From Eledone cirrhosa (taxonomy: Eukaryota), in NCBI GenBank assembly GCA_964016885.1, contig OZ024749.1, positions 50,840,001-50,904,000 of the forward strand: DNA of 64,000 nt. Direction: 5' to 3'. Below are positions 1 to 64,000 of the stretch, one piece after another (positions within the stretch are counted from its first letter, which is position 1; each line of letters starts with the position of its first letter). The notes beneath the pieces were generated by a model. That model searched no databases, was not told where the DNA came from, and saw only the letters and a list, made by a program, of their open reading frames with translations. The translations under genes and the position numbers were made by a program.

Positions 1-1099
1 ATTTCCATTTGCAAATAGATCAGATTCAATGTGTGTATCTGACACCTGATAGTTGCTGTTTGGAAGTTGGTAAAATGAAAAAGCAATTTGTTGATGAGAT
101 GTGTACATGGTATGATACGTCATAATGCCTTCACGTTTATTGTTATTATTACTATTGTTGTTACTATTATAGAAATAAGTATTATTATTTTAATTATTTT
201 AATTATTTCTACGAAAATTGCATACACGTTTATACGTCTACACTTGTTGCAACTATGTACTCTAGTGGTTTGTTTTGCATTGCATTACATCTTGTGTTAT
301 TGCGGATGTTATTTAAGTATTGTTTGGTTTGAACGTAGTATATATAACGTGATAAACGTGGTGAATTAGCAGAGACATTAGAACACTGGAGAGAAAGATA
401 TGCGTTATATGTTCCTAGCTATCATACTGTCTTTCTTTCTAGTGATAAATATCGAATGTGAGTAGGAGATTGGCTCTACCTTAATTAAAATCCGATTTCA
501 CGCCGTGTAATCACTACGGCAGCTCTACATCTCTTACATGTAACGTGAGTTGTGGTATATTAGGTAATCTTTATGTAGGATGTGTGCTGTTTGTAGAGAT
601 AGTTATATTCGAATTGTGCTAGTGAATGGTTAACACCTGGCGCATATTTGGAATAATGGCTGGAGACTTCGCAGAGAAAATCATTTCGCAGTATTGTTTC
701 ATACTTTTTAAATTATTGGTTCATATCCCATCGAAGCGAACGTTGCCTTTCATCTGTTTTGGTTCTATAAATTATAGTTCAAGTCAAGTATCGGGGTTGA
801 TATAATCGATCATATCCTTCGTTCAAAGGAATGGCCCTGTGTCTTAATTAGAAAAAGTTATGACTTGTTAAATCGTGTTTATGCATTATATCGCTCTGTA
901 GGTTTGTTGCTTCTTTATCTAATTTGATAATATTTTTTATATGATATTGTTGCTGAACGGGTTCATGTTTTAATTTACTGAAGATAGAACAAAAATTCCC
1001 TTCAACTTCTTGATGGATTTTCTTTTCTTTTATATTCACCATACTCTTTCATGTATTAGAGTATACGTTGCCCATTCATTTCCTAAATATTATGCATTA

Positions 1100-1192
1100 A
1101 TTACCTTTCATCCTTACGGGGTAGATACAATAAAGTACCAGTAACATACTGAGATAATTACTGGCCTTGTGCCAAAAGTCGAAACAATTAAT
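1100..1192 (+). mobile_element. SINE 3' half
   Basis: cctttcatccttacggggtagatacaataaagtaccag..ggccttgtgccaaaag. Confidence 0.85.
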
Positions 1193-4100
1193 TACCTAAA
1201 TAGAGCAGTACATATCTAATTGTAATGGATTTCTTTTTTCTGATGTGTGTGCAAGTTGTAGCTATTATTCTTTGCATTCCCATAACAATTCAGTTAACAA
1301 ACAATTTTGAATATACTAATTATTACGTGCATCTGAAATATATGCTACATTAAGATTACTAGTTTTATATTATTAATTAGACCACCTTTATATATTACAG
1401 AATAAACTTTTGTATATTAAACATGCGCTAGATAGAAAAGATAGATTGGAGAAAAAATCTATCTAATATCGTAATTCTAAGTCATAAACGCTGATTACTA
1501 TTACAAACTACATTTAGCTAAATTATATAATAAATTATTTCCCGTGAGAGAAAAGTGTCAAAATCATATCATCAAACCATATACTGATTTAATTAATTTA
1601 TCTTCTCTCATAGATCACCGTTTTCTCTCATTTTCTTTCAGTGCCTGATTGTTAGAATGCTATAAGTGTTTTTGTTAAATACCTCTATTTTAAAGTTTGT
1701 AAGTTGTTACAGTTAGACCCAGTAATCATTTAATTGAATTCTCCTACGATTAAATGTATCTAATATATAACGACCCTGTTTTGTATGATGGATTCACTGT
1801 TGAGAGTAGCTATTTCTCGTATAGGCCAGAATCACTGAGAGTGATTTTGGTTGACGCTAGTCAGTCGTAGCGATTAATGCAAGGTGACGGTGGAAAGTAG
1901 CAGCAAACATGAGCCCGGAATATATAGATATTATCGGAAAACTACGAGAATTATAACAAGGAATAAAAGTGGCGCACAACGAAAATGCTAGCTTGCATAG
2001 TGGGAAATGCAATATTTAGAAGTTGATTGAACTCGCAAATGCATGGAGATGTTGGATGAAGTTAGCAACTGGCATATTGTCAGTTACTACCTGCACTCTT
2101 CCAGCTCAAATGAGCGCTTATTGGAAAATCATCCCAAGCATAATGTAGGTGCTTAAAGCATCGTATGTATGTTGATAGATTGGAGGTAAATCAGGCCATC
2201 AACGAACAAAACAGGTTCGAATTTCTAACCAAGGTTATGGACAATATGTAAAATTCCCTTGCGTGACAGCGATGTGTGTGTGCTTAATAGTTCGGATCTA
2301 CTGAAGTCTGCAGCAATCTACTCTGTGAGACATGCGTACTGAAGGTCAAAACCGTTCCGCAAGGGATTGGTTCTGTCTATGCATTGACAGTTCGTTATAG
2401 ACAGCTAATGAAGTTCAGTTAGAAATATCAGTCGTAGAGTATGTATTGCAACTAAAGTTTCATAGTAATATTTCAAACATTATTAAAAGTTAATATTTTT
2501 TAAATATTATAAGCAATTATTTAAAGATACTCTATGGGTAATAAGCCCCTGAATCAGGTTAATATATTTTGAAAAAAGACGTGATTTCAAAGTAATGATA
2601 TTATTTCGTAATATGCTTTATTAATTTTCGTCTTACCTACTAACCCTGAGTGCAGCTTATTATATAAAAGTATTTTCTGTGAGAAATAACGTGTATCTAA
2701 GAGGATAATTGCTTTATTGCATATTAGATTAAAACCTGTTTCATATTATCGACTATGTTAGCGTTTGTTTAATATAGTTCTATGAAATTTTACTGCCATA
2801 CTAAAACTAATTATTTTTGTTTCGATGAAAGTTAGGTACTTGTAGTAAAATGAAAACAAAGATACCTACTTACAATTTTAGATATTGTAAAATGCATTAC
2901 ATGAAGCTGCTTAATATAAATTGATTTGTATGTAAAAGTATTTACTCTGGAAAATAGGTCGCTTCAACACTTATAATCCCTCATATAGCAATTTGCAGGC
3001 GAAGCTGTCATTAATGTCTTAAATGCTCAACGAATGAGTGATTATTAAATAATGCTAATGTTCACATCCAATAAAATACTCACCAATGTCACAGAGATAA
3101 GACTATGTTTGATTCATATTATAATTATTCAAAAGAAAGTGAAATAAACTTATCTCATCTATACCCCGAATATACTAATGAAATTTACATTAAAAGTCAG
3201 CCGGCCTTCAATTTCCACTCAATCATCTCCGTCTTGTATTTTCAGTGTTGCGTCTGCTTGAATTCTCAATATTGATTGTTGGAATCTAAAGACATACTGG
3301 AAAAAGCTATTTTCATTCCACGCATTCTTGCAATATTGGCATCGTGTCCACGTGATTTCCTTTTCAGTCTAATTATTCATAGACTTTGGGAAAAATGCCA
3401 ATTAGAGATTTATATGGACGAAAAATCATGAATGATAGTAATTGTTAGCATATAAAACCCCCGCAGTTTTCATATTATCACAAACATAACAAATAGAATA
3501 ACAACGATGAACAAGTTACAAAATATAATACGAATATTAGGAATAAATGAACGTATGGAAATAATGTGAGGAGAATTTTAAAAGTTTGAATAATTCAAAT
3601 ACATATTTGTACTTTTGCTTCTGTTTTTGTTCTTAGCCCACATTAAACAAACCTATGATTTAAAGCGTTACAGTCGTAAAAACTCCATCAATTATGTTAA
3701 AGGCAATGGATAAACATTTTCTAATCTTCCGTATAGATTTGAGGCGATAATCTTTGAAGTCAGGGTAATGTAATTACAAAGTCTCGCGTATAGACTGTAT
3801 ACGGGTAATGTCTTTCCAATAATTTTAAAGGGATATACTCCTAACTTTTATCTATATTTTCCTGATTTAGAGTTGTGTTCAATAGTCGTGTAAATCAGTT
3901 CGCTTCTCATTTATTCTCATATATGTCTTGTGAAAAACCAGGAAATATTCAGAAAGGCAGTGTGGTATCTAACTCTACAATGGAATAGTGCCTGTTGGTA
4001 AAACTATTGCGACATTTTTAGGAGATGGCAAATATGACACATAAAAGCATTAATAAGCCAAACAATTGATATGGACAGAACAAAATAGCATGGTATGATG

Positions 4101-4860
4101 GACTATGCCAAAACAATTGCATGCAGTTAGCAAATACATGAACTAGTTATTTTAGCTAAAATGACAGTTAAAAACATAACTTGTGATATAGATGCCTTCC
4201 TGCTGCGCATGAGAAAAATAAGCCGAACATGTAACTTTAAGAAGAGAAACTGAAAAGCCTTCAACTCACCATTCGGTCTTTTTATATTTCATGGCAGCAA
4301 CTGACGTTGTAAAGAAAATAACTATTTTCCCAATTATGCGCCGTTTTTGCTGTATTAAATTACAAACAAAACACCACCACCGAACTTTGGTAGTATATAG
4401 ATAGTCTGAGCATTGACTCAACAATAATAACAATGAAACGAAACTACCTACAGAAAGAATGAATTGTATAGCCCAAACAGTTCCCTAAGTTTTGCCCCGA
4501 AAACAGGTTAAGCAGTAAGTGTAAATAACACGTGGAATACCCACATTATTTCAATATATATCAGAGTTTGGTAGGAACATTTAAACAGTATTGTTTGGAA
4601 ATATTCGGTAAGCAGATAAATAAAACCTGAATAGCAAATATGGTAAAGGTTAACATTATAGGGACATTAGATGGGGGGAATGTGGTGTAACACTTTTGTG
4701 CCTAACATTCTAACATTGTATTCAGGACCAATAAATGAAGTCCCTGTGGGTATTTCCAGTAAATAAAGGTTTCTGTTAAAGACTAAGTCTTGTGTAAAAT
4801 GTAGAGAGTTACATGTATATATATATATAAAGAATGAATAATATATATATATATATATAC

Positions 4861-4916
<56 letters not shown>

Positions 4917-4947
4917 TATATATACACATATATATATAAATATATAT

Positions 4948-4990
<43 letters not shown>

Positions 4991-5155
4991 TTAGGAATTA
5001 CCAATTAGACTAGAAAGACCATACCCTCCTCATTACTCGATACGTAGAAACATGCAGTGTGTATTTACTCACCATTGAAACGGCGTGAGCTCAGTCGTAG
5101 GGCAGAACTTTTTTAATATTTATATACACACACACACATCTCTCTCTCTCTCTCT

Positions 5156-5186
<31 letters not shown>

Positions 5187-5191
<5 letters not shown>

Positions 5192-5401
5192 AATAATAAA
5201 TTTGAAGACTATAATCCAAAGAGGGCTGGATAAGGATAAATATATATCAAATATATAAGAACCGTAGAGCAAATATTTATTAAAATAAGAGATTAAAGTG
5301 TAAGCAAAGAATCGCTGCTTTCACCCTTAAGGGGATCTTCTGAAGATCCCGTTAAGGGTGAAAGCAGCGATTCTTTGCTTAAACTTTAATCTGTTATTTT
5401 A

Positions 5402-5409
<8 letters not shown>
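5187..5409 (-). mobile_element. Family A fold-back HHR element in (TA)n
   Basis: Hairpin 5273-5409 centred on 5341. The + strand reads CTGAAGA tccc gttaa ggg t GAAA gca..tgc TT aaact. Homologous to 11567-11893 and 44437-44550. Confidence 0.8.
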
Positions 5410-5440
<31 letters not shown>

Positions 5441-6025
5441 AAGGGAGTGGTTTGAGATATGCGAATGTAACGTGAGTGCCTGTGTGAACATAAAACCTCC
5501 ATTTCTTTATGTCCAATGGCATAAAATAATCATGTGTGGATGTATAGGAATAAACCATTGAACTGAAATCTTCAATTTGACGAAATCTAAACAAAATCTA
5601 TTCTACGGCCTTTCATCTAATGTCATCTAATGCCTAAGTGGTAGGAAATGCAATGGTACTCATGAATAACAAGTTATTACACATATTACTCATAAAATTC
5701 TTCACTATTCTTGGAAATTCCTTTCAAATATCACTTATCACAATTTATCCCTGAACATTAAGAAAAAGCTATATACATATATATACATATTTTTATATAT
5801 GTACGTATGTATATATATATATTTTTTTGTTATATTACCAGTTCTAATTCCTACCGATCGGATTCCTCTCGTACCATCTCTCTCTCTCTCTCTCTCTGTA
5901 TTTCTTTTTCTCTCTCTCTCTCTATTTCTCCTTCTCTCTATTTGTCTGTCTGTCTGTTTATTTGTTTAATCTAACTATTTATTTACCTATCTTTTTCTCA
6001 ATGTTATCAGCAATCTATATATCCA

Positions 6026-6058
<33 letters not shown>

Positions 6059-6125
6059 CCCATGTCTTTCTCTCTCTATATATATCTCTCTCTCTCTCTA
6101 TCTCTCTCTCTCTCTCTCTCTCTGA

Positions 6126-6158
<33 letters not shown>

Positions 6159-6164
6159 ACATTA

Positions 6165-6690
6165 AGCATGTGTTTGTGTCTGTGTATTACCTATAGGGGC
6201 CTAAATCTTACGACCGATTTTCATGAAACTTTACAGGCTCATAGATTCGTCACCGGGGAGTGTTTTCCATATATCAGTGTATCGTTCTTTTATTTTGGGG
6301 TCATTCTGCAGGTAAAAATGACCTTTTTTTAGCTATTGAAAAATATGATTTTGGCTCTAGCTCCCACATTGTCCCAACGATTTCGTTCAAATTTTAAACC
6401 AAAATAGAATGTATCATTCCACATCCTGTAATGGCGTTATATTTTGCATTTATTATCCAGGGACGGCGTGGCAGCCGTTTAAATATTCAAAAATACCACT
6501 TTTAGACTTACATTTCCACTTTTTCGGTTATAGCTCCCACATTAATCAACCTACTAGATCTGATTATTTTACATCTTAAAGTGGCTTTACATTTTGGATT
6601 CTTGTTCAGGAATGGCATGGCAGCCGCTTAAATATTCGAAAATACCACCTTTTCGCTCAAATTTCCGCGATACACGAAGAAGCGCACTTT
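6165..6690 (+). mobile_element. Possible non-autonomous Helitron/Helentron-like element with internal direct repeats
   Basis: Microsatellite followed by the ccgattttcatgaaactt motif; duplicated units tagctcccacatt and tggcagccg.ttaaatattc.aaaataccac.ttt at ~6360-6503 and ~6530-6653. Confidence 0.4.
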
Positions 6691-7666
6691 AATATAATAT
6701 TATATAAACCGGTATTTGTGAGTGCCTGTGTGTTTGTGCGTATATGTATGCGTGTATTCGTATCTATACTTATTCAACACCAATATACACCACTCATCTC
6801 AAAATTTTGTTTGTGAGTAAACCCACTTCTTTCATCTCTTTATTGAAATATATTTCACTCACTGTACCCCTAATATACACTACAATTATAAGTACAACCG
6901 GCATCACTTATATACACCTACACATCTGAGCTTGCCATGGGCCTTATCTCTCATGTCTAAATCCTTTCAAAAGTAAGAAATATATACAATGACAATAGTG
7001 ACATTTTCTCATGTGTATCGTCAAATCATTCTGATAAACAATGAAATATCATTTAAAAACATTAATTAATATAAAAAGAAATACCACAGAATAAAATGAA
7101 CATACATTGGACTTATAGTTATTGTAATGAAGAGCTTACTTCCAGAATCCACCTGGTTTAAAATTATACAAAAATATATATTTATGACACGAAAACAGTA
7201 TTATCTAGGATTATGTACGAATGGATTAAATCCATAAAATTGAAAATGTTATATATATCATATGCATTTATACGACCGACATGTTATAATATTTTTACTG
7301 TATGAAAAACAGTAGACATAACAATTAAGGAAACGATTAAGGAATCCTCTGCAAGGATTATATTCATAAACATAAATTAACTAATAACATTATGTTAGAT
7401 TTGTCTAAATACATTAATATCAAAACTACAATCTAGGATTTCAATGTGTATGTATAAAAGCTATCATAAAGTAGAATTAAATTGTATTTGAGATGAAGTC
7501 AGATATTTCTTCTGCACATATATATACAACAATATTTTTGAATTCTAGATTCTAATTAATCCACTATTTTAAAGTGTTATGATAACGTTCGATTGCCATT
7601 CAAGATACAGATCAACGTTCTAAAAATTACTTTAGATTCAGTAATAAATAAAATTACATTATTTAC

Positions 7667-7746
7667 TTTACGGGGTCGATAATATAAAGTACCAGTAATG
7701 TACTGGATATTTGCTGGCCTTGTGCCTAAAGTAGAAACAATTATTT
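7667..7746 (+). mobile_element. SINE 3' fragment
   Basis: ttacggggtcgataatataaagtaccagtaatgtactgg..ggccttgtgcc. Confidence 0.8.
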
Positions 7747-8499
7747 ACTTTCACAATATTCCCGATTGTCTCTCTCTGAGCATCCACATGCAAATTGTGT
7801 ATTCTACAAATATTTTCTTTTAATATTAGAATATAAATATCATGATATATACATAGTTCTGCTTAACGTATCTTGATTTCGGAGAATAAATATCTCGATC
7901 TTCATTACTTGTTTTCGTTATACATCCAATATTTGCATAAGATCTACAGTATGATATTTTCATCCACTTATTACATATAAGCTGCGTTTATATAAGTATG
8001 TACTTGACATTTATATTTAAAAACACATAACGTTTACATTCAGTATTTGCGGGGATATAAAGAGAGAACCAATAGATTGAAACATGGTGGAATTCCATCA
8101 ACAGAAATGTAATCGACGTCTTATGAGACTATTATTACTTAACACTTAAACTAATCTAACGTGCTGATTGTATATATTGCATATACGTCATGCTTCTAAG
8201 AGAGCATGACACATAAGCAATATTTACAATAAGCACGTTAGATTTATTTAAGTGTTAAATAATAATAGTCTCATAAGCCGTCGATTACATTTAGGCGAAT
8301 AGAATATTCGTTTTATAAAAATATCCTGTTGAACCAAGCTTTACCATGACAACACTAAACAATTAACTGTTCATATGCGTAAGCCCATACATACAGGTTT
8401 ACCTTCACACTCACAGGGTATTTTGAGGATCCCGTGAATGCGCAGGTGAACTCCAGGTTAATAAGTCTGTTCTTAGCCATAATACATAGATACATACAT

Positions 8500-8760
8500 G
8501 ATGGCTGCCGACTCGTTACCGAGTATGGCCATTTCACGATATACCATTTTTAGTAATTACTAATTAATTCTATCGTACAATGCCTGTGCGTGAAGATATG
8601 TTTTAAAGTGAGGAAAGCCTGTGCACTGAGCCAATCCCACTCTCTGAGCGACAGCAGCTATAACCCGAAAATAAGAACATATCAACATCATCAGTAAATA
8701 CTGAGCCGCAGCTTTTATATCGGAGTTATCCCAGTTTCCTGAGTTACCTTCTCCTTGAAG
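8500..8760 (-). mobile_element. Diverged relative of the 19960-20567 repeat
   Basis: Shared blocks as above; abuts the large (TA)n tract. Confidence 0.5.
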
Positions 8761-8764
8761 TATG

Positions 8765-10039
<1,275 letters not shown>

Positions 10040-10040
<1 letters not shown>

Positions 10041-10545
10041 ACATCCGAAGAGGGCTCGATAACGATATATATATCAACATATATAAAACGATAGAGCAAA
10101 TATTCATATATAGAGACTTCGGAGCAATTATTTAGTGATTTTTAACATACTTGACCTCCTTTTCAACACAAGAGACATATGGAAACATATGTATATATTG
10201 ACCCACAGTGGGTTGACATCCATTATAATAATATAGCATGGTAATTTACATACACAGATTACAGTCACATTAAAGGACAAAATTAAAGTTAAAATTAAAA
10301 TTAAAATTAAAATAAAACATTGGCAGTCTACTAATTGTAAGCAGATAAATGATTTAAACAGAACTTTGTTTCATGTAAACTCTATATAACTGCTCTGTAA
10401 AACGACTGATGTTGTTACATTGAGCTATTTATCTTACTGGTAATAAGATAGAAATAAATTACTGTCTTTCACTATTTAGGGTATAATATATATATAACTA
10501 TAAAAGGTTTTAGTATATACATAACCATAAATAGTATCCTTAATA
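10040..10545. mobile_element. Diverged family A/G-related element between (TA)n tracts
   Basis: The start resembles the family A tail (gagggctcgataacgatatatatatcaa..tagagcaaatatt). aaaacgactgatgtt..ttgagctatttt..cttactggtaataag is shared with 21625-21675. Confidence 0.6.
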
Positions 10546-10649
10546 CTATATATATGTATATATGTATAATGTATATATACATGTATGTATATATATCTAT
10601 ACATGCTATATATATATATGTATATATATATATATGTATATATATGTAT

Positions 10650-10737
<88 letters not shown>

Positions 10738-10781
10738 ATATATATATATGTGTATGTATATATGTGTATGTATATACGTAC

Positions 10782-10817
<36 letters not shown>

Positions 10818-11069
10818 GTGTGTGCGTGTATGAGTGTGGGTCTTGTGTTTATGTGTATTTGTGTTTTAAAAAATGTGTGATACGCATGGTTTACTAAGAG
10901 CCTTATTCATTGCACATATCTCCCATTTACAAATGGCTTTTATCAACTATTTACTGAACTATAAATGTATCTCACACACTCGTAGTTCACATCAAACAAA
11001 TAGCTAGAACAGAAACAATTGAAATGTTTACACACCCTGTATGACATAACAAAACTCAAATATATCCAG

Positions 11070-11177
<108 letters not shown>

Positions 11178-11566
11178 TCAGGTTTAATTTTGAGTATATA
11201 TAAATATTAGATTATCTGAATGGTATGTGTAATTATTTGAACTAACCTTTCTTCTAAGTGATATAATATATAGAATGTAAGACTGAACAGAAAGTTTTGA
11301 TACCATCAAACAACCAATTGTTAAACATTGGAACATGAAAGCAATTATATTATGCATGAGACAATTGATAATTTGGTTAGACTTGGTGCATGACCAATAT
11401 ACCTGACTTATTCAACAAAAGTCAACCTAGATGGAAACATATATGTGACGTGTATATTATATTCCACTGAATGGATTGTAAGTATTGCATAAGAATCAAA
11501 TTGCATTGTTTTCTTTATGTAGGATTTATTTTCATTTGTATGTATGTATGTATATATATATATATA

Positions 11567-11885
11567 GTAATAATAATAAATGTGAACACCAAAATCCAAA
11601 GATGCCTCGATAAGGATAAATATATATCAAATATATAAGAACCATAGAGCAAATATTTATTAAAATAACAGATTAAAGTTTAAGCAAAGAATCGCTGCTT
11701 TCACCCTTAACGGGATCTTCTGAAACTAACAAAGTCAATCTGTAAATGCAGAAGTGCATATTTCAAAAAACGTTGCAACGTTTTTTGAAATATCCACTTC
11801 TGCATTTACAGATTGACTTTGTTAGTTTCAGAAGATCCCGTTAAGGGTGAAAGCAGCGATTCTTTGCTTAAACCCTAATCTGTTA

Positions 11886-11893
<8 letters not shown>
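11567..11893 (-). mobile_element. Family A fold-back HHR element in (TA)n
   Basis: 118-bp arms 11658-11893 centred on CGTTGCAACG. Each arm has agttt-CAGAAGA-stem II-GAAA-stem III; the stem I partner is aaact in the left arm and aaacc in the right arm. Confidence 0.85.
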
Positions 11894-11925
<32 letters not shown>

Positions 11926-11927
<2 letters not shown>

Positions 11928-12077
11928 CGAGGACAATCCCAAATGTAAGGTCTCCAAATCGATTGGGACGCTGCGAAAGTGTTCGTACGGCTTTTGGCAA
12001 CACTGTGGTGATTGGTGCTTCGGTAACGAGTGGGCAGTCATCATGTATGTATGACCTTAATTTTGGGATTGCCTATA
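11926..12077. mobile_element. Tc1/mariner-type MITE (~150 bp)
   Basis: Imperfect TIRs TAcgaggacaatcccaaatgtaaggtc / gaccttaattttgggattgcctaTA. Confidence 0.65.
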
Positions 12078-12130
12078 CAGACACGCATATACACACACAT
12101 ACATGCACACACACATACATGCACACACAT

Positions 12131-12201
<71 letters not shown>

Positions 12202-12250
12202 CGTGTATATATATATATATACGTATATATATATACCTATACGTGTATAC

Positions 12251-12482
<232 letters not shown>

Positions 12483-12502
12483 TATATATACATATATACA
12501 TA

Positions 12503-12540
<38 letters not shown>

Positions 12541-12551
12541 TACGTATATAC

Positions 12552-12582
<31 letters not shown>

Positions 12583-12639
12583 CATATATACTTATATACA
12601 TATATATATATATACATATATACTTATATACATATATAT

Positions 12640-12799
<160 letters not shown>

Positions 12800-14943
12800 T
12801 AAATTAACATTTTTTCCTGCCTCAATATGTCTCCACTTCCAGGAAATCTACAATTGCTCTCCTCCTCTCTCACTTTCTCTCTTACACACTCTCTTTGTCT
12901 TTCTGTATACCCTGTACAAAAGTTTGCTGAACGGATCGTAGACTGAATAGATCAGGAATTGACGCAGTTTATCTCATGGAATGACCAAACGTAGTCATTA
13001 CAAAGAAACAATGCAGAGTCCTTGGAAAGAAACAATAAGAATAATTGAAATTAATGTATGCATTTCTCAGGTCTAATATCGCTCATGTATAATCAGTCTA
13101 TGGACTTTTACGCCAATCCTCGCATATATGTTATGCATGTGTGTATACATATATTTGTACGTGTGCATGAACGTGTGTTTGCATGTGCAGGCATAACAGC
13201 CATAGATTCAACTATCTCAAATTAACACATAAAATAAATTTTCATTCAGCCATCATTTCTCATATATTTGCTATGTATTTATGTTAATGGTGTATTTCTA
13301 TCATTAGTGAAATCGGTTTTATTACTTTGCTAATAAGTTGTCTCCCTGTAAATTTGTATTTAAAACTATAAAATACACAATATTAATATACTGCATAAAA
13401 TACGACAATAATTTGGAACAAATATGTGTAAAACTAGCGATCCTTAACTTAAGAAATAAGGGAGACATCCCGAAATTTCGATTACTAAATACTAATTAAA
13501 AATAATATGCAATAGGGAGATGGGTATTTTGCACTCCAATGTCTGGTATAACTTTAATGAAGACTTCAGATTAAAAGATAGCCGTATTGGAGTTTGTAAA
13601 TGAACATTGGTTGGCAGTCTATATTTCATGAATGCCTGGGTAAATATCTAGGATGGCTGTTTATTGACGCCTTAAGTTAATGACACTTTATGAATTGAGT
13701 TCTATGCAGAAGGTGCCCCTGGGGACATTTTGAATTTATTCATTCATTAGCTACTCAGTTTCACACTATTGGTTCAACCACCACTGATATCAGGAATGAT
13801 TTTTCCTTACAACTTGTTAGATAAATAACATGATATAACAGAGTTATTTTACACCATGCTATGCGACGAGGATATATATTACGGTGTAAAGAGTAAAAAC
13901 AAAAAATAATCCTTTTACATTGTGAACAATTGTAATTATTTTTCTCACTTTCGTGACATAAATATATAGTTAAATTTACTTGAATTTCTGGTGGGCAATG
14001 TCTGACACCACACGAAATAAATATAGTGTGACAGCAGGAGATTGTGTAAGGTTTATAAACAGTGAGAATGGTTATTCCACGATGTAATTCCTTCAGTGGC
14101 AACGCAGGTTCTTAGTTAATGTCAAGTTAAAAGAAAAAGATAAAAACAAAACCCCATCACCTCTAAAGTAATTTGACAAGAGTGTACTAATATTGCTATA
14201 CTACATTTAAATCGGCTTGAACACCTTTGATATCTAACAATTGTTATTTATGTGAGGACCTATGAATCTCTCATGCGAGAAAGAATAGTGAGAAGGAATC
14301 ACGCTATATATGCTAGAAAAAGAGTGAAATGTCTTATCAACAGGTGAGTATAAACAGCTGTGTATATTCGCAGCTCTGAACCCCTAAAAATAAAACTAAT
14401 AATATAGGAATCAGAGCAATCATTCCAGTGTTTACATAGTTTAAAATATATTCCTTGTGTAATTCACAATAACCTTATGCAATTGGATATTTAGTGTATA
14501 TTGTAAACATCTTATACTTATTCTATTTCTATTATCGATTCAAATTGTACATACACGATCTCGAACACAGCCCATCAGACGGTATTCAATTTTCTTTCTG
14601 AATGATGTATATCACTATATAGGTACCCCCCCCCTCCCCCCCACAAAAAACCAAAGAGAGAACATTGATATTTTTCTCTATTTATTTACCATAATAATGA
14701 CAATGATACTTATAAAATTTCCCCCAGCAATGTTGAAGAATTTGATGCTCTCATTTTGAAATAAAGCAATCAAATTGAATGTAGATTCATACAGAGCGAT
14801 ATCTAATTTAAAAGGTCACAAGAAGTCCAAGAATTATTTACATGTAAACAAAAAACATGCGCAAACATACGCACACTTACACACACTCACACACATACAT
14901 GCATATATATATATATATATATTCATACATTCATACATGCATA

Positions 14944-14976
<33 letters not shown>

Positions 14977-15480
14977 TTATGTGCATGAAATAAGTACGCA
15001 CAACGTTTTTATTCCACGTACATTACCACTGTAACATTTGTTTATTACCTTATATTCTTTTGTCAATTTATATCCATTCACATGCTATGTATATTTTGAA
15101 ATGAATATTAATTGGACTTTTCCCGAAACCTTACACACAAATATTTATACCAATGGGCGCAAGCATCAATACAAATAGACTTATAAAAACCCATTCGAAT
15201 TTCACGCTCACATCCACACGTATATATCTACATCCACATATACACTCATATAACGTAAAATTGTTTTATTTTATGTTAAATATATAGATCTAAAACATGA
15301 ATTTGGAAATGCATTTTGCTTTCTGCTGATAGGACGATAAGGTAAGTATGATTTAAGAAAGAGTATATTGAGTGTCATTCAAAAAATATTCTTTCAGCAA
15401 AAAGTTTTGTATTTTCTTCAAAGTTGGTTTGTATTTTGATAGTTAAACTGTTAGTCCGTTAGTATTATTTGTATTCCCCA

Positions 15481-15670
15481 GCGGTGAATTGGCAGTATTG
15501 GTAGAGGGTCGGATTATGCTTTCCAGCATAGCTACGCCACTTTACAATCTGAGTTCGATTCCCGCCGAGGTTAACTTTGCCTTTCATCCTTACGGGGTCG
15601 ATAAAATAAAGTACCAGTAATGTACTGGTTTAATTGCTGGCATTGTGCCAAAAAGTAGAAACAATTATTT
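15481..15670 (+). mobile_element. tRNA-derived SINE, full length
   Basis: A-box-like ttggcagtattgg, B-box gagttcgattccc, core tttgcctttcatccttacggggtcgataaaataaagtaccag, (att)n tail. Imperfect TSD attatttgtatt(cc/ac)..cag. Confidence 0.9.
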
Positions 15671-16041
15671 GTATTACTCAGCCATACCTTCTGTAATTTC
15701 GTTAAAGGTTTTTGTACTCTGTAGTCAAAGCTCTTCTATTAAGCCAGCCTAGTCTTCATCCTTACCGTGACACTGCATCCACCTCACCACTCACTTTCCC
15801 TCTTTATATTCGTCCACCAGACACTTTTAGTTACCAGTAAAATGTTTAACATAGTGAAGAGCACACCAAACTTTCCGCATGTTATACTGACATTATTCAA
15901 TCAATTTCTACACACTGCGTTGATTACAGATTAAACACACACACACACACACATACGCAGATCCAGAGGCACTCACTTACAGACACGTTAATAATCTACA
16001 CCATCCCACTCTTGCGCCCACATTCACATATACACGCACAC

Positions 16042-16082
<41 letters not shown>

Positions 16083-16099
16083 AATATATATATGTTATA

Positions 16100-16131
<32 letters not shown>

Positions 16132-16132
16132 A

Positions 16133-16219
<87 letters not shown>

Positions 16220-16289
16220 ACATATATATATATTATATATATATATACATATATATATATATTATATATATATATTTACATATATATAC

Positions 16290-16323
<34 letters not shown>

Positions 16324-18943
16324 TTATATATATATATGCACACACACCCACATCAATACATAAAAACAACATACACAACGGAAAAGAAAAAGTAAAATAC
16401 CCATTCTTAAATTGTACCTAATTCGCATACGTATATCAAATACCTTTCACAATTCCGTTTGATATTGTATCATATCTTTTAAGAAACTACATTTTACAGA
16501 TATATTGCCTTTATATCAAACCATACCGAAATATTTTACTAAGAAATGAATTATTAACCTAAATATAAATCTGAAAATGTATTTCTTTAAAGGTTTAAAT
16601 TTGTCTAAGTCCAAACTATATTTGGTTATGTGAGGTAACTGTTAGCCTTTGGTGTTTTGCTCTATTATAGTTGGAAAATGAATGATCTTTGTCACAGTAT
16701 TTGGTCTATCTTTCATGATTTTCACTGCCACTGACTGTGACATTCTCTGAATCATGGCTGCTTGTTTTGATATTTGAACTCTTCGTATTGCGTTTTTGTT
16801 GCCTTAGTTTTAATATTAGTCGCATCCATTTTGGTGCAAGCGTGATCTTACTTATTTTGCAACTGGAAATGTTCGCGATTGATTTCATGAACAAATGAAA
16901 TTATTCACTCACGAGTAACACTTTTCCATAGCATGGATAATATTGTTGTAAATTGCCATAGAATTACTTGGCTTATACTACATTTTGTTTTGCCGTACAT
17001 TTCATTGAGATACTGCACATTCTGTTAACGTGTATACGTTTCTTAATTCAAGTATATTTTCTATACATTCCGTTTTCATGTGAAACTGGAAGACTACGAA
17101 TTTGGTTAGTAATCAGTAACTTCTGAAATAATTTAATTAAGCCTTTGAAACTGCGTTGGTAAATCCAATGTAAAATGTATACCATAGGAAATACGAATAT
17201 ATTGTATCTCTATCTATACTAAATAATTCAGCAAATTGAACAGTATTCTGAAATGACACAGCATGAATTAAAGGAGCGTTAACTATATACGTACTAAATA
17301 GAGGCCAGCATTACATCTCTATTTGTACATGCATTGACAAAATCCTATAACCTTTGATGAAGGACCTATATTTATGATATATAACACATTGTATTCGCAT
17401 GGTACTATTGTGAAATACATTATATATTAGGTTTATTTCATTTACCTAGAAAACATATTACGTATAAATATAATCCGAAACGAAGTACCGAAAAATAAAT
17501 ATCACTTCGGGACTTACATACTGTATCACAGTATAAGATAACGGATTACACTAATGGAACCTTAGTATTCAGAATTAAAAATAAATATTGCCTTAAATAA
17601 CACTGAAAGCCTATTTAAAAAAAATTCTATTTCTAATCGTAGCTTAAATCGCTATTCAAATAGCTTATGCGAACTGCTTTTTCATTGCAAACAGAATTCT
17701 AAGTATGAAGAATAAATATAGTCACAAACAACACAACGCGTCAGCTAAACCTATGATGCAACAGATAATTGATGCATCACAAGCTACCTAGACCCACATC
17801 AAGAGCTGTATGGGCTACCTGCCATTAGGCAGGGACGATTGATGATAGGATACATGATAAATGAATAAGTTTATAATTCCGTTACATTCATAAAGAATAT
17901 TTTATATGGAAATAATTTAATGGTCTATATCCCCACAACATATGATAATGAATGCCCAAATATTTCTGTTTGTTAACCTATATCTATGAATATATACAAT
18001 AACATATCCTGACTGGTTAGTGTAGGCAGAATTCTCGTCAAGATTATCGGTGGTTCCTGTCAAACACAACGCTTTCCAATTCATCCCACTGTGTAATCAA
18101 TTGGCGTTTAACAGAGCTCATATATGTTATCTAAGCCTCTTGCTCGAGGTCGACATCTGGTCTCTAGCTAGTTTCCTTTGCCCCTTAAAATCTGACCAGC
18201 AATTTCTTCCTTAGACATTCAAATCGAATGTACATAGTACCAGATCTCTGCTTCTCGATTCGGAGAAGAAGTAGTTTTTCTATGTGTAGCGGCTCTCTAC
18301 TCTACAAGCTGCGTACGCCCTCGAAGGAGTAAGGTTACTTCAAAGATATTTTCGTGTAACTCAATTTATATCGCTTGTTTAATCCTCAGCTTCTTTCAGC
18401 CTCTACCCAATATATACGACTTAAGCTGACAGCAGGCACGAAGACAGAATTGAATATAGCGAATGTGGCTTATACATTTATCTCTCTTCCTAAAATAACC
18501 GATTGTCGAGGCTCTCGCATTACCATAACAGCTCCGGCAATTCTTCTATGTACTTCAGTCTTCTGCTTTTCTATCAATTGTTAGACGTGCCGCGAGATAC
18601 TTGAACTTCTGCATTTGCTTCTTTGTGACAACATGTATATGCAAATGCTGCCAATCCACCTCCCTCTCCTAATACGTATATAATACAAAAACATCCATAG
18701 TTATCGATTTGTGACAAAAGATACACTGAAGTGACACGATAGCTGATGTCACTTAATACACAGGATAAACTCAGCATCCATTAATACTTGACATTTTTCT
18801 CCTCGGTATCGAGGCAACATAATTTTGGAATAGGTGTATTTATAAAAATACATGTCACCTGGCATACTGAGTGTCCATGACTTCTAAGTATTAGGTTCGT
18901 TGGTTTGTATTTAAAGTTCATTTTCTCGAAACTGTGAAAAATA

Positions 18944-19078
<135 letters not shown>

Positions 19079-19388
19079 TATATATAAGTTTGTATTGTAT
19101 AGGTCTACAAAATCACGCAACTTTTTGAATATAAATGTAATTAGCAGAATGTCATGCAGAGCATTTGAAGAAAAAAAAAACTTATTCACTAGACAATCTT
19201 ATGTAGAACATTAGCTAGTATACGTGATACATGTGCACATGTTTATGTAAGATTCACCCTATTGATGTATGCGTGTGAAATGGTTTCTGGTGATATATTT
19301 ATACACTCGTACATACTACCACACACACACACATACACACGCACACATACATGCATGCACACACACACGCACATATATATATATATGC

Positions 19389-19448
<60 letters not shown>

Positions 19449-19491
19449 CTATGTATGTATGTATATATATCTATGTATGTATGTATGTATG

Positions 19492-19793
<302 letters not shown>

Positions 19794-19794
19794 C

Positions 19795-19870
<76 letters not shown>

Positions 19871-19882
19871 ATGTATATATAC

Positions 19883-19955
<73 letters not shown>

Positions 19956-19959
19956 CATA

Positions 19960-20567
19960 TGGTGGCTGCCAACTCGTTTTCGAGTACGGCCACTACTTTA
20001 TATCCATGTAGGAGAACCCCTACTGATGCGCTGAACGAGTGTGACTTTTTAGTCCAGCCAGCGACTTGAAAACTCTGGTACAAACACTACACTTGTGACA
20101 ATTATTGACACATAGTGCTGGGCCCATTGTACCCTGTGATGACAAGTGCAGAGAGATCTCCAGATATAAACCAATGCCTGTGCCGTGAAGCTTTTATAGT
20201 GAGCAAAGGCACTGCACAAAGCCAGTCCCACTCTCTTAACCAAGATGATATTTACCAAAAAGAAGAACAAGTCAACATCATTGGATACCATCAAGGTTGC
20301 AGGTGTTATATCAGAGTTTTCCTTCTCCTAGAATTCTGCCTTGACAAAGGCTAAGGGGTCATCTCTCCCGGTGATTTTGGATGGCCATTGACTCTTAAGA
20401 GCTCCTTTGCCCTTTGACAGGTTTTGTTTTTAGTCCTGCAGGATGTCCAAAGTCACCCTCCTGACCAAGAAACCTTGGTGGGGTTGCCAGTTTAGTCGCC
20501 AACGACCCGACCATGAGACAGGTTGTACTGGGATACATGTTACCAGTAGCACCAACTGGTGACCTGA
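19960..20567 (-). mobile_element. Non-coding GC-richer repeat, possibly derived from an RTE 5' UTR, between (TA)n tracts
   Basis: Minus-strand ctaggagaaggaaaactctga motif; patchy homology to 8500-8760 (tggctgcc.actcgtt..cgagta.ggcca; caatgcctgtgc.gtgaag; gcca.tcccactctct). Confidence 0.55.
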
Positions 20568-20678
20568 CATAAATATATACATATATATGTATATATACAT
20601 ACATATATATATATACATATGTATATATACATACATATATATATATACATATATATATACATATGTATATATACATAC

Positions 20679-20763
<85 letters not shown>

Positions 20764-20772
20764 CATATATAG

Positions 20773-20914
<142 letters not shown>

Positions 20915-20933
20915 GTATATATAATATATATAC

Positions 20934-21114
<181 letters not shown>

Positions 21115-21115
21115 C

Positions 21116-21166
<51 letters not shown>

Positions 21167-21176
21167 TATATACATC

Positions 21177-21247
<71 letters not shown>

Positions 21248-21248
<1 letters not shown>

Positions 21249-21746
21249 AATAAATAATTTATACAATTATCAAAGTTGTGTCCAAATCATTTAATAGCTG
21301 ACGATCGTTTCTTCCAAACTCTCGTTTGGTTTCATCGGAGTGTTATCAATATTTGCACATATAATTACCCTCCTATTTAACTGAACAATTATATAGATAC
21401 ATATAAATTGATGTTGTGAGCAACAGTTTCGTATTTACAGGGTGGATGTATGTGACATATATTTTACGAGAATTGTACAATAATTGTACAAACATTTAAG
21501 TTCAAATTCAAATCAAAGTTAATATTAAAATCAAAATCAAAATCTAAAGCACGGAGTGGAATACATGCAGCAGTTAAAACACAACTTTGATAATTGTATA
21601 ATTTATTTATTTAACTGCTTTGTAAAACAACTGATGTTCATAGATTGAGCTATTTTCCTTACTGGTAATAAGGTAATTAAGAAATTACTGACCTTCCTGT
21701 TTATAGTTGCTTATACTATATACATAACTATAAACATATTATTATT
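21248..21746. mobile_element. Family G element between (TA)n tracts with degenerate HHR (21295-21343, - strand)
   Basis: Minus strand: CCGATGA aa CCAAAC gaga GTTTGG aa GAA ACGATCGT C ag. 21248-21276 is an inverted copy of ~21579-21612. The 3' part is homologous to ~10280-10540. Confidence 0.7.
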
Positions 21747-21751
21747 ATGTG

Positions 21752-21831
<80 letters not shown>

Positions 21832-21851
21832 TATATATATATATATATATA

Positions 21852-21896
<45 letters not shown>

Positions 21897-21907
21897 CTAT
21901 ATGTATC

Positions 21908-21964
<57 letters not shown>

Positions 21965-21971
21965 CTATATG

Positions 21972-22002
<31 letters not shown>

Positions 22003-22037
22003 GTATCTATATGTATATATATATATGTATCTATATG

Positions 22038-22260
<223 letters not shown>

Positions 22261-22298
22261 GTATGTATATATATATATACTATATATATATATATATG

Positions 22299-22431
<133 letters not shown>

Positions 22432-22460
22432 ATATATATGTATATATATATATATGTATG

Positions 22461-22491
<31 letters not shown>

Positions 22492-22528
22492 GTATGTATA
22501 TATATATATATGTATGTATATATATATG

Positions 22529-22585
<57 letters not shown>

Positions 22586-22615
22586 GTATTTATATGTATA
22601 TATATATATATGTAT

Positions 22616-22663
<48 letters not shown>

Positions 22664-22667
22664 GTAT

Positions 22668-23286
<619 letters not shown>

Positions 23287-23327
23287 ATATATATATATAT
23301 ATGTATATATATACATATGTATATATG

Positions 23328-23382
<55 letters not shown>

Positions 23383-23750
23383 GAAGTAATTCCATCGGAA
23401 AAGTCCAGGAAAAAAGAGTGCTCTATGTAAGCAACAGAGCTTAATTATTATTATTATGTAATAAACAACATAAGGCAATTATTCCATTTACCAGTGGTTT
23501 CTTAAAAGCAAAAGGTTTTGCTTTCAATCCTCAGAATGAAAAATCCTGGTTTGTTTATTGAATATGGATTCTAAAAACGAAAATGCAATCTATATGAAAG
23601 TGAGGCTGGAAAAGGGAGAAGGAAAGGAAAAATAAAATAAAATAAAACTACACATGCAAACACACACAAAAAAACCCAAAAGCATACTTACACACACACA
23701 CATATATACACATATAATTTGCACGCATACACATATACACATACACATAC

Positions 23751-23809
<59 letters not shown>

Positions 23810-23835
23810 CATACACATACATACACATATCTATA

Positions 23836-23873
<38 letters not shown>

Positions 23874-23876
23874 TAC

Positions 23877-23908
<32 letters not shown>

Positions 23909-24024
23909 ATATATATATGTATATATATACGTATATACATAAATATATGTGTGTGTATATGCATCTATATATGTACGTACGTACTTATATATGTGTAAAG
24001 GCGCATGTCTATGTAGGTTATGTA

Positions 24025-24200
24025 TTTAGCGCAGGATAGTAAGGTCGCGAGTTCGATTCACAGTAGTGCGTCCACTCCCTTCGCATAAATAATTTGTGTT
24101 TATAATTCGAAAAAGCCAGCCTCGGCACATTCTGTGACATGCTAAATCTCCCTGAGAATTACGTTACGAGTACCGCTGTTTATGGATTGTTGATCATATC
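24025..24200 (+). mobile_element. Second tRNA-derived SINE family, degenerate
   Basis: B-box gagttcgattc, then a body gccagcctcggcacattctgtgacatgctaaatctccctgagaattacgtta resembling an octopus repeat (from memory), then an (ACT)n tract. Confidence 0.5.
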
Positions 24201-24220
24201 AACAGGAATAATGGTTTTCA

Positions 24221-24345
24221 TAACTACTACTACTACTACTACAACTAATACTACCACCAACAACAACAACAACATCACCACCACTACTATTACTACTACT
24301 ATTACTACTACTACCACCACCACTACTGCTACTATTACTACTACT
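24221..24345. repeat. (ACT/ACC/ACA)n trinucleotide repeat
   Basis: Directly visible. Confidence 0.95.
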
Positions 24346-24865
24346 TATAATGTCTATATTAGGTACATTACGGGCATACTGGTGCAGGACCATAATTTAT
24401 TTTCTTTCAAGTTCGTTGAAGTTTTATGGTTAGAATTGCGTTTATAATTGCGTTTGTAGCATCTGATTGTCCTCGAATATATCCTTGTTGTACTCTTGAC
24501 CGATTCAGAATTATTGTCACGTGTTTCTAAATGTTTTCAAATGAGGTTACTTTTATATTTCTACTGACATTTTGTTGGAATTTGAACACCTGAGAAGCTC
24601 TAAATATCACACTAACGCAAAAGAATGTTTTTGCCTGCGACATCAAAGGTGGTATATGTGAATTCTATTGTAACACACAGTGGAAGGATTATGATTCTCC
24701 TTAATGCTGACGTTTGGCACATGCTCCTCCAGAATATTCCATATGCATATAACAATATAACCCGTTTTCTTCATCGTTCAGGAAAGCATAGGTAAGGAGC
24801 GTACATCACTCAAACATTCCAATTAAATAATACCTACTAATGAATTTATATTATTAGTCTACGAG

Positions 24866-25051
24866 GGCGGTGGATTTGCAGTATCGGTACAAGGTCGGAC
24901 GCCATGCTTTGTAGCAGAGAGTTACGGCCCTTTGTGGTCTGAGTTCAAATTCCGTCGAGGTTAACTTTGCCTTTCATCCTTACGGAGTCGATAAAATAAA
25001 GTACAAGTAATACACTGGGATATTTGCTGGTTAATAGTAGAAACAATTATT
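24866..25051 (+). mobile_element. tRNA-derived SINE, full length
   Basis: Same head and core; imperfect TSD attattagt..acg. Confidence 0.9.
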
Positions 25052-25222
25052 AGTTAACGTTCTATGAAACCTTTCGAATTCCTCTACGATACCAGGTGTG
25101 CTTGGCGACGAAATATGTGAACATTAATTTAATCTCAGCAGAAATAGTGTTTTCCATAGAGTCAGAATAATTACAGATCCTCTTGCTACAGAGTTTCGAA
25201 AAAGAGTGATATACATACATAG

Positions 25223-25294
<72 letters not shown>

Positions 25295-25345
25295 GTGTGT
25301 GTATGAGAGAGAGAGATAGAAGGGGAGAGAGAGACAGAGAGTGAT

Positions 25346-25388
<43 letters not shown>

Positions 25389-25392
25389 TATA

Positions 25393-25449
<57 letters not shown>

Positions 25450-26007
25450 GAGGGACAGATAGATTGAGAGAGAGAGAGAGAGAAACAATGAAAAAGAAAA
25501 AAGAGTGAAGGAGAGAAAAATGTTGCAGCTGTGTTGTGTAATACGTAATTTTCGTTTTAAAATGCAATCTCATACAAATGCGCTATAGATTACACGCACA
25601 ATTTAGTGTCTAAGTGTGGTGTGCATGTACTTATGTATATTTCGTTATTATATATTTCTGATATACTACCAATGAGTTTGTTGAAATCTTCTACATCATT
25701 GAAGTGAGGGGAAATAAATAAGTCCAACTTTATATACCATATCTTTACGACAGCGTCTCGGTTTTCTGGCAATTTCGGGAAAATGAGCAAATATAGATGA
25801 ACAATTGCCATCAGCGATCTCTAAATAACTACGCAGTCGTTTCACTTCTAGTCAGTGTTATAATGTAATGCTGACACACACACACACACGCACATATACA
25901 CACACACACAGACACACACATGCACGCATACACATATATACACATACACACACACATACACACACGCTATCACACACAGACACATCACACGTATATCTAT
26001 ATATATA

Positions 26008-26470
26008 TATATATATATGAAAGACGTAAATAAGAAAGTTATGAAAATTGACTTACTTACTAAAATTTCACTCCAACTAATTAGTTTCTGTAAGGGGATA
26101 AATATAGTTACGTAATAACTATAGAGAAACCTTACGTCATCAGAGAGTCTATTCTCAGCTAAGCTTCCAGGCAATGCGGGGACACTGGGAACTTATATAA
26201 AAATAATTCAGTGGATGGAAAAAGCGAGCGGGGCTAGATTCCAAGACATTGAAAAATTCACTGCCTTCTTGGTCAAGTGGCAAATTCAAAAGAATCAATC
26301 ACGTGACACTGAGGTTAACCAGCTTGGAGTGGGGGTGCTATTAAGACAGAGCCTAGCCATTACTATCAGTCACAGTAGTAATTTCGGCAAATTTTGCTCA
26401 ACAAATAATTTGGAGTTAATTATAAAGAATTAATGTATCTACCGACATATGTATACAGATGTATACCTAT
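26008..26470 (-). mobile_element. Family F element with HHR (26070-26148, - strand)
   Basis: Minus strand: actct CTGATGA cgtaagg..ccttaca GAAACTAATTAGTT ggagt. Homologous over ~460 bp to 56568-57030. Confidence 0.8.
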
Positions 26471-26610
26471 GCCGCCAAAATATATATGTTTACCTATGCC
26501 GCCAAAATATATATGTTTTGTCTTAGTAACTTTGTATATATATATATATATTCAGAATAATAATAAATGAAGACATTCACATAATCAAAATATATGTTTT
26601 TTAATATATA

Positions 26611-26652
26611 TTTCGAAGGTACTGTGCTGTTTTTTCAGTACGTCCTCGTCAG
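26611..26652 (-). ncRNA. Hammerhead ribozyme core
   Basis: Minus strand: CTGACGA ggac GTACTG aaaaaacagca CAGTAC cttc GAAAtatatatt. Confidence 0.7.
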
Positions 26653-26751
26653 ACAAGATACATAAATTGATGTATGACATACCTCAACTGCCTTGATAGT
26701 TCAACTCCAGTATTGGTAGTCAATACTATTATTCTGAATAATAATAACTCC

Positions 26752-26893
26752 TAAATAAGTGGACACTATATTTATAAAACCATATTTATTCTATTATATA
26801 TATTTCAAGGGTACACTTTCATCAGATAAAATAGCCTTGAAATATATAAAATAGAATAAATATGGTTTTATAAATATAGTTTCCATTTATTTA
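26752..26893. mobile_element. Family C fold-back element with minimal HHR core (26803-26825, - strand)
   Basis: Imperfect inverted arms around ~26811-26834. Minus strand reads CTGATGA aagtgtaccctt GAAAtatata. The tail taaatatggttttataaatatagtttccattt recurs at ~28995 and ~55335. Confidence 0.72.
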
Positions 26894-27300
26894 ATATCAG
26901 TGAATATTATACTCCCGAAAAACACACATTTTATTTGATTATTTTATTTTGTTCCTTTACCATTTTATTCCTTCTACCAATTTATTATTTTTTTGAGCTG
27001 ACTACAACACCAACTCCACTAGCAACATAAGAGTAGAGGTCAGATGTACTTAACAATAACAAGAACAACCACTAGAGATTGCCTCGCCTCAGAACGAATT
27101 TCTATAAACTTTTGACTGAGGAATGTTCTCAAAACTGACCAATGAGAGGAGAAGATGTCCTTTACGCTGAAATTCGTTTGTTTAAATTCATATGATTCCT
27201 CAGTGAAACAACAAACCAACCAGGAACTGGGCATTTCAGGATATTGACAAAGTTAAACACCTCAACAACGGATGTACTCATCTCTACCACACTAATTTGG

Positions 27301-27355
27301 ACTGCCTGAAGAGGTCACAGCCAAATATGGCTGTCATCGAAATATATATAGCAGT
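27301..27355 (+). ncRNA. Type I hammerhead ribozyme, family E non-palindromic copy (~27215-27390)
   Basis: actgc CTGAAGA ggtcacagcca aata tggctgtcatc GAA ATATATAT A gcagt; flanks are diverged homologues of 55575-55740. Confidence 0.88.
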
Positions 27356-27396
27356 AATAAACGAAGCCAAATTTTAAACATTCGACATATATATTT

Positions 27397-27493
<97 letters not shown>

Positions 27494-27969
27494 TGTATTT
27501 CCGTTAGTTTCTTTGCACTGAAACATCTGAGTAAAATTTGATACTAAATATAATTGTCATGGTTTCCGCTCACTTTATAATTGCCATTTACTAATAATTG
27601 GTCGTAGACATAAATGTCCATACCTTTCTTTTATTTTATTTCTATATAGTTTTTAAATATAATACAGTTTCATATGTCTCCTTTAAACATTAGATGTGTT
27701 AGCAGTGCTCTGCATTACTGTTGATAGATAGAAAAATTCGGGCCATAAATACTAGAGCAAGACATCTCCTCCAACTCACTCACAATTCAACATGTCCACC
27801 GTTATATATGGATATGTTATTTATTATGGTTATAATATATCTGGACATCAAACGGTTATGAGTACACACCGATGCACACACACAAACTACCAGGCATGAA
27901 CACAGGCACATACATGAGTATATGTGTTTATGAATAGAAATATATGTATATACATATATGTATGAAATA

Positions 27970-28032
<63 letters not shown>

Positions 28033-28295
28033 TAATGTGGGGAGAGAGAGAAGGGGTTAGATAATAGGACAGAGAGAGAGAATGAAATACTATCACTCTA
28101 GATTCAGCTGGGATAAGACTTCCCTCGAATTCTTTATTATGCAAGACTTTATCAGATATATTAATAATTCATCTACGAACATTATATGTCACGTGATACA
28201 CAGAAATCTAATAATATATTTCTCTTTCTTTAGAAAGTAATGTATTGTCTTCGGAAGTCAATTTTCGGACCATTGTAATAAAACATTGTATATAT

Positions 28296-28432
<137 letters not shown>

Positions 28433-28948
28433 GCATAAACACATAAGCTCAAAAACACATACAAAGGCATACGTACATACCCCCACCGACAAACACACAC
28501 AAACGCATGCACTGATGCGCAAACATACACACAAACACTAATATGCATATATTTTCATATATATATTGCGATGAATTTCTATATATGCATAAAAATGTTT
28601 GTGCATAACATGTATCTAGACATGTATCTGTACACATATATGCATTGACATATTCATGTAGGAATTGTAATATTATACTTAGGCAGAACAATTTACATTT
28701 AGAATTTACATTTACGATACACACACGATTATATAGGTTTAAATTTATGGAAACAAGTGCATCTGCATACAGATAGAAAATACCTAATCTCAGATACGTA
28801 TAGATTTAAATATGAAGTGTAATACATTTACATATGCGTATAAACTCACACATACACTCACTGATACACACACACACACATACATACACATACACATATA
28901 TATATACATGTATGGATATATGTTTATATATATATATATATATATATA

Positions 28949-29037
28949 TGGAAAGTTATATTTAAATGATATCCCTGAAATATATATAATGAAATAAATA
29001 TGGTTTTATAAATATAGTTTCCATTTATTTAATATTG
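28949..29037 (+). mobile_element. Family C 3' fragment
   Basis: ccctGAAAtatatataat..taaatatggttttataaatatagtttccatttatttaatat between (TA)n tracts. Confidence 0.65.
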
Positions 29038-29121
29038 TATATATATATATATATATATATATGTATGGATATATGTTTATACATATCTATATAAATATAT
29101 ATATATATATATGTGTATGTG

Positions 29122-29182
<61 letters not shown>

Positions 29183-29184
<2 letters not shown>

Positions 29185-29381
29185 CGAAGGAAATGTTGTA
29201 AGGAACCAGGTGGACCATAACGCACCAAAGTACTCAATACTTAGTGTAGTAGAGTGGGTAATAGGAACGAGTAGGACCCCGACGGCTGAGCTCAAGCCGT
29301 CTCGACGGCTATTTCTGGACTAATTTAGACCAGAATTAGCCTTCGAAACGGCCTAAGCTCAGCCGTCGGGGTCCTACTCGT

Positions 29382-29387
<6 letters not shown>
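29183..29387 (-). mobile_element. Family D fold-back element with half-HHR
   Basis: Hairpin 29261-29387. The right arm has cctt cGAAA CGGC ctaagctca GCCG TC (stem III plus GUC). Tail homologous to 12275-12370. Confidence 0.75.
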
Positions 29388-29435
<48 letters not shown>

Positions 29436-30231
29436 AGAAAGAGAAGGAGAGAGACCAGGAAATAAGGAAGTCCAAGTCGAAAGCGTTTGCGTTATGGTTT
29501 ACCACGGTAGGATAAAATACAGAGTTGATCTCAACGAGGGATGTGGATTCTCGACTAAGTGCTTTACGAATCTACAGTGAGGAATATATATTTGTATTTT
29601 GTGACGACACATGGCTTAGTAGTGAAGGAATTGGATTAACAATCTTGACCCTGTCAATTCGCTTCCTGGAACATGTGGTGCTTTTTTTCCCCCTAAAACT
29701 ATTCAATTTATTCCACGATGCTTTATCAGCCAGGAGCTTTAACCGGAGCATAGCATCACCAAAGCCAAAGACCAATGGAAATATTGCTTCCTTTAACCGA
29801 TCTGATAAGACACCCCTCACTCAGTTAACGAATGATCTTTGGGATCTTGTCGATCGACCAGAAGAAGCAAGAAAGATGTTCCTCGATTATTTTTGTTATA
29901 TTTTAGACAATCATCGATAAATAATATCTCTTCTGATTTCAAGGAGATCAGTTAATGGAAAATAATCAAATCCCCGTATTATATATGCAATATATATTAT
30001 AGCAATAGCTTGTAGAACGGTCCGCTGTGAACATTTCCCTACGTATGGTTGTTGTTACACATCATCAGTGTCTTCTTATTTTAGTTACAAATGTGATAAG
30101 TACTGTAAAACAGATATTTCAAGACAATATATGTTTTGAAATTAATGTCTACTCCTCGAGCTATCAGAAACTGTGTAATCGAACTGGGAGAAATCACTAA
30201 ACCACCGATATTGACTTTAAACTAATTGCTT

Positions 30232-30312
<81 letters not shown>

Positions 30313-30448
30313 ACAAAATTGAATCGTATTGCTTTTTGCTATGATTAATTTTAATGTGCGCGTGCACACACTCACGTACATGCACATGCTAGAACGGGGC
30401 ATAGATAGACACGCACAGGCACGCGTACGCGCACGCACATACACACAT

Positions 30449-30508
<60 letters not shown>

Positions 30509-30538
30509 ATGTATATACATTCACCCACATTATATCAA

Positions 30539-30700
<162 letters not shown>

Positions 30701-31134
30701 ACAATATAGGATGATATAAATTTAATAACGTCTCTGAATATGTTATAAGTGGATCCAGTCATATTTTACAAAACATGAGAGGGAAATATAAATTGAGATT
30801 ACATATAGATATATTTGATGCCATGGAAAAAAATTCTTCATAATGTCTTGATCAATAAGATCAAAGAAGATGAGATGAAACATTGATTTCTAAACTGAAG
30901 GGAAAATAAATACTACTATAATAGGAACATTGAGCGTTTTAATATTATATATGCCACGTATGTGCAGGGGAATATATGTCAATGCATATAAGTAAAACGA
31001 ACTGATATGGAATATCTACATTTTTCTGCAGTTGTACTTTCCTGAATTATACCAATAATCCGATAACAAATTCAGAAGTACACATACAATTACATGCTTA
31101 CACCTATCTATACATATACATACATATATATATA

Positions 31135-31190
<56 letters not shown>

Positions 31191-31421
31191 GTAACCACAC
31201 ACACAATCACGTATAAATATATGTATATATATATATATATATATATAGGTGTGTATAATTAAATCTCTCTCTATATATATATACCTAACGTAATTTTGGC
31301 TAAGAATTAAAGTCAACGTGAAGCAAGTTATGACAGAAAAAAAGTAGATGCAAAAAGACACTCTATTGTATTCACGTACGCGCACACAAACGTACGCATA
31401 TACACTCATGTACATGTTATG

Positions 31422-31520
<99 letters not shown>

Positions 31521-31558
31521 GTATATATATATATATATATATAAATATATATATATAG

Positions 31559-31613
<55 letters not shown>

Positions 31614-31702
31614 TATACATATATATGTACATATATATATATATATTTATATATATATATATATATATATAAATATGTATACATATATATATATATATAT
31701 GT

Positions 31703-31800
<98 letters not shown>

Positions 31801-31818
31801 GTATATATATATATATAC

Positions 31819-31922
<104 letters not shown>

Positions 31923-33204
31923 ATATATAAAAATGTGTTAACATAAAAAACACGAAATACCTGGAATCAGTATGCAGTTTCCAAAGCAAGTTATTTTGTT
32001 ATGCGTATTCTAACAACAGGGCATATCTTTTTGCAACTGCGTTTTCTCGCTATATATGGCATGCTGATCTTCTTAACGTTTACGCCTTTTAGGCACATGA
32101 TCACAGAGTCACCCACTCAAACGCAGAAATATATATATATTCGTATATATATTCGTATACACACACACACACACACATTCACACACATACACATACACAT
32201 ACACACGCACATACACACACACATATATATATATATATATAGGTTATAGCATCTTCGAAATTATTTCTTGTAGCATGATGATGCGATGTCTCAGCGGTTT
32301 ATAGAGATCTTGACTTTGATCATCTGGGTCAAAGATTCTTACGCGTTATTTCACTCATAGTATCAAGGAAAGTATATTAAACGTGATAGTTTATGGCTCA
32401 AATTACTTTTGTTAAATCCGCTGATGATAGGTTCAGCAGTATCTTGCACATTAAGCGTTGCAAGGCTTACTACAGATTGGATCCTGAACGCTTCTAACGA
32501 AAGGATGCATGTGTGCTCTCATAATGAGCTGTTCATTGACGCAATACATGATAATGGAACATGTTAAAACGAATAATTGATTGCAGAGTGGTATATATAT
32601 AGCGTGTGTCACCTAGGCTGCAGAAATGTGTGTAAGTATCTAAACATAACTAAATGTACGCACGTAAACCTGCCAGAATATATACATTTCTCTGTAAATT
32701 AAATATTTGATAAAACAGTCTTTGATTTACGAATTTTCGGTTTTTCGGATCAAATTTAGCCGTAATCAAAAGTTGTGCATACCACCCAATCAACCACAAG
32801 AACAGATCTGATGTATGCATATATATTGGCTCTTAGTATTATCTTGAAATGGACGAACTTAAGTGATTATAATTAACACGCGTGTTCGTAATTAAGGAAA
32901 TGTAGCGTGCCAGGTTTAACTCTACGAAATAAGGTAAAGTCCATCCGACAGTCCCCCATTCAGCTTCACCCTGTCCAATTTCAGCCAAACGACATGTGTC
33001 AAACAGTGGAATCGAACCTAGGATATATTATTGCGGATCACACACATTTTCTTGATTACTCAGCCATGTGCTTTCATGTATATACCGATCATTTAATTTT
33101 AAATATGACACGTGCTTGTGCGTTGATATGTGTTTTAAAAAAGGAAAACTATATCATAAGATCCTAATTTCGCTATAACACAAACTAATATATATATATA
33201 TAGA

Positions 33205-33272
<68 letters not shown>

Positions 33273-33278
<6 letters not shown>

Positions 33279-33804
33279 GAGATCAAAAGATGGTTAAAGG
33301 AGTTCCATGTATTTTATTATGCGCATTTCAAAAACAAACATCATCATGCAATAATATTTGTGTTTTCATCAGATAAAACAGGAGAACATGATATGAAGGC
33401 TAAAACACACTTGTGGATAGTGCAGTTTTAAATCAACATATGAAAAGTGGTTTTAGATTGATGTGTGATATTGGGAAAAATATTTTATTTAGAGAGGGGG
33501 CTAAATAAAATATTTTTCCCAATATCACACATCAATCTAAAACCACTTTTCATATGTTGATTTAAAACTGCACTATCCACAAGTGTTTTTTAGCCTTCAT
33601 ATCATGTTCTCCTGTTTTATCTGATGAAAACACAAATATTATTGCATGATGATGTTTGTTTTTGAAATGCGCATAATAAAATACATGGAACTCCTTTAAC
33701 CATCTTTTGATCTTATATTATGTATACTCCAGTCCTACAAACTGTAGAGTGCTTCTTATCCGATATCTGCATTGCTTTATTGTACTACAATAAAACTCAC
33801 CTCC

Positions 33805-33808
<4 letters not shown>
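33273..33808 (+). mobile_element. Family B fold-back HHR element (220-bp arms, 8-nt loop, 3' tail extension)
   Basis: Arms 33273-33492 and 33501-33720 with ~2 mismatches, unique tail to 33808, (TA)n on both sides. Confidence 0.9.
33615..33681 (+). ncRNA. Type I hammerhead ribozyme (mirror copy on - strand at 33312-33378)
   Basis: ttttat CTGATGA [stem II] GAA ATGCGCAT A ataaaa: stem I ttttat/ataaaa, palindromic stem III, AUA cleavage triplet. Confidence 0.85.
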
Positions 33809-33884
<76 letters not shown>

Positions 33885-33940
33885 TATATATATATATATT
33901 TATGTAAATATATCTATATACATATATTCATTTTTGTGTG

Positions 33941-33972
<32 letters not shown>

Positions 33973-34677
33973 TACATCAATGAATGTGTTTGCATTGCAG
34001 ATGTTTATTGCATTTCACACATTATACAAACATGCCATATATATTTCATTGCTGACATACACTGGAATAGTTGTATTACGTTCGATTCATTATGAATATA
34101 TTTATATGAATAATACTGAGATCCGCGAGTGCTATGAGAATGCATTAACAAATGTAATACTGCTTATTATTTGAATTCTCAAATGCATTAGCGTATTAAT
34201 GCATTGAATATATGACATCTTAAAACGCTGGAACTAAGTTTGGTCTTATTTCATGTGTAAACATGTAAAAAGCGGATGAATTTCAGTAGAGGTTAACATA
34301 GAATAAAATAAATATAAATGAAGAAATATATAACAGTGTAGCATATTCAGAATTATTAGAATATTATGAATAGAAATATAAATGATATATTATGGTGAAT
34401 GTAATACTGATAAGGATGAATAAATAAACTAAGCCACACGTTAAAAATCCACATAAGGAAATATTTCATATTTCAGCTACATTAAAAGGTCTTGACATTC
34501 TAATAACGTATGTCACGTCGAAGAAGTTATTTACTGACTTTCCAAATATTTCTGTACGGGGAAAATTCTCACCGCTAAAAGATGTATGATACTTCATTGT
34601 AGTGCCTACATGATCTTTAAAATATGATATAAAGATATTGCACTCCACAGGGTATACATATATATTCGTAGTGCCTG

Positions 34678-34859
34678 ATAATTGTTTCTACTTTTGACAC
34701 AAGGCCAGTAATTACCTAGTAATTTACTGGTACATTATGTTATCAAGCCCGTAAGGATGAAAGGCAAAGTTAACCTTGGCAGGATTTGATCTCAGATAAA
34801 AAAGGGACGTAACTCTATGATTCAAAGCATGGCGTCAGCTCTCTACCAATACTGCCAAT
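34678..34859 (-). mobile_element. tRNA-derived SINE
   Basis: Reverse complement of the family; TSD tagtgcctRataat at 34669-34682 and 34859-34872. Confidence 0.9.
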
Positions 34860-35121
34860 AGTGCCTAATAATGTCATGGAGTAAACACTGTTAAAAAAAG
34901 CTACTCAATATAATAGTAGAGAGTAAGCATTATCTAATAGAGAATTGTCTTATACATGACAAGAACAGTTTCATTCATGTCACTTTACCATGATCATTTC
35001 ATACGAATGAAACAGTTCTAGTTCTGTAGAAACAATTTCTATAATTAATAATCGTGTATACACCCACACACAGCCACATCCACCCACCCACACGCACACA
35101 TACAGACACACACACACAAAC

Positions 35122-35186
<65 letters not shown>

Positions 35187-35215
35187 CATATACATATACA
35201 TATATATATATATAT

Positions 35216-35247
<32 letters not shown>

Positions 35248-35257
<10 letters not shown>

Positions 35258-35409
35258 AGATCAAAAGATGGTTAAATGAGTTCCATGTATTTTATTATTT
35301 AACCATCTTTTGATCTCATATATTATGTATACTCCAGTCCTACAAACTGTAGAGTGCTTCTTATCCGATATCTGCATTGCTTTATTGTACTACAATAAAA
35401 CTCACCTCC

Positions 35410-35412
<3 letters not shown>
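35248..35412 (+). mobile_element. Family B short copy with small fold-back, no HHR core
   Basis: Tail nearly identical to 33695-33808; ORFs at 33720 and 35310 share [30 protein letters not shown]. The 5' part is an inverted piece. Confidence 0.85.
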
Positions 35413-35489
<77 letters not shown>

Positions 35490-35498
35490 CATATACAT

Positions 35499-35690
35499 AT
35501 ACTTTGGGAGCCCCTGCATGGACACACTAGAAGAGGAAGACCAAGGTTAACATATGTTGATGCCCTAAGGACAGACACTGGTCTGTTGGAGATGCAGGAT
35601 ATGGCAGCGATAATGAGGGACAGAGACCGCTGGAGAGAACTCGTCCATGGATCTCGGGAATTTTACCCGCCTTAGATAGATAGATAGATA
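35499..35690 (+). mobile_element. RTE-clade LINE 3' terminal fragment
   Basis: [35 protein letters not shown], followed by a (GATA)n tail. Confidence 0.85.
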
Positions 35691-35691
35691 C

Positions 35692-35783
<92 letters not shown>

Positions 35784-36031
35784 CATATATACATACATAC
35801 ATATACATACACATACACACACACACTCAGCCGGCTGAGGTTGAAGGAACAGAATAGCGGTCGCCCTCGGGTCCTCGATTTTCAGCCCCATGGATTTTAT
35901 CTATTACATTCACGTATTATATTTCGAATACCTGATGATATCATCGAATTCATACGGAACCCGGTCATTGAAATGATCATAGTATAATAAACCTTTCAAG
36001 GATTTACACAAATCCAGCCTCCTGTCATTTC

Positions 36032-36111
<80 letters not shown>

Positions 36112-36920
36112 TATATATATATATACGTATATATATATACACCTATATCAATATATATGTGCGGATCACATATATGTGTGACTTTCAAAAGCTTATTTGA
36201 TTATAATTTATGTAGGTATATCTGAATATATTTGCAATTACACCCACATCTGAAATTATATTAATTGTTCAAAACAGAAAGTTGACCGACCATTATATTA
36301 TTGTCGATATCTCGTATACAATGTGCCTGAACGTTTGAAAGAAACATCTTAAAGTAAGAAAAGAAACAAACCACAAATACAAATATTTAATACAAATTAA
36401 TTACATTTAAGAAATAGAATGGATACTGAAGTATAATTAAAAATAATGTTCTTCTATGTTTCAATAAGTCACGTTTGCTTCAGTTTGTTTCGCTAATTAC
36501 GGCGTCTATGATTGATTATGAAGGCACGGTTAAGCCAGATGTCGGACTGACCTTTTGACCATAACACGAGACACTATTTAAATAAATTAGCTTCAATGTA
36601 GTTAAAGATTAAATAAATAAAGACGACCTTATATTGGGCGTATTGCCAATGTTTGCATAGGTGTTGGATGGGAGAGTATATTTGTTCAATTGTTTGACTT
36701 CAGTATATCTGAGCCACTAATTATAGTGTAGACAGGATTATTTTGGAATATATTTACGTATAGTTATACATACGTACTCAAACAATTGGAAGATCTACGA
36801 CTCACTACATATCTCTCTAGAAACACCCTTTCCACGAATATTTCCTTGAAATAATAAAATAGATATAATATTTAAAACATTCAACAGGAACGAAATGGAA
36901 GCATACCTCAACAATTTATT

Positions 36921-36997
36921 CGAAACAATGGAATAGATAATACTGAAAATACATGAATCCGAAACAATGGAATAGATAATACTGAAATACATGAATG
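36921..36997. repeat. ~39-bp tandem duplication
   Basis: cgaaacaatggaatagataatactgaaa(a)tacatgaat, two copies. Confidence 0.9.
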
Positions 36998-37030
36998 TGA
37001 GTTAGAGAGAAAACAAGAGAGAGATAGAGA

Positions 37031-37071
<41 letters not shown>

Positions 37072-40000
37072 CGAGAGCGAGAGAGAGAGAGAGATGGGGA
37101 GAGAGAAAGAAATGGAGAGAATTATTATCTGAGAACAGATTGTATCATTTATACAAGCGTACGTATTGTTGCCTACCTATATTATTCCTCATGTGCAGTG
37201 ACATCACTATGTGTCAGATGCCTTCGACATTGATCAAAGCTATTTCTAGATGATCGACAGAGAAATGGGAATGAGAGCTAAACTTAATTCTAATCATTAA
37301 ATTAGTTGAACAATATATTTTATGATATACATAACATTGGACGTTTAAGACTGGACAATATAAAATAGATGTATGACTTCAGTGGTGGTTGGGGTTCTTT
37401 AATAATTAAAATCTATACAGTATGTTGTTATTGATATTAGTTCTGTTAAATCCACGTTAAATTCGATGGAGAATGTGAGTCCTTGATATGTATCTAGGAT
37501 TGAAATTAAATTAGAGTTTGCTACAATCAATACTGATTTTAAACCTCCGTATACAGCTTATCCTTAAAGGATAATGTATGTAGGGTAATTTAAATTTCCT
37601 TCGCAATATGATTCAACATAGAATCACTTGCTTTATTGAAACCGGGTATAACCATATCCAGTAAAGATATAACAACTGCAAGACTGTCAATGTATATATT
37701 TCTGTACATATATAAACGACAACTTGATACATGTAACGTAAATATTTTGTTTTAACGAAATTGATTTTACGATCCTACATATGCAAGAAACGGCTTGTTT
37801 TCTAGATTAGATACATTGATTATATATTAAGTAACAGCAAGGAGTAAGATCAATACCGGAGTGGAGAGAATAGATTTATTAAAATAAAAGAAATCTGCAA
37901 CATTCTGGGGAATAACATTTTCTATTATTGTTGAGAAAGCGTCTAGTTCAGAGTGGAGTCTATTCGTATATATTATAGGCAGTCAATTCATATCAAATTA
38001 AGGGGTGAATAACACAATCAATACAAGTATAATTTGTCTTGTAAACTGAACATGCCAGCGAGGTATCGTTCTTAATCATTCATATAATATTCAATTTAAA
38101 ATGTCAACTCAATACCGCAATCTAACCAAAGCAATGCTATTTTATATGCAGCATGTACAGTATCAAGACTGAACAACACACATTAATTTGGTTGAATTTA
38201 GCAATTGCCATTTTTATTGTGATTTAGTATAAACATATTATCAGCGGCCTTCCAATTATGCCTTTGTGTGACATCGTTTTTCTTTGCGTATAATTTCTTC
38301 GAACGTCATTATCCATAGTATTTTTAATGGTATATGCGATCAGGTGGATGTAACACGTTTTTAGAACATGTAATTATTGCTCTAAGTCATGTATCGCATG
38401 TAAGTCTTTTCAAACCCTTCTGTGTGTAAGGTATCAAGATAAGAAATATCTCAGTATATATCGGTTACCTTTTACAACTATTCCAACAGAATCAATTATG
38501 AAATTATATCATTGTTAAATGTAAACCAGTGCACTAACGTCTATGATTCAGTTTATATCTTTAAGCAAACTGATATGCGTAGGCAGCAAATGTAGAATCT
38601 GATAAATGGAGAAGACATATATTACAAAACGGAGTAAATCAAAAAATAATTTTGAACTGACATGAACCAGAAACAGCATGGATTGGATTCTCTTCAAAAT
38701 TACAGTAAACAGATTATTAACACTGGAGCCATTGGTAGGTTTCAGCGAATATTGTTCCAAGACGTGTATATCTTCATAGAATCACATTCTGATATATATT
38801 CAGTCATATATCAAATTAAACTCATGCTTGTGTCTAATGATTCTAATGTGTCAAGAGTAGATATACATATATTATATAAGCCAAATGGACCAAAGACAAA
38901 ATTAAGCTACATATATATTTCTTATATATGGTCCATGATTTTTATTTCCAGGTTTATCAAATATATGTGACAATGCGAATGCCAGCGTCCTGAATTGCGG
39001 TTAATATAACTCATAAATCTAAGTTAAGTGATGATTCTATATCTAAAAGCTTACACTGTTCGAATCAGTAACAAAACATGTTTAAAAATACATTATGTTG
39101 AAACACATTTCTGCCAGGTATATACAGAATAAACGTTATGATTATTTGTTATTCTAGTATTCGTATGTCTAACAGTTATTATCAAAATGCAGTAGAATTC
39201 TAACACAACATTTTATAATATGAAATATATGAAATTAAGATGGATGTTGGCCACCTAAATCTCTATTGCATCGTATCTACAAAACAAACTGTCGCAGCAT
39301 CTATTAGTTATTATATGTTAAGATAATATATGTTCCTCATAAGAACCTTTGAATGTGATTCACGTGAATAATACGATCTACTCAATTGGTACTATACACA
39401 TGCTTGGAAGTAGTTGAATACACTGATGAGACAACATAACATTATGCAAAGACTATGTTTATTTTAACTTAAGATCTGAGTTCAAAGTCTGAATTAGTTT
39501 ACCTCTATAATGGTTCGATACAGTACAGATAATTAGTGATGGATTGTGCACATATAATAACATTTGACTCTGATGTTAATGTTATAAATTATATTTGTTT
39601 TGACTGCTACTGAAACGAACATTATCACTAGAGTTGAGATATTTCACTGGAAAGAATATTTCATTGCTCAATTTCTTATCGTGATGAAGTTTGCAGATCT
39701 TCCAGTCTGTAACTGCTGTTTAAATTTGCAGATAATCAGTGTATGAATATGAACGATTTGATTTAGCTAAGTTTGTTTCTTTCCTTTTATATATCTCTAA
39801 AATAACTTACGACACAAACAATTATTAACTGAAGCTTCAAGATAAAAAAATATAATTCGTTCAAAGATTTCTATCAACTTTGGTTGGAAAATATATAATT
39901 AAAGTTATATTGCAACGTTGTTCGACTTTTCAATTAACAGTGACAAGAGAAGAAACTGAGAGCAAGAGAGTGGTGTGGTGGCAATATATAAATGGTGAAA

Positions 40001-41159
40001 GAGCAAGCGATAGCAGATTAACTGGGTAAACAACACTTTCACATGACTACACATTTCAACTTCAACATGAAAGTCAGATAAATTGAAAGTAAACAATGAC
40101 GATAAAGATATCTTCTAAACAATTAATTTGATAGCATTTTAAAAAAAATTTAATATCCATAAACTATAATTAAATAAATAAATGGTTCAGATTTAAAATA
40201 AAAATGTAAACACAAACGATATAAAAAAGTACGTATTTTATTTAATTTTCCACAAATTTATGATATTAAAATATGATGACGTAGAAGACTCAAGAATAAT
40301 TCCTACGGTATGTGTAAAGTGAATCGTCTTCAAAATATATTTGCGTTAGTAGTATTTATAAACTTTCACGACATTAATTAACTGATCAAATGTTAGCATT
40401 TAATTATATAACTATCAAACCTCAAAATATCCGGCATTACACATCTCCATCGGTTCGAATTTATTGTTTAACATATGTAGTTTTTAAATTTAATGTTATG
40501 GATCTGGAGTTAAGCTCAATTTTTCTGTCTTCTCATTATAAACAATGTTGCTGATGAAAAGGTATTATAAATATGAATGAGCTAAAGTAGAAATGAAAAC
40601 GTAGCATCGATTATTGTTTTTATGGGAGAGATCGTAGAATGTGTCAAATGATGTCAGAAGTGAGGCCTCTAAAGCTTCAGGCGATTAACCTTTGTTTGAA
40701 TGGGGAGAGGGAGTGTAAAGGAGGTATTATCTGTCGACTACATAGTAATCAACGTCATTAGACGTATTGAATAAACTTTTAATAACCAGATATCTATTCA
40801 ATTGATCATTGATGTGTATACAGCGAATACCACGTGTTACTTATATATTGACGTTTTTGTTGTGTTTTTAAATAGGCATAAAGCTAGCTCTGATCAAATA
40901 TGTCTCGGGATGATTGAGTGACAGCGTTGGTGTTCCCAATTTGGGTGCTTTGTAGGACGTGGTTTGTTAAAGAGAATGTTGAAGGAAGACTGTGGACTAT
41001 GTTCGCTTGCAAGTGTGAATTATATAGGAACTAATTACAATTTGACTCCGTGTTATTTTGACATAGTGTATATCTATACATTTTGTGGGATAATATTTAT
41101 GCATATTGATGAATGCATTCAGTTATTAAGTTTCAAAACTTTATTCTTAGTTACTCATT

Positions 41160-41440
41160 TAATACAGGCTGCCGAAATGAGGTTACTCTGATGGATATTT
41201 CCTGTAACGTTGCCTAATAAAGTGCGTATCTCGGAGCTCAGAGAGTCGCTTCAGGTCGAGTCACTACATCTCCGAATTGTGAGATCGCAGCTTCGATATT
41301 ACCAACACGTTTTTAAATTATCTCAGGCAAGTATTGCTGGACATAATGTATGGGTAATATTGAAAATCAGGAGACCCAAGTGTAGATCGCGAACAAGATG
41401 GCCGGCTGGTATCGAATCAATTGGAGAGGGTTGCTTTTAA
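41160..41440 (+). mobile_element. Degenerate RTE-clade LINE fragment
   Basis: IQAAEMRLL*..NKVRISELRESLQVESL..SQLRYYQHV..RRPKCRSRTRW. Confidence 0.75.
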
Positions 41441-42619
41441 TAGTACCTATTGGAATGCGCGCTTTAACACGTTCCTCCAATAAGCAACATTTAACCTTTA
41501 CTTTAACAAAGTGTGACTCAATATCTAGGTTGATTGAATGTATACTATCATATAGCATATACACTTACAATAAAGGTTAGTAAGCTCGATTAACAATTAG
41601 GATGTGTTATTTGTATCCCACTGCTTGGAATCGTGTGACCATGTACATATATATTGAATATGTAAATGTTAAATTGCAGAAATTATAGTATGCCTTAATT
41701 ATAATAAACTATATCGAATTAAGTTATGCGAACACATTGTATAAGTATGCATTTTGCTCGTTAACATACTATCTAGAGAGGAAGCTACGTAGTAGATATT
41801 GAATAATTTGATTCTCAGAGAATAAAAAAACTGTGTTCGAATTAAAATATTTTTTTCCGCATGACATTCCTATTTCTCTAAACGTTCCATATGATACTCT
41901 AGCGGACAACTTTTCTCCTAGACATTCTGTTAATTAATACAATCAATATTATTTGATTAATTAATGTTTTATCAGTAAGACAGTTTCTTCTAATTTCATA
42001 TCAGAATATCTAATGGAAGCTGGAAATAAAATTAAATCGATGGCAAAAACTTTTACAGATATACATTTGTTGAATGTTAAATGCCGTATACAATAGATTA
42101 TCACAAATAAAACCCATCAATCTCTTCATAATAGCTGCATCACATTGACGTAAACCATGTCGTTTCACAATATGGCATCTACGTTTCTGATGGTTCGCTC
42201 TAGTTATTTCCTGTGATATTTACAAACCGTCCGGTAGCTTGGGATCACTACCCATGCAATTCCACCACTATGTACGCCATTGCGTATTGGCTATCCAACT
42301 AACATGATCTGTGATTCGATTGTTCGTTTCAGGTCTTCCGTTTCTTTCTATATGCAAATTTGCTATTATTTTACTATGATAACATCGGTTACTTATTTCA
42401 CATTAAATAACTGTGCGCTTCCTAACATGAACAAACTCTCTCCCTGTCTTACTATCTATGCACTTTATGGTGCGAAAGTTGTTTTCATTTGTCTGTATAT
42501 AGCTCAATTTACGGAGTTTGTATATCTCCTACACAAGCTATCATAATAAAAATGGAATCCTCGCTTGTAGTATCGCACCGCTCTGGATCGAGCATTTAAA
42601 CAGAACAAAGAAGTGGTAC

Positions 42620-43075
42620 CATCAAAACGTGTTTCTTATCACTTGAAGGCTGAGATTGTTGAAACGTACATCCTGCCAGCTGTGTTATATGGTCTGGATT
42701 GTGTTAGCTGGAATTCAAGTTCCCTTCAGAAGCTCTCTACTTTCCAGAACCACATCATGTGACTTATGACTCAACGCCCATATCTCCACCAGTAAGCCAG
42801 TCAATATTACTTATATTACAAAATTAGCTTAAACTAATCACATCAGTTATCAGATAAATTGTTCTCAAAATGTTTGGTCATATCAAACAATCAACTAGTG
42901 GTGTGAATAGGTTGTGCCTAGAAGGAAGGTTAGACGGTAAGAGATGCAGGGGTCGACAGCCAAAACACTGGGTGCACACAGTCAACTGATGGATTGGACA
43001 TCACTTTTGATACTCAAACTCTGCTGTTGTTGATCGACATTTATGGAGAAGAACACCTCGTGTTCATGCGCATTC
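42620..43075 (+). mobile_element. Degenerate RTE-clade LINE fragment
   Basis: Frameshifted ETYILPAVLYGLDCVSW..LSTFQNHIM..FGHIK..LEGRLDGKRCRGRQPKHW. Confidence 0.75.
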
Positions 43076-44234
43076 TGCAATAGTCGGAGTGAGCGTCTAG
43101 GAGTAGGTTCTCATTTATGCATCTGTGGTAACTGGTGAAGCTTATTCAGAGACAGAGAGACAGACACATAGATAGATCGATATATAGATAGACAGACAGA
43201 TATATAGATAGATAGACAGATAGATAGATAGATAGATAGATAGAGAAAGAGAGAATAAGATAGCAAGAGACAGAAATGGAAAGTGATATTCATATAGAAA
43301 CAAACATGCATATTCGCATGTATTTCTTAATAAATGTACATACCTGTTCATGTAGAGGGATGGGTGGATGAAACAGTGACTAATGAAAACAAATAGAGAG
43401 ACATACATCGGAAGAGCACACTCAGTTAATATAATGCCAGCATTATCTTATTCATCTTAATTCAAACATATTTAGCAAAATAAAACACCCATGGATGCTA
43501 TCTTATTTTTGCATCACCGTTATTGTCATCATTTATATAAAAATGAAAACATTTTCAAATATTTTAATACCGGTTGAACATTATTTTTTTTTAATTTATG
43601 ATATCTTTAAATGGAAAGAGGATCTCTAAAAAGAGAAACGGAAAATATATGAAATAGAATATAACATGAAATGAAAGAAAAAAAAAAGAATAGTTTAATA
43701 TTCTCGTTTTCAGGATTCTCTTGAAAACATAAACCTCGTGTAATAAAATCTTCAATTCATAAGATTTCTTATAATATGATACAGCTTTACAATATATTGA
43801 TCTGCAAAATAAGCAGTTAGAATATTTCATTTTTTTTATATACTTTATATGCGCGAATTTATTTTTATATCTTTTCCTTTTTTTATCAAATTAGAAATAC
43901 AAATTGCAAGTAAAGAAGATAATTCTTTTCCCTACTATGCATTTTTGTAGTATTCATAAAAATATTTGGATGTAATCTATATAATGTATACAAATTCAAT
44001 GACACATATTAAGAAAAATAAATATGGATTGCAATTGAATGTATGGAAAAACGTAATTAAAAAATACGTTAAACAAATCTTAAAATGATTTATCTTCTAT
44101 GAAATTCCATTATCGGTCTGTAATCCTTGACAGAGCTTTTATTTATTTTGCATGATAACGCTTTTCACACATTTACACACATCCGCACTTGCTCATCAAC
44201 AACACACACGCACACACACATACCTATATATATA

Positions 44235-44275
<41 letters not shown>

Positions 44276-44278
44276 GTA

Positions 44279-44382
<104 letters not shown>

Positions 44383-44390
44383 GATACATG

Positions 44391-44436
<46 letters not shown>

Positions 44437-44439
<3 letters not shown>

Positions 44440-44544
44440 ATAATAATAAATTTGAAGACTAAAATACAAAGAGCTCGATAAGGATAAATATATATCAAAT
44501 ATAAAAGAACCGTAGTGCAAATAAACTTTAATGTGTTATTTTAA

Positions 44545-44550
<6 letters not shown>
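44437..44550 (-). mobile_element. Family A terminal fragment
   Basis: taataataaatttgaagact..cgataaggataaatatatatcaaatata..gaaccgtag matches 5190-5275; lies between (TA)n tracts. Confidence 0.7.
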
Positions 44551-44620
<70 letters not shown>

Positions 44621-44659
44621 TATACATATAAATATATATATATTTATATATATTTATAA

Positions 44660-44698
<39 letters not shown>

Positions 44699-44733
44699 TT
44701 TCTATATATTTATAAATATATTTATATTTATAT

Positions 44734-44783
<50 letters not shown>

Positions 44784-44849
44784 ATATAAATATAAATATA
44801 TTTATAAATATATGTATATATATTTATATATATATACACATATATGTAA

Positions 44850-44904
<55 letters not shown>

Positions 44905-45309
44905 CATATACATCTATATGTTCAAGTATCTATATATTCACATAGACTGAACATCCCTGAACGAAAATTTCGGTTGTAAATTGAAGTTGTAGATCTCAGT
45001 GTGTTCAGACTGCGAAGGTTTCTCTCAATCATGTATGCGGCTATAAACATGTACATAAATGCATGTATACGTATACTTGTATAGGTGTGTAAGCATATAT
45101 ATGCGTATGGCATCACACACAAATAGTATATAGTCGTTCAGATTCTATATTTGGTACAATTTGTGGAATTTTAGATAGGATCCCCGTTGTTTTTTTTCCG
45201 GTTATTTACGTGCTGTGCTAAAATCACACATTGACCTAGTTTGGTAGGATATATAATATGCTACCATGTTTAAAAACATCACTGGAACATTGAGACTGCT
45301 AAACCGTCC

Positions 45310-45472
45310 ATGACGGCATGCTTTGCAGAAAATAGTTATCGCGCTTAATGGTCTGAGTTCAAATCCCACCGAGGTTTACTTTGCCTTTCATCCTTACGGA
45401 GTCGATAAAATAAAGTAACAATAATACACTGGGATAATTGCTGGCCTTGTGCCAAATGTAGAAGGAATTATT
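45310..45472 (+). mobile_element. tRNA-derived SINE, 5' degraded
   Basis: gagttcaaatccc B box plus core and tail. Confidence 0.85.
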
Positions 45473-48237
45473 AAACAGAATCCCAATACGGAGTTAAACT
45501 CTCTGTTCTTTTGTCATTTTCAGATTATCTTCCTCTACCGAGCCTAAATGCCGAACAACTTAATGATTTCGTTCTTTTTCGTCTTGTAATTCCGTATGAT
45601 TTTGAAGCCTTTTTCTAACATAATTTGCTTCCTAAAATATTACTTTTATATTATGTGTCTTGCTTATATCATATTGTGTGTTTTTCTATATCAACATCAA
45701 TAAAATATGCCTAGTCAGTTTTCACGGCGTCATTAATTCGTGGTATTGTTCTCTGAATACTCAGATATTGCCAATCTAATGCAGACCTCTCTTTTGTTTA
45801 GCAACGTAGACAGATGCCCAGACCATTAGTCTGTTTCTATTCAGAGCGCACTAAAATACATTACTGTATCGTTTGCTTTTCATAACCTAACTCAGACGCA
45901 GAACCATAATGTAGTTACCTGTTTTATATTTGTATATATTTATGGTGGTCTGTTATCAAAGTATCATAAACAACTCTGCTTATGTGTTTGTGGTTGAACA
46001 GTTTGAGAGACCTTCGAATATAAATATATGATAGAGAGATATAAGCGTCAAGTGTCCTACACATGAAAACAAATCGTGTAATATAGGTTAAAATATGTAA
46101 TTAGATAATGTCTGAATACAAAATCAATGTGTCTCGCGTTCTGTTGTCATTAACACTGACACCATTGTCTCAGCTATCATAATCATGTATTGAAACGAAT
46201 TCGGACAGAGGCACAATGGCAAACGATAACATTAACTACTAGCAATCCGTTTCTCCTTCCATATAGGAATATAACAGTTTTATCTTTTCCAGACTACAGA
46301 ATACAATAAGGATACTATAACCACATTGTTCAAACTTTGATCTATTTCAATCTGACATATTCTTATGATCTTTTACTTCCATTTTATAGCATCATAATTC
46401 AATCATGTGTACGAGGCCTCTTTCTATACTGTCATTTACACAGATAAACTACTCAAAAAGCGGCCTTCTTTACGATACACATTTTTATTATTGAGTTGCA
46501 AGATTTTATTTCTCTTTCATTTATTATTATTTTTTTTTTTATTTTTACATTTAGGATTGGTGTTAATTCGTGTTATTATATTGTATTTCCTTTTTTCTCC
46601 CCATAACAAAGGGGATAATCCGATTGAAATATAGAGATATAAATTTCTTTTATAGACTTTATGACGATTGGTGTTTTGCCAGAAACACTTGTGTACCGAA
46701 CAATGATTACTTTGTTTTTCATATTGCGATTGCATAATATCAGAGGGAAAATTATGAAAATCAAACCCACCATGATTATTTATATATTAGTGTCGATATA
46801 ACCCATGATATTTCCAATGATTATGTATGATACTCGATATCTTTATAACAACATATACCTCATTTCATATGGAATTCATTGGCAGGTTTAAACACTTTGA
46901 TTATTTTATCCATTGCTATGAATCTTTATAACGTCAGTAAAACTAGAAGGATACACTAAATGTATTACAAATGTCTTAAAACTAATATTACATTTCTCCA
47001 TGTTTGGCTTACTAATTGTTATTGCTCCAATACATCAAATTATATAGTCTTAGCTAGAAATCTACATTCCCCAATGCAATATAATTTAATGCACATAGGT
47101 GCACTAGTGATTTGTATGTTGCATTCTCGGGTAGTTTTCGCAAGAAACTTTGGTTGTGGAGCATATTGAGTTAACTCAATACACAATTGATCTTCCCATA
47201 CAAACAATACGCATACAAACACATACAAACACACTCTGGCACATACTCATGCAGGAACATATATTTATGTCTGTATATATACGTGATTATGTTGGGTCCG
47301 TATATGTTTCATAGCGCCCGATGAAATTTAACTGCATAATGTTAATATTACAGTGTCATTTAACGCTGAGTTCGTTGCATAAAATCTAAAAGCTTCAACA
47401 CGAATTTACACTTAACAAGTAGGAAACTAACTCTAAATGCCCATTATTCAATAAATAGTCAGAATCAATTAACGCGATTTTCTTGAACGATTCTAAATAC
47501 ACACACGAGCGTAATGTTTAAGGTAATTTTATCCACTGGGCATAAACAATCGAAGATGACGGCATGAAGCAAACAGTAAAATTAAGTATAACACACTATC
47601 AACAAATTCAGCCACAATGCTTTAGGACATTCCTACAGTAAAATATTTCGAACAATGTTGAAGTGTCATGATATAATATGAATAAAGGAGTTTAAAAATA
47701 ATATCATATTTTACCGTATGAATATAAACGCTGGTAGGACAGTTTTTGAATATATTCCAAAATATTTAGGTACAGGCAACAAGTATAGCCTGAAAACAAA
47801 CGTTTATCTAAGATTAATTGGAACATTGTCTATAGGTTAATATATACAAATCAGATCATATGAGATGTAGGGCATTTTTTTTATTATGGCATGAATAAAT
47901 ATGAAGTACATTTCTATTCGACGCCAATATGGTATATATAGTGCAGCAAAACTTTAATTCACGGCATAATGACAGAAAATAACAATCGATTGGTTAATCG
48001 GATCTGTGTCGTATATGATATATAACATTATTCCACGGAAGAACCAAAACAATATGATATCAATATAAATATATAATCGTAAGAAACTATACTATCCATA
48101 CATTAATAGCTTGAATTTATTCAAGATAAATGGTTATCAATATTTTCATACACACTCGCACTATTCATGTCCACCAACATATCCATTGACAATTTATTAG
48201 TCATCAAGTGGGTATTAGTCAGCCTTGCGACCACCTA

Positions 48238-48283
48238 TATACACACACACACAAACACACACACATACACACACCCGCACACC

Positions 48284-48321
<38 letters not shown>

Positions 48322-48630
48322 AATACACCCATACACATACACCCACACACACGCCCACAGGCACATCCACACACACAAACACACACACACAAACACATAC
48401 ACACACACATACACACACACACACATACACACGCCCACAGGCACACCCACGCATACAAACACACATACACATACACACCCACACACACAAACCTACCCCC
48501 ACACACACAAATACAAACGCACACACACACACATACACACACATACACACGTCCACATGCACACATACACACACACACACAGACACACACACATACACGC
48601 ACACACACATACATACTCACACATACAAAC
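48238..48630. repeat. Degenerate (CA)n microsatellite
   Basis: Directly visible. Confidence 0.98.
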
Positions 48631-49420
48631 ATATGACAATTTTTAATATTTCAGAGGTTTATGTTGCTAATTAATCAGCACTTTCCGGTTTTCTTATTAG
48701 TTAGGCAACTAATCCTCTAATTTTACTTTTATAAATGGGTGTTTATGCAATTGTGATAGTTATTTCACATAGCCTTTTGTCACATAATTTGTAACTTTTT
48801 CAATGGCTAATTGTACGCCTTACATTTATTTTTTTCTATTGTATATTCTAATTCAGTCCTTTTTGTATCCGGCGAACATTATGATCTGAATGAATTGCTG
48901 TATGTCTAACTAATAGTTTCCGATGGCACATTACATTTTTTGACACTTCGGCGCTGAATTAATATGTGATTACCGGAATATCACCACGCCTGCTCTGTTC
49001 AAATAATTTTGTCAGCAGCCACAGGCTCTACTAAAACCCCCCACAATCTAAATCTCCTTAGATATGAATAAGACGTCGAGGACCACTTTAGCAAAATCAA
49101 TAATAGTAATCTTTCCGTTGATCTGACAGTTTGTGTTATGATTATCATAGATATGGTTTCCATACACCCATCAAACATTCATGAATTAGAGATAAGCATT
49201 TGGGAGATCCTCGAGTGAATAGATACATCCATCTACCAGAAGGTTAAGGTGAATATAGACAACCAAACCAAACGTTCGAACCACAGTCTATATGTCATAT
49301 CAAAGAGGTTTAGCTGGAAACTTGGAAAATTATAATACAAACCTTTAGACGTATATCGTAATGCACACTGTCGACGTAAATGGAATGAATTAATTCAAAG
49401 AAGAAAGATTTATCTATATG

Positions 49421-49473
<53 letters not shown>

Positions 49474-49485
<12 letters not shown>

Positions 49486-49706
49486 AAATAATGAATAAAA
49501 CAATAAAACAATAAAAAATAATGAATAAAACAATAAAACAATATTGTTTTATTCATTATTTTTTTAATATTTTATCTTGACTCTGTATTCCGTTTATCTT
49601 TCACCGAAAGTGATTTTTGAATGCATCTCTTCTTTCCATGATATCCGGATTACATTGAGTTCTTCATACGGATTGGACACTACCGTAAACTCTTGGTAGA
49701 TTTATC

Positions 49707-49710
<4 letters not shown>
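49474..49710 (+). mobile_element. AT-rich fold-back fragment with unique tail between (TA)n tracts
   Basis: aaaaaataatgaataaaacaata occurs twice, followed by its reverse complement tattgttttattcattattttttt. Confidence 0.5.
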
Positions 49711-49743
<33 letters not shown>

Positions 49744-49828
49744 GGGGGGGGGGAGTATGCACATATATATAATATATAAATATGCGTATATATACATATA
49801 TGTATATACGTATATATTTATAAATATG

Positions 49829-49914
<86 letters not shown>

Positions 49915-50033
49915 TACGAATACGGATACATACATATGAAAAATTATCATATTGCTTGAAGCAATATAATAAAGTGTGTGTGATGACATTCTTTTTTAGT
50001 ATTGTATTTACTGCAAACATATAAAGAACATTT

Positions 50034-50212
50034 TGGCAGTATAGGTAGAGAGTCGGACGCCATGCTTTCCAGCATAGTTACGTCCCTTTACGATCTGAGT
50101 TCAAATCCCGCTGAGGTTCACTTTGCCTTTCATCCTTACGGGGTCGATCAAATAAACTACAAATAATGTACTGGGTAATTGCTGGCCTTGTGCCCAAAGT
50201 AGAAACAGTTAT
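50034..50212 (+). mobile_element. tRNA-derived SINE
   Basis: Head, B box, core and tail all match the family. Confidence 0.9.
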
Positions 50213-50587
50213 TTTAAATGAAATATTCAGTATTGGGAATGATGATTTATGTATACAAAAACACAAACAAAAAGATAACATCAATTTATAAAAGAAGAAA
50301 CAGCAATAAGACTGACAAAATGGATACAACAAACTTATAACGAAAGACAACATATTGTAATTAAAATAGCGACACATGAAGAGAACCTAACATTTTTTCT
50401 GGTCTCATTAATCTTAATTATAATGGTCATTGATGTGACCTTAAAGAAAATATATCTTTCTTCACTTACCCACTTAATTATTGTCAGAGCTCACTTTCCC
50501 TCTAACAGGAAACACCTCGTTGAAGGAATCTTCTAGTTCATACTATTGTCTAGTTCATACTATTGTCTCAAACAGTGTCTATTGAAA

Positions 50588-50778
50588 ATAACTGTTTCTA
50601 CTGTTGGCACAAGGCCAGCAATTACTCAGTGCATTACTGGTACTTTATTTTATCGAGCCCGTAAGGATGAAAGGCAAAGTTAACCTCGGCGGGATATGAA
50701 CTCAGATCATAAAGGACCGTAACTCTTTGCTGCAAAACATGTCGTCCGACCCTCTACCGATACTGCCAATCCACCGCC
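50588..50778 (-). mobile_element. tRNA-derived SINE, full length, perfect TSD
   Basis: TSD agtgtctattgaaaataac at 50574-50592 and 50779-50797. Confidence 0.93.
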
Positions 50779-51961
50779 AGTGTCTATTGAAAATAACATT
50801 GGAATATATGAAGTAGTCGTCATCATATGAACATTCTTGAAGGGGTCTTATCTTAGTGTTTAACCTAAAATTTGAAGCGTATTAGTGAATAAACATCTTC
50901 CCAATGAGATTCTGAATCAAATGTGCAAAATAATATGAAATAATAGAGTGAGAAAATATGATCAATAAGCAATATCCAGCGAATGGAATAAAGTAGTTTA
51001 TATAGATTCAGAATGTGTACTTTTGAAATTTGAATGGCTGAGAGTTGATGGCTTGAATTGATCTTTATCATATATGCGTCTGTATGATTGTATGTTTTTA
51101 ATTTTATATAACAAATATTATCCATGACATTTCTTTTCTACATAAAATATAACATTATCATTCTTTTTGTTCAATAATTATATTTCGAAGTTATCATATG
51201 TTCAACTAATTTTTATCTATTTTTTAGAGCCTAATCATTTCAGAGCTGTCTATGTTAGATATGAGACCTAAAGATTATAATTTAATACACGATGATTTGA
51301 CTACAAATCTAATTGAGGTTATGTGACAAGTGGGATTTCACTCAAACCAGGTGAGATAATGGATATACATTTTTTATTTCCTACAAATGCTGTCAAATGT
51401 AAAATATATATAAAATAGAGTCGTTTCTGGTGAATATATATGAAGTGAAAATGACAATTTTCCGAATGGATTCTCACAGACGTAATAATACAACGCCTGA
51501 AATATTAGAAATAACTTGAACCCAATTATATTTTATATATTCATAGGTGTGCATACGGTATATTACTGATCGATAGAAACCATGTTGAATTCAATCTAAA
51601 ATAATATCCTAATGGAGTTAATGTTAGTGATTATTTCAGTCATAGATTTTTGTCTTCCCAGAGCTGATAGTCATCATCACCATACTTTTGTTTGTGGATT
51701 TGTTAAGAACCGTTAGCTCATTATTGAACTGGAATACGGATGTTCGCGACAATTAATCAATTCTCCATAAATGGTAAGCAACTTTTCAGGTTAAACATTT
51801 TTTTACTATATATTAGATAAACACAAAGAAGAATATACAAATATCCTAATAAGGCTTGTATAAAAACGAAGATATACTAAGAGTTTACTAACTGATTACT
51901 TTAATTCAAACGCATGGCATTACTGTTTAGAAACAGTAATGATCAATATATATTGATATAT

Positions 51962-52143
51962 GCGGTGGATTGGCAGTATTGGTAAAGGGTGGGACGCCAT
52001 GCTTTGACGCATTGAGTTACGACTGTTGCCATTCCGAGTTCAAATCCGGCCGAGGTTAACTTTGCCTTTCATCCTTACGGGGTCGATAAAATAAAGTACC
52101 AGTAATACACTGGGTAATTGCTGGCCTTGTGCCAAAAGAAGAA
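51962..52143 (+). mobile_element. tRNA-derived SINE
   Basis: gcggtggattggcagtattgg..gagttcaaatcc..core. Confidence 0.9.
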
Positions 52144-52339
52144 CTGGAAAATTATCAAATGAGATTCGGCATTTCGTACAAGGATAATTGGTCTCTGAGC
52201 AATGATGGTGTTAATTACCTACATATCATAAAGGATTAGGTGAAACTAATGTCCTTTTCTTTTGAATAATATAGGCTAAATAATCCAATATTAATATGTA
52301 CACGTACATACATATATGTATACAGACGTACAGTGTATG

Positions 52340-52379
<40 letters not shown>

Positions 52380-52383
52380 CATG

Positions 52384-52453
<70 letters not shown>

Positions 52454-54430
52454 TGTACGTATGGATTCACAGAACATATATTATAATGCTCGGTATGTTT
52501 GTAAACAAATCCAATATTACTTTCTATTTCAAGGTAACAAACGTAAGTGTTAATGTATATATAGCATATCATGGAACAATATATGAGAGTTCATTTGAAT
52601 CCTTTATAATTACGTATACGGTATATAGTATATGCTTGGTAGGGTGTTTCGGCCTCGAGGAATGAGAGAAAATCAATCATTAGTTTTAAATTCAAATCAC
52701 ATATAGTCACATACTCGTTATTTGACACCGAAAAGAACACCAATTGACAGTATGCTGAATGACTATAAGCACGCATATGTTTATATATATATATATGGCT
52801 ATATATGTATATATGATTATACATACGCACAACCACATACAGCCACACACACACGTACACACACACATATATAGAGAGATATGTATACTCATACACACAT
52901 ATATAACCGAATAAACATATGCACCCGACGTGTATAATCACGTATGTATACATATATATATACATACACATTTTTTGTATTAGTGTGTATATCCATGCGT
53001 GTGTACGCCTCGTCATGTTTAGTAAAATTGTGAATGTATGCATTTACACGACCGCGTGCCGCATTTAAAAACCAATACCTGTTCAAATCAGTAAAATATA
53101 TATTATTTCTGCTAGAAAATACACATTGCTTCTATGAATTATTTTCTTCTTCACCCCCAGTATTACGACATGAAAGGACATTACGTTTTTCCTTGAATAT
53201 TTATAGATATGTTTCTTTGTTTCCTTCCCTAAATTGGAGCGCGCTCTAGTTAAATTATTTCTATTCCATGCATGGAGATATATCTTGTTGTGCAGTAACT
53301 CTTTGTGTGTCTGAATCATCAAATAGACTCCCTCTTGTCCACCTTGTGTATTTTTTTGTTGATACATTGTATACTCGGTAATATGCTCTCTAATGTGTTC
53401 TTCAAATAATATTATGAAATATGTGACAGATTCTAACACCATTGAACAAAAAATATATATCCGTCTTCGATTAAATATATCTGGTTATCCGATCATCAGG
53501 AAACGATGCATTTCTACTGCATCTCTACTGAAACCAATTTGTGTAAATATGAACTATATTTTTCTCTAACATAATGTGGCGGCAACTATCTAACTAAAAT
53601 AACGCCATTGCTCGTATAAAAACATACTACTATTCATCGTTGGTAATTAAATGTTTATTAAAATGATATAAATGTCGGCGACATATATTTCTTTGAAATC
53701 TCGATAAACGAAGAGATGTTTTCAACAAATTGATTGCTCTAGCCTAAATTACACAGAGAAATTAAATGAACACGAAACCATAAACATATATAAATTACTG
53801 ATTCAGTCTTCGTTATTGAAACATTTTTTGTGGGTTTTCATTTTAATAATGTTTCCAGACATTAATCTATTTTAGTTGTTAGCAGATCGTAAAATACTGT
53901 AAAATATCATAAAACTACATTCAGGTTTGTGTGTCTTTCTGCAAATATAAAGTTAAATCAAATTGGGTAACTAGAACAGAAAGGCCAGCATACGAAAATG
54001 TGTTAAAAGCTTTTGCTTGGATAGAGTATGGTGCAGAGAGTGAAATATTATTGAAGAATAATTTAAAAACATAGTTTAAAATTAATATAAAAGTACAGAA
54101 ATTATATTCAGAGTATCACAAACAATCAAAGCAGAAAACATCTATGGTTTAAAAGAAAACAACATCTATGGTTTAAAAGAAAATTGAACGAAAATTATGA
54201 ACACAAAATCATATAGTTACAAGGCATCTTGTGCTTCTAAATAATAAATATTTCGATTTTCTCTATAGAGTTGTTGCAACAAATAATATTTCTACATGCA
54301 TGAAATTTTCAATTTAGAAATTCTGTATCGACGCTGTTAATACAGCAAAATCAAACACATCTTATAGAAAATTGCCTATACCTTCATACACAGATACAAG
54401 GAAAATATTCGTTACTTGTCATTATATATA

Positions 54431-54534
54431 TCCGCCGAGGTTAACTTTGCCTTTCATCCTTATGGGGTCGATAAAATAAAGTACCAGTAATACACTGAGT
54501 AATTACTGGCATTGTGCCAAAAGTAGAAACAGTT
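54431..54534 (+). mobile_element. SINE 3' half
   Basis: Core and tail only. Confidence 0.85.
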
Positions 54535-54559
54535 GTATATATATATGTATATATATATA

Positions 54560-54766
<207 letters not shown>

Positions 54767-55067
54767 TTATATACATATATGTAAAAGGTAAACAGAAATA
54801 TCAACACAGTCGGTACAGTATATGGAAGGGATATATTAGGTTAACGCTTGATATACAAGAGTGATAAATAAGATAGATGTGTGTGTGTGTATGTGTGTGT
54901 ATGTGTGTATGCTTGTATGTGTGTGTGTTTATGTGTGTGTGTGTGGATGTGTATATGTATGTGTGTGTGTAACAAGCAAATGAAATAGTACATTGAATAA
55001 ATATAATAGTTTAACGCTTGTGATAGTAGGAAAATGTGTATACTCTATATTATACACAAACATATAA

Positions 55068-55117
<50 letters not shown>

Positions 55118-55229
55118 GTGTGTATACATATGTATATATTTATGTATATATATATGTACATATATATATATGTATATGTATGTATATATATATGCAAAAG
55201 TTCTATCCGACAGTAATGGTTGCATTTTT

Positions 55230-55376
55230 TAAGGGTATGTCAATATTTATTTATAAAACTGATCTATATTGTATTTTGTATGATGAAAGCACACCATAAT
55301 TTAACGTGGTGTCCTTGAAATATGTATAATAACATAAATATGGTTTTATAAATATAGTTTCCATTTGTTAATATCG
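55230..55376 (+). mobile_element. Family C copy with degenerate HHR (55280-55320)
   Basis: aTGATGA aag cacaccat..gtggtgt cctt GAAAtatgtata, followed by the family C tail. Confidence 0.65.
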
Positions 55377-55392
55377 TATATATATATATATA

Positions 55393-55854
55393 TAAAATAA
55401 AGTTAAATAAAAGTCAAATGATTAAAATTTAGCTTCGTTTATTACTGCTATATATATTTCAGTGACAGCCATCTTTGGCTGTGACCTCTTCAGGCAGTTT
55501 GAATTAGTATGGTATAGACAAGTACATATGTTGTTTAGGTGTATGATATTGTCAATACTCTGATATGCCCAGCAAGGAACTGGGCATATCAGAGTATTGA
55601 CAATATCATACACCTAAACAACATATGTACTTGTCTATACCATACTAATTCAAACTGCCTGAAGAGGTCACAGCCAAAGATGGCTGTCACTGAAATATAT
55701 ATAGCAGTAATAAACGAAGCTAAATTTTAATCATTTGACTTTTATTTAACTTTATTTTACACTACTCCGGAGTAACCAAACCAACCTGCGCACTTCGTCG
55801 AGTGCTCCAGCCTGCATACTGAGGTGTTGGTATACAACCAACATAAACTCAAAA

Positions 55855-55855
<1 letters not shown>
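55393..55855 (+). mobile_element. Family E fold-back HHR element (180-bp arms, 7-nt loop, tail)
   Basis: Arms 55393-55572 and 55580-55759 appear perfect; mirrored ORFs 55422..55613(-) and 55539..55730(+) confirm this. (TA)n flanks. Confidence 0.9.
55654..55708 (+). ncRNA. Type I hammerhead ribozyme (mirror copy on - strand at 55444-55498)
   Basis: actgc CTGAAGA ggtcacagcca aaga tggctgtcact GAA ATATATAT A gcagt. Confidence 0.9.
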
Positions 55856-55887
<32 letters not shown>

Positions 55888-55992
55888 CATCGGAAGAAAG
55901 AATACTGCGTGGTTGCACATGGGTTACACATGATAAAAATAGTCCTTCGTCAGTGATTGTCCAACCTTCATTGGTATTTCATCGCTTTAAAA

Positions 55993-56027
<35 letters not shown>

Positions 56028-56396
56028 TCTTGGGAGTTGATGGTCAGTCGTACTGTCCATGCTTGGTGAGATATAGTATTGTGACCTGTAAAAACTAACA
56101 CTCTTACATCCCCTCTGGCTTTCGGCTGACTGCCACAGGCGGGACGGGTAGCAGTAAACTATGGTACAGGCCTAAATGGGTCATTGTTTGGCTGAGAGGC
56201 CGAACTGACTAAGCGAATTTCGTTGAAATCTCGGTAGCTAATGGTCAACTTCCTTCGGACATACGCCTACGCACACCGGTTGGGTGAATTGGTACTCACA
56301 GGGGAACGGATGAAGAACCGAAAAGCACACACTTCGTCCGTTCCCATGTCGCTTCAACTTGGAATGCCTCGGAAACATAACCTTATTATGTAACAA

Positions 56397-56470
56397 GCTG
56401 CCTGATGATGTCACGACCCACGCACACAGAACAGTGTGGCCAGTGTCTTCATTGAAATATATATCACAGC
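56397..56470 (+). ncRNA. Type I hammerhead ribozyme motif
   Basis: gctgc CTGATGA tg..catt GAA ATATATAT C acagc. Confidence 0.7.
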
Positions 56471-56532
56471 ATTATTATTAAAGGACTATAAAGGACATCT
56501 GAAACTACTTCACTTTTACTTATTCGATTCTC

Positions 56533-56567
<35 letters not shown>

Positions 56568-56571
<4 letters not shown>

Positions 56572-57079
56572 GACGTAAAATAAGAAAATTATAAAAATTT
56601 ACCTACTTACTAAAATTTCACTCCAACTAATTAGTTTCTGAAAGGGAATAAACATGGTTTCCGATTGGAACTACATGAAGAAATATCCTTTCGTCATCAG
56701 GGAGATCTGTTCTCACCTAAGTTCCCAGGCAAAGCGTGGACACAAGGAACTTATACAAAAATAATTCAGTGGATGGAAAAAAGCAAGCGAGGACTAGATT
56801 CCAGGACATTGAACAAATCACTGCCTACTTAGTCGGTGGCGAATTCAAAAGAATCAATCACGTGACATCGAGGTCAATCAGTGAGGAGTGAGGGTGCTAA
56901 TAAGACAGTGGCCTGGCTATTACTATGAAGCATAGCAGTAGTGTTGGCAAATTCTTGCTCAACAAAATAATTTGGAGATAATTATAAAGAATTATTATAT
57001 CTACCAACATATATATACAGATGTATACCTATTCTAGCATCGGTATACATCTGTATATATATGTTGGTAGATATACTAA

Positions 57080-57087
<8 letters not shown>
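56568..57087 (-). mobile_element. Family F element with HHR (56620-56705, - strand) and terminal fold-back (~56985-57087)
   Basis: Minus strand: ctcc CTGATGA cgaaagg..cctttca GAAACTAATTAGTT ggag. Hairpin tatctaccaacatatatatacagatgtatacc / ggtatacatctgtatatatatgttggtagata. Confidence 0.82.
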
Positions 57088-57132
<45 letters not shown>

Positions 57133-57136
<4 letters not shown>

Positions 57137-57350
57137 GGAGGTGAGTGTTATTGTAGTACAATAAAGCAATGCAGATATCGGATGTTGATTTAAAACTGAA
57201 CTATCCACAAGTGTTTTTTAAACTTCATATCATGTCTTCCTGTTTTATCTGATGAAAACACAAATATTATTGCATGATGATATTTGTTTTTGAAATGCGC
57301 ATAATAAAATACATGGAACTCTTTTAACCATCTTTTGTTCTTATATATTA
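57133..57350 (+). mobile_element. Family B copy: inverted tail (57133-57183) joined to an HHR segment (HHR 57243-57309)
   Basis: ttttat CTGATGA..GAAATGCGCATAataaaa, nearly identical to the 33.6-kb copy. Confidence 0.85.
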
Positions 57351-57498
57351 TATATATACATATAAATTTAGCGAGAATCGCATTTCGGCGGGCATAAATT
57401 ACCGAAACGCAACTTTCATATTGTGCAGACAAGCGCTCCATGGATATGAAGAAGATACCAGAGCTATAAACGTAAGTTAAAATGGTAACGCTGAGACG

Positions 57499-57627
<129 letters not shown>

Positions 57628-57995
57628 GCATGTGTGTGTGGTGTGTCCTGTATAACGTGAATCATGGTGATCATGAGTACTGTTGTTTATGTTGGTGCCA
57701 TCTTAATTTTCATCAGTGTTATATTTGTTGATATGTAGAATCATTCACCGATGTCTTGTAGTACCGTGGCTCTTGGCAGACACGCTTCTAAATATTTGAG
57801 TATGTATAATTACATTGGGATTTTATGCACATACATCCTCAAACTCAAACACGCATGCATATATACATACATATATATATACATATATATAAATATATAT
57901 ATATATATACATACACACATATATATATATTTATATATTTATATGTTTATATATATATATATATATATATATGTTTATATATATAAATATATGTG

Positions 57996-58042
<47 letters not shown>

Positions 58043-58092
58043 TAGGTTAAAGTTGGAGAAAATAATTGCTATATATATATGTAAATATATGT

Positions 58093-58138
<46 letters not shown>

Positions 58139-58176
58139 TAGCGAGGTTTTTTATATGAAATCGTGTGTCGAAACAA

Positions 58177-59509
58177 ATATTGTTATACTTGGGGAGGGTC
58201 ATATTTGTGTAATATTGCCAGAATTAATAACAGAACACACTCACTGTTTGGTTGGTTTTCGCTTCTCGCTGTCTTTTATATCTGCGATCTAACTTACTCG
58301 GTCCTCATGTTGCCATTGACTGACCGACGGTCAAAAATAATACAGATACAATATAGACACAAACACATATATATAGTTTACATAATTTACATAAATATTG
58401 CACATCTGCAACATCGTCAGTGGTGTTATATTTTTTCCTCCTGTTGTGTTGTATGTATATGCCATTTTTTATTCAGGCTGTCTATATATTTATTTATTTA
58501 TTTGCTTGTTTGTTTATTTTATTTTGTCTTCTTTGCGCATGCGTTTGCGTGTGTGTATAGTGTTATGTTTGCTGTGTGACTAGTGTGTATAGTGTTGTGT
58601 CTGCTGGGTGACTAGTGTGTGTTTATGTGCTTGTTGTTATTGTGCTTGCTATTTATCTTATTTTGTTGTTATTTATCTTATTTTATTTTATTTTATTTTA
58701 TTATTTATACTTCTCTTAGGTTAGTGTTGTTTGTTTGGGTGTTGTTGTTGTTCCACTCATTCTTTCTGTTTAGCTTTGGTCTTCTAATTTCTATTTCACT
58801 GGCCTCTCTGATTTGCCTATCTGCTGGGTCATTCCTATGTTTAGATATTCTAATTTCTATGTTGTCTATGTTACCGTCATGTTGTTGTTAGATATTATTC
58901 TAATTTCTATGTTGTCTATGTTACCGTCATGTTGTTGTCTAGCTTGTTCGTATAGTACTGACCCGTTTTTTCGTCCTTTTAGTTCCCCCCGGTGATGGTC
59001 TACCCTTTCACCTATGCTACGAGCTGTCTCACCTATGTATGTTGTTGTCATGTTTCTGCAAGTACCCTCTGTACATCTTATGCTATAGACTACGTTTCTA
59101 GTTTTACAGTTTATCCGAGGGTTCACCTTACATATGATATATTTCCTATTAGTACAGTGGGTTTTCTTAAAAGGGTAGGTTTTGCTGATCAGGGATTTTA
59201 TGGTGGTTCCTGGCTTTTCTACCACCTTTATTTTTAAGTGGGTCTTTCTCGGGGCCTTTCTACACTGGTTAGCTAATTTCCCTCCAGGGGCGGCGTCCAC
59301 ACACATGACACTCTGATATCTCTGGTTGTCGTACCATGATGTGGCCTTCCCTATCTTATGTCTAGCCCTATCTAAGCTATTCCATGATTTGCTCCTGTAT
59401 AATGGGCAAATTCCTTTCATGTCTAGTTCTATGAGGGTCTTATACTTCTCCATGGCTCCTTCGTATACTCTGACTCTGTCTGTTGGTTGTAGCCAGAGAA
59501 CTGCATGCG
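58177..59509 (-). repeat. Inverted duplicate arm of the PLE (RT thumb, GIY-YIG, 3' UTR)
   Basis: ORF 58866..59603(-) repeats the DRVRVYEGAME...YIGETARS peptide of ORF 60083..60787(+). Near identity continues through the UTR. This arm has a private ~50-bp tandem duplication at ~58840-58935. Confidence 0.95.
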
Positions 59510-59510
59510 T

Positions 59511-60886
59511 TAAAGAAAAATGGTCGCACATGCAATAGGGGCTAGTATCAAAACTACCATAAAGGGCCACATATTTAAGTTCAATGAGAAAATCTACACC
59601 CAAAATGAGGGAGCAGCCATCGGCGTCAGCATAGCTGGTGATGTTGCGAACCTTTTTATGGTATGGTGGGAAAGGAGACTTAAAGATCTCCTTAATGAAA
59701 GCTTCATAGACCTCATCATGTACTCTCGTTATGTAGACGATATCAATATAGTTATAAGAACACCCCCACTAGAGAGCACTAACAAGTTTGATTTAGAACG
59801 TAGCACGATGGAAAGCATCCAGCAGATAGCTAATTCGATACACCAGAGTATAACTGTAACTATCGACTTCCCTTCCAAACACCCTAACAATAGACTACCT
59901 GTATTAGACACAGAACTCTGGATTAACACTATAGACGAGAGAGCCCAAATTCTCCACTCAAACTATGCTAAACCCATGGCCTCCAAATACCTGATACTCA
60001 ATAACTCAGCAATGTCCAGTAGTGCTAAGTTTAATATTCTGATCGCAGATTTGGTACGAGTGATGAAGAATGTGTCCAGCATGTGCGACCCAACAGAAAT
60101 GGAAAGACACATCCAACACTTATCAACCGCATGCAGTTCTCTGGCTACAACCAAAGAGACAGAGTCAGAGTATACGAAGGAGCCATGGAGAAGTATAAGA
60201 CCCTCATAGAACTGGACATGAAAGGAATTTGCCCATTATACAGGAGCAAATCATGGAATAGCTTAGATAGGGATAGACATAAGATAGGGAAGGCCACAGC
60301 ATGGTACGACAACCAGAGATATCAGAGTGTCATGTTTGTGGACGCCACCCCTGGAGGGAAATTAGCTAACCAGTGTAGAAAGGCCCTGAGAAAGACCCAC
60401 TTAAAAATAAAGGTGGTAGAAAAGCCAGGAACCACCATAAAATCCCTGATCAGCAAAACCTACCCTTTTAAGAAAACACACTGTACTAATAGGAAATGTA
60501 TCATATGTAAGGTGAACCCTCGGATAAACTGTAAAACTAGAAACGTAGTCTATAGCATAAGATGTACAGAGAGTACTTGCAGAAACATGACAACAACATA
60601 CATAGGTGAGACAGCTCGTAGCATAGGTGAAAGGATAGACCAACACTGGGGGGAACTAAAAGGACAAAAAAACGGGTCAGTACTATACGAACATGCTAGA
60701 CAAAAACATGACGGTAACATAGACAACATAGAAATTAGAATAATATCTAAACATAGGAATGACCCAGCAGATAGGCAAATCAGATAGGCCAGTGAAATAG
60801 AAATTAGAAGACCAAAGCTAAACAGAAAGAATGAGTGGAACAACAACAACACCCAAACAAACAACACTGACCTAAGAGAAGTATAA
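59511..60886 (+). pseudogene. PLE reverse transcriptase (C-terminal part) plus GIY-YIG endonuclease, disrupted by a 1-nt frameshift (~60120) and an in-frame TAG (60785-60787)
   Basis: RT motifs QNEGAAIGVSIAGDVANLFM, YSRYVDD and LPVLD. Linker FVDATPGGKLA..KIKVVEKPG..IKSLISKTYPF and Cys cluster CTNRKCIIC. GIY-YIG CKTRNVVYSIRC..C..YIGETARSIGER. Reading through the TAG gives ..ASEIEIRRPKLNRKNEW.. to TAA at 60884-60886. Confidence 0.93.
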
Positions 60887-61159
60887 ATAATAAAATAAAA
60901 TAAAATAAAATAAGATAAATAAATACATACGCAAGCACAATAACAACAAGCACATAAACACACACTAGTCACCCAGCAGACACAACACTATACACACTAG
61001 TCACACAGCAAACATAACATTATACACACGCGCAAACGCATGCGCAAAGAAGACAACATAAAATAAACAAACAAGCAAATAAATAACTAAATATATAGAC
61101 AGACTGAATAAAAAATGGCGTAGACATACAACACGACAGGAGGAAAAAATATAACACCA

Positions 61160-61187
61160 CTGACGATGTTGCAGATGTGCAACGAAA
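61160..61187 (+). ncRNA. Hammerhead ribozyme-like core in the PLE 3' tail
   Basis: CTGACGA t GTTGCA gatg TGCAAC GAAA; stem II perfect, stems I and III weak. Confidence 0.65.
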
Positions 61188-62956
61188 GATTTATGTAAAT
61201 TATGTAAACTATATATATGTGTTTGTGTCTATATTGTATCTGTATTATTTTTGACCGTCGGTCAGTCAATGGCAACATTGAGGACCGAGTAAGTTAGATC
61301 GCAGATATAAAAGACAGCGAGAAGCGAAAACCAACCAAACAGTGAGTGTGTTCTGTTATTAATTCTGGCAATATTACACAAATATGACCCTCCCCAAGTA
61401 TAACAATATATATATATATATATATATATACATACTTTCTTACATAAATATTCATGATGTTATATGGCTGTATGTATGCAAGTGTTTCTATTATAATTAT
61501 ATATTCCCATTATTTAGATGGTCTAATAGATAATAAGATAATGAGTATATGAGTTAAACGATTCGTTTAGACGTAGGTATTAATAATGTATTTATATGAA
61601 ATTAATGGAGTTGCTCTTTCATCTTGATTCAAATGACGTTTCTATGGGTAATGGTTTCTAAAGAAAGTAAGAAACTCTGGGTCAAATATACATGATGGAT
61701 ATTATATTATCAAACATTAAGAAATATATAGTAATGGCCATTTTATCAAAATAATATAATGATATGCATGCAGTTATATGTGTATGTATTTATGTATGTG
61801 CGTTTAGTTGTGTGTGCGCGCGAATGTATGTGTGTATGTGTACACTGAATGAAATTGGTAATCAGAAAATATAGTCGATGTTAAATAATCATATATAACG
61901 TTTGTAGTTACCCTGTCTCTACTTTACTTTTGTATAAAATTATACGAACATATCTATATACTTCTACAAAATCCCTTAAGTCAGGACGATAATCCATTAT
62001 ATTTGTAAGTTTGTTAGTCAAGGCTGATTAGAAAACGAGACACCGTACCTACCAGGAAGCTGTTGAAAAACTTGTCCTAATCCTTACATCTTATAAATTA
62101 CCCTATGAGGACAAACAGACAATTTGAATCAGTTGTATCGATGGAAAGATGGCATATAATTCTCAACCAGAGGCACATTTTATAAATAACCTTCTCTATT
62201 ATATACATACGATGAGGAAGATCATATGATTTCGACGTCAGCTGTCTAGTTAATAAACTAAGAAAAATCCAGCTGATCTAATGGATATTGTGAGTTATAT
62301 AACACAGATGGCTGCAGAAATAAAACATTTCGTCTGACATCATTATAATTCCGAAGAATACCACGAAGTAACGAAAAATGTATAGGATATGAAGAGATAA
62401 AAAAATAAATTTAATGAAAAAAAAAAAGAAATGTATAAAATAAAGCATCAACAAGCAAATATATCAACACATATAACAACTCATTTATTTTAGTCGGCTC
62501 AAATCCGTAGACTTGTTTGAAGGAGAGACAGGGTCCGCAAACAATGCATTGAATAATATATTTAATAGTATAGAAGTTACAGCATAATGTTCAGAACAAT
62601 ATGTTATCAGAAAATCTATTCATTATCGGAATATTATACCTGTATCTCTTGTTCAATGAAGGCTGTTTTAAATTGTATACGATTCCATAGAGAAAATGCC
62701 AGCTGCCATGAAATGCAATTTGTAATCATGGCAGGTATGATTATATCAGTTTAGAGCTGAAAATAGAATTATAATTTCATTCATGGATAAATACAGAGAA
62801 GATCCAATTAATTAACTACAAAGAGCAGTGACTATAACAGTGAGTGGCGAGTCACAAGAGAGATGATGAAGTAACTATTCAACAGTTAAAAAGACGAAAT
62901 TCAGTGAGAGCTAATGATATGTTTAAAGTAACACCTTTAAAGTACATATGTACAAG

Positions 62957-63035
62957 TAATATTCAATACTAGTTTATTACATAATATTCAATACTAGTTT
63001 ATTACATAATATTCAATACTAGTTTATTACATAAT
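62957..63035. repeat. 25-bp tandem repeat, three perfect copies
   Basis: Unit taatattcaatactagtttattaca. Confidence 0.95.
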
Positions 63036-63464
63036 TAGACCTACACGAATATGTCAGTTTCTGTCGTTAAGCTTTCGCTAGAGAGCATTATTTATATGCA
63101 TATACATTACTAATTTAAGCTACTGATGAGGTACATACATATAGATTACTTATTTAATTTACTGAGGACGTATATTATGGGATAATATATTTAGCAGTAA
63201 ATCAACGACGAGTATTGGATTAAACATTTAATATAAACATGCTAATTTATCAAGAATTTGAGGATGAGAAAAGGAAACCACAGGTGGCAGATATAAGACA
63301 CACATGCACATACTGGGTTACATATCGACTGAAATCATACACATATTTAGCTTTGTTGGAGATAAAAACATTGATGATGTAGTGTGTTCCGTAAGTCGGG
63401 AGAATGACAATAAACTGAAGGATAACTGAGTAAAGGTCGTTTAATAGTTCTAGACTATTAAGAT

Positions 63465-63592
63465 TAAATCTCGCCTTTCATTTATACGAGGTCGATAAAA
63501 TAAAGTACCAGTTACGCACTGAAGTTGATTTAATCGACTTTCCGCTCCTCTAAACATTCTGGACTTGTTCCTAAATCAGAAACAGTTATTTT
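63465..63592 (+). mobile_element. Related SINE subfamily with a longer 3' segment; degenerate relative at ~735-860
   Basis: Core followed by an extra gttgatttaatcgact segment before the tail. Confidence 0.7.
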
Positions 63593-64000
63593 ACTCGGGT
63601 AACATTTTGGGAAACACCATTAAAATAAATCTAAACAGATTAGTTTAGTAAATTGTATAATTAATTCATCAATAGCGAATGTGTATTGGACTCCATCTGA
63701 TCGACCGTATGTTATCATGGGAGAGAATATTATTTATGATCAGTACAGAAGATAAAAACTATAGGAATTACATGGACATTGTATTAGTCAGTTGGCTTTT
63801 GTATAATCGCTATATATAACATCTAAACTAATATAGCGCATGATTTTACTTCAATAAAGTGATAAACATATTTAGAAATGATGTCATTTAGAAGAATGAT
63901 TGAGTGTATAGGCGCTTAGCGTTAAGGTAAAATTATCATTCTTGCTAGAATTAATACAGTCATCAAATCACGGTAACAATGATATTTGGAGAGATGTGTT

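What the first reader, a model, noticed from the sequence alone, without database searches (positions are those of the whole stretch)
33273..33808. 220-bp-arm hairpin with mirrored HHRs; three differently rearranged copies of the same family
Family B occurs as a long hairpin (33.3 kb), a short fold-back lacking the core (35.25 kb) and an inverted tail joined to an HHR segment (57.1 kb). All share the same terminus (..ctcacctcctacA(TA)n) but have different inversion points. The inversion therefore appears to arise at each insertion rather than being a fixed TIR. About 2 mismatches between arms argue against a sequencing artefact.
Basis: partly seen in the sequence, partly recalled or inferred. 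Interest (0 to 1): 0.72.

Follow-up and report, generated by a model that had tools for sequence, protein, structure and literature searches.

The report
Folded-back Penelope retroelement end stub
This hairpin is the cut-short tail end of a Penelope-like jumping gene joined to a mirror-image copy of itself inside a TA repeat, a known kind of insertion that was likely made in one step by copying the element's RNA from both cut DNA strands.

Summary
The hairpin is real: arms 33267-33492 / 33501-33726 (226 nt, 3 mismatches), an 8-nt turn, then an unpaired 82-nt tail ending CTCACCTCCTAC, all inside (TA)n. It is the 3' end of a 3.7-kb retroelement. [quoted passage not shown] The genome (3.0 Gb) holds over 10,000 copies.

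In 70 sampled copies, 53 carry an inverted 5' arm. There are 41 distinct turn-point pairs, but one hotspot (unit 3452, window 33552) accounts for about half. The inverted arm also has a fixed outer end, 81 nt short of the true end (38 of 53). An insertion unit nearly always has one tailed and one tail-less end (19 of 21). Arms of one hairpin are more alike (98.9%) than arms of different copies (94.8%).

However, this architecture (5'-truncation, adjacent inverted copy, one-sided tail, (TA)n targeting) is already published for PLEs. The "hammerhead" has the core boxes and three helices but is not recognised by Rfam. Verdict: a new member of a known kind. This scan has found the same kind of structure before on other DNA.

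The parts
33185..33266 (.). (TA)n microsatellite on the left: the target tract, abutting the tail-less (B) end
   Evidence: (sequence)
33267..33492 (-). Inverted arm: antisense copy of the element from unit 3628 inward to about 3406. Its outer end is the proximal start site B.
33303..33381 (-). Mirror copy of the hammerhead-like motif (sense on the minus strand)
   Evidence: TCATCAG at 33366; coordinates mirrored by hand from the right arm
33493..33500 (.). Turn, AGAGGGGG. By eye it continues the left arm as the reverse complement of CCCCCTCT, which precedes the right-arm start in longer copies.
33501..33726 (+). Direct arm: sense copy of unit about 3406-3628
33552..33552 (+). Position equal to unit 3452 (..TTTTC|ATATGTTG), the genome-wide hotspot for arm ends. 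In this copy both arms run past it.
33612..33690 (+). Hammerhead-like type-I motif: helix I CUGUUUUAU/AUAAAAUA; CUGAUGA; long helix II; GAAA; helix III AU-GCGC-AU. The predicted cut lies between 33675 and 33676.
   Evidence: by eye; fold; no Rfam match
33727..33808 (+). One-sided tail between proximal site B and distal site A, ending CTCACCTCCTAC. It contains an 8-bp hairpin at 33776-33794.
33809..33878 (.). (AT)n microsatellite on the right
35243..35298 (-). Copy 2, inverted arm (unit 3628<3573)
35298..35413 (+). Copy 2, direct arm plus tail (unit 3595>3709)
57133..57183 (-). Copy 3, direct piece, last 50 nt of the tail (unit 3660>3709), read on the minus strand
57182..57356 (+). Copy 3, arm inverted relative to its tail (unit 3454-3628). 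Its inner end is at the hotspot.

Best explanation
The 542-bp hairpin is the 5'-truncated 3' end of a 3.7-kb Hydra-clade Penelope-like retroelement joined head-to-head to an inverted copy of itself inside a (TA)n microsatellite, and it was likely made in a single insertion event in which both nicked target strands primed reverse transcription, one at the distal start site A (..CTCACCTCCTAC) and the other at a proximal site B 81 nt upstream.

Shown here:
- the hairpin and its one-sided tail;
- its membership of a family of more than 10,000 copies whose full-length unit encodes a telomerase-like RT followed by a region with GIY-YIG motifs;
- two discrete end sites, A and B;
- the pairing of one A end with one B end in most insertion units;
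- variable junctions with a hotspot;
- higher identity between the arms of one hairpin than between different copies.

Inferred:
- Two cDNAs are made in the same event.
[quoted passage not shown] Many templates would end at unit 3452, giving the hotspot.
- The two cDNA 3' ends then anneal and are filled in. Annealing would use either the self-complementary terminal ATAT, giving perfect palindromes, or 3-5 nt of internal microhomology, giving unequal arms.

In the window's own copy both cDNAs would have run about 46 nt past the hotspot, and the left one 8 nt further than the right.
For: Identity of the element:
- The full unit is 3709 bp with a 798-aa ORF.
- An AlphaFold model (pLDDT 80.3, pTM 0.77) matches telomerase RTs best: 6zdp_A Z 17.1, rmsd 2.8 over 260 residues; 9swo_A Z 16.1; 6uso_A Z 15.4. 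The top Foldseek hit is TERT 3du5_A, E 2.6e-08.
- Alignment A1 of 22 relatives keeps RWK, DKT, YRDDG, CxCX5C, GIY..YIG and CxxC..E..N..CxH. These are the motifs given for the Hydra clade in PMC8557442 section 11.

Ends:
- 38 of 53 inverted arms start at unit 3623-3629.
- The B-end-plus-TA pattern occurs 5,818 times.

A/B pairing:
- 10 of 11 inverted pairs in a body-anchored sample are A/B (my reading).
- 9 of 10 full-length units with a readable inverted arm are A/B.

One event:
- Arm-to-arm identity has a median of 98.9%, against 94.8% between copies (25 hairpins, 600 cross pairs).
- There is no microsatellite between the arms.
- An inverted arm is present in 53 of 70 copies.

De novo junctions:
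- There are 41 distinct coordinate pairs among 53 copies.
- At the hotspot, junctions are either perfect palindromes or carry fillers G, GG, C, CA, CCT, CATG, ATCATG or TTATATG. Unequal junctions share TAT, AAC or CATAT.
- Zero-loop palindromes occur at 716 sites genome-wide. By my reasoning these cannot form by intramolecular snap-back.

Internal initiation:
- The A end is followed by ATTA, the first 4 letters of the next unit's head, in 17 of 70 copies and by the whole head in 3 of 70.

Published biochemistry:
- A purified Poseidon PLE protein cleaves and extends both target strands and starts RT at two adjacent internal RNA sites. The tail is the stretch between those sites (PMC11167929, parts 1-2 of 4 read).
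Against: - A/B pairing is not absolute. A/A units exist (L009; L029/L030) and so do B/B units (L155-L158: 4 pairs among the first 100 B ends).
- The in vitro paper saw no difference in start-site use between strands, so the pairing has no demonstrated cause.
- Both arms copy the same RNA stretch. That needs two RNA molecules, or strand displacement on one; neither is shown.
- Reading the hotspot as an RNA 5' end is untested. No RNA run was available. In 30 tandem-junction loci the upstream partial copy never starts at the hotspot (0 of 30).
- High arm identity could also come from gene conversion between the arms.
- The samples are the first hits along one contig (C1) and need exact 28-34-mers, so they favour young copies.
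- The GIY-YIG domain was checked by motifs only, not by fold.
Confidence: 0.65

Rival explanations
1. One cDNA, primed at site A, folds back on itself or switches template to its own product. This would make a hairpin with two tailed arms, and the element's endonuclease then trims one tail when the intermediate is resolved.
For: [quoted passage not shown] Many hairpins, including the window's copy, have near-symmetric turns with short loops.
Against: Zero-loop perfect palindromes (716 sites) are hard to make by intramolecular snap-back. Many copies have an inverted arm far longer than the direct arm, for example L007 3628<3261|3654>, L070 3628<2846|3658> and L023 3452|3632, which self-copying cannot give without a second deletion. 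Solo direct copies that end at B exist (L075, L083, and the full unit at L084), so B is an end in its own right.
Confidence: 0.2
2. A fixed hairpin 'master' (a short non-autonomous fold-back element with defined ends) is itself transcribed and copied. The variants are later internal deletions, as in MITE families.
For: Both ends are fixed. About half of the copies share the turn hotspot (26 of 53 in at least one arm). Some junctions recur exactly: L044 = L072, L067 = L071, and four perfect palindromes.
Against: The ends are not inverted repeats of each other. The same architecture occurs with arms of 50 nt to more than 1 kb that reach into the ORF (L013, L020, L021, L068) and around full-length units. 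A retro-copied hairpin RNA should often be 5'-truncated within the left arm, yet 38 of 53 left arms start at the same site. At least 10 different junction sequences occur at the hotspot.
Confidence: 0.1
3. Two independent insertions of the family landed in opposite orientation in the same (TA)n tract.
For: The family strongly prefers (TA)n: 57 of 70 A-end flanks are at least 70% TA/AT steps. With more than 10,000 copies, nested hits will occur.
Against: The arms abut with 0-14 nt between them and no microsatellite. Arm identity is 98.9% against 94.8% for random pairs. 53 of 70 copies have an inverted partner, and A/B pairing holds in 19 of 21 units.
Confidence: 0.03
4. The palindrome is an assembly or sequencing artefact.
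For: Long palindromes and PLE insertions are known to trouble assemblies (PMC8557442).
Against: There are three arm mismatches. Thousands of like structures with different junctions lie across the genome.
Confidence: 0.01

Closest known systems
Insertion units of endonuclease-bearing Penelope-like elements (Evgen'ev & Arkhipova 2005 and Arkhipova 2006 as cited in, and Craig et al. 2021 as read in, PMC8557442)
   Same: High 5'-truncation; partial tandems (pseudo-LTR); an inverted 5'-truncated copy adjacent at the 5' end; an extension ('tail') at only one end; a bias for (TA)n; a hammerhead-type motif near the 3' end.
   Different: The tail is 81-86 nt here, against the 30-40 bp described. Short hairpin stubs vastly outnumber full units: 181 exact tandem junctions against 10,613 exact tails.
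Hydra clade of PLEs, e.g. Hydra-1_Obim (2507 bp, (TA)n; Craig et al. 2021 File S1/S2)
   Same: A single ORF with a C-terminal GIY-YIG region; DKT in place of DKG; an RWK-type motif; a CxCX5C linker; CxxC and CxH around the conserved E and N; a (TA)n target; a type-I hammerhead-type motif about 100-130 nt from the 3' end.
   Different: By eye the protein is a different family from Hydra-1_Obim, with a clearly different N-terminus. The unit is 3.7 kb, not under 3 kb, because of a 1.2-kb 3' UTR with microsatellite and tandem repeats. The ribozyme-like motif has a 36-nt helix II region and A-U at 10.1-11.1. No tree was built.
Two-site internal RT initiation and two-strand cleavage/extension by Poseidon of Anolis in vitro (Frangieh et al. 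2024, PMC11167929)
   Same: There are two discrete 3' ends separated by the tail. The ATTA carry-over from the next unit shows a start internal to a read-through RNA. The architecture needs priming from both strands.
   Different: A different PLE clade. The sites are 81 nt apart. Site B lies in a TA-rich patch that could pair with a (TA)n primer, whereas the Poseidon sites are reported as non-homologous to the target. The pairing of one A end with one B end per unit is a genomic observation that the passages I read do not report.
L1 twin priming (Ostertag & Kazazian 2001; recalled, not read here)
   Same: A second target strand primes internally on the element RNA and gives a 5' inversion. The junctions use microhomology.
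   Different: In L1 the inverted segment comes from a more 5' part of the RNA, with only small overlaps. Here the short hairpins duplicate the same 170-220 nt in both arms.
Minimal/type-I hammerheads of metazoan PLEs (Cervera & De la Pena 2014, PMC4209133)
   Same: Type-I topology; a short helix III (2 bp) with the palindromic loop GCGC; a large helix II; location in the terminal repeat region. 'Dual motifs 100-700 bp apart on opposite strands' are already noted there.
   Different: It lacks the highly conserved G10.1-C11.1 pair; helix II is unusually long; no Rfam model matches.

Membership tests
Penelope-like elements (EN+) | Reverse transcriptase of the telomerase-related type | tested here: met
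   AF2 model pLDDT 80.3. The best structural matches are TERTs: Z 17.1/16.1/15.4 and Foldseek E 2.6e-08. Other RTs (DGR, DRT2, R2) score within 1-3 Z, so the RT fold is firm and the telomerase-likeness is only suggestive. Pfam gives no hit.
Penelope-like elements (EN+) | GIY-YIG endonuclease domain in the same ORF | tested here: inconclusive
   The motifs LIYECKV..YFGST..FKARLYNH..CNLCLNE..INRR are conserved in 20 of the 22 aligned proteins that reach this region. The structural hit lists were filled by the RT domain, so the fold of residues 660-790 was not tested.
Penelope-like elements (EN+) | Partial tandems (pseudo-LTR), adjacent inverted 5'-truncated copy, tail at one end | tested here: met
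   Tandem junction CTCACCTCCTAC|ATTAACTTGC: 181 exact hits. Inverted arm in 53 of 70 copies. One A end and one B end in 19 of 21 units.
Hydra clade of PLEs | C-terminal EN, DKT motif, CxCX5C linker, CxxC and CxH flanking E/N, no CCHH inside the GIY-YIG core | tested here: met
   P0001 has HSDKTNN, CNCPVKNKC, CNLC..NE.., INRR and CLH. Aligned relatives have no Cys pair between GIY and YIG. The criteria come from PMC8557442 section 11. RWK reads RWI in P0001 but RWK in most relatives.
Hydra clade of PLEs | Placement inside the clade in an RT/EN phylogeny | not tested
   No tree was built. Reference sequences were seen only as supplement text and were not fed to tools.
Hydra clade of PLEs | Insertion into (TA)n | tested here: met
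   57 of 70 A-end flanks and 25 of 38 B-end flanks are at least 70% TA/AT steps. All three window copies lie in (TA)n.
Hammerhead ribozyme, type I | Match to curated covariance models (Rfam hammerhead families) | tested here: not met
   There were 0 matches at gathering score in the 64-kb window. No hammerhead appeared among 39 matches at E<=10 on 801 nt or among 11 matches on 105 nt.
Hammerhead ribozyme, type I | Core boxes CUGAUGA and GAAA, a UH cut site, and three helices around them | tested here: met
   Read from the sequence. The MFE and centroid folds place helices I and II as expected, but the fold is not much better than shuffles (z -1.8, 7 of 200 as good).
Hammerhead ribozyme, type I | Conserved G10.1-C11.1 pair | tested here: not met
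   It is A-U here, by eye. The criterion comes from PMC4209133.
Hammerhead ribozyme, type I | Self-cleavage | not testable with these tools
   Arm ends show no footprint at the predicted cut. Only L015 (1 of 53 inner ends) ends exactly there, and window copy 2 within 3 nt.
MITE / foldback DNA transposon | Terminal inverted repeats forming symmetric ends, fixed structure | tested here: not met
   The ends ..AGATCAAAAG and ..CTCACCTCCTAC are unrelated. Arm lengths vary from about 50 nt to over 1 kb.
Non-LTR retrozyme | Tandem repeats of a short unit, each with a hammerhead | tested here: not met
   The window holds only three dispersed copies, none in tandem. Each 3.7-kb unit has one motif.

The most novel reading that the evidence does not exclude
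Every insertion of this element is built from two cDNAs primed in the same event at two different sites of one template RNA. This forces one tailed and one tail-less end. The sharp hotspot at unit 3452 marks the 5' end of a dedicated short template RNA. Together, the more than 10,000 stubs would then be a genome-scale in vivo record of the two-strand, two-start-site reverse transcription so far seen only in vitro for another PLE clade.
Probability: 0.4. Interest if true: 0.5.

Novelty: new member of a known kind. Interest (0 to 1): 0.3.

Why it matters
The integration mechanism of Penelope-like elements is still largely unknown. The one in vitro study I read reports two RT start sites and extension of both strands, but it cannot say how these combine in a single insertion. 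This family offers thousands of young insertions with base-exact ends and junctions. The pairing of one tailed with one tail-less end, the run-off hotspot with extra letters, and the microhomology at unequal junctions are testable constraints on that mechanism. For annotation, the practical point is that such hairpins in (TA)n are retroelement stubs. They are not MITEs, microRNA precursors (Rfam's weak hits here are all hairpin look-alikes) or viroid-like RNAs.

Tried and rejected
- DNA search of the own genome with the 308-nt arm plus tail found nothing, because common words are skipped. I replaced it with exact short patterns.
- Rfam gave no hammerhead at any threshold. The strong-looking miRNA-family rows are all below their gathering scores and reflect only the long hairpin.
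- Pfam gave no family for P0001 at E<=1 beyond a chance row. It gave nothing relevant for 5 homologues.
- A profile of A1 against PDB sequences gave 0 matches.
- RNA evidence: no RNA holder was listed. Read laying was not used, because the four listed runs are kept as contigs, which cannot show RNA ends.
- I tried by eye a type-III hammerhead reading that would put the cut at the 3452 hotspot. I rejected it because helices I and III do not form.
- Hammerhead-cleaved RNA as a common template is rejected: only 1 of 53 inner arm ends lies at the predicted cut.
- The hotspot as the start of the pseudo-LTR of full-length copies is not supported: 0 of 30 tandem loci. This reading of the hotspot stays open only for short templates.
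- Covariation in the hammerhead-like helices among subfamilies (L002 and L031 variants, by eye) was uninformative: mostly one-sided transitions and some broken pairs.
- The search of earlier findings by place found nothing near.
- I did not cut out the C-terminal domain for a separate fold.

Full report
**The observation**

Window 33267-33492 and 33501-33726 form a 226-nt inverted repeat, 99% complementary, with 8 nt between the arms. An exact comparison gives three mismatched pairs, one of them in the TA-rich outer edge.

The next 82 nt (33727-33808) have no partner and end ..CTCACCTCCTAC. (TA)n/(AT)n runs lie on both sides. BLAST of this 542-nt element against the window finds two more copies, at 35243-35413 and 57133-57356 (sequences). 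The description is therefore correct.

One point was missed. All three copies share the right end and also the left end (..TAATAT[A/G]AGATCAAAAG). They differ in what lies between the two ends.

**What it belongs to**

The last 28 nt of the tail occur 10,613 times in the 3.0-Gb genome; the reversed control occurs 0 times. A 30-mer from the arm occurs 14,563 times.

In many loci the right arm continues upstream into a longer element. In some, CTCACCTCCTAC is followed directly by ATTAACTTGCTCC.., the head of another unit. A tandem pair in L031 defines a unit of 3709 bp:
- about 85 nt of leader;
- an ORF of 798 aa (P0001);
- a 1.2-kb 3' UTR with (CA)n(TA)n and internal tandem repeats;
- the hammerhead-like motif;
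- the tail.

Pfam does not recognise the protein. A database search finds 37 relatives at 28-41% identity, mostly about 700 aa, on contigs of 2-4 kb. Their alignment (A1) keeps RWK, ADKT, FD..FYPSI, GLYRDDGL, SNHP, C.C.....CP.IY.., YIG, CxxC..E, N.R and C.H.

These are the features that Craig et al. [quoted passage not shown] - DKT in place of DKG;
- an RWK motif;
- a CxCX5C linker;
- CxxC and CxH motifs around the conserved E and N;
- no CCHH motif;
- insertion into (TA)n;
- hammerheads present.

(PMC8557442, section 11 read; passages; supplement rows.)

An AlphaFold model built on A1 (pLDDT 80.3, pTM 0.77) aligns best with telomerase reverse transcriptases over residues 1-487: Z 17.1, 16.1 and 15.4. 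DGR, DRT2 and R2 reverse transcriptases follow close behind. The top Foldseek hit is also a TERT (E 2.6e-08). The C-terminal domain was judged by motifs only.

**The published architecture**

The same paper states that PLE insertions are highly 5'-truncated and often form partial tandems (pseudo-LTRs). [quoted passage not shown]

Cervera and De la Pena 2014 had already noted pairs of PLE hammerheads 100-700 bp apart on opposite strands (PMC4209133, passages). The window's hairpin is an instance of this known pattern.

Earlier notes of this scan reached the same reading on other windows of this genome and on other genomes. I treated them as leads only.

I took the first 70 places on contig C1 that hold the exact tail 28-mer (30 loci, 40). 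I mapped each on the unit with its microsatellite masked.
- 53 of 70 copies have an inverted arm joined to the direct arm.
- Of the other 17, six run off the 1.5-kb flank and eleven end inside it. Two of those eleven (L037, L047) show by eye inverted stubs too short for BLAST.
- The outer end of the inverted arm lies at unit 3623-3629 (site B) in 38 of 53. It lies at the true end 3709 (site A) in 2, off the locus in 6 (one of which, L009, is an A end followed by an inverted head), and elsewhere in 7.

The turn is variable: there are 41 distinct coordinate pairs among the 53. It is not free, however.
- The inner end of the inverted arm falls at unit 3448-3456 in 23 copies.
- The start of the direct arm falls there in 17.
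- At least one of the two falls there in 26, and both in 14.
- L067 and L071 are scored at 3438 only because BLAST ran through the palindrome. By eye they also belong to the hotspot.

The hotspot is A3452 in ..TTTTC|ATATGTTGATTT, which is window position 33552. The window's copy 3 turns there (3454). Copy 1 runs about 46 nt past it, and copy 2 turns at 3573/3595.

**Junction detail**

At the hotspot the two arms are joined in one of two ways:
- as a perfect palindrome..AAATCAACATATGTTGATTT.. (L010, L016, L022, L056; 716 such 30-mers genome-wide);
- with a few extra letters: G, GG, C, CA, CCT, CATG, ATCATG, TTATATG or a 14-mer.

Unequal junctions, where one arm reaches the hotspot and the other is shorter, share 3-5 letters at the join: TAT in L044, L045 and L072; AAC in L040; CATAT/ATATG in L002 and L050.

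This looks like two 3' ends that ran off a template, sometimes gained untemplated letters, and then annealed. Annealing would use either their self-complementary ATAT ends or internal microhomology. A zero-loop palindrome cannot be made by one strand folding on itself; that is my inference.

**Same event or separate events?**

For 25 hairpins with at least about 125 nt shared between the arms, arm-to-arm identity has a median of 98.9% (mean 97.9%). Across 600 left-arm/right-arm pairs from different copies it is 94.8%. In 13 of 25 hairpins the copy's own partner is the best or tied-best match. Gene conversion between arms could add to this effect. Even so, taken with the absence of any microsatellite between the arms, it argues against two independent insertions.

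**Two kinds of end, usually one of each**

A sample anchored on the arm 30-mer (30 hits) shows arms ending at A or at B followed by (TA)n.
- B is an end in its own right. Solo direct copies end at B (L075, L083), and so does a full unit (L084).
- B plus TA occurs 5,818 times.
- Of the 11 inverted pairs I could read in that sample, 10 are A/B and one is A/A. I did not check the continuity of two kb-scale pairs (L077/78, L081/82).

I then took 30 loci with the exact tail|head junction; only 181 exist genome-wide.
- 11 of these loci show an inverted arm with a readable outer end: 8 at A and 3 at B. L108 and L109 are two views of one head-to-head unit, so I left both out of the test below.
- I fetched the far 3' ends for 20 of the 30. 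Ten of those were informative.
- All 7 units with an A-type left arm end at B on the right. Of the 3 with a B-type left arm, two end at A and one at B.
- The other ten of the 20 had no readable left end or no downstream copy (two gave no match, one stopped at 2305, one at 3674).

In all, 19 of 21 units have one tailed and one tail-less end. Under free 50:50 choice I calculate by hand a probability of about 1e-4.

Exceptions exist. Four B/B pairs occur among the first 100 B ends. They are older copies, at 82-91% identity to the unit.

**Start inside a longer RNA**

After ..CCTAC, 17 of 70 copies read ATTA before the microsatellite and 3 read the whole head. 45 read ATAT and 5 read AC. ATTA cannot come from (TA)n; it is the start of the next unit. 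This fits reverse transcription that starts inside a read-through transcript.

Frangieh et al. 2024 showed the same behaviour in vitro for a Poseidon PLE:
- both target strands are cleaved and extended;
- RT starts at two adjacent internal sites;
- the tail is the stretch between those sites.

(PMC11167929, parts 1-2 of 4 read.)

Site B here lies in the patch CTTATAT(AT)TAT, which a (TA)n 3' end could pair with. Its exact position wobbles by a few letters.

**Most likely mechanism (inferred)**

The element's endonuclease nicks both strands of the palindromic (TA)n target. One 3' end starts cDNA synthesis at A and the other at B. Both cDNAs run toward the 5' end of the RNA, and many templates end at 3452. 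The two cDNA ends then anneal and are filled in.

Still open:
- why A and B pair so regularly;
- whether one or two RNA molecules are used;
- whether 3452 is a transcription start, a processing site or a pause.

The hotspot is not the pseudo-LTR start of full-length copies (0 of 30). It is also not the predicted hammerhead cut. Only L015 ends exactly at that cut, and window copy 2 within 3 nt.

**The hammerhead**

The right arm reads CUGUUUUAU-CUGAUGA-(36 nt forming a long helix II)-GAAA-U-GCGC-A-UA|AUAAAAUA. That is a type-I layout with a 2-bp helix III and a palindromic GCGC loop, the kind that Cervera and De la Pena describe for metazoan motifs thought to act as dimers.

Several points count against calling it a hammerhead:
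- It lacks the conserved G10.1-C11.1 pair.
- Its fold is barely better than shuffled sequence (z -1.8).
- No Rfam hammerhead model matches it.

I call it hammerhead-like; its activity is unknown. The left arm carries only the reverse complement of the motif.

**Verdict**

It is a new family of a described clade showing a described architecture. The added value is quantitative: two fixed but unequal ends that pair, a sharp hotspot, and junction footprints.

No RNA data were available to test the RNA-end reading.

Noticed in passing
window 33776-33794 (and the same place in other copies): An 8-bp hairpin, UUUAUUGU-ACU-ACAAUAAA, sits 14 nt before the distal end A. It is the only element kept in the centroid fold of the tail.
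   Followed up: partly
window 35500-35680: Directly after copy 2's microsatellite lies coding-looking sequence. By eye it reads like the C-terminal end of another retroelement ORF (..RPRLTYVDALRTDTGL..DRDRWRELVHG..). It was not translated or searched with a tool.
   Followed up: no
window 57008-57075: A separate near-perfect palindrome (..catatatatacagatgtatacc..ggtatacatctgtatatatatg..) lies just left of copy 3's microsatellite. It is unrelated to the family by BLAST.
   Followed up: no
L138 (G000:C1:187376860-187381460), unit 2986-3159: The 3' UTR of one full-length copy carries a large expansion of an internal repeat with a 60-nt step: 12 overlapping BLAST rows. This shows that unit length varies through the UTR repeats.
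   Followed up: no
P0011: The only named relative, a cephalopod protein at NCBI, is labelled 'GATA zinc finger domain-containing protein 14-like, partial'. It aligns along the RT region of this retroelement ORF, so the name looks like a mis-annotation.
   Followed up: no
L155-L158 (G000:C1): Hairpins with two tail-less (B/B) ends exist. In the four examined, arms are 82-91% identical to the reference unit, lower than most A/B hairpins sampled. This may reflect an older or different subfamily.
   Followed up: partly
window 33429-33564: Rfam's permissive search gives plant microRNA-precursor families at E down to 1.7e-16 on the hairpin tip, all far below their gathering scores. It is a reminder that such stubs can be mistaken for miRNA hairpins.
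   Followed up: yes

Follow-up and report, generated by a model that had tools for sequence, protein, structure and literature searches.

A young head-to-head double copy of a Penelope-like element 3' end with a hammerhead motif on each strand in an octopod genome

Introduction

What is a perfect hairpin that carries a hammerhead ribozyme motif on each strand, and how did it come to lie in the genome of the octopod Eledone cirrhosa? The locus belongs to a 64-kb stretch of contig OZ024749.1 (hereafter the window), and a sequence-only reading of that stretch had proposed either an RNA that cleaves itself in both polarities or a ribozyme shut off in double-stranded RNA (dsRNA), whose identical arms pointed to recent insertion or gene conversion. 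We consider it highly probable that two copies of one sequence, the 3' end of a Penelope-like element (PLE) bearing Hydra-clade motifs, lie here head to head as a young, non-coding insertion in a (TA)n tract, likely produced by reverse transcription primed on both target strands.

Results

Anatomy of the insertion

The hairpin consists of two arms of 180 nt (55393-55572 and 55580-55759) which are 100% complementary, as the sequence-only reading had described them, and which enclose a 7-nt loop. The extent given there, 55393..55759, is right for the hairpin but leaves out a 97-bp tail of the same insertion, present on one arm only (55760-55856). The whole insertion spans 55393-55856 and has (TA)n on either side, a tract in which a target-site duplication is not readable. 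The loop and the 5-bp stem that closes it are native element sequence of the tailed arm, and in long copies of the element the sequence of the tail continues to the leader of an ORF. The features are as follows.

55377..55392, no strand: (TA)n tract, left part of the target, read from the sequence
55393..55572, minus strand: untailed arm, a pLTR corresponding to the 5'-truncated 3' end of the Penelope-like element; its terminus 1 borders (TA)n
55444..55498, minus strand: hammerhead motif identical to that on the plus strand; predicted cut after 55449
55568-55572: 5-nt microhomology where the tailed and untailed arms overlap
55568..55759, plus strand: pLTR part of the tailed arm, including the 7-nt loop, from comparison with the element sequence
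55654..55708, plus strand: hammerhead motif, minimal type I; predicted cut after 55703
55760..55856, plus strand: tail of 97 bp, on a single arm; its terminus 2 borders (TA)n
55857..55884, no strand: (TA)n tract, right part of the target, read from the sequence

Each arm has a hammerhead because the motif sits 56-105 nt inside terminus 1 of the end that was copied. The left flank (55195-55376) belongs to a different repeat family, of which it is the 3' end, and its hammerhead core has decayed. That family is frequent as hairpins at other loci and is also found at 26752-26893; the young element sits in the (TA)n end of this repeat. A tblastn search of the 64-kb window with the ORF of the element found no coding remnant of the same family.

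The parent element

The anatomy had been recognised from the sequence, but the element from which the hairpin derives had been missed. In exact pattern matches against the 3.0-Gb genome, on which all our genome counts are based, a 24-mer of the motif was found 3,984 times. Each copy in the loci that we fetched ends either at terminus 1, straight into (TA)n, or at terminus 2, 97 nt beyond. The untailed end occurs at 1,432 sites and the pLTR-to-tail junction at 1,755, and at 54 places the tail continues to the leader and ORF. Forty of these 54 long copies were fetched. In many of them the motif stands 186 nt before the tail-ORF junction and again approximately 3.9-4.0 kb downstream; a partial-tandem pLTR carrying the hammerhead was found in many of these 40 loci and also in L032, L036 and L037. 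The unit is approximately 4.1 kb long, with a 1.3-kb 3' region and a long low-complexity stretch before the EN domain.

A single long locus of the 40 (L118) has an uninterrupted ORF, of 892 aa, and its 3' end differs from the tailed arm of the window by 1 mismatch in 289 nt (99.65% identity). The ORF contains YRDD, RWK at residue 37, DKT at 120, CxCx5C at 752, CxxC at 850 and CxH at 878, with just one cysteine between the GIY- and YIG-like motifs, where the cysteine pair is thus absent. Searched whole against Pfam and PDB, the 892-aa ORF gave no significant match; its C-terminal piece matched GIY-YIG with an E value of 6e-4, below the curated cut-off, and a homolog 36% identical to it (P0024) matched RVT_1 with an E value of 2e-7. 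Named homologs are from Argonauta and Octopus. The arms are thus linked to a single RT plus GIY-YIG ORF, the defining trait of EN+ Penelope-like elements.

The diagnostic features of the Hydra clade, as listed in the available text of PMC8557442, are RWK, DKT in place of DKG, a CxCx5C linker, CxxC and CxH near the end, a C-terminal EN without CCHH and without a cysteine pair between GIY and YIG, and (TA)n targeting. The L118 ORF has each of these protein features (RWK, DKT, CxCx5C, CxxC, CxH and a C-terminal EN lacking CCHH and the cysteine pair), and the end contexts of 39 loci are nearly all TA-rich runs, which corresponds to the (TA)n insertion of this clade. The published length of Hydra elements, below 3 kb, is descriptive rather than diagnostic and is exceeded here. 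The hairpin arms represent the 3' end of a Penelope-like retrotransposon of 4.1 kb whose motifs are those of the Hydra clade; its clade placement derives from these motifs and from a comparison by eye to Hydra-1_Obim rather than from a tree. The Neptune clade, suggested by the cysteine linker, was rejected in favour of Hydra on RWK, DKT, CxCx5C and the missing cysteine pair.

The protein of Hydra-1_Obim from Octopus bimaculoides (Craig et al. 2021, PMC8557442) resembles that of the window family motif for motif by eye, but its hammerhead sequence differs, and thousands of young copies, the 892-aa ORF and the 1.3-kb 3' region set the window family apart. By these motifs it is of the same clade as Hydra-1_Obim but a different family. 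With Hydra elements as described in PMC8557442 it shares the (TA)n target and a hammerhead near the 3' end, and it is unlike them in its unit of approximately 4.1 kb versus less than 3 kb and in its tail of 97 bp versus 30-40 bp. An octopus repeat annotation reports recently active Penelope-like families, with neither hammerheads nor Hydra mentioned in its accessible part (PMC13282606).

Two unusual arrangements involve the same family. At L033:1072-5171 the element forms a 4-kb near-perfect palindrome (96.8%) with arms of approximately 2 kb each, and at L038/L039 (G000:C1:30831.6-30840.9 kb) a 468-bp unit in a near-perfect tandem array, with an internal inversion, is flanked by two convergent untailed ends of the family.

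Identity and age of the arms

Arms were compared at 39 loci picked as two-armed, including the locus in the window and 11 from a search for a junction hotspot (see below). They diverge by 0.89% within a locus versus 1.71% between loci, and at 18 of the 39 loci they are identical. Minority variants common to both arms number 55, compared with 10.1+/-3.9 (maximum 26) in 2,000 shuffled pairings of the 39 loci. Over the 175 bases compared, 21 arms from 12 other loci match the arm in the window without a difference. Given this similarity within loci, the shared variants and the identity to arms elsewhere, both arms of an insertion derive from a single source at its birth, and the window holds a young copy. 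The recent insertion proposed earlier therefore agrees with the identical arms elsewhere and with the single mismatch to the long copy, and gene conversion is needless as a cause of arm identity, since the arms were alike from birth. Ten of the 55 shared variants are private to one locus and could have come from later arm-to-arm copying.

The two-armed insertion is the usual form of the family

The pairing of a tailed with an untailed end, head to head, is the standard insertion form of this family. We sampled the 71 loci that hold the first 100 matches listed of the 3,984 (one further match, L017, was omitted). Tailed and untailed outer ends stand head to head at 40 of the 71 and two untailed ends at none; two other loci are ambiguous, and approximately 29 have one clear arm or run off the locus. 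The matches listed in the first 171 Mb of contig 1 comprise 89 untailed and 99 tailed ends, and head-to-head neighbours within 5 kb among them (n = 49) are tailed plus untailed in 45 cases, tailed plus tailed in four and untailed plus untailed in none; two of the four are internal tandem junctions in L036 and L037. From the 3,984 motif matches, many of them paired, we infer some two thousand similar insertions in the genome, among which this locus would be ordinary.

An assembly artefact, produced by a fold-back chimeric read, is an extremely improbable source of the hairpin. The arms are perfectly identical, and in four DNA-type runs, which contain pieces of the family and both termini, no record spans this loop, although these short contigs and RAD reads are not expected to span it. 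Folding back of a read would not end at terminus 1 with precisely the tail missing, and the same asymmetry is present in 45 of 49 pairs among the ends listed and at many two-armed loci with diverged arms.

Could the hairpin instead be a non-autonomous unit that propagates itself and moves whole, such as a MITE or fold-back-like DNA element or a hairpin retrozyme? One perfectly palindromic junction, centred on a native 8-bp palindrome, is indeed common to 210 loci (210 exact genomic copies), as such a unit would predict. However, head-to-head junctions vary widely between loci, and the 29-mer that spans the junction in the window occurs only once in the 3.0-Gb genome. Moreover, a MITE would be the same unit everywhere, with symmetric ends and a fixed target-site duplication, whereas these ends are asymmetric, with a tail on one side; in long copies the arms are continuous with the RT-EN ORF, and among the 71 loci there were no tandem arrays like those of non-LTR retrozymes. 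At this locus such a unit is very unlikely and largely refuted.

An inverted, 5'-truncated pLTR with a one-sided tail is the textbook arrangement of PLEs (PMC8557442, Fig. 2), and this is what the locus displays. Like the PLE insertions described in the available parts of PMC8557442 and PMC3846280, it has an inverted copy, a short overlap or palindrome at the junction and a tail at one end; it is unlike them in that its arms are too short for any ORF, leaving a bare hairpin, and in that its tail measures 97 bp, compared with the published 30-40 bp.

The window contains further inverted structures. A second, unrelated family at 33267-33806 has the same anatomy: its hairpin arms match at approximately 97%, both strands bear a type I hammerhead (33310-33380, minus; 33613-33683, plus), one arm has an 80-bp tail, and (TA)n lies on either side; further copies lie at 35229-35405 and 57141-57370. 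Short hairpins occur at 5273-5409, 11653-11898, 29261-29387, 8105-8292 and 56983-57088, the first two being of one common family, which is extended on one side and ends in (TA)n. An inverted pair of approximately 1.3 kb (58177-61409, 92-93%) surrounds pieces of an RT-like ORF (RVT_1 E 0.002, 59514-60206) and is probably another Penelope-like insertion; the inverted pair of 750 bp at 20569-22331 resembles it.

Proposed priming on both target strands

For the insertion in the window, we propose that the RT/GIY-YIG protein of the element would cut both strands of the (TA)n tract, one of which would prime cDNA synthesis at a first site on the RNA and the other at a second. Both strands would use uncleaved RNA of one source as template, probably even a single molecule. 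The two cDNAs would stop early, their 3' ends would join by the 5-nt microhomology at 55568-55572, and repair would fill in the remainder. The hammerheads would be passengers at this locus: a read-through transcript of either strand would fold into a duplex of 180 bp and, instead of cleaving itself, would serve as a substrate for dsRNA enzymes.

The main alternative, which we regard as unlikely, keeps the same element but has a single priming: the tailed cDNA would have stopped past the native 5-bp stem, folded back and copied itself as far as terminus 1. Self-priming of this kind was proposed earlier for palindromic head-to-head junctions (PMC3846280), and the junction in the window, taken alone, is compatible either with fold-back on the native 5-bp stem and 7-nt loop of the tailed arm or with two primings. 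Arm lengths were tabulated for 62 of the 71 loci, nine complex or cut-off loci being dropped, which yielded 37 simple pairs. In 21 of them the untailed arm exceeds the tailed one in length, in six the tailed arm is longer, and ten have arms of equal length, where 3.6 are expected (outside the hotspot, 4/31 versus 0.5). Such an excess of equal arms is predicted by fold-back, but equally by run-off at a shared 5' end of the RNA. Likewise, the 210 exact copies of the junction on the native 8-bp palindrome are what fold-back would leave, but this hotspot, which accounts for 32 of the 99 inner ends of arms (318-325 nt from terminus 2), also ends arms whose partner ends elsewhere. In addition, eight of the 37 pairs have a tailed arm of at most 99 nt, consisting of a piece of the tail only and sharing essentially no sequence with the other arm. 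Fold-back cannot yield the 21 pairs with a longer untailed arm or the eight with a tail-only arm, whereas two primings yield all of them, and it also requires an unexplained exact stop at terminus 1. Between the two mechanisms, the copy statistics favour that in which each target strand primes at its own start site on the RNA.

No inner end of an arm lies within 5 nt of the predicted cut (0/99). Since no arms begin there, the hammerhead does not appear to be needed to make the template. Matches that lack the G of GAAA just upstream number 215, and one of the 30 inspected starts at the predicted cut; this search pattern overlooks any arm whose junction with its partner falls at the cut. At L026, L049, L050, L051, L074, L088, L090 and L094, terminus 2 is followed by a few (CT) repeats before the (TA)n, which suggests slippage at priming.

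Two-strand priming has a biochemical parallel, reported in the available text of a study of an anole PLE: in vitro, its protein cuts and extends both target strands, two internal start sites on the RNA bound the tail, and uncleaved RNA is the main template (PMC11167929). Priming on both strands from two such start sites fits the pairing of tailed with untailed ends, the arms that consist of tail alone and the variants common to both arms. Our literature search, with most subscription papers outside its coverage, found no two-strand-priming model of head-to-head PLE insertions.

A broader scheme is conceivable, and we offer it tentatively. Insertion in the Hydra clade might be an obligatory two-ended priming, in which the protein, as a dimer, cleaves (TA)n and reverse-transcribes a single uncleaved RNA from two starts 97 nt apart, with most insertions born as hairpins; the end shared by many arms, approximately 320 nt from the end of the tail, might then show where a short RNA derived from the pLTR, and mobilised in the manner of a SINE, has its 5' end.

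The hammerhead motif and its predicted behaviour

Both strands match a descriptor for type I hammerheads (a stem I of 5 bp, then CUGAAGA, stem II, GAAA and the AUA triplet) at 55654-55708 (plus) and 55498-55444 (minus), and the descriptor places the cuts where the earlier reading had them, after 55703 and after 55449. The window contains eight such matches, compared with a mean of 0.005 (maximum 1) in 200 block-wise dinucleotide shuffles, and the motif is therefore not due to chance. An Rfam search found no hammerhead, either at the gathering score or at E<=10, and returned only sub-threshold matches to miRNA hairpins.

The description of the ribozymes as intact and complete holds for the core bases, all of which are present (C3-U4-G5-A6-N7-G8-A9, G12-A13-A14, A15.1-U16.1 and NUH), but not for the stable stem III and the G10.1-C11.1 pair that are canonical in monomeric hammerheads. 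Stem III has 2 bp on a self-complementary 8-nt AU run, with a predicted pair probability of 0.13-0.15 in the monomer, and a G·U stands at 10.1-11.1, where G-C is usual and is what a sister subfamily has. An older sister copy of the arm lies in the window at 27216-27403 (84% identical, untailed end into (TA)n), with C at 11.1. On the other hand, the motif has the palindromic 15.1-16.1 segment, short helix I and long helix II of minimal, dimer-type PLE hammerheads, and its sequence identifies it as one of these, with an unstable palindromic stem III and a G·U at 10.1-11.1.

Metazoan PLEs carry minimal type I hammerheads (Cervera and de la Pena 2014, PMC4209133) that likewise have a 5-bp helix I, a long helix II and a palindromic, unstable helix III, and in neither case is a loop-loop contact evident. 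The motif in the window, of a young subfamily, differs from them by its G·U in place of the highly conserved G10.1-C11.1, and its best fold is without the extra base after A9. Further hammerhead-like motifs from other repeat families lie in or near the flanks, at 56395-56480 (recognised by eye and then folded), 56621-56704 and 23482-23541.

In the predicted monomer, the active fold (-11.6 kcal/mol) lies approximately 4 kcal/mol above the minimum free energy fold (-15.7). A swapped dimer is predicted at -35.8 kcal/mol, although an alternative dimer fold is lower (-42.8), and within a single arm the predicted probability is 0.86 for stem II and 0.14 for stem I. Transcription from either strand yields one sense motif and its perfect antisense, as had been noted, with the antisense arm transcribed first in both cases. 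The full read-through transcript is predicted to fold at -331 (plus) or -338 (minus) kcal/mol, far below the -15.7 of the motif, with a stem I probability of about 1e-56. On read-through of the locus the motif is thus predicted to be sequestered in dsRNA, the shut-off which had been put forward as the second possibility.

The first possibility, a purpose-built RNA that cleaves itself in both polarities, finds no support here; the two motifs are one retrotransposon end copied twice. Bidirectional self-cleaving RNA from this locus is unlikely on these folding models, because the duplex would sequester the motif and because minimal PLE hammerheads cleave poorly in vitro, with zero cleavage reported for monomers and low cleavage for dimers in the accessible parts of PMC4209133 and PMC6765202. 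Cleavage of the anole PLE hammerhead in vitro is assisted by protein (PMC11167929). It follows that failure of a single arm to cleave, suggested earlier as a refutation, would be a weak one, since for PLE motifs of this type the monomer shows no cleavage in vitro (PMC4209133) or the protein of the element is required (PMC11167929).

That the hairpin is a host device kept by selection, whether as a bidirectional self-cleaving RNA, an antisense-switched ribozyme or an exapted siRNA or editing substrate, is highly improbable. The core bases are intact on both strands and the differences in stem II between subfamilies preserve pairing (G·U, G-C), but this conservation of the stem mirrors selection on the mobile family and not on the locus. 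The copy, identical to many others, is too young to show selection, its motif would be sequestered in read-through RNA, and the same anatomy recurs in the unrelated family at 33267-33806 of the window.

Discussion

Hammerheads on both strands are known from other systems. Viroid and satellite RNAs with hammerheads of two polarities, and non-LTR retrozymes, resemble the locus in having type I motifs, one per strand. However, the motifs in the window are one sequence duplicated in inverted orientation, unlike the complementary-strand ribozymes of a replicating viroid or satellite RNA, and they do not form part of a tandem unit. Non-LTR retrozymes are defined, in the available part of a 2026 preprint, by head-to-tail tandem type I units, whereas the arms here are head to head.

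Closer relatives are found among PLEs. Schistosoma PLEs have dual minimal motifs 100-700 bp apart on opposite strands (PMC4209133), and published examples exist both of hammerhead pairs on opposite strands and of inverted pLTRs tailed at one end (PMC4209133, PMC8557442). With Poseidon of Anolis (PAc; Frangieh et al. 2024, PMC11167929) the window family shares an AT-rich target and would share two RT starts that bound the tail, extension on both strands and an uncleaved template. PAc belongs to another clade, and its start sites lie inside the ORF, compared with upstream of the ORF in the window family; in the accessible text of that study the two starts are not linked to head-to-head insertions.

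The locus is useful as evidence on how Penelope-like elements make inverted ends and one-sided tails, a matter called unresolved in PMC8557442, and the copy statistics are a modest, testable lead on the insertion of such elements. If two-ended priming is true, the reaction would have left thousands of dated records in the genome, which would also be seeded with templates for perfect dsRNA. Octopods edit their RNA heavily. Were hairpins such as the one described here transcribed, this octopod genome would gain many perfect dsRNAs.
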